A stretch of 64,000 nt of DNA from Massalongia carnosa (taxonomy: Eukaryota), in assembly GCA_965645245.1 (NCBI GenBank), contig OZ287069.1, positions 310,001 to 374,000 on the forward strand. The letters run 5' to 3'. Below the pieces are notes generated by a model. It was not told the DNA's origin. It worked only from the letters and a program-made list of their open reading frames with translations, and made no database searches. Both the position numbers and the translations under genes were made by a program. Below are positions 1 through 64,000 of this stretch, piece by piece (the stretch's first letter is position 1; each line of letters starts with the position of its first letter).

Positions 1-455
1 TCATGTATCCCCAACAAACAGGAGTCAGCGGCACGACTAGCCCGCTCCTCGTCGACTGAATCGTAATGATGCGATGCCTAGGCCCATATCGGAAGAGGGG
101 GGCTGCCCGTACGTACATACATACATACATACATACGTATGCATAGGCAGATAGGTAGACCGTATGTATGTACTCTGTAGCTCTGCGCCACCCCTGACAT
201 CAAGATCTTTCTACCCCGAAACATGAATCTGTACAACCGAAAAGGTGGAGGCCATCATGTCGATAATTCGTGTGTTTCCCGATCCAGCAGGGGCCCCCGG
301 ATACACAACATCATTGGACCCGACTATCTTTCTCCACCACAGAGAACACGGCGCCAATTTAACACGCTAAAGAACTCGGACGCTGCGTTTGCGCCATTGC
401 CTAACTTCCCCACCAATGTGAAAGCAAGTTCAACAAACAACTCCCGTCGCGAGGC

Positions 456-1825
456 TTACTTCCCCCCGAAATCCAACACGAAGCGCCTTCCCACTTCCAT
501 CTCCTGGTTCTGGTCGTCCTCGAACTTGAGCCGGTACACGTCTTTCTTCACGCCCGTGACCACGGCGCGGTAGAACGTGGTGGTCTCGGGGTAGCGGGCG
601 AGAACGGGCTTGCCGACGGGGTAATCCGTCAGCACGGCCTCAGCGCTTGGAATGGCGATCAAGGCGGCGGCGGAAGTCTTGTAGATCTGGCCAGGGGCTC
701 CGCTGTCATCGGGTTCGGGATCTTGGACTTCGTAGCTAAGAATGACAATGGTAAGTTTACTTTGATTACATTGCTAGAGGGGTTGCGAGATTACCGCTTC
801 TTGTTGCCGGCTTCGGTGATGGCAACGATGTTGCATTGAATCCATTGACTGCCATCCTCCTTCATTTTGGCCTGCTTGTAAGCAACCTCGGCGCCCACAA
901 AAAGCTTGCCCGATTTCTCCACCGACGGTCCCTTGCTCCCTTCCGCGCCGTCCACGGAAGTCTCTTTGCAGTCTTTCGTCGACGGGACGGACCCGCTGCG
1001 AACACTGGAACCCTTCAATTTCGTGGCCGAGGTCGTCGCTACGCTGGGCGAAGGACCAGGCGAGTCCGCCGCGCCATCCATGTCGGCTTTCTGCTTAATT
1101 TTCTGGCCCCGCGACTTGGATTGCTGCGGGTTGCGAGGCTCGTTGGCGCTGGCTGCGCATAAGGCCTTCAGAATGCCAATATTCTTGATCACATCGTGCG
1201 GCTCTTCACTGAGAATCGCCTTCTCTTCTTCGGCCAGTCGGTGGCCTTCTCGCCAGAAACTTGCAACCTCGGCCCATTGATCAGAAGTTCCGCCTAGCTC
1301 GTCATGGGGGTCAGTGGTGTTCCGCTAACAAGGTTCACATGAGTACAGGAGCCCAAGAGGGAGGCACAGAGAAATATTTATTGATCTAGTACGAGAGGGT
1401 AAACGAAAGGATTATGTGGGTTAGGGTTCAGCATATACGTCTCACAGGAGCGAAGCTAGCAAGGGCTCATGCTTGGAATATGACCAGTAGTTGCATCGCT
1501 AGAACACAAATAAGAATGCAAGTAAATCTGTCACTGTATTCTAGACGCTATGAGCTGCATCGCAAGATCATGCATCAGACATCACAGTCACACCGGGTTA
1601 TGCAGAGTAACAAAGCACACAGCAGGACGTTAACGTACCGTCACCAATTTCATCCTGAAGCGCTTTGGCCTTTGCCATAGCTGCTTCACTTCTTTCCTTC
1701 AGACTTTTGCATGTCTTCAGGTCGACGAGAATTTGACTCCACATTTTGATTTCTTCCTCTGCAGCAACGGGATCGTCCCTTGATGGACCCTGGCGAGGTC
1801 TATTGTTCCTGGCTGCCATGTTCAT
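456..1825 (-). CDS. SGF29: SAGA complex subunit Sgf29 (tandem Tudor), 3 exons
   Basis: C-terminal Tudor motifs (QWIQCNI...YEVQDPEPDD; GKPVLARYPETTTFYRAVV...YRLKFEDD...RRFVLD). Exons join across introns at about 1294-1638 and about 736-793. Start could be ATG 1825 or 1819. Confidence 0.92.
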
Positions 1826-2477
1826 GTACCTGAACTGTTCGATGTGCTTGAATTACTCTTCGTGAGGCGAATTTCTAAAGAGAGTACTTGTCGTAGATGT
1901 AGATGTGAATGTGACTCAATTTGTACTCGAGGAAGGGTGTGTTAACGATGATGGATGATTTACATGGAGGGAAGACGAGAGCGACGTTGAGCGAGCATGC
2001 TAGGATATACCGGTTCCAGGCGCAGTCTGTTAAAAGCTGTTAGGGTGTCGGTATTGGTGGATTGCACATGCGAATTCGCCTCATTCGCCTCATTCGCTTC
2101 ATTCTTGGGATTATTATCCGTTATTACTCTTCTTTTTCGTGGTTTGGGGAAGGCTTTGGCGTGAGTTTAAGTGCGTCCGTTCGCATCGTTCGCATCGGTT
2201 GGGGGCGTGTTTGCAGGTGATTGTGGCTGAAAGAGGCAGAAGTCGCTGGCACGTGGCTGGACGCCATTGAAAATAAAGATCTAATCTTATCAAATCATCC
2301 GAATCTGTGCTCGTATGCCGTATTCGTACTCGCGCAGTTAGTGTGCAGGTGAATTACTTCATCCGGTAAGATGTGCCGCATCCGGCTAGCCTGCCCCTCA
2401 CGTCACCTATCCTATGGAAGGCCTTTCTCACTCCCGCTCCTTCATCCCATTCGCACCGTCGATCTTTCATCATTACA

Positions 2478-4595
2478 ATGAACGTATTTGCATTTCATAA
2501 CGCATATTCTGAAACAGATGACGTCTCGAAGAATGAGAGCGACGAATAAACGAACTTTGACATCGACTCGAATGCTTTTGATGCGAATCTACTGAAGCTG
2601 AAGCTGAAGCTGCACAGATTGAACTCGAAGAAGGCACAACGAGACGTGGCAAAACATCCGAAAACGTGTGAAAGACCTTGCGTCAACTATACTATGATAT
2701 ATGTCATAAAATGATGATCGATGATGTTGACAAGAAGATTACCAATGTTCGTCGTTTTCGAGGCTTTTTCATCAGGCAGGCTTGGCTGGTTTTATGTAAT
2801 ATTTGCACGGGCAATTCTGCAGTGAGCGTGACCTGATTAAGAGTATGAGATACAAACACGTTGTTAGTCATAGCGGCCTTCATGGCGACTTCTACTATCA
2901 TTGAAAGTTCGAAACGGAAATCCTTGCTTTTGAGTTTAAGCGCGTGCAGCTTGCCGTAGGACCTTCATAGAAGCTCGGCCTGATGCTGTCGTCGAGAATG
3001 ACTCTATTGGACTGAACGAATGTCGCTTTACTCTACAGAAATGTAAAATTGAGACTCTAGCAGCCGCCGTACGAAGCATCGTTGCTGATCCTAAAAGTCA
3101 TCATCATGCTGAATAAGGGCAAACGCAAGCGAAATGTGCCATAAGTGTTCATTCATTGCTAAAAGTGCAGAAAGAAAAATCTTCACCCTGTGCGAGAACC
3201 ATATATGCCGTGCAATGTGTCCTATTCTTCGTTTTGTGATCATCGCCTTCGCCCACAATGCTTCTTCTTAAGGCTCGTCTTCGTCGAACTGACATTATAT
3301 ACATTGCACAAATTCTCCAGCCCAGACGGCCGCATTATCATTGACTTCGCTTTCAGGAACGACAGTCTGAAGACCTCAATCTTCCGTCGTTTCACATACT
3401 TCATGAAGAATATACACGTTGGCCCTTTCAGAACTCTATCCGTCAACTCAATTTCGTATCGGATCAAGAAAGTAGGCCAAAGAGCTGGCTTTAATCATTC
3501 CTTCCAGTCTTATGCTCTTCGGCGTGAGATGGGAACGGGACTGACAGATAAGTCTGTAAGCTGGAACACCTCACACATAGTCACCGCTAACGTTGCATTA
3601 GACTGCGGGTTCAGCGATCAGCAGCGTAATCAAAGTCTCGGCCACGCGTGATTGAATACTTTTCTTATCTCATCTAATGTGGTTGTCGACGTCCAGGCCA
3701 CTTTTCTCGATACCGTCAAGAATATTAGGAAGCTCTGCTTACACCGCATCCTCAATCTTCCGAAGCGGCTTTCGGGTCATCAGCGCACGCAGGCTCACCA
3801 GCACCCTGATGTCATCCGTGCTCAGAAAGAAAAGGACCTCCTCGCGCAAAAACTCAAGAACGACTTTAACACTATCAAAAATGGATCGAAGTCCTCCGAC
3901 GGTATTCAGCATACACGGGTTCAAAGTAGACTCAGAGTTTTAAAGCTGCGTGTGAAACGTGAAGCTTTCACAAAGATTCTTCGTGATTTTCACAGCGCTG
4001 TAGACCTGAATCATATGATGACACAGCTCAATCGAGAAGAGCCTCCTTCCAACATGCTCACATTAGTACCATATGTCCTGAAAGAACGCAGATAGCTTGC
4101 TCACGATCTGTTCCAATAAACGATTAAGTCCTCTTTCGCCAAAATGATTCACATCACGATGCGCCTTTGTTTACTCTCCGAAGCCAAGGAATAGAGATAC
4201 AGCAGTCACGAAAAGACACTATAGATCGAACCAACTCGCCATATACTTGCACCCAGCTTTCATCAATGACAACTGACGAACCTAGATATAGCGCCGACTC
4301 TATTGATCTTACTCTAGATCTTGATGACGTTAAACCTCTCAAAGATGCTGAACCTACAAAACCGTAGAGTTTATCAAGTCGATGAAGCTGACAGCATCTT
4401 TCAAGATTACTAAAGCAAAGAAGTTACTCACTTCTTTGACGTGTCTTTTCTATTACGACCCAAAGCGTGGCCGCACGCAGAATCTTACACGCAGCAATAA
4501 TTTGCGAAGGCACTATCGACAAGTGCACTTTCAATACCAGGTCGGCCCTTTTCCCTGTTCTCTACCATATTGTGAGAAGATCATCCGGGACCAAG
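2478..4595 (+). pseudogene. Decayed DUF3435 tyrosine recombinase (Starship captain-like) with C-terminal C2H2-type finger
   Basis: Fragmentary frames give KRVQLA...RPDAVVE...ALLYRNVKLRL...KGKRKR, CPILRFVIIAFAHNA, KKVGQRAGF..SYALRR.MG, SDQQRNQSLGHA*...SSNVVVDVQATFL, and LRRHYRQVHF...FPCSLPYC. Multiple in-frame stops and frameshifts; homology stops abruptly near 4595. Confidence 0.8.
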
Positions 4596-5278
4596 GAAAC
4601 CCCGTATCAGAAGGTAGCGGGAACTTTACCTGACTGGCTGGTTCACTTTTGTCGACTGCATTGTGGCACCGCTACATGAGCTGCCGCCGCCTAGCCCGGC
4701 GCCCCGTTTATTAGTAGATTATGGCACGACGAATCCCTGGTTATTAATTGGCTGATGATCTACGTGACCGCGACTTGATCTGCACCTCAAATTTGGATGG
4801 CAACAATCTAGACTCCTAAATTAGGCTCCCTACGGCCGCTTTTTTTTTTAAATATTACCGAATTATCTGGCAGATAAGACCCTAGTTTTATGGGCAAGTG
4901 AGTCGTCGAGAGGTCGTTTGAGATAGGGTTTTATGGGTTATCAGGTCTTGTAAATGAGGGGGGACTTATGGAGGAGAGGGGAGGGGGTTGAGTTGACGCC
5001 TAGAAACAGCAAAAGCCTCCGCCAAAAAATTTCGTGTATCGGGTGCAAAGGGTGGTGAGAACTAAGGAGGTCATTCATGAAGAAATGAAGTACGTAATGA
5101 AGGAAGAAGTGAAAGGTGTATTGAACAATCTGAATGCTGTTTTTGATAATGATGAGACTAAAAGTTAAGAAATAAATGTGAATGAGGATTAATCGTCGGC
5201 TAGTCGCTCGTTTAATCCTCTCCTTCCAAGAAGCATTCGCTTCTAGTCGGGGAAAGCAAACTTCGAAGAAAAGCAAGG

Positions 5279-5764
5279 TGTCACGGACAAGGTCCAGATA
5301 GGGAGATATGCAAGAGTTACTATTAGAAAGCTAGGTCTAGGGATAGTATACAAGACATCCGACGAAGAGCTTCAAACATCTGAGAAACCACATAGGTTTT
5401 ATAGCCATGGCTTCCAACTCCCCTATTCTTGACTTGCCCTCATCTCTATTCCTGTTCTAATTTCCTAACCATGATCGCTTTGACCTGTTCCGCCTTTCTC
5501 CATGCCGAAGCAATCTCTCTCTGCTGGGCAATCCCAGTCGTAGGCTTGGATAGTGGAGACGTTGAGATTGGATTCGGGATATAGGAGTTTGGGAGTGCAC
5601 TGAAGGCAGCGGAAGAACGTCTGAACACATGGGGTGAGGTTTCAGGATAGTTCGGAATAACGGGCCACGGTTCCATTCAACATGCAGGGCAGGTTTTACG
5701 GCAAGAGAGCTTGTTAAATACTAACCCGATCAGGAAACGTGGGATGCGAGGTAATTCCATGACA
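5279..5764. mobile_element. Solo LTR (family B, copy 1), 486 bp
   Basis: TGTCA...TGACA termini; near-identical direct copy at 51165-51650. Flanks CAAGG/GATTT are not a TSD. Confidence 0.85.
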
Positions 5765-6910
5765 GATTTCAAGACCATGAAGGAGAAACTGTCATTCTCA
5801 TCGCGTCAGTTTGTTTCTCAATCAAAGATCTGAATCAGCCGCAATGAAGACTGAAATTCCTATACAAAACGGCGAAGTTTTACAGCGCAAGTGTGATCAG
5901 AAATTTGTCAGGAAGCAAGTGAATATGTATGTGACACCTTGAGCTGAATGAAACATGTCTTCAAAGAATGTAAATCAGAACAAAAGTCAAACCTTGATGA
6001 CAGCGGAGGAAGAGCTTATACAAGAATCGGTGAAAAAAACGTGACGAAAGAAGAAGTAGCGAAATCATGAAAAGAACCGCCTAATATGAAAATCAGCTCA
6101 TGGTGGATCTATCGAAAATACAACGACTGACAATCAAATCAAAGACCTACTTGAAATCCCTTTTATCAAGAGCTGACTTCCCCACGGTATCGATGACGGC
6201 ATGAGGCAAGTCAAGAAGAACTCCCGTTGACGCATGAAAAAGCTGGTACGTGGACAGTGAAACGCCAAGCAAGGTTCAAAAAAGCTCAAGTGTAATCCGA
6301 CCTATTATTTTGATCAGCAAAAAATGCCCCGCCCGCGTTGCGGCTTTGCTTGCGGTAGATATCTTGAAGCATGTGCAAAAGACATTGACTACTAAATAAA
6401 TAACATAGAAGGCCACCCGGGCACGAGTCCAAGGCCCTAGAAGATGTTGCCGTCAGAGGAGCAGAGGATATGGAAAATTCTTTATAGCTTACACTACGGT
6501 CTACTCCTATTAGCAAACGCCTAGTAAGAAACCATTTCAGAGCATGGAGGGACCACGTTGACATGGAATAGGCGCTTCCGGCATTCAGTTCTTTCGTAAC
6601 ACACCACTTGTCGTTCATACCTAGCAGAAGTCTTTCAGGCAAAGACCACATCTTCTACACGCTCTTCTCCGCGATAGACCGATGGCCTGTATCAAGCAGC
6701 TTGGCTTGCAAGTTTATGTGCGTACAGGGATCGGTGTACATTTTATCAATCTCACACACCGCAGCACGAAGCAATCACACAGTGATCGATCATAGACTGG
6801 CCGAGTGACTTGAGCGATCCAAAGCACGAGGTCCTAGGTTTCAACGAGGGCTACACAAACACGAATAAAGAGCGCCGCAGACAACGAGCTGGTAGAGAGG
6901 TATAAGAAAT

Positions 6911-7234
6911 ATGTATGATGATTTCGTCCTACTTAGCCTGCGGAAGATACTGAATACATTTCACACTGAATGCGGCGACTGCAACCCTCTGCATTGGATA
7001 ACTCCATCAGTTGATGTTCGAGTAAATTTGCCAAATGACGCTGTGGCGGTAGTCGTCGACATTCGGGGTGGTCAAGGGACAATTCGCAATGTTTTCACGC
7101 AAGAGAACAAACATGTGGACGACGTTGGATCTATGAAAGAAGGCGGAAATCTGGTGATAGTCTCATGGAAAAGCAATTGGTGGTATTACGCCATAGAGTC
7201 TGTCTGCGTGGCGCACATCAGGAAGAAGTCTTGA
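6911..7234 (+). CDS. Small hypothetical protein (107 aa), possible cargo gene
   Basis: Uninterrupted ATG-started ORF with beta-strand-like composition (VRVNLPNDAVAVVVDIRGGQGTIRNVF...WKSNWWYY) in otherwise stop-riddled sequence; TATAAG just upstream. No family recognised. Confidence 0.35.
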   Translation: MYDDFVLLSLRKILNTFHTECGDCNPLHWITPSVDVRVNLPNDAVAVVVDIRGGQGTIRNVFTQENKHVDDVGSMKEGGNLVIVSWKSNWWYYAIESVCVAHIRKKS

Positions 7235-7599
7235 AAGACTCAATTTTCAATTCTTCACATTATCTGTATGTATTGTGTAAGTCTTTGGAGATTTGAATCA
7301 TGAAGAAGGTGCATATTTCTACTCGTATGGATCTATCAACAAGATTTCTTCGTAGATTTGATTTGACATCGCAAAAATTTGAAGGTCTCCGTACGTCAAT
7401 TCATAGACACGTTCAGTGAGAGGGCCTAACGTTCATTCCATATCAGTCATATGAACATCAAAGTCATTCCCTTCAAAATTGAAGGGCGAGTTATAATACA
7501 CATCTTCGGGGTTGATTTGCAGGTTGTCTTCTACATCATTATGATTTTTCGGTAATGGCGTCTGGTCGTGTGCATGCTTTGCGCGTTTCGAGGGTCTGA

Positions 7600-7950
7600 G
7601 CTCGATGTGTTCTGATCTTATGAGTACTCAACTATTCAGATTGATAGATCGGAGCGAACTCTTCAAAAAATTCCTAGAATGCCGCCTCATTCTCAGGATC
7701 AAAAAATCTGGCCGAGGTCTTTCTGTCGATGTCGTCACGATACAAATATTTCGAGAGCCTTTGCCGCTATACGAAGTTTGTTAAGTTAGCCATTAGAAAT
7801 TCGAACTAAGCTAGGGGCAATTCGTGGATTTCTTTGATCGTATAAGATAATCCGCAGAGTTTTAGAGCATCGCATTCCAGCCCCCGCAATTATGTCTATT
7901 TTTCTTTCCAACGATCTATCTTTTCAAAGACGAATTTGATGAAATGCTCA
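7600..7950 (-). pseudogene. Eroded protein-coding remnant of unknown family
   Basis: Minus strand reads as protein-like sequence broken by TAG/TAA stops: IRLFEKIDRWKEK*T*LRGLECDALKLCGLSYTIKEIHELP*...FLMANLTNFV*RQRLSKYLYRDDIDRKTSARFFDPENEAAF*EFFEEF. Boundaries approximate. Confidence 0.4.
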
Positions 7951-8881
7951 CACGAGTAGCATGCTGATTTCGGAGTGTCTTGTCGGATAGTGCTTGCAAT
8001 AACAATTTCTCTGTTTTTTGGAGCACTTTCTAGACTTCAAGCTGTACCTACAGTTCGGACAGCTATTCCAGCACAATATCGATTTCCAGGTCGGAATTAC
8101 GAGTACGCCAGCAGTCACTCTTGACCTCATCCAACTTTCGTTCATTCTCCGACGCCGAGGTTAGTTACTAACATCTTCAAGAATTCAACTTCGACCATAA
8201 TAATGTAAGACAATGAGCTCTCAAATACTGGTACGAGACAACGAACTCTCACACAGTAGAGCGGGGCCGTGAGCTTTTCAAGGAGGGTATAGAGGCTCGT
8301 AAAAGGTGCCGGTTAGCTAATCACATTATTTTTGCAACCTGCCAGCTTGCCCCGAGGAACTTCGACAATTTTTATGATTCTTCCTCAAATAAATGCAGGT
8401 GCCCATGCAAGTCTCCGCGATCGCGCAGAAACCTCTCCTTATCTGACGATATACGGAGTACAACGTTAGGAAAGGTGATAGACTATCGGAATTTTAGGCG
8501 ATCAATCAAGGTTATTGTCGCTCGTGCATGAAATCGTGTCCTCGACGGTCTTAATCTCTAATAAAAATGGAAATGACTATGCAGAGGATATGGCTGAGGG
8601 CTGAGGCGCGTGAAGGAGATGGAGTTGACCAAGCTCTTGGAAATATATAATGGTTTCTCAGCTCAGTCTGGTCTAGACAATTCTGAAAAATTACCGAGCA
8701 ATACCGTTAGATTGATTTCGCATTTCATGCGCTAAAAATATCACGTGAGGAGGCCTCGTATCCGTGTCCGCTTCAACTCAACTTTATATTGAATTCATCA
8801 GTAGTCGGTATATAGAACCCAAAGTGTTGTGCATACGATCCGCTTTAAGACAAGAGAAATTCTTAACTCCTGCGTACAGTC

Positions 8882-10546
8882 ATGCAGGTGCCACTGATTC
8901 GGCTGCAGTGTGGTGCGTTCATCCGCAATGGCCATGCAGCAAAAAGACAATGATGCTAATGCTAGAGCTGTAGGAGTAAATAGCTACGATTGGGGTATGC
9001 TATGCAACACTGAGGGTGAAAGAAGAGAACGAGGAAGCTCAGTGGTCATCTAGGCAAACTAGGCTCCGAGTCTGCGGCTGCAAAATGTGCAGCTGCGACT
9101 CAACATCCCTCCAATAGCTTTTCCATAGAAGAGGAGAAGCCTTATTCTGAAGTCCGTTTCTATTGGTCTATGACTATCAAAGCATTTACTGAAACCGGCA
9201 CAGCTATGGATGGGTACACATCCGTCCCTGCCTTCCAAGGACCTCGAAACACAGCGAAGCCTGCTCGACATGGTCCAGGACAACCAAGCTCTCATGTCGC
9301 CGGAAATCACCAAGCGATATGGCGGGAAGCTACCATTCTTGTTCAAGGTTCTCTCAATCTGTAAATCGTTGAGCATTCAAGCCCATCCAAACAAGAAACT
9401 TGCGGAAAAGCTCCATGCAAAGGATCCCAAGAATTACCCTGGTACTAATGTGCTCCCACCATTGTTGCTCTTCTCTAATAACAACGCCTTTAGACGACAA
9501 CCACAAGCCCGAAATGATCATTGCCGTAACCCCGTTTGATGGCCTTTGCGGTTTCCGACCTCTAGCAGAAATCACCCATTTCCTATCCAATGTCCTCTCC
9601 CTGCGGAAAATCATCGGAGACGCCGTGGCGAAAGAGTTTGAAGACTCGATCCACGATCACGAGAACTCCGAGGCAGCCGAGGATGTACAGAGGAACAAGA
9701 AGGCCCTTCAAGCCGCCTTCTCAGTCCTCATGAACGCAGACAAATCTGCTGTGGCGGTCGCAGCCAAGGAGCTGATCGCCTCCGCGAAAGCCGACGGGGA
9801 GAAATTTGCAGGTGGCGGTGGCCCTGCCAACGAAGGCCAGGAGCTAGCAGATTTAGTCGTGAGGCTCAACGAGCAGTATGAGGGAGACATTGGGCTATTC
9901 GTGCTCTTCTTCCTCAACTACATTAAGCTCGAGGTTGGAGAAGCAATGTTCCTCAAAGCCGACGACATCCACGCCTATCTCAGCGGAGGTAAAACCACCC
10001 ATCTTCCCATCTCCCAACCCCTCTTTACTTAGCGTTTCCCAAATTTAACATGACTCGCCCTACCCTTCAGATGTCATCGAATGCATGGCCTCCTCCGACA
10101 ACGTCGTCCGCGCTGGCTTTACGCCCAAATACCAAGATATCCCCACTCTCACCTCCATGCTAACCTACTCTTACGCGCCAATCTCCTCCCAAAAAATGTC
10201 CCCACGTCCTTACCCGCACGCGACCCTGAACGCCCCCGCCTACAGCTCCTCCAGCAGCGCCATCCTGTACGACCCGCCCATTGAGGAATTTAGCGTCGTG
10301 AAGACTGAGCTGCGCGCCCGGGGCGCCAAGGTGACGTTTGAGGCTATTGCGGGGCCGAGCGTGGTGCTTTGCACGGGGGGCCATGGACATATCAGCGTGG
10401 GAAATAAGAAGGAGGAGCTCAAGCACGGATATGTATTCTTCGTAGGGGCGACGGCGGAACTGGTGCTGGAGAGTTCGGGCGAAGAGCCATTTACGACGTT
10501 TAAGGCGTTTTGCGAGCTGGAGGAAAAGGTGGTGAACGGTGCATGA
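8882..10546 (+). CDS. PMI40: Mannose-6-phosphate isomerase (class I PMI), multi-exon
   Basis: [18 protein letters not shown]/...[65 protein letters not shown]; includes short 5' exons. Confidence 0.96.
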
Positions 10547-10912
10547 GGTGGTTGATTTTTGTGGGGGGGGGAGGTGGCTGGAAGGACCAGAAGGGAGTGG
10601 GAATGAGGTCGACGCGCTGAACGTGCAACGTGAAAATTTGGCGACATATGTCTTGGGATGGACATTAAAATAGACGAGATCAAGGGATTTAGCTCGAGGA
10701 CGAAGTGATGACGAATATACGTGAAAGATGGATGAGGGATAGAATCAAACTACCAGGCATGACCAACCCCCTTTCGTTGCTGCATTGCATTCCCCACGTG
10801 CTTCCCCATTCCGTCCATTCAATCATCCATTTCTTCTTTCCTTCCCTATCCGCTTCCCACCGATTTCGATTTCGATTTCAGCTTACAGCAAGACCAGCCC
10901 GACCAAATCGCC

Positions 10913-11865
10913 TCAAACCGCCCTTCCCCTCCCTTTCCCATCCCAGCCTTCTTCCTCCCACCGCACCCGGTCCCCCTCCCTCTCCCCCTCCCCCTCCCCC
11001 TCCCCCTCCCAAAACACAAACCCACACAACTTCCCCCCTTTCCACCTCACCCCGCCCTTCCCCTCTACCTCTCCCCCCCTTCTCCCTCTCGGCCCTTCCT
11101 CACTTTCCTCTTCCTCTTCTTCTCCATCTCCATCTCTCTTGCAGCCGCTATCATCGTCGTTGTCGTCGTCATTGTCGTCATCATCGTCGCCGGCCCCTCG
11201 TCGAGTTCGCACGCGAACACGCTCGCGCCCGCGGATGCGCCTGTTCGGCGACGTGTGCAGGAGCTGCTGGTCCCAGCGCTCGGAGGGGGGGAGCAGGGCG
11301 AGGAGGAACTGTATCTGGAGGGGTGGGTCAGCTCGATAGCTTTATTGTTGGGGAAGGTAGGTAGGGGAAGGGGGTAAGCGAGAAGGGCAGGGGAAATGGA
11401 AAGGGAAGGAGATTGAGGCGGGAGAAGAGGGGAAGGTAAGAGAGAGGAAATACGAACATCGTGCATCAGAACACCCTTCTGCACCAGCAGATTCCGGACC
11501 GAGTTCTCGTCCTCCATTTCTGCCCGCCTTCTCGCCTTCTCGTCTTCGTCCACCTTCCGCCGCTCCAATTTGCCTTTTCCGGCAGCGCCGTCATCCTCGG
11601 AGACCATGCTGCCGTCGGCCTTCTCCACTTCCCCTGCAGCAGCAGCAGCAGCAGCAGTAACAGCAACGACAGCGGGCTTCTTCCAGGCAAACGTCCTAAC
11701 GCGGCCGCCGTCCCATGTTCTTGGGGCCGCTGACAGGGCCGTGGTGGCGCCTTTGGCTTGGAGGGTTTCTTCGATTGCGGCTAGGCTTTCGCGGGCGGCA
11801 GCTAGGAGGAAGGAGGGGGAGGGCGAGTTGGCAAGGAGGGCGAGCAGGGCGCGAGAGGGGGGCAT
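10913..11865 (-). CDS. Hypothetical low-complexity protein, 2 exons
   Basis: ORF 11865->11458 splices (intron 11315-11457, GTTCGT...CAG) into the frame ending at 10913 (...LMHD/IQFLLALLPPSERWDQQLLH...). Contains poly-Ala and acidic tracts. Confidence 0.5.
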
Positions 11866-12647
11866 CTGTGTTTATTTTGGGATTGGGTAGGGGGTGTGGC
11901 GATGGGATTTTTGTGAGATGGTGGGCAGATCCGATGATTGTCTTAGAGGAAATAATGAGCGAGTCAACTCAAGGATGTCACTCCAGACCAACACCGCAGG
12001 ACGACAATAGATGAGTGGATAGGAATGATGAATGTGAAAGGTTTCACGAAAGTGACGATATGGAGTCAAGCTATGAAAGAGTGGTGAGGGGAAGTGATCC
12101 GAGTGAATGCTATGAACGGTGAGACGCAAAAGTGTTGAAGCAGTTGCGTGGGGTTGCTTTGTTAATTTACGTCTTACAGAAACAGAGAGTCCCAGGAGTA
12201 GACTGTCTTTATTTATCAATGTCAGCGACGAACTCACTCCTTCGGCCTTGTGAAGGTTGGCTCATCCTCTATTCTACTCGTTGGTTGCTTCTGCTTGCAG
12301 TTGAAAAGAAAAAATTGGGGGGAGGGGGGGGGGGCAGAAATGATTGCAAGCATTTTTGCTCACTGTTGGATGACGAGCAGCAAAATAAGCCGGGAAAATA
12401 TGGGTTGAGTACGCCGAGGACATGGAGGCGGTTGAATTTAGTTCAAAGCCTACCGCAATATAAAGTACATTGATTCGCGAGAGGCATTTCTCCACAGGAT
12501 TCAACCACCTAACCTTGTAAACAACTATTGTAAACAGCTCTTGTTCACCTGACCGAGAAAATTTCCTGACTTCTGAGCGACTTTGCCACCACAGACCTCA
12601 TTTGGATATGGAAAATAGCACAATCCTCCTCTTCTCGTGACATAACC

Positions 12648-14851
12648 TTAAACGGTCATCTCCTGCAAACTCACACGGTACGGTGGATCTTCATCCATCT
12701 TCGAAGTCTCTAAAACTTCCAACAGCTCAGGAATCATAGCTGATACCTCCTCTGCCGAAGTGCCCATAGTGCTGGAGATCAGCCTCTTGTAAGTTTCCCC
12801 TCTTTCACTCATGCCGGCCGTCTCGTGTGCATCGACCACAGCGGACGCTAGGGCCATTCGCTGCGATTGCAGTTCCGCAAGTTTTCGTGCTGCTCGTACC
12901 TTTTTGTCAATCTCACCCTGGTCTGTCGATCCCCCGTTGGTCTTCGTACGATCTTGATGAGCCAATGCAGGGAGATTAAGTTCTTCTGTTCGGACTTCCA
13001 TGTGCAAAGTTTTATGCTGTTGTTGTTCGAACAGACTTTCGTTGGTGGCTCGGAGTGCTTCTACCTCCTCCAGCAAGCTCTGATCATCTTCGTCGTCGTA
13101 GTGACCATTGTTTCTTAAGAGCGCATTGACCTGCTGCCGAACTTGATGCAGCTCTGATGATACATTTTGAAGTAAACGAGTTGCTTCGGACAGGTCAGTC
13201 TCTTTTTCCTGGAATCCCTCTTCAATGTCAAGAACGATTTGCATTGCTTTGTCTGGCAAAGCGGTGGAAAAAGAATCGCGAAACGACTGGGTAAATTGGG
13301 ATTCGGAATGCTGCGTGGCCGGAATGATCGGTATTATGGCGGATTTTTGGATTTTTGAAGGTCCATTGCCATTAGTAGGTACCAGTTTTCCCTGCACTGG
13401 AGACGAGGAAGCAAGAGCGGATTGATCGGTTTGCCCTATATGAGAATAGTGTAGAATCTGTTCCACCGTCTCACCTTTCACATTCGCTATATCCGCAGCC
13501 ACCCCACGGCTCAGCAAGATGCGAACACATTTCTTGGCGGCTTTCCGTGCCACAATATGCAATGCGGTATCACCTTTGTGGTCTTGAAGATTAAGAAAAT
13601 TGGAAAATTCCTGTGGCGTGGTAACCTCGGACAGTTTGGTCAACAGGACCTCAAGATAATAGCGGGCGCATTGCCTCTTGGAATGGCTAAGAGTGAGTGC
13701 CGCGGCATGATGAAAAACAGTGCCCCCGAAGTGGTCCTGCTCAAAGATTGTGGGTAGAAGTATGTCTACCAACTGAGGCATTGTATCCCTTTCATGGTTG
13801 TTGGTAAATATTACAGCTCGTATCAAGGGCGTTTCCCCTCGAATGTTGCGCACTCTCATCTCAGCCCCTAGTCCAATAAATGCGTTCACAATTGCTATGT
13901 CACCCATAGCAGCACCCCAATGCAAGGCGGTGTGATTTTGGTTATCAACATGTCGATTGATCTGAAATCCTGGAGGTGGGAGTGGCAAATCTACGTCATA
14001 ATTTGGAGCATCTGATCCGGATAACATGAAATAATCAAGAAGCCCATCGGCATATAGAACATCTTGTTGATCAGCATTCTCATAGTCCCGCTTTCGTTTA
14101 CGAGATCCCCCGAGGTGCTGCTGTCTCTGATACGAGTCATGCTCGTCAATGTTTGACTCCGAAGCGATAGATGAATACTCAATGTCGTCATCATCGGGAA
14201 GCTGAGGGCTGCTGTTCTGGAGCCTGTCGTCACCGAATTGACTGAAATGAGGAATCGCTTTGGGTTCTGTTTGTCAGCCACATGACTCCTTACGAAGAAG
14301 ACAGCTGCATACTATTCGGTTTCTTGGGACGAGCAGCAGGTTTAGGCGGGCCTCTCATTTTGTTTGAAGATGCGGTGGTATGCTTAGGTGCTTGTGGGGG
14401 GCTGACGGCGCCAGCCTGGAACTCGAAGAGGGGTCGAAGCTTCTCATATACGCCGTTACGTTCAGCAAGTTCTTTCCCTTTTTGCAGCGGAACCCATGTT
14501 CCTAACATTATTATAGATTAGCCTGCTTGGAAGATAGAATACTAGGATTCGAATATCCCACCTTGGAATTTTCCGTATCCTCCTTGAATCTTCTCATGCA
14601 AGTCTTTCTGTATTTCACGTTCCAGGATTCTGGTGCGTGATGCCTTCTGCTGTTCAGCTACCTTGAGAATATGCGTTGCATTGATCCAGTCATCTTGTCG
14701 GCGACGCATTACGAGCTCTGGTCCATTCTTGGTGTCGGCGATAAACTCAAATACCGGAACCTTAGGCATCCCCGTCAGTGGATTTTTTAGCAACACTAGG
14801 AGGTCTCCTTACGTTGCTGTAAGTTCCGGAATACACTTCATTGGATGCCAT
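12648..14851 (-). CDS. MBP1: MBF/SBF cell-cycle transcription factor (APSES/KilA-N domain + ankyrin repeats), Mbp1/Res2-like
   Basis: [38 protein letters not shown]...[17 protein letters not shown]; ankyrin motifs [29 protein letters not shown]; coiled-coil C-terminus. Confidence 0.9.
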
Positions 14852-16083
14852 GATGATTGTTGTCCTAATACAGTAGCTACTCACTACGCAGGTAGCTCAG
14901 ATCTGGTAATCAGACAACTCTTGCTATGTATGCTGAACAGATATGGACGACTAAAACCATACGGCGATGGACGACAGTTGACAAATTACCCACAAAGTTC
15001 ACACGGCGAAGATCAAACTCAGATTTAAAGATGATCATCACTTTGGAAGACGTGACTCTAAGTGGTTTCAGGGAATACGCGGATCCTTGACGTGGTGTCA
15101 TACCGCCGTTATCTCCGATATTGACGCTAATGCTAATTGGAATAGAATGTGATGCATCCACGCATCCAGTCTTAGGCCAAATTAAGAAGTCTCAGCATCC
15201 ACAAGATATCATCATGACGGCCAAGGAGACCCTTACCGAGACTGTCCACAATGTTCTCGGCACTGGCGAAAAGTCTGGTGGGTTCCATACCTGAGCTCAA
15301 TTCTTACCATTTCAATCTCGTCTAGAGAAACCGATTGGGCCCCCCAACCTAAACTAAACACCGTTGCTAACAATCTCCAAACCTCATGGTTACAGAGGTT
15401 GCCACAAGAGAGCACATGTCCGCAGCGCGTCTCCCACTAGCGTACCGTGATAGCTGCGCCAACCTTCTGATCCCGTTGAACCGATGTCGACACGAGGAAT
15501 ATTACCTTCCGTGGAAATGCGAAGTATGAGCCTCCATTCTCTACACTTTAAAGGACATGCAATTAAGCACCTTTCTTGATTAAAGACAGAGAGACACTCG
15601 TACGAGAAATGCCAGTATGAAGAATTCAAGAAGCGGGTTGCAATGATGGACGAATTGAGAGAAGCGAGGGGAGGGGCGCGGAGCAATTGAGAGATGCGCG
15701 GTGAGGATCGTGTATAATGTTTATACCAGTTCATAGCTATGGTGTAGTTGGTTGAGGCCTACCAGCGGTTGGTTGTCGAGGCGAGCATATTCACAGGCCT
15801 ACCAATTCAGAACTTGACCTTGGAGAGGCTGCTTTTTGGCGGAGAGGGGGCTCGGCAGCTGTAGGGCGGCAGCTGTAGGGTCTCCAGATTATACACCTAG
15901 CCGCCGAGAAAACCAGGATTTGCACTACACCTTACAGGTTTGCCTAGGTACAATACCCACGCATGAGTGACGGTCAAATTGCGAAGACGAAATTGCTTGA
16001 AATAAAAGGCTCTCCGGGTATATATCAAAGTCAAACACCTTGCTGATGCTTACGACACCAAATAGCCCACATAGCTATCCGAC

Positions 16084-17267
16084 CTAGTCTCCGGCCCCTT
16101 CTTCCACGTGCTTCAGTATCTCATAGCCATACTCATCTTCAGGCTTCTCGGGCTCCATACCCAACGCGTTCCGATATGACCGGACTTCGTTCTGCAATCC
16201 GGCCACGATTCGTAAAGGAACGTCGTCCTCTTCACATCTAATCTTGTAAGCTTCTCGCAACATCTCGACCGACCGCATGAATTTGGCATGCCAATCGTCC
16301 TTCTCAAGTCTTGCGGCTAAATGCGCATCCTTTTCATCTTGCAATAGTTTGTTGTAGTGCAACGATATCGAGGTTTTTTCAGCCTTATTGTTGAATGAGT
16401 AATTTCGAACCATTTCCACGATATTGCCCACTGCCGTCTCATACTCCCCTATGAGCTTGGTGTTTTCTTTTTGTTCCCGGATGATCACGCGGACCTTATT
16501 CTGCTCTCGAGCTAGCTGACGCTCTAGATTGACTATTCTTGCGGCTGGCGATAGGAGTCAGTATTTGTAGATTTTAATATCAATAAAGACGGAAACACCT
16601 GTAATCTCGGTGTTTGCCTCCTGTAATGACGGGTTTGCCCCATTGGCAGCTGCACGAGTCTAACATAGCGACACAACGTGAATTAGCAACTCAGTACAAC
16701 TACCAGAGTTCCAATGAGAAGGCCTTGCACATAAGTTCATGAAAGCGGTGATGAAGTCAAGCTCCAGGTCCTCAATTTACCACTGTGTACTCCTTGCGAT
16801 GCCTTAAAAAGTCACTTTCCCGATCCAAAAGTGCAAGCACTTACAGCCAACTCCTCTGCGCCGGACACAACTCCATGTGTTTTTTCCCTATTCTCCCTTA
16901 AGACCTCACTCAGCTCCACCACCTTCTGGTAGAGCATATTGACATCCATCTGCTGGCCCGCACTCATCGGCATGCCTAAATTCATGCCATTCATCCCCGC
17001 CCCATTGCCGTTGCTGTTAACTTGATGCGGCGGCTGCTGCTGCACCATTGGTGAAGGAGCAAGGCGCGGCACGCCTCCCATGTTGCTGGCCTGATTATTG
17101 CCCCCGACCGGTGATTCAAGGAAGTTAGGGTGTACGTTCGCATTTGAATTGGCATTATTTAGAGACATGATGGATTGAGCATTTGGGTCGAATGCCAGAG
17201 CAAGGTTGATGGCGATGCGGTCGCTGAAGCCCGGTGGAGAGGAGCTCATGGCGTTCATCTTTGCCAC
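16084..17267 (-). CDS. Conserved coiled-coil protein, candidate SIKE-like STRIPAK subunit (SCI1/SipB-like)
   Basis: Three exons give ...QQMDVNMLYQKVVELSEVLRENREKT...EELA/TRAAANGA.../ARIVNLERQL...REQKENTKLIGEYETAVGNIVEMVRNY. The gene is well supported; the family call is from recalled similarity only. Confidence 0.6.
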
Positions 17268-17719
17268 TGTGGCTTTTAGGGGTTGTAACTGTGGCTGAGG
17301 CTGGAGCTGAAGCTGGGATCATTGATTGGCTGATCGACGAAGCTGACCGTGCCTTTCCCTCGATATACTGTCATTCGTACTATTATTTTCTCTCATATTT
17401 CTGGGAAGGTGAATTTTCGTTCTGATGCTGTTTGCAGGAATGGGAGAGGAAAGTGAGTTAAACTCGTAATTCTCCGACCAACTTCCAGTGATACGTTCCT
17501 TTCTTCATCTCACATCCTGGATTAAGAAATTACTGCCTATTCACTCAACCACCAAATCACTCAAAAAATGTTTTGCTGCTTTAAGAAACCCTATTCCCTA
17601 TTTGCGAGGATAGGTTCTCCTGAGGCAAGTAATAACTTCTTGGTACATTCATACGTTATACTTCCTTGGCGGGTACGTATAAATCCTCTCATCATAGGTT
17701 TGTGTATGACTGTCTTCCT

Positions 17720-19700
17720 TGTCTGCCACCACGCTGCCACAAACTATACCCTGGACGGATTCAGAACCCGACTGCAATTTCTTTGAACAATTGCTTAAGA
17801 TAAGCAAAGTCCGCCTCAGATCTCTTTCTCTAATTGATACTGTTTTTGTCCATGAGATCCCACTATACCAAAGTCACTCAACCAAAGCCCGTAGCATTCA
17901 ATCCTTTGTCAAAAATTCTAATTTTTCAGGAAACGTACAAACAGAGGTTTTTGCAAGGAAGAAAAGGTCCTATGAATCTACTTTGCCTTCTTGCTTATGA
18001 AGTGATCCTCGTTCTTTTCTACAACCAGGCCAGAGATGGGAGCATCGTAGCAGCTGCTTATCTAACGCTGATCAGTCAAATGGCCCATTACGAAGTTTGC
18101 AAGCGTGCCGAGCTTGCCGAGCATATTTCAGCTACAGCATTCGCCTCAGATTGGTCCAGACTATACGGCATATCTGTGGTGTATTTTTTGGATTCCGAGT
18201 TATTTCGATATAACTAATCTAAGCCTGAAGAAAGAGACAGGTACTGAGTAAGATGAAAAGCTTAAATGTGGTACTAATCAAGGCGTACCGCGCCGGTAAT
18301 TATGTGTTGGTTTGGTTTGCTATTGAGCCTGTTAAGCTCAATGAAAATGCCTTCCAACTCGAGGCTAAGTAGGAAAACACCGCTTTTAAGGAAGCTTGGC
18401 CTAGTTGGGCAACCAAACTCAGTCTTTTTGAGAACTTGGTAATGAGGCAGAAAACTTCCGAGCTTAATATTGCTTGCTAAAGCGACATAAGCTAAGAATA
18501 TCAAGGCGTAAGCTAGTGCAGCTTGGACGATGAATAAAAGATAGTCTTTGAATACCCTTTTGCCAAATAGCTTGAGACAAGGAAGAATGGATCAATCACA
18601 ACAAGGCGAAGCAAGAGAGCGAGCAAAGGTAAGATAGAGAGCAACATACTATTATCAACTAACAACACTAGGAACCATAAAAACTTCGTAGTCAAAACCC
18701 CGATGAGAGCTGCTGTTGCATGAAATGATGTAGTAATGGGCCGTTGGCATCTTCCTGACCGTGTCCTGCCTAGAAAACGCAGCATTCTATTATCTCCATA
18801 GCTGTTTGCAGATATGTTGATTGGGGTTAACATTGTTTGCTTATTATGTTGTTGCCTATAAGTATTCAGTTTCTCAAATCTATTTTTTTCTGAAAAGTAA
18901 TAATGGGAGACCACCCTGGCCGCTGCCTTTTACCCAATGTGCCCAACTCAATCTTTCCCTGGGAAGGCTGTCGTCTCAAATCTTCCATTGCATCTGCTCT
19001 TAATGTATATTTCATCCGTTCTGCGACCTTGCAAAAGCGTGATGTACCAAATCTTCGTTTCTTTGATTCTCTCGAGCTGTTCCAACTTAGTTTCCAATGC
19101 TTCGGTTACACCATGCATTTACAAACACTCTTGGTTTCACCCCGTGATCATCGTTGGCATCATCCTCGTCCTGATATTTACCTGCCGCGCAGGAACCACC
19201 ACCTTTTACAGAAGTTGCTACCGCCGCTTCAGAAGTAGTAACAAGCCCTGCGCGGTATGGTGGAGTTTGAAATGGCCGAAAATGCACAAAACGACATCCT
19301 TTCCTGCGAGAATCAAAAATTTTTCGTCCGCCAGGTGATATGAAGTGGTCTGGGCGTTGGGCAAAGGCATCACCCCAATCAGCAACTGCCAAAGATCGTC
19401 CGACAAGAGAAATTAGATGGCCGGAAACAAGGAATGAGAATTGGGCATAATCTGGGACACTTGAACGGCACCTTTTAGACATCATCAGGGATACCTGCAA
19501 GGAGACCGAAGGAGAACCTCAGCTTCACTAAAATCAAGAAAGCTATGTTTAAAGGAGTGAATTGGCCAGGAACAGGGTCAAAGAAAGTTGCAATAAGCTC
19601 AAAGAGAGAATAACGCTCGAGAAGCGGAAACATATACGGAGGACGAAGAATATATAATTACCCCGTGGAGAAGTTGGACTCATTCATTGGAGCGGGTTCT
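17720..19700 (+). pseudogene. Highly eroded coding remnant, possibly protein-kinase-like
   Basis: AT-rich, fragmentary frames with weak kinase-like order (..ESNILLS.. near 18640, then LGLTLFAYY near 18825). Too decayed to assign. Confidence 0.2.
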
Positions 19701-19944
19701 TCAAGGTATTAATAACAGAAGACGGATGTCTTCATGTTTTCACGAATTGTAAGGGTCTTATGCAGAGTCATCTGTAGGCATAAACAAAAGCATAATAACG
19801 GGGTATGAAGATAACTTGCTCTATCAAAGGATGATCATCGTCGGGATTATCAGTTCTGTCTGGATTGCTATCCTTACCGGGTCTGGAAAATAGACCGCAA
19901 GCATAGGCAAAGATGATACACCTAGTTTGGAACGAATATATTAG

Positions 19945-20510
19945 GGGTCCCGCTATCCTACTACAGTTCGTACATTCCTCTTTACAATTCGTACACATCT
20001 TCCCTCGATCAATCAGAATTCAGGAATCGTTTCGTTCTAAAAATCAGAGTCTGATTTGCAAAGTGATTTTCAAACGCTTATAAATCGTTGTTTAATTCAC
20101 CTTGATTTATCTACTCTGAAACGTGATTAGCATGTCCGCCGAAACTTCTTTTATCAGTTCTTCTGTTCTCTGATCATTTACTTCTTGTCGCCCGTTATCT
20201 CTACCACCTCTATCATTTTTCCCTACCTCATTCGCCTCGTTCATCTCTTCCTCTTGCTCTTGTATCATTAAGGTTATCAGATGAAGAATAAAACTGATCA
20301 TCGGGAGGAGGGCAAAGATTCATGATTAAAGTGGTGGGGTTGATAAAAAGATAACAATAAAAAGAATGATGAAGATAACGGACTTTGTGAAACATTTAAG
20401 CTAGATCAAGTTTACTAACAATTCCTGAAGTTCTGATTGATCGAAGTCTTAGCTCCGAGTACCCGGGGGAAGTACGAATTGTAAAAGGGAGTGTACGGAT
20501 AACGGGACCC
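19945..20510. mobile_element. Non-autonomous TIR element (MITE), about 566 bp
   Basis: Imperfect ~90 bp TIRs (GGGTCCCGcTATCC...TTTACAATTCGTAC...TCGATCAATCAGAA versus its reverse complement at 20420-20510). Flanks TATATTAG/TATATTAA suggest an 8-bp TSD. Confidence 0.7.
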
Positions 20511-21380
20511 TATATTAAATACCTCACAAAGATGCGGTAGCGCTTTCATTCATGTTCCTTTGCCGTTGCTGCCACTTTTCATAATATATAGAACGATAAA
20601 AGGGCTCTGATTATCACTCGGTGAATCTGGTACTGCTAAAAACTAGCTCTTTTTTCACACATTTGCGGACGTTTAGATCTTCAAGTTCAAAATCAGTCAA
20701 AGAGATATAAAAACTAAAAACGGTAAAAACTCCTAAAATAAAATACCAGCGGTGAAGATTTTGCGTAGAGGAATCATAGTCTTGCAACTCGATGTTATCG
20801 CTGGCAAGCGAAAAAGTAGAAGGCGTGAAGTGGCATTGATACAGTGAGGATATGCATGAAATACATAATGACACATTTATCGAAACTTCCGTGGATAAAT
20901 GTAATCGATGGGCGATTTTCGGCTTTATAACATCACCAAATCAGACCATGGATTGTAGCACAGGTTGTGTCGAGCGAGAGGAGATGAAGTATGAAAAGGC
21001 TGTGAGGTGAAGGGATCATGGTCTTGTCTTAAGATGTTGACGAACGATTTACCTTGCGGGCCTATTAAATATAGAATCGTGTTGATGTCTTGAGAATTAC
21101 GTCTCGCTGATAGTTAGCTGTCACGTGTTGCTTCGAAAATACGAGTACGAGGGCAATTGCATCATCGCTTTCTATTGTTCTCCGCCGATTCTCTGACGTT
21201 GCAAAGTGCGTGCGATCCATATGTGCATTATGCCCGCATTGACCAGGTATTTTTGTATCGCAGTCATCGCTCCCACGATGTGGCCTTCAAGACTAGGTAC
21301 CTAGTTACTTGGGGTAGGGGAAATTTCAGCTTTTCCCTCTCTCAACCTCTCTTGCAACAGAAAATCCGTGAAAGGTAGAG

Positions 21381-22851
21381 ATGGCAAAATCCAGACCCTG
21401 GGGTATCGAATGGCGCTCCAGCACCCTCTTCATTGTCAGCACAGTGGCGATTGGCCTGTTTACGGACCTATTTCTCTACGGCTTGGTCGTTCCAATTTTG
21501 CCGTTCATGCTGCAAGATCGTGTTCATCTCCCGTTGGACCAGGTTCAAATTCATGTATCAGGCCTTTTAGCCGCCTATGCTGGAGCATCGGTGATATTTT
21601 CTCCTCTCGCTGGAGTCATTGCCGATCGAGGAGCGTCGCGCCAATTTCCCTTTCTTCTTGGATTGGCGGCGTTGCTCCTTGCCACTCTACTTCTCTTATT
21701 CGGACAGACAGTGGCTGTTCTTGTAGTTGCTCGTATCTTACAAGGCATAAGTGCTGCCGTAGTGTGGACGGTTGGTTTGGCACTCGTTCTTGATACAGTG
21801 GGGCCGGAGAACTTGGGAAAGACGATCGGTTCGGTACATCATAGAAGGGATAAACAAATTGTTTCTTTACCACTAATTTCTTTGCCAGATGTTTGGTTTC
21901 ATTTCAGTGGGAGAACTTGCGGCTCCAGTTCTCGGCGGTGTTCTATATGAAAAGGCTGGATATACCGGTGTCTTTGTCCTTGGGTGTGGGCTACTGGCTA
22001 TAGACTTCCTTATGCGACTGTTACTTATTGAGAAAAGAACCGCTGCCTCTTATAAGGGTGATAACCAGGCAGAAGCTGGACCAGGCCCCGAGGTTGCCGA
22101 CGAAGGTAGCGAGGAAGACTCCAACGCGAGTGAGGAAGATCCCCTGATTAGAAAGAAAGAGGAGCAGGCTTACAAGGTCCCGCCGAACCACCCGAAGTGG
22201 ATCAGGTCATTTCCGGTTATTTATTGTCTCAAGAATCCAGGGCTACTCTCAGCGTTTCTATTAACCGGGGTGCAGGCTACCCTTCTTTCAACCTTTGATG
22301 CTACGATTCCCACCGTAGCGCAACAGCTCTATAATTTCGAGTCTCTCAATGCGGGGCTCCTGTTCATTGCTTTGAGTGTCCCATACTTGGTACTCGGCCC
22401 GATTGCAGGATGGACCGTAGACCGCTATGGGACCAAACCAGCGGCGCTAATCGGATACTTATATCTTTTCCCTACGCTTATCCTCTTAAGACTTGTGCGT
22501 CCGGGCGGCACTTCCGAGGTCGTCAAGTATTGCGCTCTACTTGCGCTCTGTGGATTGGGATTGGGGGTGATAGGGGCTTCGCCGGTTGTCGAGGCGTCCA
22601 ATGTTGTCCAACGATATCATAAGGCGAATCCAACATTCTTCGGGCATCAAGGACCGTACGCCCAACTCTACGGTCTGAATTCAATGATATTTAGCGCTGG
22701 ACTGACCGTTGGACCGCTTGCTAGCGGCGCGTTAAAGGACAAGATAGGCTATGGTAACATGAATCTAGTGTTGGCAGGAGTCTGTCTTATTGTGGCGATT
22801 CTATCTTACATTTTCGTTGGAGGGAAACCTAGATTTTTGAAGAAATCATGA
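21381..22851 (+). CDS. MFS transporter (vesicular amine transporter-like), 2 exons
   Basis: WRSSTLFIVSTVAIGLFTDLFLYGLVVPILPFML, ARILQGISAAVVWTVGLALVLDTVG, PYAQLYGL; multiple TM helices; intron about 21833-21888. Confidence 0.92.
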
Positions 22852-23054
22852 TCTGATGAAGTCTCCGTGGAGGATTGGTTGCTCAGACCGATCCATCGTC
22901 AAGCATTTTAATTTTGGCATCCCTTAACGGAATGCTTTTTGCGGGCTTTTTCTTTAAATATAAATATATTAACTAAAGACGGGGGAGTACCTATTGATAA
23001 AGTCATTCTCGAACTTTTCATACCATGGCTGTCTCTCTTTCAACCCTTCAGCCG

Positions 23055-23753
23055 TCAATCCCTTTCCTCTAAAGTATCCGCCTCTACAAAGTCGAGGCTC
23101 CGCATCCCTTGGAAGCGGTAATTTTGGACATACTTCTCCCCAAATCTTCCGACCAGATTGTCATACGTCGTTTCCGGCTTCTCATTGCATAATCTACAAA
23201 ATGCATCTCGCACACCCTCTTTCATCCCCAGCCGTGGCACTTCATCTAACACCGCGTTATATTCTACCCGGGTAAGCAGCGCTCCCACGGCCTCAAAATC
23301 CGGTGTGCCGAAATCCGCATTTACCCCATGCAGCATGGCCACCACTTCCGGCTCTTTATACCACGCGATCGAGTCAGTTGTGTGCAGTGCAATGGCGTCC
23401 CATACCAACTGAATCCTTCGTAAATCCCACTCTTCGCTGCGGCCTTCCCGTTTCAGAAACGCTCTCGCCCCGTCCGCGCCATCGACCTCGAAGCGTCGGT
23501 CCGCGCTTAGAAAATCACCAGCCGCGGCCAGGCCAAGGTCATGCAGGATGGCGGCGATGGCGTGGGCTTCGCGGTCGCGGGAGTGGAGCGCAGGAAGTTT
23601 ATCGGCGATGATAAAACCGAAGAGGAAAGCGCGCATGGAATGGTTGAAGAGTGGAGGTGGGAGATAGGACTGTGCGAGGGAGAGAGCTGCGCTGACGAGG
23701 GGTGTGTCCGGAACGCAGACACTAGCGTATATGCGGCTGGGGAGAAGGGACAT
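23055..23753 (-). CDS. HD-domain metal-dependent hydrolase (cyanamide hydratase-like superfamily), intronless
   Basis: LFNHSMRAFLFG, AAILHDLG, RRFEVDGADGARAFL, VWDAIALHT, KPETTYDN motifs. Confidence 0.88.
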   Translation of the reverse strand: MSLLPSRIYASVCVPDTPLVSAALSLAQSYLPPPLFNHSMRAFLFGFIIADKLPALHSRDREAHAIAAILHDLGLAAAGDFLSADRRFEVDGADGARAFLKREGRSEEWDLRRIQLVWDAIALHTTDSIAWYKEPEVVAMLHGVNADFGTPDFEAVGALLTRVEYNAVLDEVPRLGMKEGVRDAFCRLCNEKPETTYDNLVGRFGEKYVQNYRFQGMRSLDFVEADTLEERD

Positions 23754-24462
23754 CTTAAGGGTTTGTGTTGTGAATTTCAGCTAAGATATGTAGAGCTAGG
23801 GATAGTTGGAAATGCTCCCCGGGTACAATCCGTACACTCAGCTACGGGTCATTCTAGGACTTCAAGTAGTTATGCGGTTGACTGAGTCATCCGATGAACC
23901 CCTCATGCTATGTATCTTTTTTATTATTTTTTATTATTAATTCATTAAGCGTATGCATCCTAAGGATATGACGCTGTGACTGCTATTTATGTGCATAACA
24001 ACAGTCAGGAAGTGGAAACCTGGCCCTCAGGATAAAACCACTCCTTTATTCCATATTGAACGCAACAAAACCGTTCTTCTACCACGCGGTGCATACACCC
24101 AGATCTTCAAGCGCTAGGAATCCTGTAGACTCGATGAACTAGACAGAGTATCTCCACACGTTCGACGAACGTTCTCTCTCTTTAACCGTTTTGACTCAAT
24201 GAAGGAAAGACTGGCCGTGATCGAGGGCAGATCGTGGTGTCGTATAAATGAAGATGTGAAAGTGTGGCCATTCCGAATGAATGGGCATTGTATGCCCTCG
24301 GAGTGGTGAATGATCAGTAGAGGCGTTGATCATTCAAACGGCCATCAAGGTGGGCTTCCGCGTTGGCGATAATCAGATATTGGCCACCTCCGAGGAGGTG
24401 TTGATAGCCTACACCACGTAGAGGTTTCTAACCTAGCAGGCCGTCCTATGTATCTTGGATCT

Positions 24463-24740
24463 TGTTGGAATAAAAGGGGCTGAGGGAGCTGCACTGAATC
24501 AATGAAAAGGCTGATATGCTGCGCTTGAAGCTCTACTAGTATAACTAAATTGAGCTGAGCTAACTGAACTATCTAAGAGAAAGGTGGGATTATTTACCCA
24601 ACCTTATCGTACGATAATAGCGGAATTATAGATTCCCATAGAATGTTCCATGCAATTGTAAGGTGAAGTCATATCGGGTAAGACAATTAACCTCGGTATA
24701 GTGGCAAAAGCAGATAACGCCAAAACAATATGAATCAACA
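24463..24740. mobile_element. Solo LTR, 278 bp (TGTTG...CAACA termini)
   Basis: Starts TGTTGGAAT, ends ATCAACA; flanks GATCT/GAGCT form a 5-bp TSD with one mismatch. Confidence 0.6.
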
Positions 24741-25021
24741 GAGCTTGATTCTGAGAAGATTTGTCTTACCTCTCCAACCAGCAATACCCCTTATGAAACT
24801 TTCCATCCCCTTATTTTTCTAGCGTCGACTACAAGACCATCTCTTAAACTGATGTTTGCCCTAAGAATTGATAAGAAGTTAGCGTAGCCCTAATCAACCA
24901 AATTAGGCTAGCTTTAGAGACTTGACATATTGAGAGATCATCAATATTTACCCGCTTTAGCGACTTCTATCCACCAGCGAAAGGGATACCCGCATGGTTT
25001 GACAGAAGAACCATTTACGTC

Positions 25022-27403
25022 ATGCCAATACGTGTCGATATTCCAGCATTTGCTAGTTGCCAGTTAACACTTTTGGACGCCGAGCTTACCACCGAGTCAG
25101 CCTCTACGGCTACCCTACTCGCGTCAAACTCACCGGGCACTCTCTCTCGCGCCGGCCTTGCTATTCTCAATCTCGTCGTCGTAGCTCAACGTACCGGCTT
25201 AGGTGGTAAGACGGTCGTAGAGTTGGAACAAGATCATGCGATTGGAAACGCCGGAGAAATTGGTGAGCATGGGATCCGAGTTGGGGATATCGTACGGATT
25301 GGGGAACAACCAAAGGGGAATGAGAAGAAGAAAGAGAGGGCTGGAATGAATGGAAGAGGTGTGGAAGGAGTCGTGGTGAGAGTGGGGCAGCGCACGATTC
25401 AGGTTGCGCTTGGGAAAGAGGAGGAGGAAATTGAGAGCTTGAGCGGAAGGTTGTGGGTGTGAGTAATATGTGGGTGCGGCTTTGGGTATCGGTCTCATCT
25501 TAATGGATAATGACTGATAATATCCTTTGGGTGTAGAGTCAAGCTGGCGACTGATATTACGTATAAAAGGTGTGTTTAAACATTCCAGGGAACTTTCTCA
25601 ATTCCAATATGCGGCTTCAGGATGAATCAAACTATGGAGAGACTCAAGAAAATGGGTGAGAGTGAATACTCTACTCTTGTCAGAATTCTCTTTGGATTAG
25701 AATCAGCCGCACCCGTCCCAGCGAATCTTGAAAACCCTGAAAGCGAATGCGGACCCATCGAATTCGTAGACCCAACGCTCAACGATTCGCAGAAGGATGC
25801 TGTTCGATTCGCACTGGCATCCCAAGAAGTTGCTCTTATTCATGGGCCACCAGGGGTAAGTGTATCCAGTTGATGGACTTATAAAGCATCTAAATCCTTG
25901 CAGACAGGGAAAACATATACTCTCATCGAACTTGTTCTACAACTGGTACAACGAAAGCTCCGCGTCCTGGTTTGCGGGCCTTCCAACATATCGGTAGATA
26001 ACATTGTTGAACGACTCGCTTCGCATAGACTGCCCATTATCCGGTTAGGGCACCCAGCTAGGCTACTTCCAAGCGTTCTCAGCCACTCTTTAGATGTACT
26101 TACGCAGTCTTCTGAAGCAGCCGGCATTGTTAAGGATGTGCGGAAAGAGATGGATGCAAAGCAAGCCAGCATAAAGAAGACTCGCAGCGGCAAAGAGAGA
26201 CGGTTGATCTACGGGGAGATGAAAGAGTTAAGAAAGGAGTATCGGGAGCGGGAAAAGTTGTGTGTCACTAGACTGGTTGGTGACAGTAAAGTCGTTCTTG
26301 CCACGTTGCATGGTGCCGGAGGGTTTCAGTTGAGGCATGAGAGATTCGATGTGGTCATCATTGATGAAGCTAGCCAGGCGCTGGAAGCACAGTGCTGGAT
26401 TCCATTACTCGCAGCAAAAAAACTCATTCTAGCTGGAGATCATCTCCAACTTCCTCCGACTATCAAAACTTCAACTCCTCATTCGAAACCAGAGAAAAGC
26501 AGCCCAAATCCTAGTCCCTCAAACGTAGCACCATTGAAAATCTCTCTCGAAATCACTCTTTTCGACCGCCTTCTAGCACTTCACGGACCCTCGATCAAGC
26601 GCATGTTAACAACACAATACCGGATGCACGAAAAAATCATGCGATTCCCCTCGGATGAGATGTATGAGTCCCGCCTTCTGGCTGCTCCGTCGGCAAGGTC
26701 TCGACTCCTAGTCTCTCTCCCCTACGAGGTGCAGGATACTGACGATACCCGAGAGCCTCTCGTGTTTTGGGACACGCAAGGCGGAGATTTCCCGGAAAAT
26801 GCCGAGGAGGAAGAAGTTAAAGGCGGTGCGCTTAGCGGGGGTAAGGGGGCCCTCATGAGCGATAGCAAAAGCAACGCGATGGAAGCTGCACTCGTCAAGC
26901 TGCAAGTGAGGAATCTCGTCAATGCTGGCGTATCGGCTGAAGACATCGCGGTTGTAACGCCATATAACGGGCAGTTAGCCCTTTTAGTGCATGATCTGAA
27001 AGAGCAGTTCCCAGGCATTGAGCTGGGGAGCGTAGATGGTTTCCAAGGGCGAGAGAAAGAGGCGATCATCGTGAGCTTAGTGCGAAGTAACGCGGAGCGC
27101 GAGGTAGGGTTTTTGGCTGAGAGTCGGAGGTTGAATGGTATGTTAGCCTGTCTGCTGAAGTATTTCGGCGCTGACGAGATATTCTTCGAAGTGGCCATGA
27201 CGCGCCCGAAACGCCATCTTTGTGTAATCGGCGACTCCGAAACTGTCAGTCGGTTCGTGCTTTGCCCTTGTCCGTAATGAAATGTATTCTCGGCTCGCTG
27301 ACTTTTGTATTTAAATAGAGGCAGCGTGTTCCTCAAAAGATGGATGGCTTTCCTGGAGGAAAACGCCGATTTGCGGTATCCAAACGTTGCCGATTTGGCG
27401 TAG
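25022..27403 (+). CDS. HCS1: SF1 DNA/RNA helicase Hcs1/IGHMBP2 (SMUBP-2), multi-exon
   Basis: LNDSQKDAV..LIHGPPG/TGKT, SNISVDN, IIDEASQALE, LAGDHLQLPP, LTTQYRMH, SVDGFQGREK, RRLN/VAMTR; last exon ends TAG at 27401-27403. Confidence 0.93.
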
Positions 27404-28763
27404 GATTCTATGGCTGTTAAGATCAGTTCATTCTCTTTTCAGCGATCGAGAAGCCCCTTTTATCACCTGCGCGAGAAACCAGCCTAGATGCCCTGAAAAA
27501 AACAGAACTGTTGTGCTTTTGCGGATTACCGCGTGTAACGACCTGTCAAAATACTCATAACATCAATGTCTGTTCCTCCTTTCACGTTGATACCCCCTCA
27601 ACGGATTAACGTATTTAGATGCCAATCTCTACGGCCAACTAGTCTGATGCTTGCCCAGATCCAGCGAGATAGCCAAGAACATTCCAGAAGTTTTGCCGGA
27701 CTCCTTCCCTCTGCGTCATTGTTGAGCCACCAACCATGACGGAACTAACTAGTATTGACCTGTCTTCAGGGACGGCGCTAGGCAGCAGTGGTGGAAAACT
27801 CCAGGCAACAGGCAAGAAAGAGACGGACGGCTTGGGAAGAGTTTCCATAAGGGGTCAAATTAACTAGCGGAAGCATAATGCATGGGACAACGCTGGCGTT
27901 GGCAGGGGAACATCCATGGGGAGCTTACGGTGCAATGACAGATAGACGGAACAATATCTTATCCTTTTCTAAAACCTAAGCTACATCTGCAATTAGAGTA
28001 CATCTTTTACAGAAAGGAGATAAAGGCTTTGATTCTAGCTCGGGAGATCAAACTTCCACAAGAAGAACTACAAACAGGAGCCTAGCAGCGAACGAACACC
28101 TCACATTTCAGACGGCGAGGGACAAGACTTTTGCGAGCCCCACACGGTTCTCCGAGATACCTAGCGAGTAAAAGCTGCATTCATTTCCAGGCCCCTTATC
28201 CACGATTCTTCTTGTGCCGCTAATTATTACTATAAGGATTACTCTAGTTAGCCTAGCTAACTAGCTAGTTAACTATTCATGATGGCAGCCTACCAGCCAG
28301 CAACCCCAAACCTCCTGTTGTTTTCCCGCGCGGCTCGACTCGACTCTACTCTAGCTGGTTAGTTAGTCAGGTGTCGCTGTCGCTGTTGCTGTTGCTGTTG
28401 CCTGGGTTCTCCCATTCTTCCGGAATCGAGAGTTGGTGGAGTTTAACTAATGACGGGACAATGGACTTGTTTGTGCCCTACCTAGGCTTTGAGGGGCCAC
28501 CGCCTGTTAGGAATTGGTTTGTTTGGAATATTCCTCTGCTGTGATGAATGGATGGATGTAGTCGTGGTGATGATAGGTTCGTTGCCACACACGTGATATG
28601 AGGGGGAGATATGGATTTAACGAGTTCCAGACCTCGGACTCGGGGGGAGATGCAGGTCATTCCGCTGCGTGTACATGTACATACTGCGCAATCGTATTTC
28701 GCCCCCTCTCCCCTAGCCTCGGCATAGGTAAATACAGAATTCATGATTGCACTTTCACTATAA

Positions 28764-29499
28764 ATGCGCGCTGCGAACCTCGCCTTTCCCAAACACTTCG
28801 TATCCAGCTATTTGACTCCGTCCATTACCTGCAGCAACAAACGCCCTCTGAACAGCGCCGGTCATCCAAGTTATCGACAAACTCGCAGGATGGCGTCCGC
28901 CACTTCTTTCTACGATTTTACCCCCCGTGACAGTATGCCCTCAACCTTCCTACCCCTCGTTTTGCACATGGAAATCCAACGCTAATGTCTGCCTGCCTTC
29001 CCCTTCCCCAGAAAAAGGCCAACCCTATCCCCTCTCCAACCTCCGCAACAAAGTGGTGCTGGTGGTCAACACCGCGTCGAAATGCGGCTTCACCCCGCAG
29101 TTCCAGGGCCTGGAGAAACTGTACAAGTCCATCACGGCCGCGCACCCAGACTCGTTCGTCATCCTCGGCTTCCCCTGCAACCAGTTCAACTCGCAGGACC
29201 CGGGCTCCAACGACGCGATCCAGGAGTTCTGTCAGGTCAACTACGGCGTCTCGTTCCCCGTGCTGGGCAAGACCGACGTCAACGGCGCCCAGGCCGAGCC
29301 CGTGTACGAGTGGATGAAGAAGGAGATCCCCGGCGTGCTGGGCATCAAGCGCATCAAGTGGAACTTTGAGAAGTTCCTCATCGGGAGGGACGGCCAGGTC
29401 AAGCAGCGCTGGGCGAGCACGACGAAGCCCGAGAGTTTGGAGAGCGCCATTTTGGCCGAGCTGAAGAAGAAGGGGAGTGCGGCGAAGGCCGAGTTGTAG
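28764..29499 (+). CDS. HYR1: Glutathione peroxidase (Cys-type, Gpx3/Hyr1) with optional N-terminal extension
   Basis: LVVNTASKCGFTPQF, LGFPCNQF, IKWNFEKFL; conserved start at 28890 (MASATSFYDF), intron about 28933-29010; in-frame upstream ATG at 28764. Confidence 0.93.
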
Positions 29500-31068
29500 G
29501 GTTGACCTTCTAGGAGGGGATATATGAGCGCTGCTTTCCTGTACTTTTTCTCTATCCTTACATCGAGTTTGTTGAAAATCGAAATTGTTGCTTCCTTTAC
29601 GCTAGTCTATCTATTTCCCAAGCGATCCGCAAGGCGTTGGAGTTTTCCGCCTCCAGATTGCTTCTTAGCACCGATTCCACGTATGTATTCTATCGACCCA
29701 AAATAATTTACCACACATCTCTTCGTCCCCCACTCCGCGCATCGCGCATTGCTTCCTCTGCGATCCACCTAACGAACTCACACCCGCAAATGTGGAGATT
29801 TCCCAGTCCTTTGATTATCTCCGTTCCAGCTGCCGTTCAAAACACTACCCATATCTACATGCATTATTTACAGAGATAGGCCGCTTTCATACCGGGGTAT
29901 ACTTATATCCTATATTGAATAACAAACGTAGAAGAAGAAAAAAGAAAAAACCCCCCTCTCACAACCCTCTTCCTCCCCCCCCCAAAACCATCCATCCATC
30001 TCTCGACCAATCTACCACAAACCCTTCCTTCCCAGCCACAACCCAAAACGGGGAATTTCCCGGATAGGGTTTCTGCGGGGAGTAGCTGGTGGCGAGAATC
30101 GGATATCTTTTAAATATAAAAAATATAAAAATAAAGAGAAAAAGGGGGGAGGGGGGGGTTCAACACCCTGAATTGGGAAAGGGAAGGGGGAAGGGGTGGG
30201 GGTATTTTCTAGTGATTTTGGGAATCTGGGAATCAGAATGCTAGTGTAGATGCAGAGGTTGTTGTGGTATGTAGATGGGGATATTTGCTAAGGATTGGGA
30301 TATGGATATGTATGCACATGGGATATGGGAAAGGAGAAGAGTTTGCACACACCAAAAAAAAAAGGGGACGTTCGGCTCAATTGCGCCGGTGGTGTGGGCT
30401 GCAGGTTACAAGCTCTGATATCGTGATGAGAAAGGGGTCCTGTTTAATTTAGTCCAAGGGGTTGAAAAGAGAGCTGAGAGCGGCTTGAGTCCATCGAGCG
30501 TCATCATTTGAAGCTAAACGCTCAACCCACCCCCTCAGCTACAAAGCGCAGGAACGTATCGTCGTGACCCAACACTAGAGCTTCTTTGGGTCGGTTCAGC
30601 TTTCACTCGGGGATGGAAAACCCAAAAAGGTGATGACTGAAAAGACTGATACTTGAAGTTGGGCTTTGAGTCAGAGCGTAAGAGACTGTGCTGAGCAACA
30701 GAAAGCACGCGACGGATGGAGGGTAAGGTCAGATAAGAATCGGTCTATGAGGAAGCAACATCAAAGATTCGCAGCTTGTCTGATTTAGGAAAATGCCAGA
30801 GCTGAATGCTGCATGAATTATCTTAGGAACAATTGTTGTTGAAGATCATACCATCCAAAAATGCGAGCAAGAAATTTTGATGACATCAGCGCCCTATCAA
30901 GTACCCAAATCAAAGATTCCGATAAAGCTCACCAAGTCCGTATGCATTGACGCGTGTTGTCAACTCCTACAGCTGGCTGAAGTGGGAGATCTTCTTGGAT
31001 AGATGGTAGCCTAGTTCTCGGAAGATGTTAGATTTCAAGCAGAAAATCGCTTCGTGAAATAGATCAGA

Positions 31069-31751
31069 TCATTCCACATATTCTATGTGCCCGACGATGT
31101 CATACGGCCCACAGCAACTGGACACGAAAGACCATTTGTTACCAAACTTGGATAGATCCTGGCCTTCATATTTGTGGCAATCTAAAGAGGGATCCTTGGT
31201 GATTACAAGTCAGCCTTGCTGGCCTACCTGCTCAAATCGAATGTACCTTCATATCATGACAGCACATCCATGTCCAACTCTTATCGCATTCCGCTACAAA
31301 CCAGGAGTAAATAGCTGCGTTTACCGATCAGCCGTCTGTCTTCTTCCTTCTTTCGGTTTGCTAGCAACATACAACCTACACAGTCATTATGACCGATGCA
31401 GCAACGAGGGTTGAAGCTTAAGGGACAAAGGTAGAAAGACGCTAAGCTGACTTTGCTATCCATTGGCTTCCCAGCGATGGACGATTCTGGTTCGCTATAT
31501 AAAGGGGCGAATGCATCATCCATAGAAGTTTTTGTTGAGGGAACGGCACGCTCATCACCGCTTGATAGAGTAAAGCCAAGGTCTAATCCATTACCAGGTA
31601 GCGTGTCACTCCAAACAGCGAAGATGGAGCCGGTTTGGGTATCGGTTTCAGCAGGAGTAGAAGTTTGATCCTCGTCATATCTCTCTCCTGGAAGGGGATT
31701 GGCAATGACGGTGGAAAGAATTGTAACACAAACGAAAAAAGATGACAGCAT
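31069..31751 (-). CDS. Secreted Cys-rich protein with hydrophobin-like 8-Cys spacing, 3 predicted exons
   Basis: Signal peptide MLSSFFVCVTILSTVIA-NPLP. Removing two predicted ~50-60 nt introns gives C-X7-CC-X5-C-X11-C-X7-CC-X9-C plus an extra CC. Confidence 0.6.
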
Positions 31752-32644
31752 TTTAGTCACAAGATGAATTGGCTCACGAGGTTTCGCAATCTTGAGCGTT
31801 GACTTTCACGAGCCGCCCCTTCCTCGAGCTCACCAACAAACACATCTACCGATTACGTAAGATGGAAAGCGTAACCAGGCACCTCCTTTAAAAAATTCGC
31901 TATAACTAACTGTCTGTGCTCTGCAGGCTAGTGGAATCTGAAAGACAAATAATGGGCAGTAAAGAGTTTGTTTGATTGATGAATGGTGGAAGGATCGCTT
32001 GGCTAAATGACTAAATGACTGAAAGTTTGATTGAATAAGGGCATGGATTGAACGACGAGGTGAGCACTCGGATACTCTCAGATACTTGGATGAATAGCTG
32101 CATGTTTGATTGAACGAATCGTTGATTGGCTTCGAATCGGAACAGGATGAGAGAGATGAGGGCGCTGGCGGATACATGAGGTTTTATCGAGGCTACAGCT
32201 GCGAGTACTTCTCGCATCAGGAGGAAATCAGACTAAATGAACTCCGTCTCAAATTCTCAATCGCGACGATCCAAACACCAATGGTGCGAGTGTCTAAATT
32301 CGCCTGAGATCCCAAGATATGCGATCTGTTCGGGTCGCTAGACTTAAGTAGCATGGATGGTGGGATGGGTATGAGTTAGCTCGGCGGTTCTGCATCATAG
32401 GACTGCAACGGGTAGGATATGTATGCTATATGTATGCTATATGTGTGCTATATATATGCTATATGTATGCTAGAATAGCAATATGAAGTCTGTTGGTAAG
32501 GGAAGACAATGCGAGACTCGAACGCAACAGTCGTCCTCTTAAGTTACTTTTATTACTTTTATTGCTTTTCGAGTGGAGCGTTGCTGATTTTGTGAAAATA
32601 CATACCAGTAGCTCATCATGCAAGACGATTCCAGAGCAGTGGCA

Positions 32645-32692
32645 AGTCGCTGTCGGAGTCGCTGTCCGAGTCGCTGTCGGAGTCGCTGTCCG
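32645..32692. repeat. Tandem repeat 4 x 12 bp (AGTCGCTGTC[G/C]G) upstream of RIB1
   Basis: Directly visible; units alternate CGG and CCG endings. Confidence 0.85.
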
Positions 32693-32789
32693 AAATGGGA
32701 ATCGTCGAGTGATTAGTTCTTAGGTAAGCAAGCAAGTCTCCATTTGTAAGACTCCGTCCGTTACTGGCCGACAATCGGCTTCAACTATC

Positions 32790-34026
32790 ATGTCCAAAAG
32801 CGAACTGCAACCCTCCCAACCCTCCCAATCCTCCCAAGGTATGGGTGAATTCAGCGACTTTCGTTCCACACCTGAACCATGCCTTCTCTAACCCGAATGG
32901 TGCCAGCTTTGCCCTCCCATCCCTCGTCTGTCTATTCTCCACGACCTGTGTTGGTTAAGAAAATCCCCGAGTACGACCTCAGCGATGGAAGGCTACCCTC
33001 ACCGCCACCAAACACCCTTCTCAGTCCCGCATTTACCCCTCCGTCCACGCCTGATGCGGGGAATTCATGCTCGCCCGGAGCCATAAAGCCAATTCCTATC
33101 GACACAACAGCCCACAAACCTCAAAAACTCCTCGAGACTCTACCAGAAGTGAACTGCGTGGTGCGGGCACGCATCCCGACAGTTACCGGCGCAGAAATGT
33201 TTCTGCATCTGTACCAAAACAACGTGGACAACAAGGAGCATCTTGCAATCGTATTTGGGCCTCACATTCGGTCGAGATCCCTCGACGCACCGCGGCCCGG
33301 AGAGACGGAGCTGGATCGGATGATTCGAGGCGCGTATACCGGCAGGCTGCATCCAGGGCGGACGTCGAGTCGGGGAGATCCACAGCCTTCAACAACCCAA
33401 GTTCACGCTCCGCTCTTGTCCAGTTCAACTGTCGTCCCTAAAGAACCCCCAGCCGCATCAGCCCCACTCGTTCGCATTCACTCGGAATGCTACACCGGTG
33501 AGACGGCTTGGTCCGCGCGATGCGACTGTGGTGAACAATTGGATGAAGCAGCAAGGTTGATGTCCCTCCCATCCTCCACTGGCGGAGTGATTGTCTATTT
33601 ACGGCAAGAAGGCCGAGGCATCGGATTGGGCGAGAAACTCAAAGCGTATAACCTGCAGGACTTGGGGTCTGATACGGTGGAGGCCAACCTTCTGCTTAGA
33701 CATCCAGCAGATGCTAGAAGCTACGGCCTAGCTACCGCAATGCTCTTGGACTTGGGGTTCGGCGGCGATTCCGGGATTAAGCTGCTTACTAACAACCCCG
33801 ATAAAGTTCGTGCCGTCGAAGGACCTAACCGTGAGGTTGTGGTGAAACAAAGGGTCGCCATGATTCCTTTGGCATGGAAAAGCGGCGGGAAAAGAGGCAT
33901 TCACAGCGAGGAAATCGAGGGTTATCTGCGCACAAAGGTGGAGTTCTTTGCTAGCACCTATCAATATGGGCTAATGGCTGACTGCAAAATCTATAGATCG
34001 GGAAGATGGGTCACATGATTGAATAG
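32790..34026 (+). CDS. RIB1: GTP cyclohydrolase II (riboflavin biosynthesis), 3 exons
   Basis: [71 protein letters not shown]; introns 32839-32906 and about 33938-33997. Confidence 0.96.
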
Positions 34027-34591
34027 AAAGTGAGAGATTAGGTGTGAATTGCGGTTTCTCCTGCATAGCGAAGGCGCATCCGTGGTCTATCATCTCTCTT
34101 GGTTTACGTTGTTCAAAATTTAAATAACAGAGTGCATCAGATCGATGCTGGCTGGGAGGATATCATTCAGCGTACACGCCTTTTGCAGACACAGAATCGA
34201 GAGTCGGCTTATCGGGGGAGTTGTAGATATCCACCTCATTCGAGAAGGAATAAAAAGCTTTTCCGAGATCATACCACGCATCAGACCACAAGAAGGTTAC
34301 CCTTTCACAATTCACCCGCTGTGCCAACGTACCGCGGTCCTTGATGCTGCCCGAAGCCTCCACTGTACTCTGTAGACCCCGAATGCAACGGATCAGTTTC
34401 TTGACTCTCGATTGCAAAGTTTCACGCTTCGAGCTCGGTAGTTGGTAGTTATCGAATAGGCGAGACTTCCACGTGACGTTGAACATGACTCGAGATCGGG
34501 TTCTGAAAGAAGTCTGCCTGACCCATCTGATGCCGGATCACTGCATTGTGCATCTTCGTTTGCCAGACCCTGAAGAATCGACTGCCCGTGA

Positions 34592-36266
34592 ATGGACGAA
34601 AGACCAGAGACACGGATCTATCCAAGATCCATCTCCCATACCGTCTCCCCCTCCATTCAAGACCCGGCATATCATGCTCGCTCATCCACCGCGCTCAAGA
34701 AGCGGAGAGCGTCCACTGCAGGCTCGAGAGGGGTAGCCAATCTGACCCCTGATCAGTTGGCCAAGAAGCGTGCGAACGATCGAGAGGCCCAGAGAGCCAT
34801 TCGTGAGCGTACCAAAGGCCAGATTGAGACTTTGGAACGAAGGATCCAAGAGTTGACTTCTCAACAACCTTATCAGGACCTTCAGCATGTGATTCGCCAG
34901 AAGGAGATTGTCGAGGCCGAGAACGAAGACATCAAAAAGAGGCTGAATTCCGTTCTGACCATCATACAGCCATTGCTCGCTGGACATGTGGTACCTGGTA
35001 ACTAACTCACCGCATTATAGTGATAATCAACGCCCCGAAAACCCATGTTTGCGCTAATATCGATGTTTGATAGACTCGGTGCAGCCCATGTACCGGGAGG
35101 CTGCTGCCGCCGCCGCCGCTGCCGCTGTCGCCACACAAGCTGCCTATAGTCCTCGTCGAGACGTACCACTTCAACCCATCCAAACAAGCCAAGCCCCAAC
35201 TCATACTCATTACGTTGATGGACATTCAGCACGGAGTACCACCTCGACGTCGTCGCGTTATACAGCATCACCGCAGGGACCACAACACACTCCGCCAACT
35301 CCTGGTCCGACGGAATTCTCTCCACAACCCGTAGTCTTTTCTCCTGTTGACGTCTTTGACAGACAACGCAACGTTCTATCACACGGATTAGACCTCAGAG
35401 GGCCCGGGGAGAAGCTGGACTTGGGATTTTTGTTGGAGAATCGCCATGACCTGCGCGAAGGGCGGCATCACATGGAGAGTTTAAAGGGGCTTACATCAGG
35501 AATAGCGTACTCACAGGTGTCCGCTGGCGCTGTCCCGCCCACGACCCACATGTCGAATGGAAAAATCGCCGACATGTATGAGAACACTTTGTATGCCCAC
35601 GCTGCACCTATACGTAACACACCGCCCACCTGCCCATTGGATGGCCTCCTCTTAGACTTCCTGGCGGAGCGTCAGCAACGTGCCGCTGAAGGGCTCTCAA
35701 ATCAAAAGCTTGTTGGGCCGGCTTACCCGAGCGTTTCATCATTACTGAACCCCGAACGAAGCATGTACTCGCATCCTCTTTCCAAGGTGTTTACCGATAT
35801 ATTAAGCACGTTTCCGGATCTCTCAGCGCTTCCCGAGCAGGTGGCAGTTCTATACATTATGTTTTTGATCATGAGATGGCAGATATCTCCGACGCAAGAA
35901 ACATATGACCGGCTTCCTGAATGGGTCACCCCCCGGCCCTCTCAGCTCTTCACACCTCATCCGGCATGGGTGGACCATCTACCTTGGCCCCGAATGCGGG
36001 ATAGAATGGTCCACTTGTATCCTGGCATTGCTCTCGAGAACTTCTTTATCCCGTACACGACCACCTTATCTTTGAATTGGCCCTACGATCCTTCTGATAC
36101 TCTTTTATCTCTCCCTGACTCGGAAGAGCTGTCCATCAATCCAGTGTTTGAAAGACATTTGCGCGATTTGAACAACTGGACTTTGGGCCCTGCGTTTGCC
36201 AAGGCGTTTCCAATGTTGGTAGAGACGACGAAGATTAAAGTGGAGCCGGGCGGCAGGATGACTTGA
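34592..36266 (+). CDS. bZIP transcription factor with C-terminal DUF3425 domain
   Basis: LAKKRANDREAQRAIRERTK..IETLE basic/zipper region; PEWVTPRPSQLFTPHPAWVDHLPWPRMRDRMV...FERHLRDLNNW; intron about 34998-35072. Confidence 0.88.
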
Positions 36267-38178
36267 TATGTTTCAAGTTCTTTTTGGTCGAGGCTTGGCT
36301 TCATTTTCTGAAATTGTTATATCAGAGAGGAGTATTGTTTCTGGTATTTATTTGGCTCGGATACTTTTAGGTTCGTTGAGAATTGTCCATATCTCATAAT
36401 CATTTAAACGTGGATTGAAGCAGCCCCCGGGATCATCCAACTTTTTAAGGCAGCCCCTACTTCTTTCGCTGTAAAGCTGTCTCTTGCGTGCCGTGCATTG
36501 ATTGGAAGTGCATGTACCTCTTCATATACACGCTGCCTTTAAAAAGGTTAACCATAGCTCACGTACTCATACATGACCTGCGCAATGCCCAAGCTACTCT
36601 GCCTGCCATGTTCTTCCCTTCATCTTTTAATTTAACAATTTTTTACGCATTTCGCTTTCGCACTACTTACTAACGGTTTGGGTGGAATGGCTGTCAATCA
36701 TTACTCGGTTTTCAAACGTGAAAGGAGGAGAACTCAGGTTATTTTGCCTTTGCTAGATGGATGCAATATTCACATAGATCCACCGAGTTCTCTGAGGCCA
36801 TACCTATATTCCCTTTTTTCAAGGACATCGCTCCTAAAACAAGCCCTCGACCTGACCCCCTTATGACGGCGCCGTGCATTCGGCAACAAATCGCGGTAGG
36901 GATTGCTCAGTCCAACCTCATCGCTTTCTCGTATAGCTTTTAATATTAATCGAACATCTTCATCAAATAAAACCAAACCCAACCCTCACCGCTATCTATC
37001 CCCGAACCCCCACCTCCACAAACTACTCACCCCTTCCACATACCCAACGTGCCTCAATCCCCCATTCCCTCACCCCGACACCCCGAGCACGTCCGTACGC
37101 ACCATGCCTCCCCGCCGGGTGCCTACCCTAATATAGATGTGTAACAAGTCTACACGCTCCTCCTGCTCTCCCCGCCTGAAAGGATTTAGAAACAACAGCA
37201 ACTTTCCCACAACGCCTTGCCTATTTCATACAACGATAACAGCAGCGCAAACCCAGGACGTACGTACGGGTCGAGAAGCCCGCATATGAACGCTGCTGGG
37301 TGGTTGGCAGGCGTGCGGGATGCAGGCAGGCAGTGAGACAGGGAGGTAACTTCACCCGTCGATAACCGCCCCCCCTTTTTGTTATATTCTTAACCTTTCC
37401 CCGCAACCCCATCGTTTTAGACCGTGGGGGGGGGGGGGGAAGCCCGGATTGGTCAGGAACGGGTGGTCCGATTTCGGGTTTCGGGGCGCTGGGATTTCCG
37501 CGAGGGGCGAGCAGAGCAGAGGGAAAGAAAGAAAGGGAAACTTTAGTTGGTCAGGTACCTGCTTCCTCCTGCAGAGGAGTACATGGGTAGCTAGCGGGGT
37601 TCCCCCGCTATGTGGATGTGGGGGGTTCGACCAATGTCCCGAGAGAAATCGCCAGGGACGCAGGGGGTGGGTGAGATACGTGTATATATATACATACAAA
37701 GAAATTACGAAAGGGGCATTTGAGGAGGACTGGACGGGACAGTCAAAATGGTAAATGAGGGGGGGGGGGGCGCGTTCGGAAGAGGAAATCTAAAAACCTC
37801 CCCGAAAAAGAGACTGAAGTTTAGCTTATCCTGGTGATTGTGAATTTTTGGTGTTCTGGTGATCGATTCTTTGCTCCTTTCTTTTAGAGAGAAGAAGAAA
37901 AATGCCTCCTTACAGCCGATACTAGGTAGCCTAGGCACGCCTCGCCACGCCACGCCACGTTCCATTCCGGACTGAACGAGGTAGCGATATGCGTAGAGGG
38001 TGTATGCCCGTGCCCAACACCCATACATACATACACTCAGCATTGGAAAAAAAATAAAAGCTGCGAGGTTGCCAGCCAGCCAGCCAGCCCGCACGCCCAC
38101 CCCCCCATTTCATTTCCATTTCCATTTCAAATAGGACGTCCATTCATAAAGGAATGCAAGAGGGAAGGTACTTGTGGC

Positions 38179-41100
38179 TCAAGCCATTACGGCTGTAGCT
38201 CTGGGGCCGCCGCGACCCCTGTTGCGGATGTCGTCTCGTCTTTGGGAGTGCGGACGGGCGAGGGTGTATCTAGGGAAGTTGGAGAGTGGATATGTTAATT
38301 GGGGGTTTGTTATAAGGGAGTTGCAAGAAGAATATATGAGGGAAGGAAAAGGGGGATTGTGCGATGAGCTATCTTTCTTTCTTTTTGGAAGCAAAAATGA
38401 CGAACCGTGAAAAGAAAAGAAAAGGAGGGCGAAACTACATACTTGGCAAACGCCCTCGCGAGGGCCTTCTTGCAGCTCACTTTCTGCGCGCCGACAAAAC
38501 TGTCGACCGTCACGGCGATGGCGCGGTCGACATCCTGCGAGGTGCAGTATTCCGAGAGGCGCATCTTGCAGAATGATTCGCTGATACGCATAATAGCTTC
38601 AAGGTGGCGAACCTATTGGGTGGGCATGTCAGCATGACTCTTTGATGATGGCTAACGCACATATAGGCGTAATTCGGACGAAATGGGATGCAAAACTTAA
38701 AGGATAAAAATCTGTACTCACGGTGATGGGATATGCCCCCGTTGCAAGAGACTCGCGCCTCATGTCTGCAAATAACCGAGCCACTTTGTCTTGATCTATT
38801 TGGTATAATTTCGGGTGGCACTTCTCTCGGGCATACAATATGTATTTTCTCAGTAACTCCTGCGGAATCTCCCCTTCCTGCTTCGGCTCGCCGCCGTTAA
38901 TCTGCTGGCCCCGGAGCTCGTCGTCATGCGCAATGTCCATGGCTGTTTGATTCGAATCGTTCGAGCTCGCAGCTGGATGGGCGCGTCCGTGAGAGTTGAC
39001 TACGAATTTTGCGAGGCGCTCGTCTTCGGCCGGATCGACGGTGTCGCGCACCACACAGAGGATATCGAAGCGTGAGAGGATAGGTTCGGTGAGCTCGACA
39101 TTCTGAGAAAATGGAATCGTGCTGTTGTAGCGCCCACCAATGGGGTTGGCAGCCGCGATGATGGCACAGCGCGCCTGCAGCGTGGCGACGATGCCCGCTT
39201 TGGAGATGGAGATCGTTTGCTGCTCCATGGCCTCGTGGATCGAAGTCCGGTCCTGGTCGTTCATCTTGTCGAATTCATCGATCAGGCATGTGCCACGATC
39301 AGCAAGAACCAGCGCACCACCTTCTAATGTCCATTCACTCGTCAACGGGTCCCGCCGCACGCTGGCTGTGAGACCTACTGCGCTGGCGCCTTGGCCGGTA
39401 GCGAACACTGCGCGATGCGCGGTTTTCTCTACGTACTTGAGGATCTGAGATTTTGCAGTTCCGGGGTCGCCTAGGAGAAGGATATTGATATCTCCGCGGA
39501 TATTGAGCTTGCCTTGGGCGACTTTGCTCACTCCGCCAAATAGGGAGAGCGCCACAGCAGTTTTGATATCCGTATGGCCGTATATGCTTGGTGCAATCGA
39601 CGCGATGATCTTGTCCACAATCTGGGGGTCTCTTGACAGGGCTCGGATCTCTCTCTCGTCTTGCTCGGTCAAGCGAAATCCAGCCAGTTGGTCATGTGAT
39701 TTTACCACATGATTCGCTTCCAATATCGTGGCGAAGACGGGAAAGCCATTACGATTGTTCAGTTGAGCGTCATAGTTGTTTCGGTATATCCCCGTAACCT
39801 CGATCTCTTCGCCCGGTTTCGCAGAATCGATCAGATCCCACAAGAGTATAGCTTCTCGATGACGAGGAAGACGCCCGGCTGGTACGGTCCCAGGAGATTC
39901 TTGAAGAGTTAGCTTCTGATAATTGCGGTAGATGGTTTTCTCCGAGTTTAGGGTAAAAGGGCCTCGGGATTGGCAGTTCTGGCAGTATGAAATCCGGACC
40001 TCGACATTCGACTCTTGTTGAAATGGCCCAAGGATTGTACCGCACTTTGTGCAATTGAATCTTACATATTTCAACTGAGGGAAAACGCCAGTTCGCCTAG
40101 TAACAACACCTGTGACACGCACCAAACAATTTAGGTGTGTTTGACGAAGTTGGCGGAGTGTATAGTGTACTGGCAGATCCGAAATCCGGACATGAATTTC
40201 CGAATGAATACGCTCGTAGTCAGGATAATGTAGTAAGGTGACATCCATAGCCACCTGATCAAAAATTGTCAACACCTCAGCCGGGGCGTTGGCGAGAAAG
40301 TAGGCTAGAATTGCCTTGGAAGCCGATAAATGATCATATGAGACTTCGAGAGACTCTGCATTGACTTCTCCAAGCGTTCTCACCCGAGTTCCGTATACTG
40401 AAGTGCCATTCTCATCCGTATATTCTGTGAGGAAGGACTTAAACTCACGGGAGATGGTTCTGTGAACGGCGGGAAGGGCAACCCAATCCGTCAGACTGGA
40501 GGCTTTCACATCTTGTAGTGTCTCGAGCGAGAGCTCTTCTTCCATGATATCATCTACCATATCTTCATCTTCCTGTTCTTCATCATAATGGTGTCTGCGT
40601 CGCCTCGGCTGCCTGGTTAGATCCATCTGACCATCTTCATCTTCATCTTGCAAAAATGCTGCTGGCATTCGACGCCTTCTCGCAAGTTCTCGATCGCGCT
40701 TGTTCAATCGCGCTTCCAACTGTCTTCGGGTCGCGACGTCTAGGTCCTCGTAGTCACCCTCGTCATCAATATCTGCTCCAGCGTAGTTATCATTCTCCCT
40801 GACACGATAATCACGTTCAAAGTTATCCGCAAAGAGATCAATTCCATCTTCATCCTCGGCCATCTCATCCGCATCATCTATATCACCTATGAGTTCATTA
40901 TCAGGATCCAAGTCATCGTCGTCACCGTCGTCGAGTGGCAAGACCGGAGGAGAAGATGGTGGAGCTGGTCTATGTTAGCGGAAGTACCCTTGTTTAGAGG
41001 GGCCATATAACTCACGACTTGATGGAGGGGCAGCAGACGAGGATGGAATATCATCGTCCAACTCCCTAGACCGTTTGCGCCTCGTCGAACCCACTGCTCC

Positions 41101-41225
41101 CCGATTTGCCGCAGACATATTCGGTCGAAGTGGAGAACTGCTATAGATCAGAATTGCTCTGCTGATGCAAAAGACACAGGTCTAATCTAGATATTGCTTG
41201 ACGAGGAAGTAGGAACATGCCTCAT
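38179..41225 (-). CDS. MCM2: DNA replication licensing factor MCM2
   Basis: Acidic N-terminus, Zn finger, GDPGTAKSQ Walker A, IDEFDKM, SRFD arginine finger; terminal exons ...ARAFAK/YTLARP. Confidence 0.97.
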
Positions 41226-41374
41226 AGGACAATCGTGTCAGGTCAATTGAAAAATGGAACTGTTGAGTTGTGATGCTTGTTCGGTACTCTTTCAGATGAG
41301 AGAATCTTTGCTTTTGAGTTTGCTAGGAAGGAAGAGAATTGGATTTGAGAGTGTCGCAAATAGCTACTTTGAGA

Positions 41375-41422
41375 ATCGCGAGACCGCGTCTAAGCGCCGT
41401 TCAAACGCGAGAAGTTCGCGTT
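41375..41422. promoter_or_regulatory. Cluster of four MCB-like CGCG cores in the MCM2/Mlo2 divergent promoter
   Basis: CGCG at 41377, 41385 (CGCGT), 41406 (ACGCGA) and 41417 (TCGCGT) within a 273-bp intergenic gap. Confidence 0.6.
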
Positions 41423-41498
41423 CAAAAGGAAAACCACTCTATCACGGCGGCCGAGGTCAGATAGTTGTTCAGTCACAGCAGTAAAGACTTGGGATACT

Positions 41499-43632
41499 AT
41501 GGCAGATATCATTAACGCTTCACCTGATATTCGAGCTCAGACCCAGCAGACTCTTAGCCAGAATGGCACAGGGTTGCCTGTTAATAGTATTATTGAAGCG
41601 TCGCAGGATTCGCAGACTGCCTCGGAGTAAGTTGAGGACAACGGCTATTCTCTGGTCCAGCCTATGGCTCACATGTATTTCTTAGATTCATTGATACTCA
41701 GCTGCTGCTAGAAGCCGAAGCACGCGAAGCTCTTCCATACGTGAGTTCCCTTCCCCTATACCACAACTCGCCTTAACTTGTTGCAGGCTTTTGACCATTG
41801 CACAAATCCTCTCGGGCCCCTTCGCCAGACTTTGTTTTCCTGTATAACATGCAATCCTCCCCCTGAGGCCCCTGAGGTGGCTTCGGAACCATATAATCCT
41901 GCTGGTGTATGCTACTCGTGCTCAATTGCATGTCATGGAGAACATACGCTGGTGGAACTTTTCAATCGACGGAACTTCACCTGCGATTGCGGTACCACAC
42001 GGCTACCATCCACTTCGCCATGTACACTACGCATTGACCCTGCGACTGGGATCAAAGGTCCGATTTATTCGCAGACGCAAGCTCCAGGAAATACTTATAA
42101 CCAGAATTTCCGTAATCGATTCTGTGGATGCGAGGAAGTCTATGATGCGCACAAGGAAAAGGGTACTATGTTTCAATGTTTAGGGCTAGCAACGGAAAAA
42201 GACGGCGGCTGCGGCGAGGATTGGTGGCATCCAGAATGTGTGTTAGGCTTGGGTCGGAACTGGTTGGAAACTATGAAGATAGTACCCCAAATCGAAGATG
42301 ATTCAGATCCGGATAATGAGGAACCTGATGAGCCAGCCTTGCCTTTACCACCGGGTTTTCCGCAAGAGGAGGACTTTGAAGCCTTCATTTGTTATAAATG
42401 CGTGAACGCCGCTCCCTGGATCAAAGACTATGCAGGTTCGCCAGGGTTCTTGTTGCCCGTTTTCCATAAGACGCTTGCTCGAAGAGTAAGTTTGCCAGAC
42501 AGAGATAAGGGGACTCTAGAGCAGCAAAACATGGTGATGAGATACGCTCATGACTACTCCACGACAGAGGAGCAGACGTTGGACGATCAGAGCGAGGACA
42601 GGCGAAAGTAAACGGATTCCCCACTCCCTCGCGTTGATTTCTTGCTAATTTGAAGCTTTATAGACTCGCTGAAGTTTTAGCTTCGAGCAGTCCTCAAGGG
42701 CAGTCGGCGGATATCCAACCAGCGAACAGTATCAGCGACAGCCCCGAAAATCTCCTCACTCCTGGCTCCTCTCAAATGCCTAACCAACCCCCTCCACCAT
42801 CTAAAAAACGTAAAGCCGACGATGACACGACATCCACCCGCTCCTCCCCCAAAAGATCTAAAATAGAGTTACCTCCATCTCCCCGCCATAAATCTCTCCC
42901 CCCCGCCCCCAACGGCACTTTCTCCCTCTTCCTCCGTGAAGACTTCCGCGAGCATTTTTGCCATTGCGCGACCTGCTACCCGCGTCTGCGCGCGTACCCG
43001 CAGCTTTTGGAGGAAGAAATTGTGTACGAGCCGCCGCTCTCGGAGAGCGGGGAAGAGGAAGCCCACAGGGAGGGAGGAGGTAGCGTAGGGACTGGGAGCT
43101 TGCTTGATAGGGGGGAGGCAGCGCTCAGCAATGTAGATCGCGTGAAGGCTATCGGTCAGTTTTATGCCTTCTTATCTTACTGCCTTACATTTCTTGCCTT
43201 TATTCTTCTCTTCTACCACGCACCATTTACCCCTAACCTGCCCTCGCCACCACCACCCCACCCTCTTCTCTCCTCTAGCTAACAGTCCTCCGAAAATTGC
43301 AGAAGGCGTCATGGCTTACAACGCCCTCAAGTCAAAGGTCAAAGCTTTCCTGCAGCCCTTCGCAGAAAGCGGCACCCCAGTCGGCGCGGAGGACATCAAG
43401 GCCTACTTCGCGCAATTAAGAGGGGATGACTTGGCTATTAAGGGCTTAGATAGCGGTACTGACGGGGATGGCAAAGACGATGCGGGTGCGGGGACAAAGG
43501 AGGGGGGAAGGAAGGAGCAGGATGGTAAGTTTTGATTGACTGCTCATTTCTTTCTATTCATATAACTCCTATCTACTAGGTTACTCCCAGGGGAAGAAAT
43601 GCTAAGAGAGCTGGTGATGTGCAGGGTATTGA
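41499..43632 (+). CDS. MLO2: UBR-type zinc finger / PHD protein Mlo2 (UBR7 ortholog), multi-exon
   Basis: QLLLEAEAREALPY/AFDHCT..LGPLRQ..FSC.TC...GVCYSCSIACHGEH.LVELF.RRNF.CDCG; YNQNFRNRFC.C; MFQCLG...CGEDWWHPEC; DRVKAIEGVMAYN.LK. Confidence 0.88.
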
Positions 43633-44640
43633 AGTCCCCCCTTCTGGCAGAACACGGAAATGACATAGGGCAATATATAAGCTCCTAGGCAAACAGTATT
43701 TATCCATGTTACAGATGACGGCGTCTGAATATTTATACGGCAGAGTGTTTCACGGATAGTGGCGGCTGGCGTGGGATGGATGCTGGAATATACCTACCTA
43801 TTTATGCTCTCTCTCGCCGAGCTCAGAAGAGGCAAACGGAAATGCTCTGCTCTGCTCCGTGCGGTTAAGATGGAGTCTACCTTTTAAGTGGGTATGTGTA
43901 TTTATATTGATGGGGGTTCCAGTTCTTGGTAATTTAGATGGAAATGGCATCTTCAGGTAAGCTACTTACTCACCGCGATATATAGCCAGCTATTCTTTCA
44001 GCTAGTCACATTAGATGTTAAGCCATGCGAGTACGAGTATCTATGTCATTGCTGTTCATCTAGCTTGATGAATTGGTCTAGATATTTGCGTGTTTACGTG
44101 TCCGTTAAATGAATGTATCTTGTTATCTTGTTTATCTCCATTAAGCATTCCTCCGTCAGGCAGTCAGGCAATACCCATTCTTTCGTTCATTTATTCAATC
44201 GATCGATTAATCCATCAATCAATCAACCAGCCACTCGTTCACTCATCGCCCGGGATTTCCTACAGTTTTTTGACCGCTTTTTTTTTAAAAAAAAAAAAAG
44301 AAAAAGAAACTTACCTGCTTATGGTGTGAGAGGGAGAAAGAGAATGACGAGAAGAAAGCAAGGAAGGGAGATGACCATAGGGAAAAGTTGGGAAACGTCC
44401 CTCAACGTCCTAATCGCCTGAGAGCTTGTTACTTATGCGAGGGAGAGGAGCGTAGGGACTCGGAAATTACGGGTACGGGAATGGAATTGTGGATTCGTAT
44501 ATGTTTTAATATATGGAGCCTCTAGATTTAAGACGAAAGGTTGATGAGGTCAACGCCGCTTCCGGACTTTTATTCCTCTCAGAGAAAGTCACAATCGTGG
44601 CTAGAAGGGAATGTCTTGCGTCGAGGCTTGCGCAGGGACA

Positions 44641-45966
44641 TTAAGGGGGTGAAATTACAGCACACACCAGCGCCCTCCCGACCGGTGGTTTTTCCAGATC
44701 TCCCAAATAGACCGGCAAGCAAAGAGTCACACGCCCCGAGAGCTGCTCATTGCTCGCCTGCGCAGGAAAACCTCTCCGATCGATACGTCCACGCAACTCT
44801 TTCTTTTCTTTTCCGCCAGTCCCGTGCCGCTTTTGCGATTGGCAACCGTTCGGGAGGTGAGCACGCCTGGCGCTTCTCGAGCGGGTTGGCCATCGCATAT
44901 ATGAGAATTGACTAGTCGTAGACGTGATGGTACGCAAAGCCTTCACACACAAAAAGATTCCGAAATATTCTCCGCAGGTATGAATATCTGGGCTTGTCGT
45001 TCAAGCCAAGAGAACGAAGATATTGGAAATAAGAGCTGAATTCGCGCGGAATCCCGTTATCGAGCTGGTTCGGATCAAACGCCCCCTTCTTCTCGAAAGT
45101 TAGCATTTCCTTCTATTTTCGACCTTTAACTTCAAGACCTTGCCACGGCAAAGGGCCATGAAGAAAGTAGAGAAGAAAGTATCCCAAGGATTCCAAATCG
45201 TCAGCACGAGATAACCCTAAGCCAATGTCAGAATCAATTAATGAAGAGATGGGAGCTATCATCACCTCCTCCTGCATGACCATTCAAGCTCGCAAAATGA
45301 GCTGTGCCCAACCAACCGACCTCCTGTCTACGAAGGGCGTAGTATTCATCTGAGATAAAATCAAATTTCATAGCGAGGCCAAAAGTCCGTCACATAAACC
45401 GTATTTCCCGAGCGGCCAGTGCCCATCAAGAGGTTCCCCGGCTGAATGTCACGATGAAGGAGCGATTTCGAATGAATGTGCTCGATACGATGAACGAGCT
45501 GATCGCCGAGCCTCAGCACGGTTAAGACTAAACCGGCGACCAAAAAAATTGAAGAGATCTTCCAGACTGGGTCCCAATAACTCAAACGCCATGGCGCTAT
45601 AATGGCCTTCGGCTCCATCCCAATAAACCTGAGGGATACTGATTCCACCACGAAGCGCACGATAAGCGCTAATCTCGCGCTCAATAAAGGAAGGGTCGGT
45701 TCTGACATCTTCAAGCTTAATCGCAATCGGCTGATCGGTATCATTGTTGACTCCTAATATACAGCATTAGCATGTTGACTCATCAAATAACTCGGCCGAA
45801 TGATTGCACCCATATAAACAACGCCGCAGCCTTCTCCCTTAATTTTTCTTTGGAACCGATATTTGGCTCCTACGCGGAGGTTCTGTTAAGGTTCAACGTT
45901 GCATATGACAATCTCATTTCCAAAGATAGGTAGAAAACAGAACTAACTTACCAAGTTCGCAGCCAT
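44641..45966 (-). pseudogene. Casein kinase I-like paralog, disrupted
   Basis: [78 protein letters not shown]. Frameshifts near 45520 and 45380, stop near 45114, catalytic-loop Lys changed to Gln. Confidence 0.8.
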
Positions 45967-46558
45967 AGAATTACCTGAAAGGAGTAAAGAGCGGTGGTAC
46001 TCCTTAATTTACCAAATATGCCAAAGAAATCAATCGGTCAGATAGTTATTCTTGCCTTTGAAAAGGAAAAGGCTGGATATGGTTAAAGCTTTGTTCAATG
46101 GCATTGGGCGAGCCTTGCAGATAAATGCCTGGGTAAAGAAAAGCAAGGAAGAAAGAACTCTTTCATTTATTTAAGACTATGGATGAAAGCGATATGGAGG
46201 AATACAGCGTATGCACCATGCCTTACATAAAGCCTACTGGCTCGGGTTGAGATCTGTTTTGAGCACGCAAGCGCCATCTCCAAAGCATATTACCCATTCC
46301 GGGACCACAAGACGATGCCACATTTTCCCGGCTGTTTGTCCACTTAGATGCACTAGTTATTTAGCAATCATCTTCCGCACTTTGTTGTGAAAGAGAAGCT
46401 CACAACCGTTAGCCTCAAGATTTTCGAGCACATGGGATAAGAAATCATGCGTCGCAGGTGATAACGCTGTCTTTCCCTTTTTCCTGTCTTTTTTGATGTC
46501 TTTCTCTCTTTCTCCGCCTCCCACTCTTTGTAACTTATTGCGAATTGGATATATCATC

Positions 46559-47766
46559 ATGGAACCAGGCCAAGCAACATCTCCCACAGAACACTCCACA
46601 ACACCTTCCTCCATCACACAAAGGAAGAAGCGGTTGCATGAGAGAGCCCCTTCATTCTGGAATAATCTATCCCGACAGTGGCTCACTGCTGCTGCTTTGC
46701 GGGATTTTGATCAAAGAACGGCACAGCGGATTCCTGTTGAGGCACCACATCCCCCTTTCTTAGGTAATGGCGCTTTGCCGAGATCAATCGCTTTTGCCGC
46801 CACGGGGGTCCTGAGCTCGCCGCTCTTGCCGCGGTATGGCTAAACTCTACTATAAGTGCCGTCTAATAGCATGCAGTATCCAGGACCGTCCCAATCGCAG
46901 TTAGGCTCCTCAACTAGCGCTAACCTCCACCCAAAGTTTGATACCATGGCCTACACATTGGATTTGGAGCAACATCTGCGAGACCAGCATATCTTCATCA
47001 CAAACAACCAGGACAGGGCCGAATCACAGATCAATCTTGCAGAAATTAATGCAAGGCTTGATCATCGTCGACCTTCGATAGCTTCTAGCCACTGCCTTCA
47101 GGACTTCTTTGCGAAATTCCGCAGCGACAGCGAAGAAGCCTCAAATCAGAGAATTGTGATGACTTCATTGGTTCCAACCATCATTGGGAATGGTGTTATC
47201 CACAGTGGACTAAACATTCTTTTTCGAAACCTAGAGCAACTGACCGCTGAATCCCTCCCCAAGGCACAGCCAACTTTCTACGATGGAGCACATCAATCAG
47301 AGATCAACCAGAAAATTCGACAGGCTTTAAACACCTCTATAGTGCTGTCGGCTAACAGTCAGGCACCTTGTGTTCCAAATTTTCTGAAGACGGTCAAAGG
47401 TCCCGGTGGATCCATTCGAGAGGCTCGCATATAGGCCTGGTACAATGGTATCTTAGCTGCTCGTGGGATACACGCGCTTCGATCACATGTTCCTTCAGAG
47501 GCTTTGAGCAATAAAAAGGCATACGTAATTACCGTGAACTACCAGGGCAACTCTAGCGATCTCACGCTGTACGTAACCCACACGGTCCCGTGTGACGACC
47601 CGGCACGCCCATTGTTGTAGTCCTATCAACGGATGGAACTTGACGGGAGAACACCCAGGGTTTTCGGGATGGAGTCTCCGCATTTAGAAACGCGAGAGAT
47701 TTGGCAAAGGAAATACGAGATGACCTGATAGCGCTCGCGAACGGTATGGCGACACATCGTGCGTAG
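46559..47766 (+). pseudogene. Fungal PD-(D/E)XK-fold-like (restriction endonuclease-like) protein, disrupted
   Basis: PSFWNNLSRQWLT..ALRDFDQR N-terminal motif, then PKAQPTFYDGA...APCVPNFLKTVKGPGGS..EARI*AWYNGILAARGIHALRS. This resembles a common fungal family with KPD...FLEAKGP...QACYDG. Frameshift near 46780; TAG stops at 47432 and about 47618. Confidence 0.6.
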
Positions 47767-48000
47767 CCATACCCTGAATTCCCTGCTTACAACCTGCTAG
47801 CTCAGCCGACACCAGGATTGCATGAAGGACCGTGGGTCGTGACGGGAGCATAGGTTAAGCTGCGATAACAATGTGAGAGTCGAGCCATCTGCTATAAGGT
47901 GCAGTTTTTCATTTGGCGTTGTTCCATCACGATGATCTTTACCTGTGAGTTTCTAGCGCATAATGGTGACGGATGGATGAAAATCTTGAACTTGGCTTTA

Positions 48001-50383
48001 ACGTATTTCACTGGGCAACGGGACAAACTGGGCAACGGGCCAAACTGGACGACGGGACTAAATAAATTTCGCTTAATTTCTAAAGCCTACCTCTCACCCT
48101 TTTTACATACAAATTCGGCTTCAATATCTATTAGACATGAAATGGATATTTTGTCTGCATGCAAATTAATCACATTTTACGTGGTTGACGTATAATACGA
48201 CCCCGTCTGGTAGTTTGAACCTTCTTCACCTCCTCCACCACCTCCACCTCCACCTCTACCCTCCCACTCACCTTCACCTCCTCCACCCCTTCTACCCCAC
48301 TCACCTTCACCTCCTCCACCCCCTCTACCTCTTCTGTCATTGGTTGAAGCATGGGAGGAGGTAGTAATCGTCTTTTGAAAGAAGAAATAGGCCTACTTTG
48401 TGAACTATCAGGTGCTTTCTGAGGACTTTTCGTCGGAGATGCAGTAGACGTTTGTCCTAGTAAATCAGGTCCAAATCGACACATTTCCCTGAAAGTTTTG
48501 ATAAGGTCCTGCTCGGCTCGTTTTAGCTGAGCGGCCTTCTTTTTGTCGTCTTTCACCTTTTGTTTATCTTTGGCCCATTGCTGTCTTTGTTGAACGTCTT
48601 CAAGGCTTAGGACTCGAGCCTTTCCTCCATAGTGAGCCCCGCTACGATTGACTCGATGGTGGCGCCGTACATTAGCCTGAAGAAGCTCGTTGTTGGTGAT
48701 ACGTAGCAAGGTAGAGTCTGCGAAGGCATATTTAGCGCCTTTTATCAATTTATTTAGCGCTCGGACGGGGGTCGAGTCTGATTCTTCATCATTCCGAATT
48801 CGACGAATCAGTTAATTTATTTGATCGATATTTGCAGGTGTCTTTTCAATTTCGTGAGAGTTTTGAAGGGTTGTCGGAGTGTTAGGATGGGAAGAGGAGG
48901 TGATATTCGTGGTGGTGGTGATGCTATCAGTCTTTCGCAACACCGATTGTTTATTAGTGAGTTTTTGAAGAACTGATGACGGATTGTATGGTACTAATCC
49001 GGTTGCTCTCCATGCAGTCAGCACGTTTTTTGTGTTGATTGCTTCTTTTCTTGCTTTTTGAATGATCCTCAGAAAATCCACCTTGTCCACTGAACAGACG
49101 TTGAATCGGGTGACGACCTCCAATTGTTTTTTGTACTCCCGTGATAAGGACCCAAAACGTCCAGAGGTTGCAACATATGGGTAGTATGTGGAGGTAGACA
49201 CAAAAGAATGATTTTCTTTTCGTTGAAAAACTTGATGAATTCGGTAGAAATATGGGAAGCATGACCATCTACTATAAGAAGTCGATATTCACCGTGCAGA
49301 TATTTTGCAGTAGCAGGTTCAAAACACTTTTTCAACCAATCAAGACCTAGTTCATTGTCTGTCCATCCGTTTTCGCTGGTAGCTATTTTAGTGTCAATGT
49401 CTTCCAGAACATCGTACCAGGCCTTTTGCTTGTTGACTCCTTTGAAGATGACGAAAAGAGGTAAACTTCGGCCGCTAATACAAATGGACTCGATCAATGA
49501 CACCCATTCTCGATTGCCTGATTGTGCTGGAAAGGCTTGCTTTTCGTGCTAAGAAATTACCACTTTAACACTACCAGCTACCCCCATCATGAACCCCTTT
49601 CGTCCATGTTATAGATGTCTTCATCAAGAATTCCGTGCTTTTCCTTGATGGAGAGGAAGAGGTCAAACCAGTGCTGAAATATCTCTTCATTCTCAGCTAA
49701 TAATCGGTCTTGATCAAGTGTGCGACTGTATTTAGCATGCAAATCGGGATGACGATCTAAAAAATACTGTTGCCAATTGACTCCCAGCACAGTATGATCC
49801 CCCCTTGCTTGCAGTAATTCTACGACCATTTTACGTAATTGGGCGATTTTAGCAGGCTAGCCCCAAGCGTATAGTTGTAAAACCCAGTTCTTCAAAGCGT
49901 CTTCCTCCTCGGGGGTCAGCAGTTGTTTAGTTTGATCAGATGTGAATCGTGGTTGACGGCCCTGAATGCGGGTATGAAGAGTTGACTTTGAAACAGCATA
50001 TCGAGTAGCTGCCTTCGTAATGGAAAGAGCTCCATCGGCCTGTTTCCAGGCCAAAAAAGCTGATTGTAATCGTTGTTGATAGATGGAGGTGGAGGTCTTG
50101 TGGAAGGTGGTTTTTTTACCAACACCCATGATTATAAAGTTTCAAATTGATGAATATATTCCACTATGATATTTGAAGCTGATTTTGTATGTAAAATGTA
50201 TGTAATGAAGGCTTCATCATCTAGAATGGTCAAAAAGTAATGGTTTCGGATTTACTAGTCCCGTTGCCCAGTTTGTCCCGTTGCCCAGTTTGTCCCGTTG
50301 CCCAGTTTGTCCCGTTGCCCAGTTTGTCCCGTTGCCCAGTTTGTCCCGTTGCCCAGTTTGTCCCGTTGCCCAGTGAAATACGT
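48001..50383 (-). mobile_element. Fot1/pogo-type DNA transposon, both ends intact, transposase disrupted
   Basis: TA|ACGTATTTCACTGGGCAACGGGAC...GTCCCGTTGCCCAGTGAAATACGT|TA. Transposase 50129->48170 has psq/CENP-B HTH, YNMDE, LLIVDGHASH and LQPLDV, broken by stops and frameshifts. Confidence 0.93.
50258..50374. repeat. Subterminal tandem array, 7 x 17 bp GTCCCGTTGCCCAGTTT, in the Fot1 TIR
   Basis: Directly visible; three inverted units at the other end (48011-48058). Confidence 0.95.
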
Positions 50384-50893
50384 TATGGGTTTCCTCGTGA
50401 AAGCTGCACGTAGAGAAGCCAACACATACATATGGAGGAATTTCCATATCGCGAGACGGTTCTGGAATAATCATGTAATGATCAATGAAATCTGTGGCGA
50501 TGATACATACCAATACCAGTATAGGGTACTACGCATAGTTACCGTACCGAGTTCGTTTATAAATAACACACGATTTGATTAAGTCATTGGACCGATAAGC
50601 ATCAGTACTGTGTACGAAGGATGACGCTGAAAGTCTTTGCTAGCGTACAGTACATGAGACGTGCATTAGTGTTTATTAGCTTACAAGGGGAATATAGTAC
50701 TAAAATAGTCTAGAAATCTCGAATTGCTTCTGTTCTCGTCGTCAAAAAGACAGTACTACTACATCTGATATTCAGTAGAAGGTTTTAATCATTATCATTA
50801 TCATGCCCAATGCACAGAGCAACAGTCTCACGATTACACAAAGAATACAGGCTTTAGCGCTTGTAGAACACAGAATTGCGGCGAAAATCGTGC

Positions 50894-51967
50894 TGTCACA
50901 TTAGGAGTCCAATGATCCTATCCATGTGGTGGAACAGTGTTTTGCTATCGACTATATGACATGATAATCTGACGAAACGAACACAAGGAGGAAAACAGTA
51001 ATTGCTCGCAGAGATTTCCTATAACTCCTGAAAATAGACACTAAGCCCAACTCGGTAAGCTCGCAGTCTAACCACAACGATCATCCGCCGGCACTAAACC
51101 TTAAAGTCCATCTAGGGCAGCCGTAGATGGACCTGTTCAATGAACCTCCACGTCTCATGTTCACTGTCACGGACAAGGTCCAGATAGGGAGATATGCAAG
51201 AGTTACTATAAAGCTAGGTCTAGGGATAGTATACAAGACGTCCGACGAAGAGCTCCAAACACCTGAGAAACCACATAGGTTTTATAGCCATGGCTTCCAA
51301 CTCCCCTATTCTTGACTTGCCCTCATCTCTATTCCTGTTCTAATTTCCTAACCATGATCGCTTTGACCTGTTCCGCCTTTCTCCATGCCGAAGCAATCTC
51401 TCTCTGCTGGGCAATCCCAGTCGTAGGCTTGGATAGTGGAGACGTTGAGATTGGATTCGGGATATAGGAGTTTGGGAGTGCAGTGAAGGCAGCGGAAGAA
51501 CGTCTGAACACATGGGGTGAGGTTTCAGGATAATTCAGAATAACGGGCCACGGTTCCATTCAACATGCAGGGCAGGTTTCACGGCAAGAGAGCCTGTTAA
51601 ATACTAACCCGATCAGGAAACGTGGGAGGGTGCGAGGTAATTCCATGACATGCACACCATGTGTTGAATATTCAACATTCAACTCCTACCAGTATAGTGA
51701 ACACCTACCAGTTCAATGAACATAGCACCTACGACTGCCCAAGATGGACAGAAGCACCCACAGAAATCGTAGATGCCGTATTAGGCTTAGTCTAGAGATT
51801 AGATAAGATCGGCTCGGATAATCTTATCACCTCGCTTAGCAGAGGGTGACCAGTTATGGGACAAAGACTACTAAATAGCACTCTTCATCCTTAACATCAC
51901 GGTCATACATACCATTTTTATCATAGTCATATAGCCATAGTCATATACCTATTTCAACACCATGACA
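50894..51967. mobile_element. Solo LTR (family A, about 583 bp net) inserted in the Tc1 transposase; contains LTR B
   Basis: TGTCACA...CATGACA termini; TSD CGTGC/TGTGC. Removing it restores AKIVQAVTGVS. Confidence 0.8.
51165..51650. mobile_element. Solo LTR (family B, copy 2) nested in LTR A
   Basis: TGTCA...TGACA termini, near-identical to 5279-5764; TSD TTCAC/TGCAC. Confidence 0.85.
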
Positions 51968-52173
51968 TGTGCAAGCAGTGACTGGAGTCTCCACAAGATC
52001 GATTTCAGCTCTCAAAATCAAAGCACGACAGCGTGGTATGATCCAGCTGTATCTCGTGTTTTAAAAGTAGCATAAATAGAAGATGCACCTCGTTCAGGAC
52101 GACCGAAAAAGGTTACACCTGAGGTAGAGCAAGCTATATTGAATAATGTATTGCAAGATCGAAATAGCAGGGA

Positions 52174-52425
52174 TGTCATGGTGTGAGCGCGGGATGCTCT
52201 GCTTAGCGATACCTCCCGACACGCTAAATGTTTTAAGTATCGCGTTAGCCTTAGTGGGGAGCTAACCGCATTCAGATAAGGAAATGGGTTCCGGGAGTTA
52301 CATGGAAAATCTCTGCAGCAATTGATGCTTTCTTCCTTGTGTTCGTCTTGTCTATCTAGTATAGTCATAGCTAGCAATGCCACCACCTTCACCACCTGAA
52401 TAGGCCCCGTTGCCGCCTCGTCACA
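52174..52425. mobile_element. Solo LTR (family C, 252 bp) inserted in the Tc1 transposase
   Basis: TGTCA...TCACA termini with a perfect 5-bp TSD AGGGA. Removing it restores DRNSREKSSA. Confidence 0.85.
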
Positions 52426-53183
52426 AGGGAAAAATCTTCAGCTATGATTGGCTTTGATCATAAACTCTCCTTCACTGCTATACTTCGTACGCTTAAACAG
52501 AATGGGTTTCGCCCCTGTAAAAGCACGAAAAAGCCAGGTCTAGATTCGATCATGAAAGAGGCTCGTCTGCAATTTTGTTTGCGATATCAGCTCTAGACTA
52601 TTGATGATTGGAAGAGCGTTATATGAACTGACGAAACAAGCATTATATTGTGTTCTAGACGTGGAAGAAGACTTCAGTGACGTACCTCGAAAGAAATGTA
52701 TGCTAAAACGGGTATTCGACGTAGATGGAAAGGATGCTCCGAGTTTTTGTTTTGGGGCAGTTTTTCGTACGATAAGAAAGGACCTTTTCATATCTGGAAA
52801 ACAGAGACTGCAAAAAAGAAAAGAGAGGCTCAAATTGAGTTAGTTAAACTCAATGAGACTTTAGAATCAGAAGCTAAAGAGAATTGAAAGTTAGAAACCA
52901 GCATGAAACGAATGAAACTACGTAATCCAGAAGATCGAAAACCTATCTGAAAATGAAATAAATCACACGATAAAGTCGTTCGAGATGGCAAAGAAGGAGT
53001 GAACTGATATCGTTATCAAAAACTCGTCTTAATTCCTAAGCTTCTTCCGTTTGCAAAAGAATGTATGATAAATCGACCAAACACTATCGTACAAGAAGAC
53101 AAGGCCTCCAGTCACGCATCCAAACAACAAAATCAGATCTTTATGAATTTCAACGTCATGCGTCTGTTATAGCCTGAAAATTC

Positions 53184-54840
53184 CGAGATGCTTAGGGACA
53201 GTTCCCCCCTCGACCGCCCCCCCCCCCTGTGTAAATCTTTACTAGTAAACAGCCTTTTTACTACTCATCCAGGGTGCGTACAAGCTAGCAGTTACACTAC
53301 GTATTAATAATGTTGCTGTTACTGACTAAGTGTATTCAACACCTACAAATCTACCTATTGCGATGACTTCAACTCCAAAAACTCGTCAGCCAATTGCGAT
53401 ACATCATCTTTTCTAGGCTTCATGGTTTTAGCCACCTTTCTCATCGCCGTTTCCTTTCTCGCTTGAGCCCTAGCCTGTTTGACTGATTTCTCGACTCTTT
53501 GCAACTCCAACTGAGCCTTTGATTTCTTCGCCACACCCCGAGACCTTCGCGTTGTTGCAGAGGAAGTAGGGAGAATTTAACTGGCGCGCACGTTTTGGCT
53601 AAGACTATAAAGAGATGGAGGCGGCGCTGCCTGAGGTAGGGCTTTTTGACTATGCTTAGCAAGCACATCGTCAATATCTTCGAGCGAATCCGACGAGGCT
53701 TCTGATGTAAGAATAACATCATTATCGTCATCCGAAGGAAGCATAGGATCCATAGAACGACCGAGAATGGGCTGAGTGCTTATATACTGCACCTCGTCAT
53801 CGTCGTCGGAGACGATAGACGCGTTTTCGATTCTCTCCATAACTAAGTTTTCTCCTAAACCTATTGTACCCAATATTAGCCGACCCGAGCGCAATAACTT
53901 TGCAACATCGTGAATTTTACCTTCTGTTTCACCTTCAACCTCATCGTCGCCCCCAGCACGCAATCTATTATATCTGAGCCTCCTCCCTTGTTCAATAGAG
54001 TCCCTTCGCCTAGTACGTCGCTGTTCAGTTTCTCCAGCCTCAGCTGCCTCGCGACCAGTGTAGGCACGTCGACGACTCCCTCCTTTCTTATACATGAGGT
54101 TTTCTTTGGGCCGAATTTCGTCGGGGAATGTGGTGGGGATGAGAGGTCTTACCAGCTCCTTCTTTTGCCATTTCTTATTGAACTTTTCAACGATGTGAGC
54201 ATGCTCGCGAGCATACTCCTCCCTTCGATGAGAATCTTCTATTGATTGATGCAGGTCAATAGATTGATATGCCACAGAATGTAGCAAATCAAGGCCCCCG
54301 CGGCGAAATCTATCCTCATTCAACACGCCTTCTTCGAGCTCGACCTCATCCTTATCCGCCTCAATCTCTCCCGTCCCTTCGACCTCATCGACGATCTTTT
54401 CGACCTCGGGCTCCGAGCCGCGAGCGAGATCGAAAGGTCATTTGCCAAGAGACCGCCTAAGGTGGGCCATCAAAAAACCAGCGGGGGTGGATGAGGGAAA
54501 CGGGAATAGGGACCCAGTCGATGATGCATTTATACAACCAGCATTTGCATGGGAGACCGTACCTTAAAGGCAATTCACAATCATAAACACAGCTTCCACC
54601 ATCAGGGACAATAGAAAGGATTCGTTCAGCTAATGATTTGGCGGCATCGAGTTCTCTTGAAACGAGGCCAATGGCATGATGCGTAATTTTCCCAATGAGT
54701 AGCGTAAAAGCATTTCTATCGATCAATCTAGGATTGCGTATTCGCTGTTGATTGCACAAAATCTCCTGATCTAATTATTTTTTCCGCACCTCATCACATA
54801 TTTTCTGCACTGATTGTCTTATAGGCAAGGGCAAATGGTA

Positions 54841-54873
<33 letters not shown>

Positions 54874-55080
54874 ATGCTTTATCAGACCGAGTAGGGTAAT
54901 TATTAGTAGCAATAACACGTCATACGATTTAAACCGAAAAGAGTTTAATGTGCTGTTGGCAGTTGCATTACTAGCTTGTACGCACCCTGGATAAGCAGTG
55001 AAATGGCTGTTTACTAGCAAAGATTTACACAGGGGGGGGGACGGTGGACGGTCGGGGGGAGACTGTCCCTAAGCACCTCG
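53184..55080 (-). mobile_element. Mutator-like element (MULE family A), internally deleted
   Basis: ~110-bp imperfect TIRs CGAG(A/G)TGCTTAGGGACAGT...; perfect 9-bp TSD TGAAAATTC; retains only the C-terminal SWIM-like part (CVYDCELPLRYGLPCKCWL). Confidence 0.9.
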
Positions 55081-56278
55081 TGAAAATTCTCCTGATCTGA
55101 ACATGATCGAGCCTTGTTGATTCTGAATGAAGCGAAGAACCACTCGATTAGATGCTCCGCGGACTCGTATTGAGGCTAAAAAGGCCTGGACAAAGTGCTG
55201 AAAGAAGGAGTTGACGCAGAAAAGAATTCAGTCTTGGATTGAACGTATAAAGCGTCATGTTGACGAAATGATAATGTTGAACGGAGGTAACGAGTATAGA
55301 GAAGGTAGAGAGATCGGAGTCGTACGACCGTATAATAAAGAAGATCGCCGTGTTCGATATCATCGCGCTCATCTCAAACGAGAAAGCACTAACAGCGATG
55401 AGTGTGAGTGATAAAGATGATGGAGGTGATAATTCTGAATAGCTTCATGCGCTTATTCGATGGATTGATATTTAATAAATATCTATCCATGCAAATATAC
55501 CCATGTAAAGTGGCTTTTTTAGCTGCATATTTAGCGTTATCAAGGACTTTCAGCGTCATCCTTCGTACATACACAGTAACCACATACAAAGTACCCCCAA
55601 CGGTGTGTGTGTATGTCGCCACTCGCTATCAACCTTCATCCTCGCCCTTCATTACCAAACTTTGCTCCCAAAGTCCTCACCCGCCCCATAGGTTCGATAC
55701 GAGGCATGGCGTCGCCAGCCAGAATCGGGAGAAATGCTACCGTTTTGCCTTCAGCGGCAGCTAAATGTTAGTCGCTGAAAACCCCTCCGTATGCCGTTAC
55801 TCCCATATCTCCCCTCGTTCCTTCTACAATCGCAGAATGATCGGTGAGGTAATTCCTCGTCGCTCGCGGCTGTACATAGGTACAGTGCTGTCCCCACTTT
55901 TTCTGGCTTTCCCTCCACTTTCTCTGGACTTTTCGGTGGGAACGTTGTGTTCTCGTCTTTTTCATATCTTCATCGTTATGCACGTAGTCTTCTCATCGGC
56001 TTAGTACCTGGGGGTCGAATCTCAGCTGTCAAGTGGTGGTTTGTGGCACGAACAAGTCCCTTTCACCCGTGCACTAACATGGTCTTCGGTTTGCACGCCA
56101 TGCCTGGAAACTCGTTGTAAACTTCACAATTTGCCCCAACCCGGGCACGGAGACGCAGCGATTCCCCCAACAGCCGCAAATCGGTAACCGCATGATTTCG
56201 TGCTTCTGTCTTTGTGTATCAATTGTTAAACGGCATCATCGCAACGGGTACACCCGTGTGCATTTCACCTGAGATCAT

Positions 56279-59044
56279 ATGGCATCTTCCGGCTACCCTA
56301 ATATCCCGCCTTCTGATCCTGAAGAAACCTCTGTGGATCACACCGCGAAAACGAGTGCGTCTCCCGTAAAGGGCAGCTCGAGGCCTCCAAGAGAAAAACA
56401 TCGAGTCAGGTTCACGCCCGGGGGGGAATCCTTGGATGACAGAAACGTTCGAGCCGTCTTTGATGTCGAAGACGGGGTAAGTCCGGCCGCTGGAAAGAGA
56501 GCAACGACACGTATGCCCCGGCCACAGGTGAAACCACTTCATACGCCTGATGATACCTTAAGCTCGAAGGCCCAGCGCTCAGACTCTCTGATCTCTCTTG
56601 ACATCACAAACTTGTGCCCTCAAGATACTCTTGCAGAAGCGCGCCCTTCCTTTAAGAGATCTTCATTGGTGGACCCGGAAGTGAGCGACAATCAGGATGA
56701 GCTTCACGGCGAAGCAGAGGATGAATTCGCTGCGGAGAAGGCAGTCTCTCAGCGCTTTGCTCAGGAAAGAGCCGAACGACTTTCATCTAGCATAGCAAGT
56801 CACTCTGACCCCGGCGGGAATGTACTACCGCCGCGCAGATCACCCCGCGGTACTTCGCCTTCGTCCAACCCTGCCGGCTTACCCCTTGATTTCAACAACA
56901 TACCCTTGGAGAGACTTCAAAGCCGAAGAAAATTTGGAATCGAGGATGATTCAGACGAAGACGACGAGGTTGATTATTCAAGACCAACCCAGAAGCAGAA
57001 TCGATTCAAAGCTGCTGCGCGAAAACTTGTGCGGCACCATACATCAAAGGATTCCGGTGCTTCATTTCGAGTCCAGGCTTCCTCACTAGGCCTGCAATCA
57101 GGCCAAGTTACGCCTGTGTATGAGCAAAAGGCCGACGGTTACGTTCCTAGACCCACAGAATATCGGGAGGGCTTTCTTTCCTCAATCCTGAAGCTATACG
57201 GCGATCAGGGGGCAGGGCCAGTCCTTGCCGCCATTCCTGGCGGTCGCACTGCAGTTGCTCGTGCCAGTCGCCAGAATAGTATCGGGGAGTCTCCGAGAGA
57301 TTCGCCGTCGTCCAGAGAAGCACCCAGTCACTCCCCGGGATCATCAGGGCACAGCACTCCCAAACTTCAGCATCAAAAATGGTACCAAACAGCCAGTCCT
57401 GGATCGACGGGATCCATTGCGAATTTGGTAAGCTCCACAACTATGCTTGCGCAGCCTGCAACGCCGAGGGCGGCATCGGATCACTCTTCCGCGATAAAGC
57501 CTGCTCCGAAGCAAAGGCTAAGCGCTAATGGGCCGTTGGATATGATTTTTGGGAGAGGAAAAGAGCGAAAGGTTGAGGAGACCATTCGCATTGAGAGACA
57601 CATTGCCGAAACTCTGAGTCGGCAAACCTATCTCAAAGATCTCTGCAAAGCTTTGATACAGTATGGAGCCCCAACTCATCGTCTCGAAGGCAAGCAAGAC
57701 ATTCCATGCATCCTTGCATTCGTTTAACCCTCGGTACAGAATACATGCGCATGTCGTCCAGAGTCTTGGAGATTGACGGTCAGTTTTTGTATATTCCCGG
57801 TTGTATGATCATATCCTTCGATGACAAGGCGTCACATACCGCCGAGGTCTCCCTGGTTCGCGCCGCTCAAGGAGTCGATCTCGGGAGATTGCGAGATGTT
57901 CATGAGATCTACAAAGAGGTCGTGCATGACCTGGTTGGGGTTGATGACGCGATGCTTCGATTGGACGAACTGATGAAGAAAGCGCCTAGATACGGGCCGT
58001 GGCTTCGCGTGCTTGTATATGGTTTGGCAAGCGCGTGCGTTGGGCCGTTTGCGTTTGACGCTCGTCCTATCGATCTCCCATTTGCGTTTGTTCTGGGTAG
58101 TCTGCTGGGTTTCATGCAACTAATCCTTGCGCCAAAATCCGACTTGTATGCCAATATTTTTGAGATCTCGGCCGCCGTCTTCACAAGCTTCTTCGCTCGC
58201 CTTTTGGGATCACTCCCAGGTGGACACTTTTGCTTTTCGGCGCTTGCGCAATCTGCCATTGCGCTCATTCTTCCTGGCTACACTGTCCGTGAGTAATTCC
58301 GGCGGGCTTCCCTTCGTCCCTCGGTCAGCTGACTGTCTAGTTTGCGGCTCGCTTGAGCTTCAGTCTCGCAACATCGTCGCTGGTTCCGTCCGTATGGTCT
58401 ACGCCATCATATACTCGCTCTTCCTCGGCTTTGGCATTACCATCGGCACCTCATTTTACGGAGGGATCTACAAAAATGCCACATCTGCGGTGACTTGCAG
58501 CAATCCGGTGCAAGCGGTGTGGTATCCCTTCATATTCGTCCCGCCTTTCACCCTCTGCCTTATCATCATCAACCAGGGCCAGCGGAAGCAAATGCCAGTG
58601 ATGATCATTCTCGCCTTCATCGGCTACGTGGTCAATCACTTCTCCGCTCTCCGCTTCGCCTCCAACGCTCAGATCGCGAACACGCTGGGCGCCTTCGCCA
58701 TCGGTCTCCTCGGGAACATATATTCCCGATGCTTTCATGGCTTGGCCGCCGCCGCTCTTTTGCCCGCGATTTTCGTGCAGGTCCCTTCGGGCCTGGCGGC
58801 TAGCGGGAGCCTGGTTAGCGGCGTGACGAGCGCAAATCAAATCACGAATCATTCCGTGAGCGGCACCACCACCGTGAGCAACGCAACACAGGCGGGAGCC
58901 GCGAACGTGGATGTCAACACGATGGTGTTTAACGTGGGATACAGTATGATTCAGGTAGCTATTGGGATTACGGTTGGGCTGTTTTTGAGCGCGCTGGTGG
59001 TTTATCCGTTTGGGAAAAAGAGGAGTGGGCTGTTTAGTTTTTGA
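56279..59044 (+). CDS. PRM10: Prm10-like membrane protein (DUF1212/ThrE family), 3 exons
   Basis: LCKALIQYGAPTHRLE/EYMRMSSRVLEIDGQFLYIPGCMIISFDD, AIALILPGYTV/.CGSLELQSRNIVAGSVRMVYA, C-terminal YPFGKKRSGLFSF. Confidence 0.88.
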
Positions 59045-59646
59045 AGCGAAGTAATTTAGAAGGACTTTCTTGGGTGGTTTCTTGGGAACGGCCACAAGAG
59101 TTTTCCAGGATGGGAGAAAGGCGATGATGGTGGGAAAGGTTCCTGGCACTCCTTGCCTAGGGACGTTTGCGGTGTGTTTTTCGTCCTTCGTTGGCACTTC
59201 AGATATGTAACTACATTAACTAATCGTCGAACTTGGTTTAGGTACTCTAATCGAGTATACCTAACAACTGCTGCTACTACTTACTCTACACGTCCCCAAG
59301 ACCATTTCTTCCCCTCTACATTAACACGTCGATGAATTTTTGTAAAAATGAGTACTTAAACCCATCATCACATCGTTCTAGTGATTTCTATTGCGCGTAG
59401 GCAGGTGTCCAACAATCAATTAAAGTCTCCGGGTAAAAAAGTGAAAGCGGGATATGATGTTCTGATTAGTTGGTTTATATATTATTTAGGGGGGAGAACT
59501 ATTTAATACTTGTGTATCAATATCTTCGTCAGGTTAAGTATTTACTCCATGTATTCATACCGCCTAGGATTGGAATCGAATCGGTTTTCATAGGAGTACT
59601 GAAACTAGCATGCCGATCAATACGGAGGAGTATGGAGTACTTCGTA

Positions 59647-61106
59647 CGGAGGATGACACGGAAAGTCCTTGGTAGCGCGCATTAGTGCTATTTTAGCGTC
59701 ATGCAGAAGAGACACTAAAAATCAAATAGGGGGTTATTATAAACATCGTACATTTGGGACTGTACAGCATCTTTCATTTATTATATATCGTTAAATAAAA
59801 TTTTATATGCCTCAAATCATGACATCGAGAACTCAGAGTAATAGTCTAACCATTGGACAAAGATTACAAGCATTATCAATGATTGAACACGGCATATCAG
59901 CCAAAGTCGTTCAAGCAATTACCGAAGTCTCCATTCAGTCTATTAGCTCTCTCAAACGCAAGGCTCGAGATCGAGGATATGACCCCACAGTTTCACGGGT
60001 TCTGAAGGTAGAATATGTATGTGCAAGATGCGCCTCGTTCGGGACGTCCTTTCAAAGTGACGCCTGCAATAGAACAGGCTATCTTGAACGTTCGTCATGA
60101 TCGAAACGGTAGAGAAAAATCCTCGGCCGTTTTGGGATATGAACACGGAGTTTCATCTACAGTCATTCTCGGTGTCCTTCGACGCAACAATTTTCGTTCC
60201 TGTAAATTTACCATGAAACCGGGCCTTAATTCAGCGATGAAAGAGGCTCGATTGCAGTTTTGTTTGCGTTATCGTCACTGGACGCTCGAAGATTGGAAAA
60301 ATTTTATATGGAGCGATGAAACCAGTGTTATGTTAGGCTCTCATAGGGGGCGAAGACTTCAATGGCGTACTTCGAAAGAAAAATATGCTCAGACGTGCAT
60401 TCGACGTAGATGGAAAGGATGTTCCGAGTTCATGTTTTGGGGTTGTTATTCGTATGAAAAGAAAGGTCCTTTTCATATATGGAAGCCGGAGACTGCATCA
60501 GAAAAACGGGCTGCTGAAACAGAAATTGACAAAATCAATAAGACGTTAGAGCCTTTAGCGAAAGCAAGTTGGGAACTGGAGACAGGCATGAAACGAATGG
60601 GACTGCGTAACAAAGGAGGCCGAAAACCAACCTGGAGATGGGATGAAAAGCATGGAAAGTGGTTCGAAAAGGCAAAGGAGGCATCGATTGGTATCGATAT
60701 CAAAAGATCATTCTTCTTCCTAAACTTCTTCCATTTGCCAAAGAATGTATGAAAGATCATCCCGATACTATTGTGCAAGAGGACAAGGCTCCCAGTCATG
60801 CTTCCAACCATCAAGACCTTGTCTTTATGGATGCAGGAGTCTTGCGTCTGCTGTGGCCGGGTAATTCTCCCGATTTAAACATGATCGAGCAATGTTGGCC
60901 TTGGATGAAAAGACAAACCACACGAAAAGGAGCACCTCGAAATCGTATTACGGCTGCCAAAGCATAGACTCAGTGCTGGATCAAAGATCTCAAACAGGAA
61001 CAAATTCAGCATTGGATAGAACGAATTCCACGACATATCGAGAAAGTCATTGCTTTGAATGGGGGAAACGAGTATCGAGAAGGTCGAGACAACGGTATAA
61101 TTCGAC
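59647..61106 (+). mobile_element. Tc1-like (DD34E) transposon copy 2; left end and transposase, right end not in window
   Basis: TA|CGGAGGATGACACGGAAAGTCCTTG TIR. Transposase from 59807 has WSDETS and QEDKAPSH-X-SPDLNMIE (34-aa spacing), two frameshifts and a TAG at 60964. Confidence 0.9.
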
Positions 61107-62672
61107 CGAGGTGCTTAGGGACAGTCCCCCCCTGACCGTCCCCCCCCCCCCTGTGTAAATCTTTGCTAGTAAACAGCCATTTCACTGCTTATCCAGGGTG
61201 CGTACAAGCTAGTAATGCAACTGCCAACAGCACATTAAACTCTTTTCGGTTTAAATCGTATGACGTGTTATTGCTACTAATAATGACCCTACTCGGTCTG
61301 ATAAAGCATACCCTCACCCCCACCCTCACCCTCACCCTCACTTACCATTTGCCCTTGCCCTTGTCCTAACCCTTTGCCCTCCCTAAATCTCCCCTTCCAC
61401 TTATGCTATACCTCATATGATATATTTTACTACTCCTCATCGCGATGGAGTTCGATCCCACTTCTTTGGATGCACGGAAGCAACATGCCATTGCCCTTCT
61501 ACCCCCACCTCACCTCCTCCCTCCGCAAGAGAATGAGTTATTTTCGTCTTGGGAGGAGGCAAAGACTCGTCTTCAAGACTATGCCTTCACCCAAGGCTTC
61601 GCGTTGGTCACAGAAACTCACGATAAGAAAAACCATTTAATCGTATTAGACTGCACACGCCACCACAAAAGAGTTAGAAACACTAGAAAAGTAGAGGAGG
61701 AAGACCGGGTGCGAGCCAATACCAAAGTTTCGTTCAATGAGTGCCCTTATCGCCTCCGTCTCAAAAAAAACAAAGACAATGCATGGAGACTAATAGTCAC
61801 TAACTCCGAGCACAATCATGAGATGGCCACAGATCCCTTTGCATTCAGAGAACATCATAGTAGGGACCCTGATCGAACAGATGCCCTAGATCAAGGGAAG
61901 AGTCTCCGTGCATCGTCAACCCAATATGGCTAAGCAGCGAGAATATTAGGAATCCAAGGACTCCGTCAGTCGAGGAGCGATTATTATAATCTCGCTCATT
62001 CGGAGGGAGCTCACACGCCTGAAGAAGAGCTTCTTTTTGCCTTGGGCTCGTTGAAAGACAGGGGCTTTCATGTACGGTGTAAGGAAAAATATATTGTTAA
62101 GAATAATGTGCGTGAGAGACGGGTGATAGAACAATTTTTTCTTTGCAATGCAGAGCAAATTAGGCTGGCTCGACGTTTCATGGGTGGGTTTTTATTTGAA
62201 ACGGATGCAACGTTCAATACTAATAAATTGAACTTGCCTTTATCCGTTTTGGTTGGAATCACTAACATCGACCTTTCGTTTCCCGTCGCTTATTGCTATA
62301 TAACTTCTGAATGGGCCGAATGTTTCACTTTTATTTTCGAATGTATGAAAGAGTTGATTTTTCATGATGATTGCCCCGGGCCTGGGGTGATTCTCGGGGA
62401 TTTTGTAGCTGGGTTGAATGTAGCCATGCAAAGAAAAGCTAAAGCTCCGGCAATTGATCTCGATGCTGCATTGACCATTGCAAGAGAGGTCGCCGAAAAT
62501 CTAAACCAATCAACGATGAAAGCGGGCGAGGAGAGATGCGTTTTGCAGCTGTGCACGTGGCATGCAGCCGAGGCAATAAAAAAACGACTGATCAAGGCAG
62601 GAAAATATCCAAGAAGTGCGCAAAAAGCTGGAGACTCTGATTTGAGATTATATAAAATCCCTCACTACTGAT
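61107..62672 (+). mobile_element. MULE family A copy 2 (5' half), inserted in Tc1 copy 2
   Basis: TIR and 5' region nearly identical to the reverse complement of 54823-55080. FAR1-like N-terminus (LQDYAFTQGF..C..HH..CPYRL..HNH) and MULE domain (FETDATFNTNKLNLPL...QLCTWHA); stop at 61931. Confidence 0.88.
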
Positions 62673-64000
62673 GAGGGGTGACTGTATAACTCAGAGGTTT
62701 TGTAATTTTCCTATCTTTTAGCTGCCGCAGCCGCTTAATAAGCATCCTACCCCTACCTACCCCTCCCTACCTACATCTCCCTACATACCAACTCACCCTG
62801 CTGTCGCCAAGTTTTGAAGTTATTCAACTCGCCGACATAGAACCCTCCCCCGGCGCCCCCCCGGCGCCCACATAAAAATTCCCGCCGCTGCCCACATAAA
62901 AAATTTCCCGCGGCCCCTAATAAAATCCCCCCTATTTCCCTCTTTATTCGTCATCATCCCGCCGACGATTCCTACTCTCCTCCGCCGCCATCGTCATCGC
63001 CAGCGTCGTCGTCTCCTCATCTTCCAACTCCTGCAAGGCCTCCTCCACCCCCCGTCTTCTGATTGGTCCAGTCAACTTCTCCAACCAGTCTAGCCATCGC
63101 TTTATTTGTGGATTTCTTTCCTCGGCAGTCCATTCGGCGGTGTACTCGGCTATTTCGTAGTATTTGTCTTTAATTGCGTCCAAAACCTCTCTCATCTGTA
63201 GCATATGTCGATCCGATCTTTCTACCTCCTTGTGATGATCAAAATCCAGCCTAGTCGACGTTTCATACACCTCGAAGCCGCTATCCTCAAACATCTCCGC
63301 CCAGACTGTCCAATTGACTTCCTGAAACGCGTCGAAAACGATGTTATAGTGCCACAAGTGTCTGCATGGGAGTTGATATTGACGCCAAAATAGACAGTCT
63401 ACAGGACAGATTAGCTCATCAGGCAGCTCACCTGCCGGCTCATCACCGTCTGCTAAACTTCTAGCGGCTAGCTTCCATTGATCAACTATGAGCATTTGCA
63501 CGGGATAGGGAAATTTTCGAAGATATGGGCATTCCTGACATTCGGGAGTCATAGTAGTACGAAAATTAGCCTCTTCGCTGCGGGCTCGATTTTCCCATTG
63601 ATCCCCGATTCGAAGCACATGGCTTGCAGCCCCGATCAGAGAAAAAGTCATGAAATGCGCTTTACCTACAGTACTAATTAGTATGACGAATGAAGCTCAA
63701 GAAATAGTCTCACCGTCAGCATGCTTTTTAATAGATGCGTGCCAGGATTCTACCGCATTAGTCGTCATGCACTGCAGTAAAATGCATGAATGCTGACGTG
63801 CGTAATTAGCCCATTTGGATTTAGTCTGCACCCATTCTCGATCTATATATTGACGTTTTTCTTCAGGGGCAGCTGCCAATGCCTTTTTGAGACTATCATC
63901 GCATCCGAGCTCCGTTTTTCTGAAATATAGAGCATCATACAAATGCTTTTTTGCATTTTTGCAATTGGGACCGACCAATTTTCGATTCAGGGTACGCTCG
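62673..64000 (-). mobile_element. Second MULE family (B), 3' end, inserted in MULE A; runs off the window
   Basis: MULE A reading breaks at GAGGGGTGACTGTATAAC. Minus-strand transposase pieces: KWANYARQH...MTTNAVESWHASIKK and SWIM-like CPVDCLFWRQYQLPCRHLW. Confidence 0.78.

What the first reader, a model, noticed from the sequence alone, without database searches (positions are those of the whole stretch)
2354..8700. Derelict Starship-like element: DUF3435 captain pseudogene wedged between SGF29 and PMI40
Seen: a ~6.4 kb island separates two divergent core genes. Its first gene points inward and keeps the motifs of a DUF3435 tyrosine recombinase (RP..VE, KG.R, YALRR, LGH). The segment that normally holds the catalytic Tyr after LGH appears deleted (GHA*LNTFLISSN). 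Established: DUF3435 captains are the first gene of Starship giant transposons. Inference: this is a collapsed Starship relic, or a miniature captain-plus-few-cargo element far smaller than described Starships.
Basis: partly seen in the sequence, partly recalled or inferred. Interest (0 to 1): 0.7.

Follow-up and report, generated by a model that had tools for sequence, protein, structure and literature searches.

The report
Collapsed wreck of a Starship transposon
Between two housekeeping genes of a fungus lies the broken remnant of a Starship cargo transposon (its sharp left end, a dead recombinase gene and a flipped piece of a cargo gene), likely shrunk by deletions rather than born small; this is ordinary decay, useful mainly because it shows the end sequence shared by better-preserved relatives.

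Summary
Confirmed as a derelict Starship; not a miniature element. Window 2478-4591 is a DUF3435 captain pseudogene with 8 premature stops, at least 5 frameshifts, a 249-bp N-terminal deletion and a clean 9-bp deletion of K-H-Y, the likely catalytic Tyr. New: the element's left end is at 2331. A 69-bp terminus starting CGCG is 81-90% identical in 8 of 11 related metagenome loci, with unrelated flanks in the 7 that have flanks. Relatives carry SIR2 next to the captain (8 of 9 close loci), and in 3 a co-oriented ferric reductase (FRE). The window lacks SIR2 and keeps a 0.7-kb FRE piece, inverted and cut by a solo Ty3 LTR whose flanks do not form the 5-bp target duplication seen at two control copies. 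That points to LTR-LTR deletion. A pogo end stub and a second cargo-like pseudogene fill the rest. No empty site or right end was found: an independent sample about 1-2% diverged has the island at the same site. Ordinary decay of a known class. Side lead: a separate 16-copy NLR-carrying Starship family, mostly near chromosome ends.

The parts
2331..2399 (+). Starship 5' terminus, 69 bp, starting CGCG (possible target-site repeat)
   Evidence: 56-62 of 69 nt identical in 8 related loci; the 40 nt upstream match only 9-16 of 40 in the 7 loci with flanks
2478..4591 (+). DUF3435 tyrosine-recombinase captain pseudogene with C-terminal C2H2-like finger; last ~45 codons missing
   Evidence: PF11917; 70-75% DNA identity to L056-L064; indel list; stops
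3511..3525 (+). YALRR (YxxR) catalytic motif
   Evidence: YxxR marks clades 1 and 3 per PMC11162782 section 20
3637..3675 (+). LGH, premature TGA at 3649, and 9-bp deletion of K-H-Y after 3665
   Evidence: DNA alignment to 4 relatives; protein alignment
4853..5163 (.). old dispersed-repeat fragment, 71% identical to copies on C15 and C22
5190..5276 (.). terminal 87 bp of a pogo/Fot1-type (DDE_1) DNA transposon, preceded by TA, cut at the LTR
   Evidence: 94-95% identical to both ends of L052 and L053; DDE_1 in L053
5279..5764 (.). solo LTR of a high-copy Ty3/gypsy family; flanks CAAGG and GATTT do not match
   Evidence: 97-98% identical to the 39 best other copies; 373 candidates, 40 scored; RT, RNase H and integrase in L054; controls L054 and L039 have matching 5-bp duplications
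5767..6483 (-). ferric reductase (FRE) pseudogene fragment, inverted relative to the captain, cut at both ends
   Evidence: 55 homologs at E<=1e-3, FRE by Pfam; 67-71% DNA identity to FRE of L059, L060, L063
6911..7234 (+). open 107-aa ORF of unknown nature
   Evidence: weak ascomycete look-alikes only, score 0.80-0.82, a lead only; single copy
7475..8270 (-). pseudogene of a ~240-aa hypothetical protein; cargo status not shown
   Evidence: 5 homologs at 51-69% identity, one from Psora testacea; no significant Pfam match; at least 7 stops in the matched frames
456..1825 (-). host gene SGF29 (left flank)
   Evidence: PF07039 E 1.1e-26
8882..10546 (+). host gene PMI40, phosphomannose isomerase (right flank)
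   Evidence: PF20511, PF20512, PF01238; start read

Best explanation
This is a dead Starship remnant: the element's exact left end and a broken captain recombinase gene sit beside an inverted ferric-reductase fragment, and it likely shrank from a larger element by deletions, the last probably by recombination between two Ty3 LTRs. Shown: terminus, captain lesions, FRE fragment, missing SIR2 module, pogo stub, LTR without target duplication. Inferred order: (1) a captain of this lineage inserted the element between the SGF29 and PMI40 promoters, probably at CGCG; (2) the copy decayed for a long time and lost its 3' captain end and the SIR2 module, and the FRE segment was flipped (about 60:40 against coming from a second, oppositely oriented sister copy); (3) a pogo element inserted at TA, and young Ty3 elements inserted into the pogo end and into FRE; (4) recombination between those two LTRs removed everything between them. 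The relic cannot move itself and is likely neutral.
For: PF11917 hits and motif alignment. 69-bp terminus in 8 of 11 loci, where their mutual alignments begin, with unrelated flanks. FRE is listed as a conserved Starship gene in PMC9156397 Table 2 (passage). The window FRE is 71.4% identical to that of L059, like the captain (70.1%), so both are from one lineage. SIR2 follows the captain in 8 of 9 close loci and in the C7 sister relic, but not in the 64-kb window. LTR flanks mismatch while 2 of 2 controls match. The window differs at 16-17% of positions invariant in relatives, against 4-10% for each relative. The LTR is 97-98% identical to its family, so it is much younger. A second copy of the lineage on C7 has collapsed to about 1.65 kb.
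Against: No empty site and no right terminus or matching 3' repeat were found, so insertion is inferred from relatives only. The stub-LTR junction (5276/5279) is not bridged by any listed contig of the 4 runs laid, so the collapse junction rests on the assembly alone. The 6483 breakpoint carries no repeat, so the inversion has no shown mechanism. 6500-8700 matches none of the related elements.
Confidence: 0.8

Rival explanations
1. Two relics fused: the left part (terminus and captain) and the right part (FRE, small ORF, hypothetical gene) come from two sister elements inserted in opposite directions at one site and joined by the LTR deletion. This is a variant of the best explanation, not an alternative to 'dead Starship'.
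For: FRE and the hypothetical gene both point against the captain. L060 shows a related element's FRE-kinase module directly upstream of its captain, so stacking happens in this lineage. The right-hand genes are not in the related elements.
Against: No second terminus or captain piece on the minus strand in 4600-8900. FRE and captain are equally diverged from the same relative.
Confidence: 0.3
2. A miniature captain-plus-few-cargo element of about 6.4 kb that moved as a unit.
For: The 5' terminus is well kept; the island is far below the 15,020-bp smallest Starship in PMC11162782 (passage).
Against: The non-repeat parts are single copy apart from captain fragments on C7. All identified genes are broken or cut mid-domain; FRE is inverted; no 3' terminus was found.
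Confidence: 0.04
3. The central junction is an assembly misjoin between two LTR copies, so the real locus is longer.
For: A misjoin would also give mismatched LTR flanks; no listed contig bridges the junction.
Against: The assembly has 25 contigs, and 6 of 7 sampled ends carry telomere repeats, so a 486-bp repeat is likely spanned. Depth is similar on both sides in X1 (28 and 26) and X2.
Confidence: 0.05
4. The relic has been co-opted, for example as promoter sequence for SGF29 or PMI40, or through the open 107-aa ORF.
For: It is present in a second sample 1-2% diverged and sits between two promoters; the terminus is better kept (81-90%) than the captain (70-75%).
Against: The terminus is also the most conserved part among the relatives, so its identity needs no selection here. 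The island differs between samples at least as often as its flanks in the listed rows (partial list). No RNA run was found (asked for DNA).
Confidence: 0.04

Closest known systems
Starship superfamily, clade 1 or 3 (YxxR captains); PMC11162782, PMC9156397
   Same: DUF3435 captain as first gene, about 150 bp (400-550 bp in relatives) from a sharp 5' end; FRE cargo; relatives also carry NLR-type TPR genes (L057); nested TEs.
   Different: At most 6.5 kb against a smallest described size of 15,020 bp (that study filtered out elements under 15 kb); captain dead; no 3' end or empty site; family not assigned.
'Derelict' degraded Starship regions of Macrophomina phaseolina (PMC9156397)
   Same: Degraded Starship whose cargo remnants, including FRE, persist.
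   Different: There the captain is gone and cargo persists; here the captain and terminus are recognisable and the cargo is also destroyed.
Tangerine and other lichen Starships (PMC13486527; Peltigera preprint 10.64898/2026.06.16.732702)
   Same: Named homologs come from lichen-forming fungi (Teloschistes, Lambiella, Stereocaulon, Psora); nested Ty3 elements; present at one position within a species.
   Different: Tangerine is 85-102 kb with DUF3723, PLP and NLR, and most of its family lacks the core-binding domain. The full-length relative P0014 (778 aa) has about 200 residues before the first catalytic Arg, and the lineage carries SIR2 and FRE.

Membership tests
Starship superfamily | DUF3435 tyrosine-recombinase gene first at the 5' end, pointing inward | tested here: met
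   (as a pseudogene)
Starship superfamily | Sharp element boundary shared by copies at different sites | tested here: met
   5' end only: 8 of 11 loci, unrelated flanks in 7
Starship superfamily | Auxiliary genes (FRE, DUF3723, PLP, NLR) | tested here: met
   FRE fragment; the other three not found in six frames of 4600-8903
Starship superfamily | Empty site in a related genome | tested here: inconclusive
   4 of 7 listed runs laid; none shows a joint across the island, X1 carries it; no more distant genome was available
Starship superfamily | Short direct repeats or terminal inverted repeats at both ends | tested here: inconclusive
   CGCG opens all 9 termini; no convincing 3' partner in the window or 6 relatives
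Active Starship | Intact captain with the R-K-H/Y-R-H-Y residues | tested here: not met
   8 stops, at least 5 frameshifts, K-H-Y deleted
Active Starship | Length of 15 kb or more | tested here: not met
   at most 6,551 bp from 2331 to the PMI40 start
Named Starship family (Phoenix, Hephaestus, Tardis, Serenity, Prometheus and others) | Placement in the captain reference phylogeny or family HMMs | not testable with these tools
   reference set not held; YALRR only narrows to clade 1 or 3
Tangerine family | Captain with lost or very short core-binding domain; monophyly with Tangerine captains | tested here: inconclusive
   P0014 has a long N-terminal part, but its model was poor (mean pLDDT 46); the paper's supplement could not be read

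The most novel reading that the evidence does not exclude
The relic marks a compact Starship lineage of lichen-forming fungi: it opens with a conserved CGCG-led 69-bp terminus, carries captain, SIR2, an unknown gene, FRE, a kinase-like gene and PLAC8, and may end after only 11-13 kb, below the 15-kb cut-off of the standard finder. L059, L060 and L063 are collinear for 10.6-12.6 kb from the terminus and then stop matching, but their right ends are not defined and two of the three loci end there.
Probability: 0.2. Interest if true: 0.55.

Novelty: new member of a known kind. Interest (0 to 1): 0.3.

Why it matters
As it stands, modestly. It is a worked example of how a Starship dies: point decay, small deletions, TE invasion and probable LTR-LTR collapse, inside a divergent promoter of two core genes. 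The reusable result is the 69-bp terminus, which gives base-exact left ends for relatives without needing an empty site; papers on lichen Starships name that need as a limit. If the lineage proves to be 11-13 kb, it would be a small natural chassis for studying captain-driven transposition.

Tried and rejected
One search covered the FRE region in the wrong frame and found nothing; one search used the right frame. One segment (3020-3139) was also printed in a non-homologous frame and was left out of the stop count. Repeat scan of 1900-9200 gave only short chance-like repeats. Classical CpA RIP is not supported: RIP indices are unremarkable and CpA changes are 16 of 116. The 16-copy captain family of this genome is not the parent: no blastn match to the island, and about 23-35% protein identity to P0014. 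Genomic context for the hypothetical gene could not be had: the metagenome records are not held as searchable genomes and viral contigs gave none. ESM Atlas hits for the 107-aa ORF and for P0073 were under 0.9, leads only. PDB sequence search for P0014 gave only non-significant XerA/XerC and zinc-finger hits. The AlphaFold model of P0014 was too poor to use, so no fold search was run. Run X5 has low depth and gaps; its uncovered bins were not read as absence. Earlier-findings look-ups were empty. A whole-word search for CGCG, Lambiella and Teloschistes in the one held supplement file of PMC11162782 found nothing, but the file holds about 4.0 million characters and may be cut.
Full report
Setting. 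The window is G000:C3:310001-374000 of a 52.16-Mb, 25-contig genome. SGF29 (minus strand) and PMI40 (plus strand) are confirmed by Pfam and are divergent, with 7,056 bp between their starts. Homologs of the island's genes that bear a name come from lichen-forming fungi, and one run holding the region is labelled lichen metagenome. The host is therefore likely a lichen-forming ascomycete; I did not go further.

The captain. Two open pieces hit PF11917, and one frame read through with X gives E 1.6e-22. Fifteen of 272 candidates were homologs at 55-76% identity, including a 778-aa protein, P0014, with DUF3435 and Phage_integrase matches. The pseudogene runs from ATG 2478 to about 4591. Against L062 it has lost about 268 bp of leader, 249 bp at 2653, and 13, 5, 18, 1, 9, 18, 1, 1 and 3 bp further on; homology stops near 4588, about 45 codons short. 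Eight premature stops lie in homologous frames. The 9-bp loss after 3665 removes K-H-Y of LGHARSDTFLKHY; reading that Tyr as the nucleophile follows from the general tyrosine-recombinase motif, not from a test here.

The left end. A scan of metagenome contigs with alignment A1 gave 11 loci from 510 candidate stretches. Eight share window 2331-2399 at 56-62 of 69 nt, and their alignments with each other start at that base. The 40 nt upstream match at 9-16 of 40 in the seven that have flanks; the L059 contig starts at the terminus. Of the other three, L058 starts inside the captain, and L065 and L066 are distant (44% protein identity). All nine termini open with CGCG. Copies at different sites with one sharp end are what a mobile element gives. 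Whether CGCG is the target repeat is not shown, because no 3' partner was found.

What the relatives carry. L059 reads captain, SIR2 (minus strand, PF02146 E 3.6e-18), an unknown gene, FRE, a kinase-like gene (weak Pkinase hit in its L060 paralog only) and PLAC8. SIR2 follows the captain in 8 of 9 close loci; FRE, co-oriented with the captain, is in 3 of 9. L057 goes on to a TPR gene, and L064 diverges after 5.4 kb. L059, L060 and L063 stay collinear for 10.6-12.6 kb; their right ends are not defined.

What the window keeps. No SIR2, third gene, kinase or PLAC8 sequence is found in the window by blastn, or in 4591-8900 by nhmmer. A FRE fragment lies at 5767-6483 on the minus strand: a weak Pfam hint, 55 homologs that are ferric reductases, and 67-71% DNA identity to the relatives' FRE. 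It lacks its first ~40 codons and everything from the FAD-binding domain on, and it ends at the LTR. Further right are an open 107-aa ORF with no firm relative and a broken gene for a ~240-aa protein with five homologs. Whether these two were cargo is not shown.

The collapse. The middle holds a 71%-identity repeat fragment (4853-5163), the last 87 bp of a pogo-type element after TA (5190-5276) and a solo Ty3 LTR (5279-5764). The intact Ty3 copy L054 and the solo LTR in L039 both have matching 5-bp flanks; the window LTR has CAAGG and GATTT. Its left side sits in the pogo end and its right side in FRE, and both hosts are cut there. Recombination between two LTRs that inserted separately explains this; it is an inference from two controls. 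The window differs at 258 of 1,599 positions invariant in four relatives, against 4-10% for each relative, while the LTR is 97-98% identical to its family, so the captain died long before the LTR arrived. A second member of the lineage on C7 is cut down to about 1.65 kb of captain and SIR2 pieces.

Against the reading. Seven runs were listed and four laid. X2 and X3 match the window almost exactly and may be its source. X1, from another study, differs at 59 of 4,954 and 92 of 5,086 positions and carries both halves, bridging the left terminus, the pogo junction and the LTR-FRE junction. No joint skips the island. So there is no presence/absence evidence, and the right boundary lies somewhere between about 8270 and 8881. 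No listed contig bridges 5276-5279, so the collapse junction rests on the assembly. The inversion breakpoint at 6483 has no repeat.

Comparison. From passages and sections 20 and 23 of PMC11162782: the smallest Starship was 15,020 bp after a 15-kb filter, YxxR marks clades 1 and 3, and degraded copies are to be called derelict. From passages of PMC9156397: FRE is a conserved Starship gene and degraded regions are common. From the abstract and sections 6 and 8 of PMC13486527 and passages of the Peltigera preprint: Starships and many orphan captains are known in lichen fungi. Four paper searches were read as listings only beyond these; I make no claim that the lineage is undescribed. The unreadable Tangerine supplement and any part of the PMC11162782 tables beyond the held text may already assign these captains and their repeats.

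Verdict. It works like nothing now: a dead Starship remnant, a new example of a known kind. Membership in the superfamily is met by captain, terminus and FRE; activity and size are not met; family is untested. Interest 0.3. The compact-lineage reading (probability 0.2) and the 16-copy family noted in passing deserve more attention than the relic itself.

Noticed in passing
G000 C6, C7 (two), C8, C10, C11, C12, C13 (two), C14 (two), C17 (two), C18, C19, C20; loci L021-L027, L029-L037, L068-L087: A second, unrelated Starship family with 16 captain loci, mostly 91-99.9% identical, each followed by a minus-strand gene with 2.7 to over 34 copies of a 126-bp unit (patatin, NB-ARC and TPR domains in the copies scanned). 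Shared sequence runs up to 28 kb in the copies followed, with nested TEs. 13 of 16 lie 136-338 kb from a contig end and point toward it; some share upstream flanks, so they are not all independent. This is far above the 0-5 copies seen in the visible rows of the Macrophomina table.
   Followed up: partly
window 2331-4588: C-to-T decay of the relic is biased to CpC (37 of 113, against 51 of 358 in other contexts; Fisher p 2.7e-5), not the CpA of classical RIP. One locus only; cause unknown.
   Followed up: partly
G000:C7:1276108-1277756 (L048, L049): Second collapsed relic of the window's lineage: clipped 5' end, captain pieces, a SIR2 fragment and a piece of the next module.
   Followed up: partly
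L050 1951-5852 and L051 1904-5563 (C15, C22): A 3.7-3.9-kb segment, 96-97% identical on two contigs, holding a proteasome-subunit ORF, an FSH1 ORF and the repeat seen at window 4853-5163; possibly a gene-capturing element.
   Followed up: no
L060 4559-7695: A related element's FRE and kinase-like module lies directly upstream of the L060 terminus, suggesting stacked or nested elements.
   Followed up: no
L095 (G000:C11:2287709-2297708): The end of contig C11 lacks telomere repeats and holds bacterial-looking response-regulator ORFs, possibly contamination from a lichen-associated bacterium (judged by eye).
   Followed up: no
G000 C5:1574660, C2:807224-808496, C21:402709, C10:197391: Further DUF3435 loci outside both families or fragmentary; not studied.
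   Followed up: no
window 60012-60749: ORF that looks like a Tc1/mariner-type transposase by eye; not tested.
   Followed up: no
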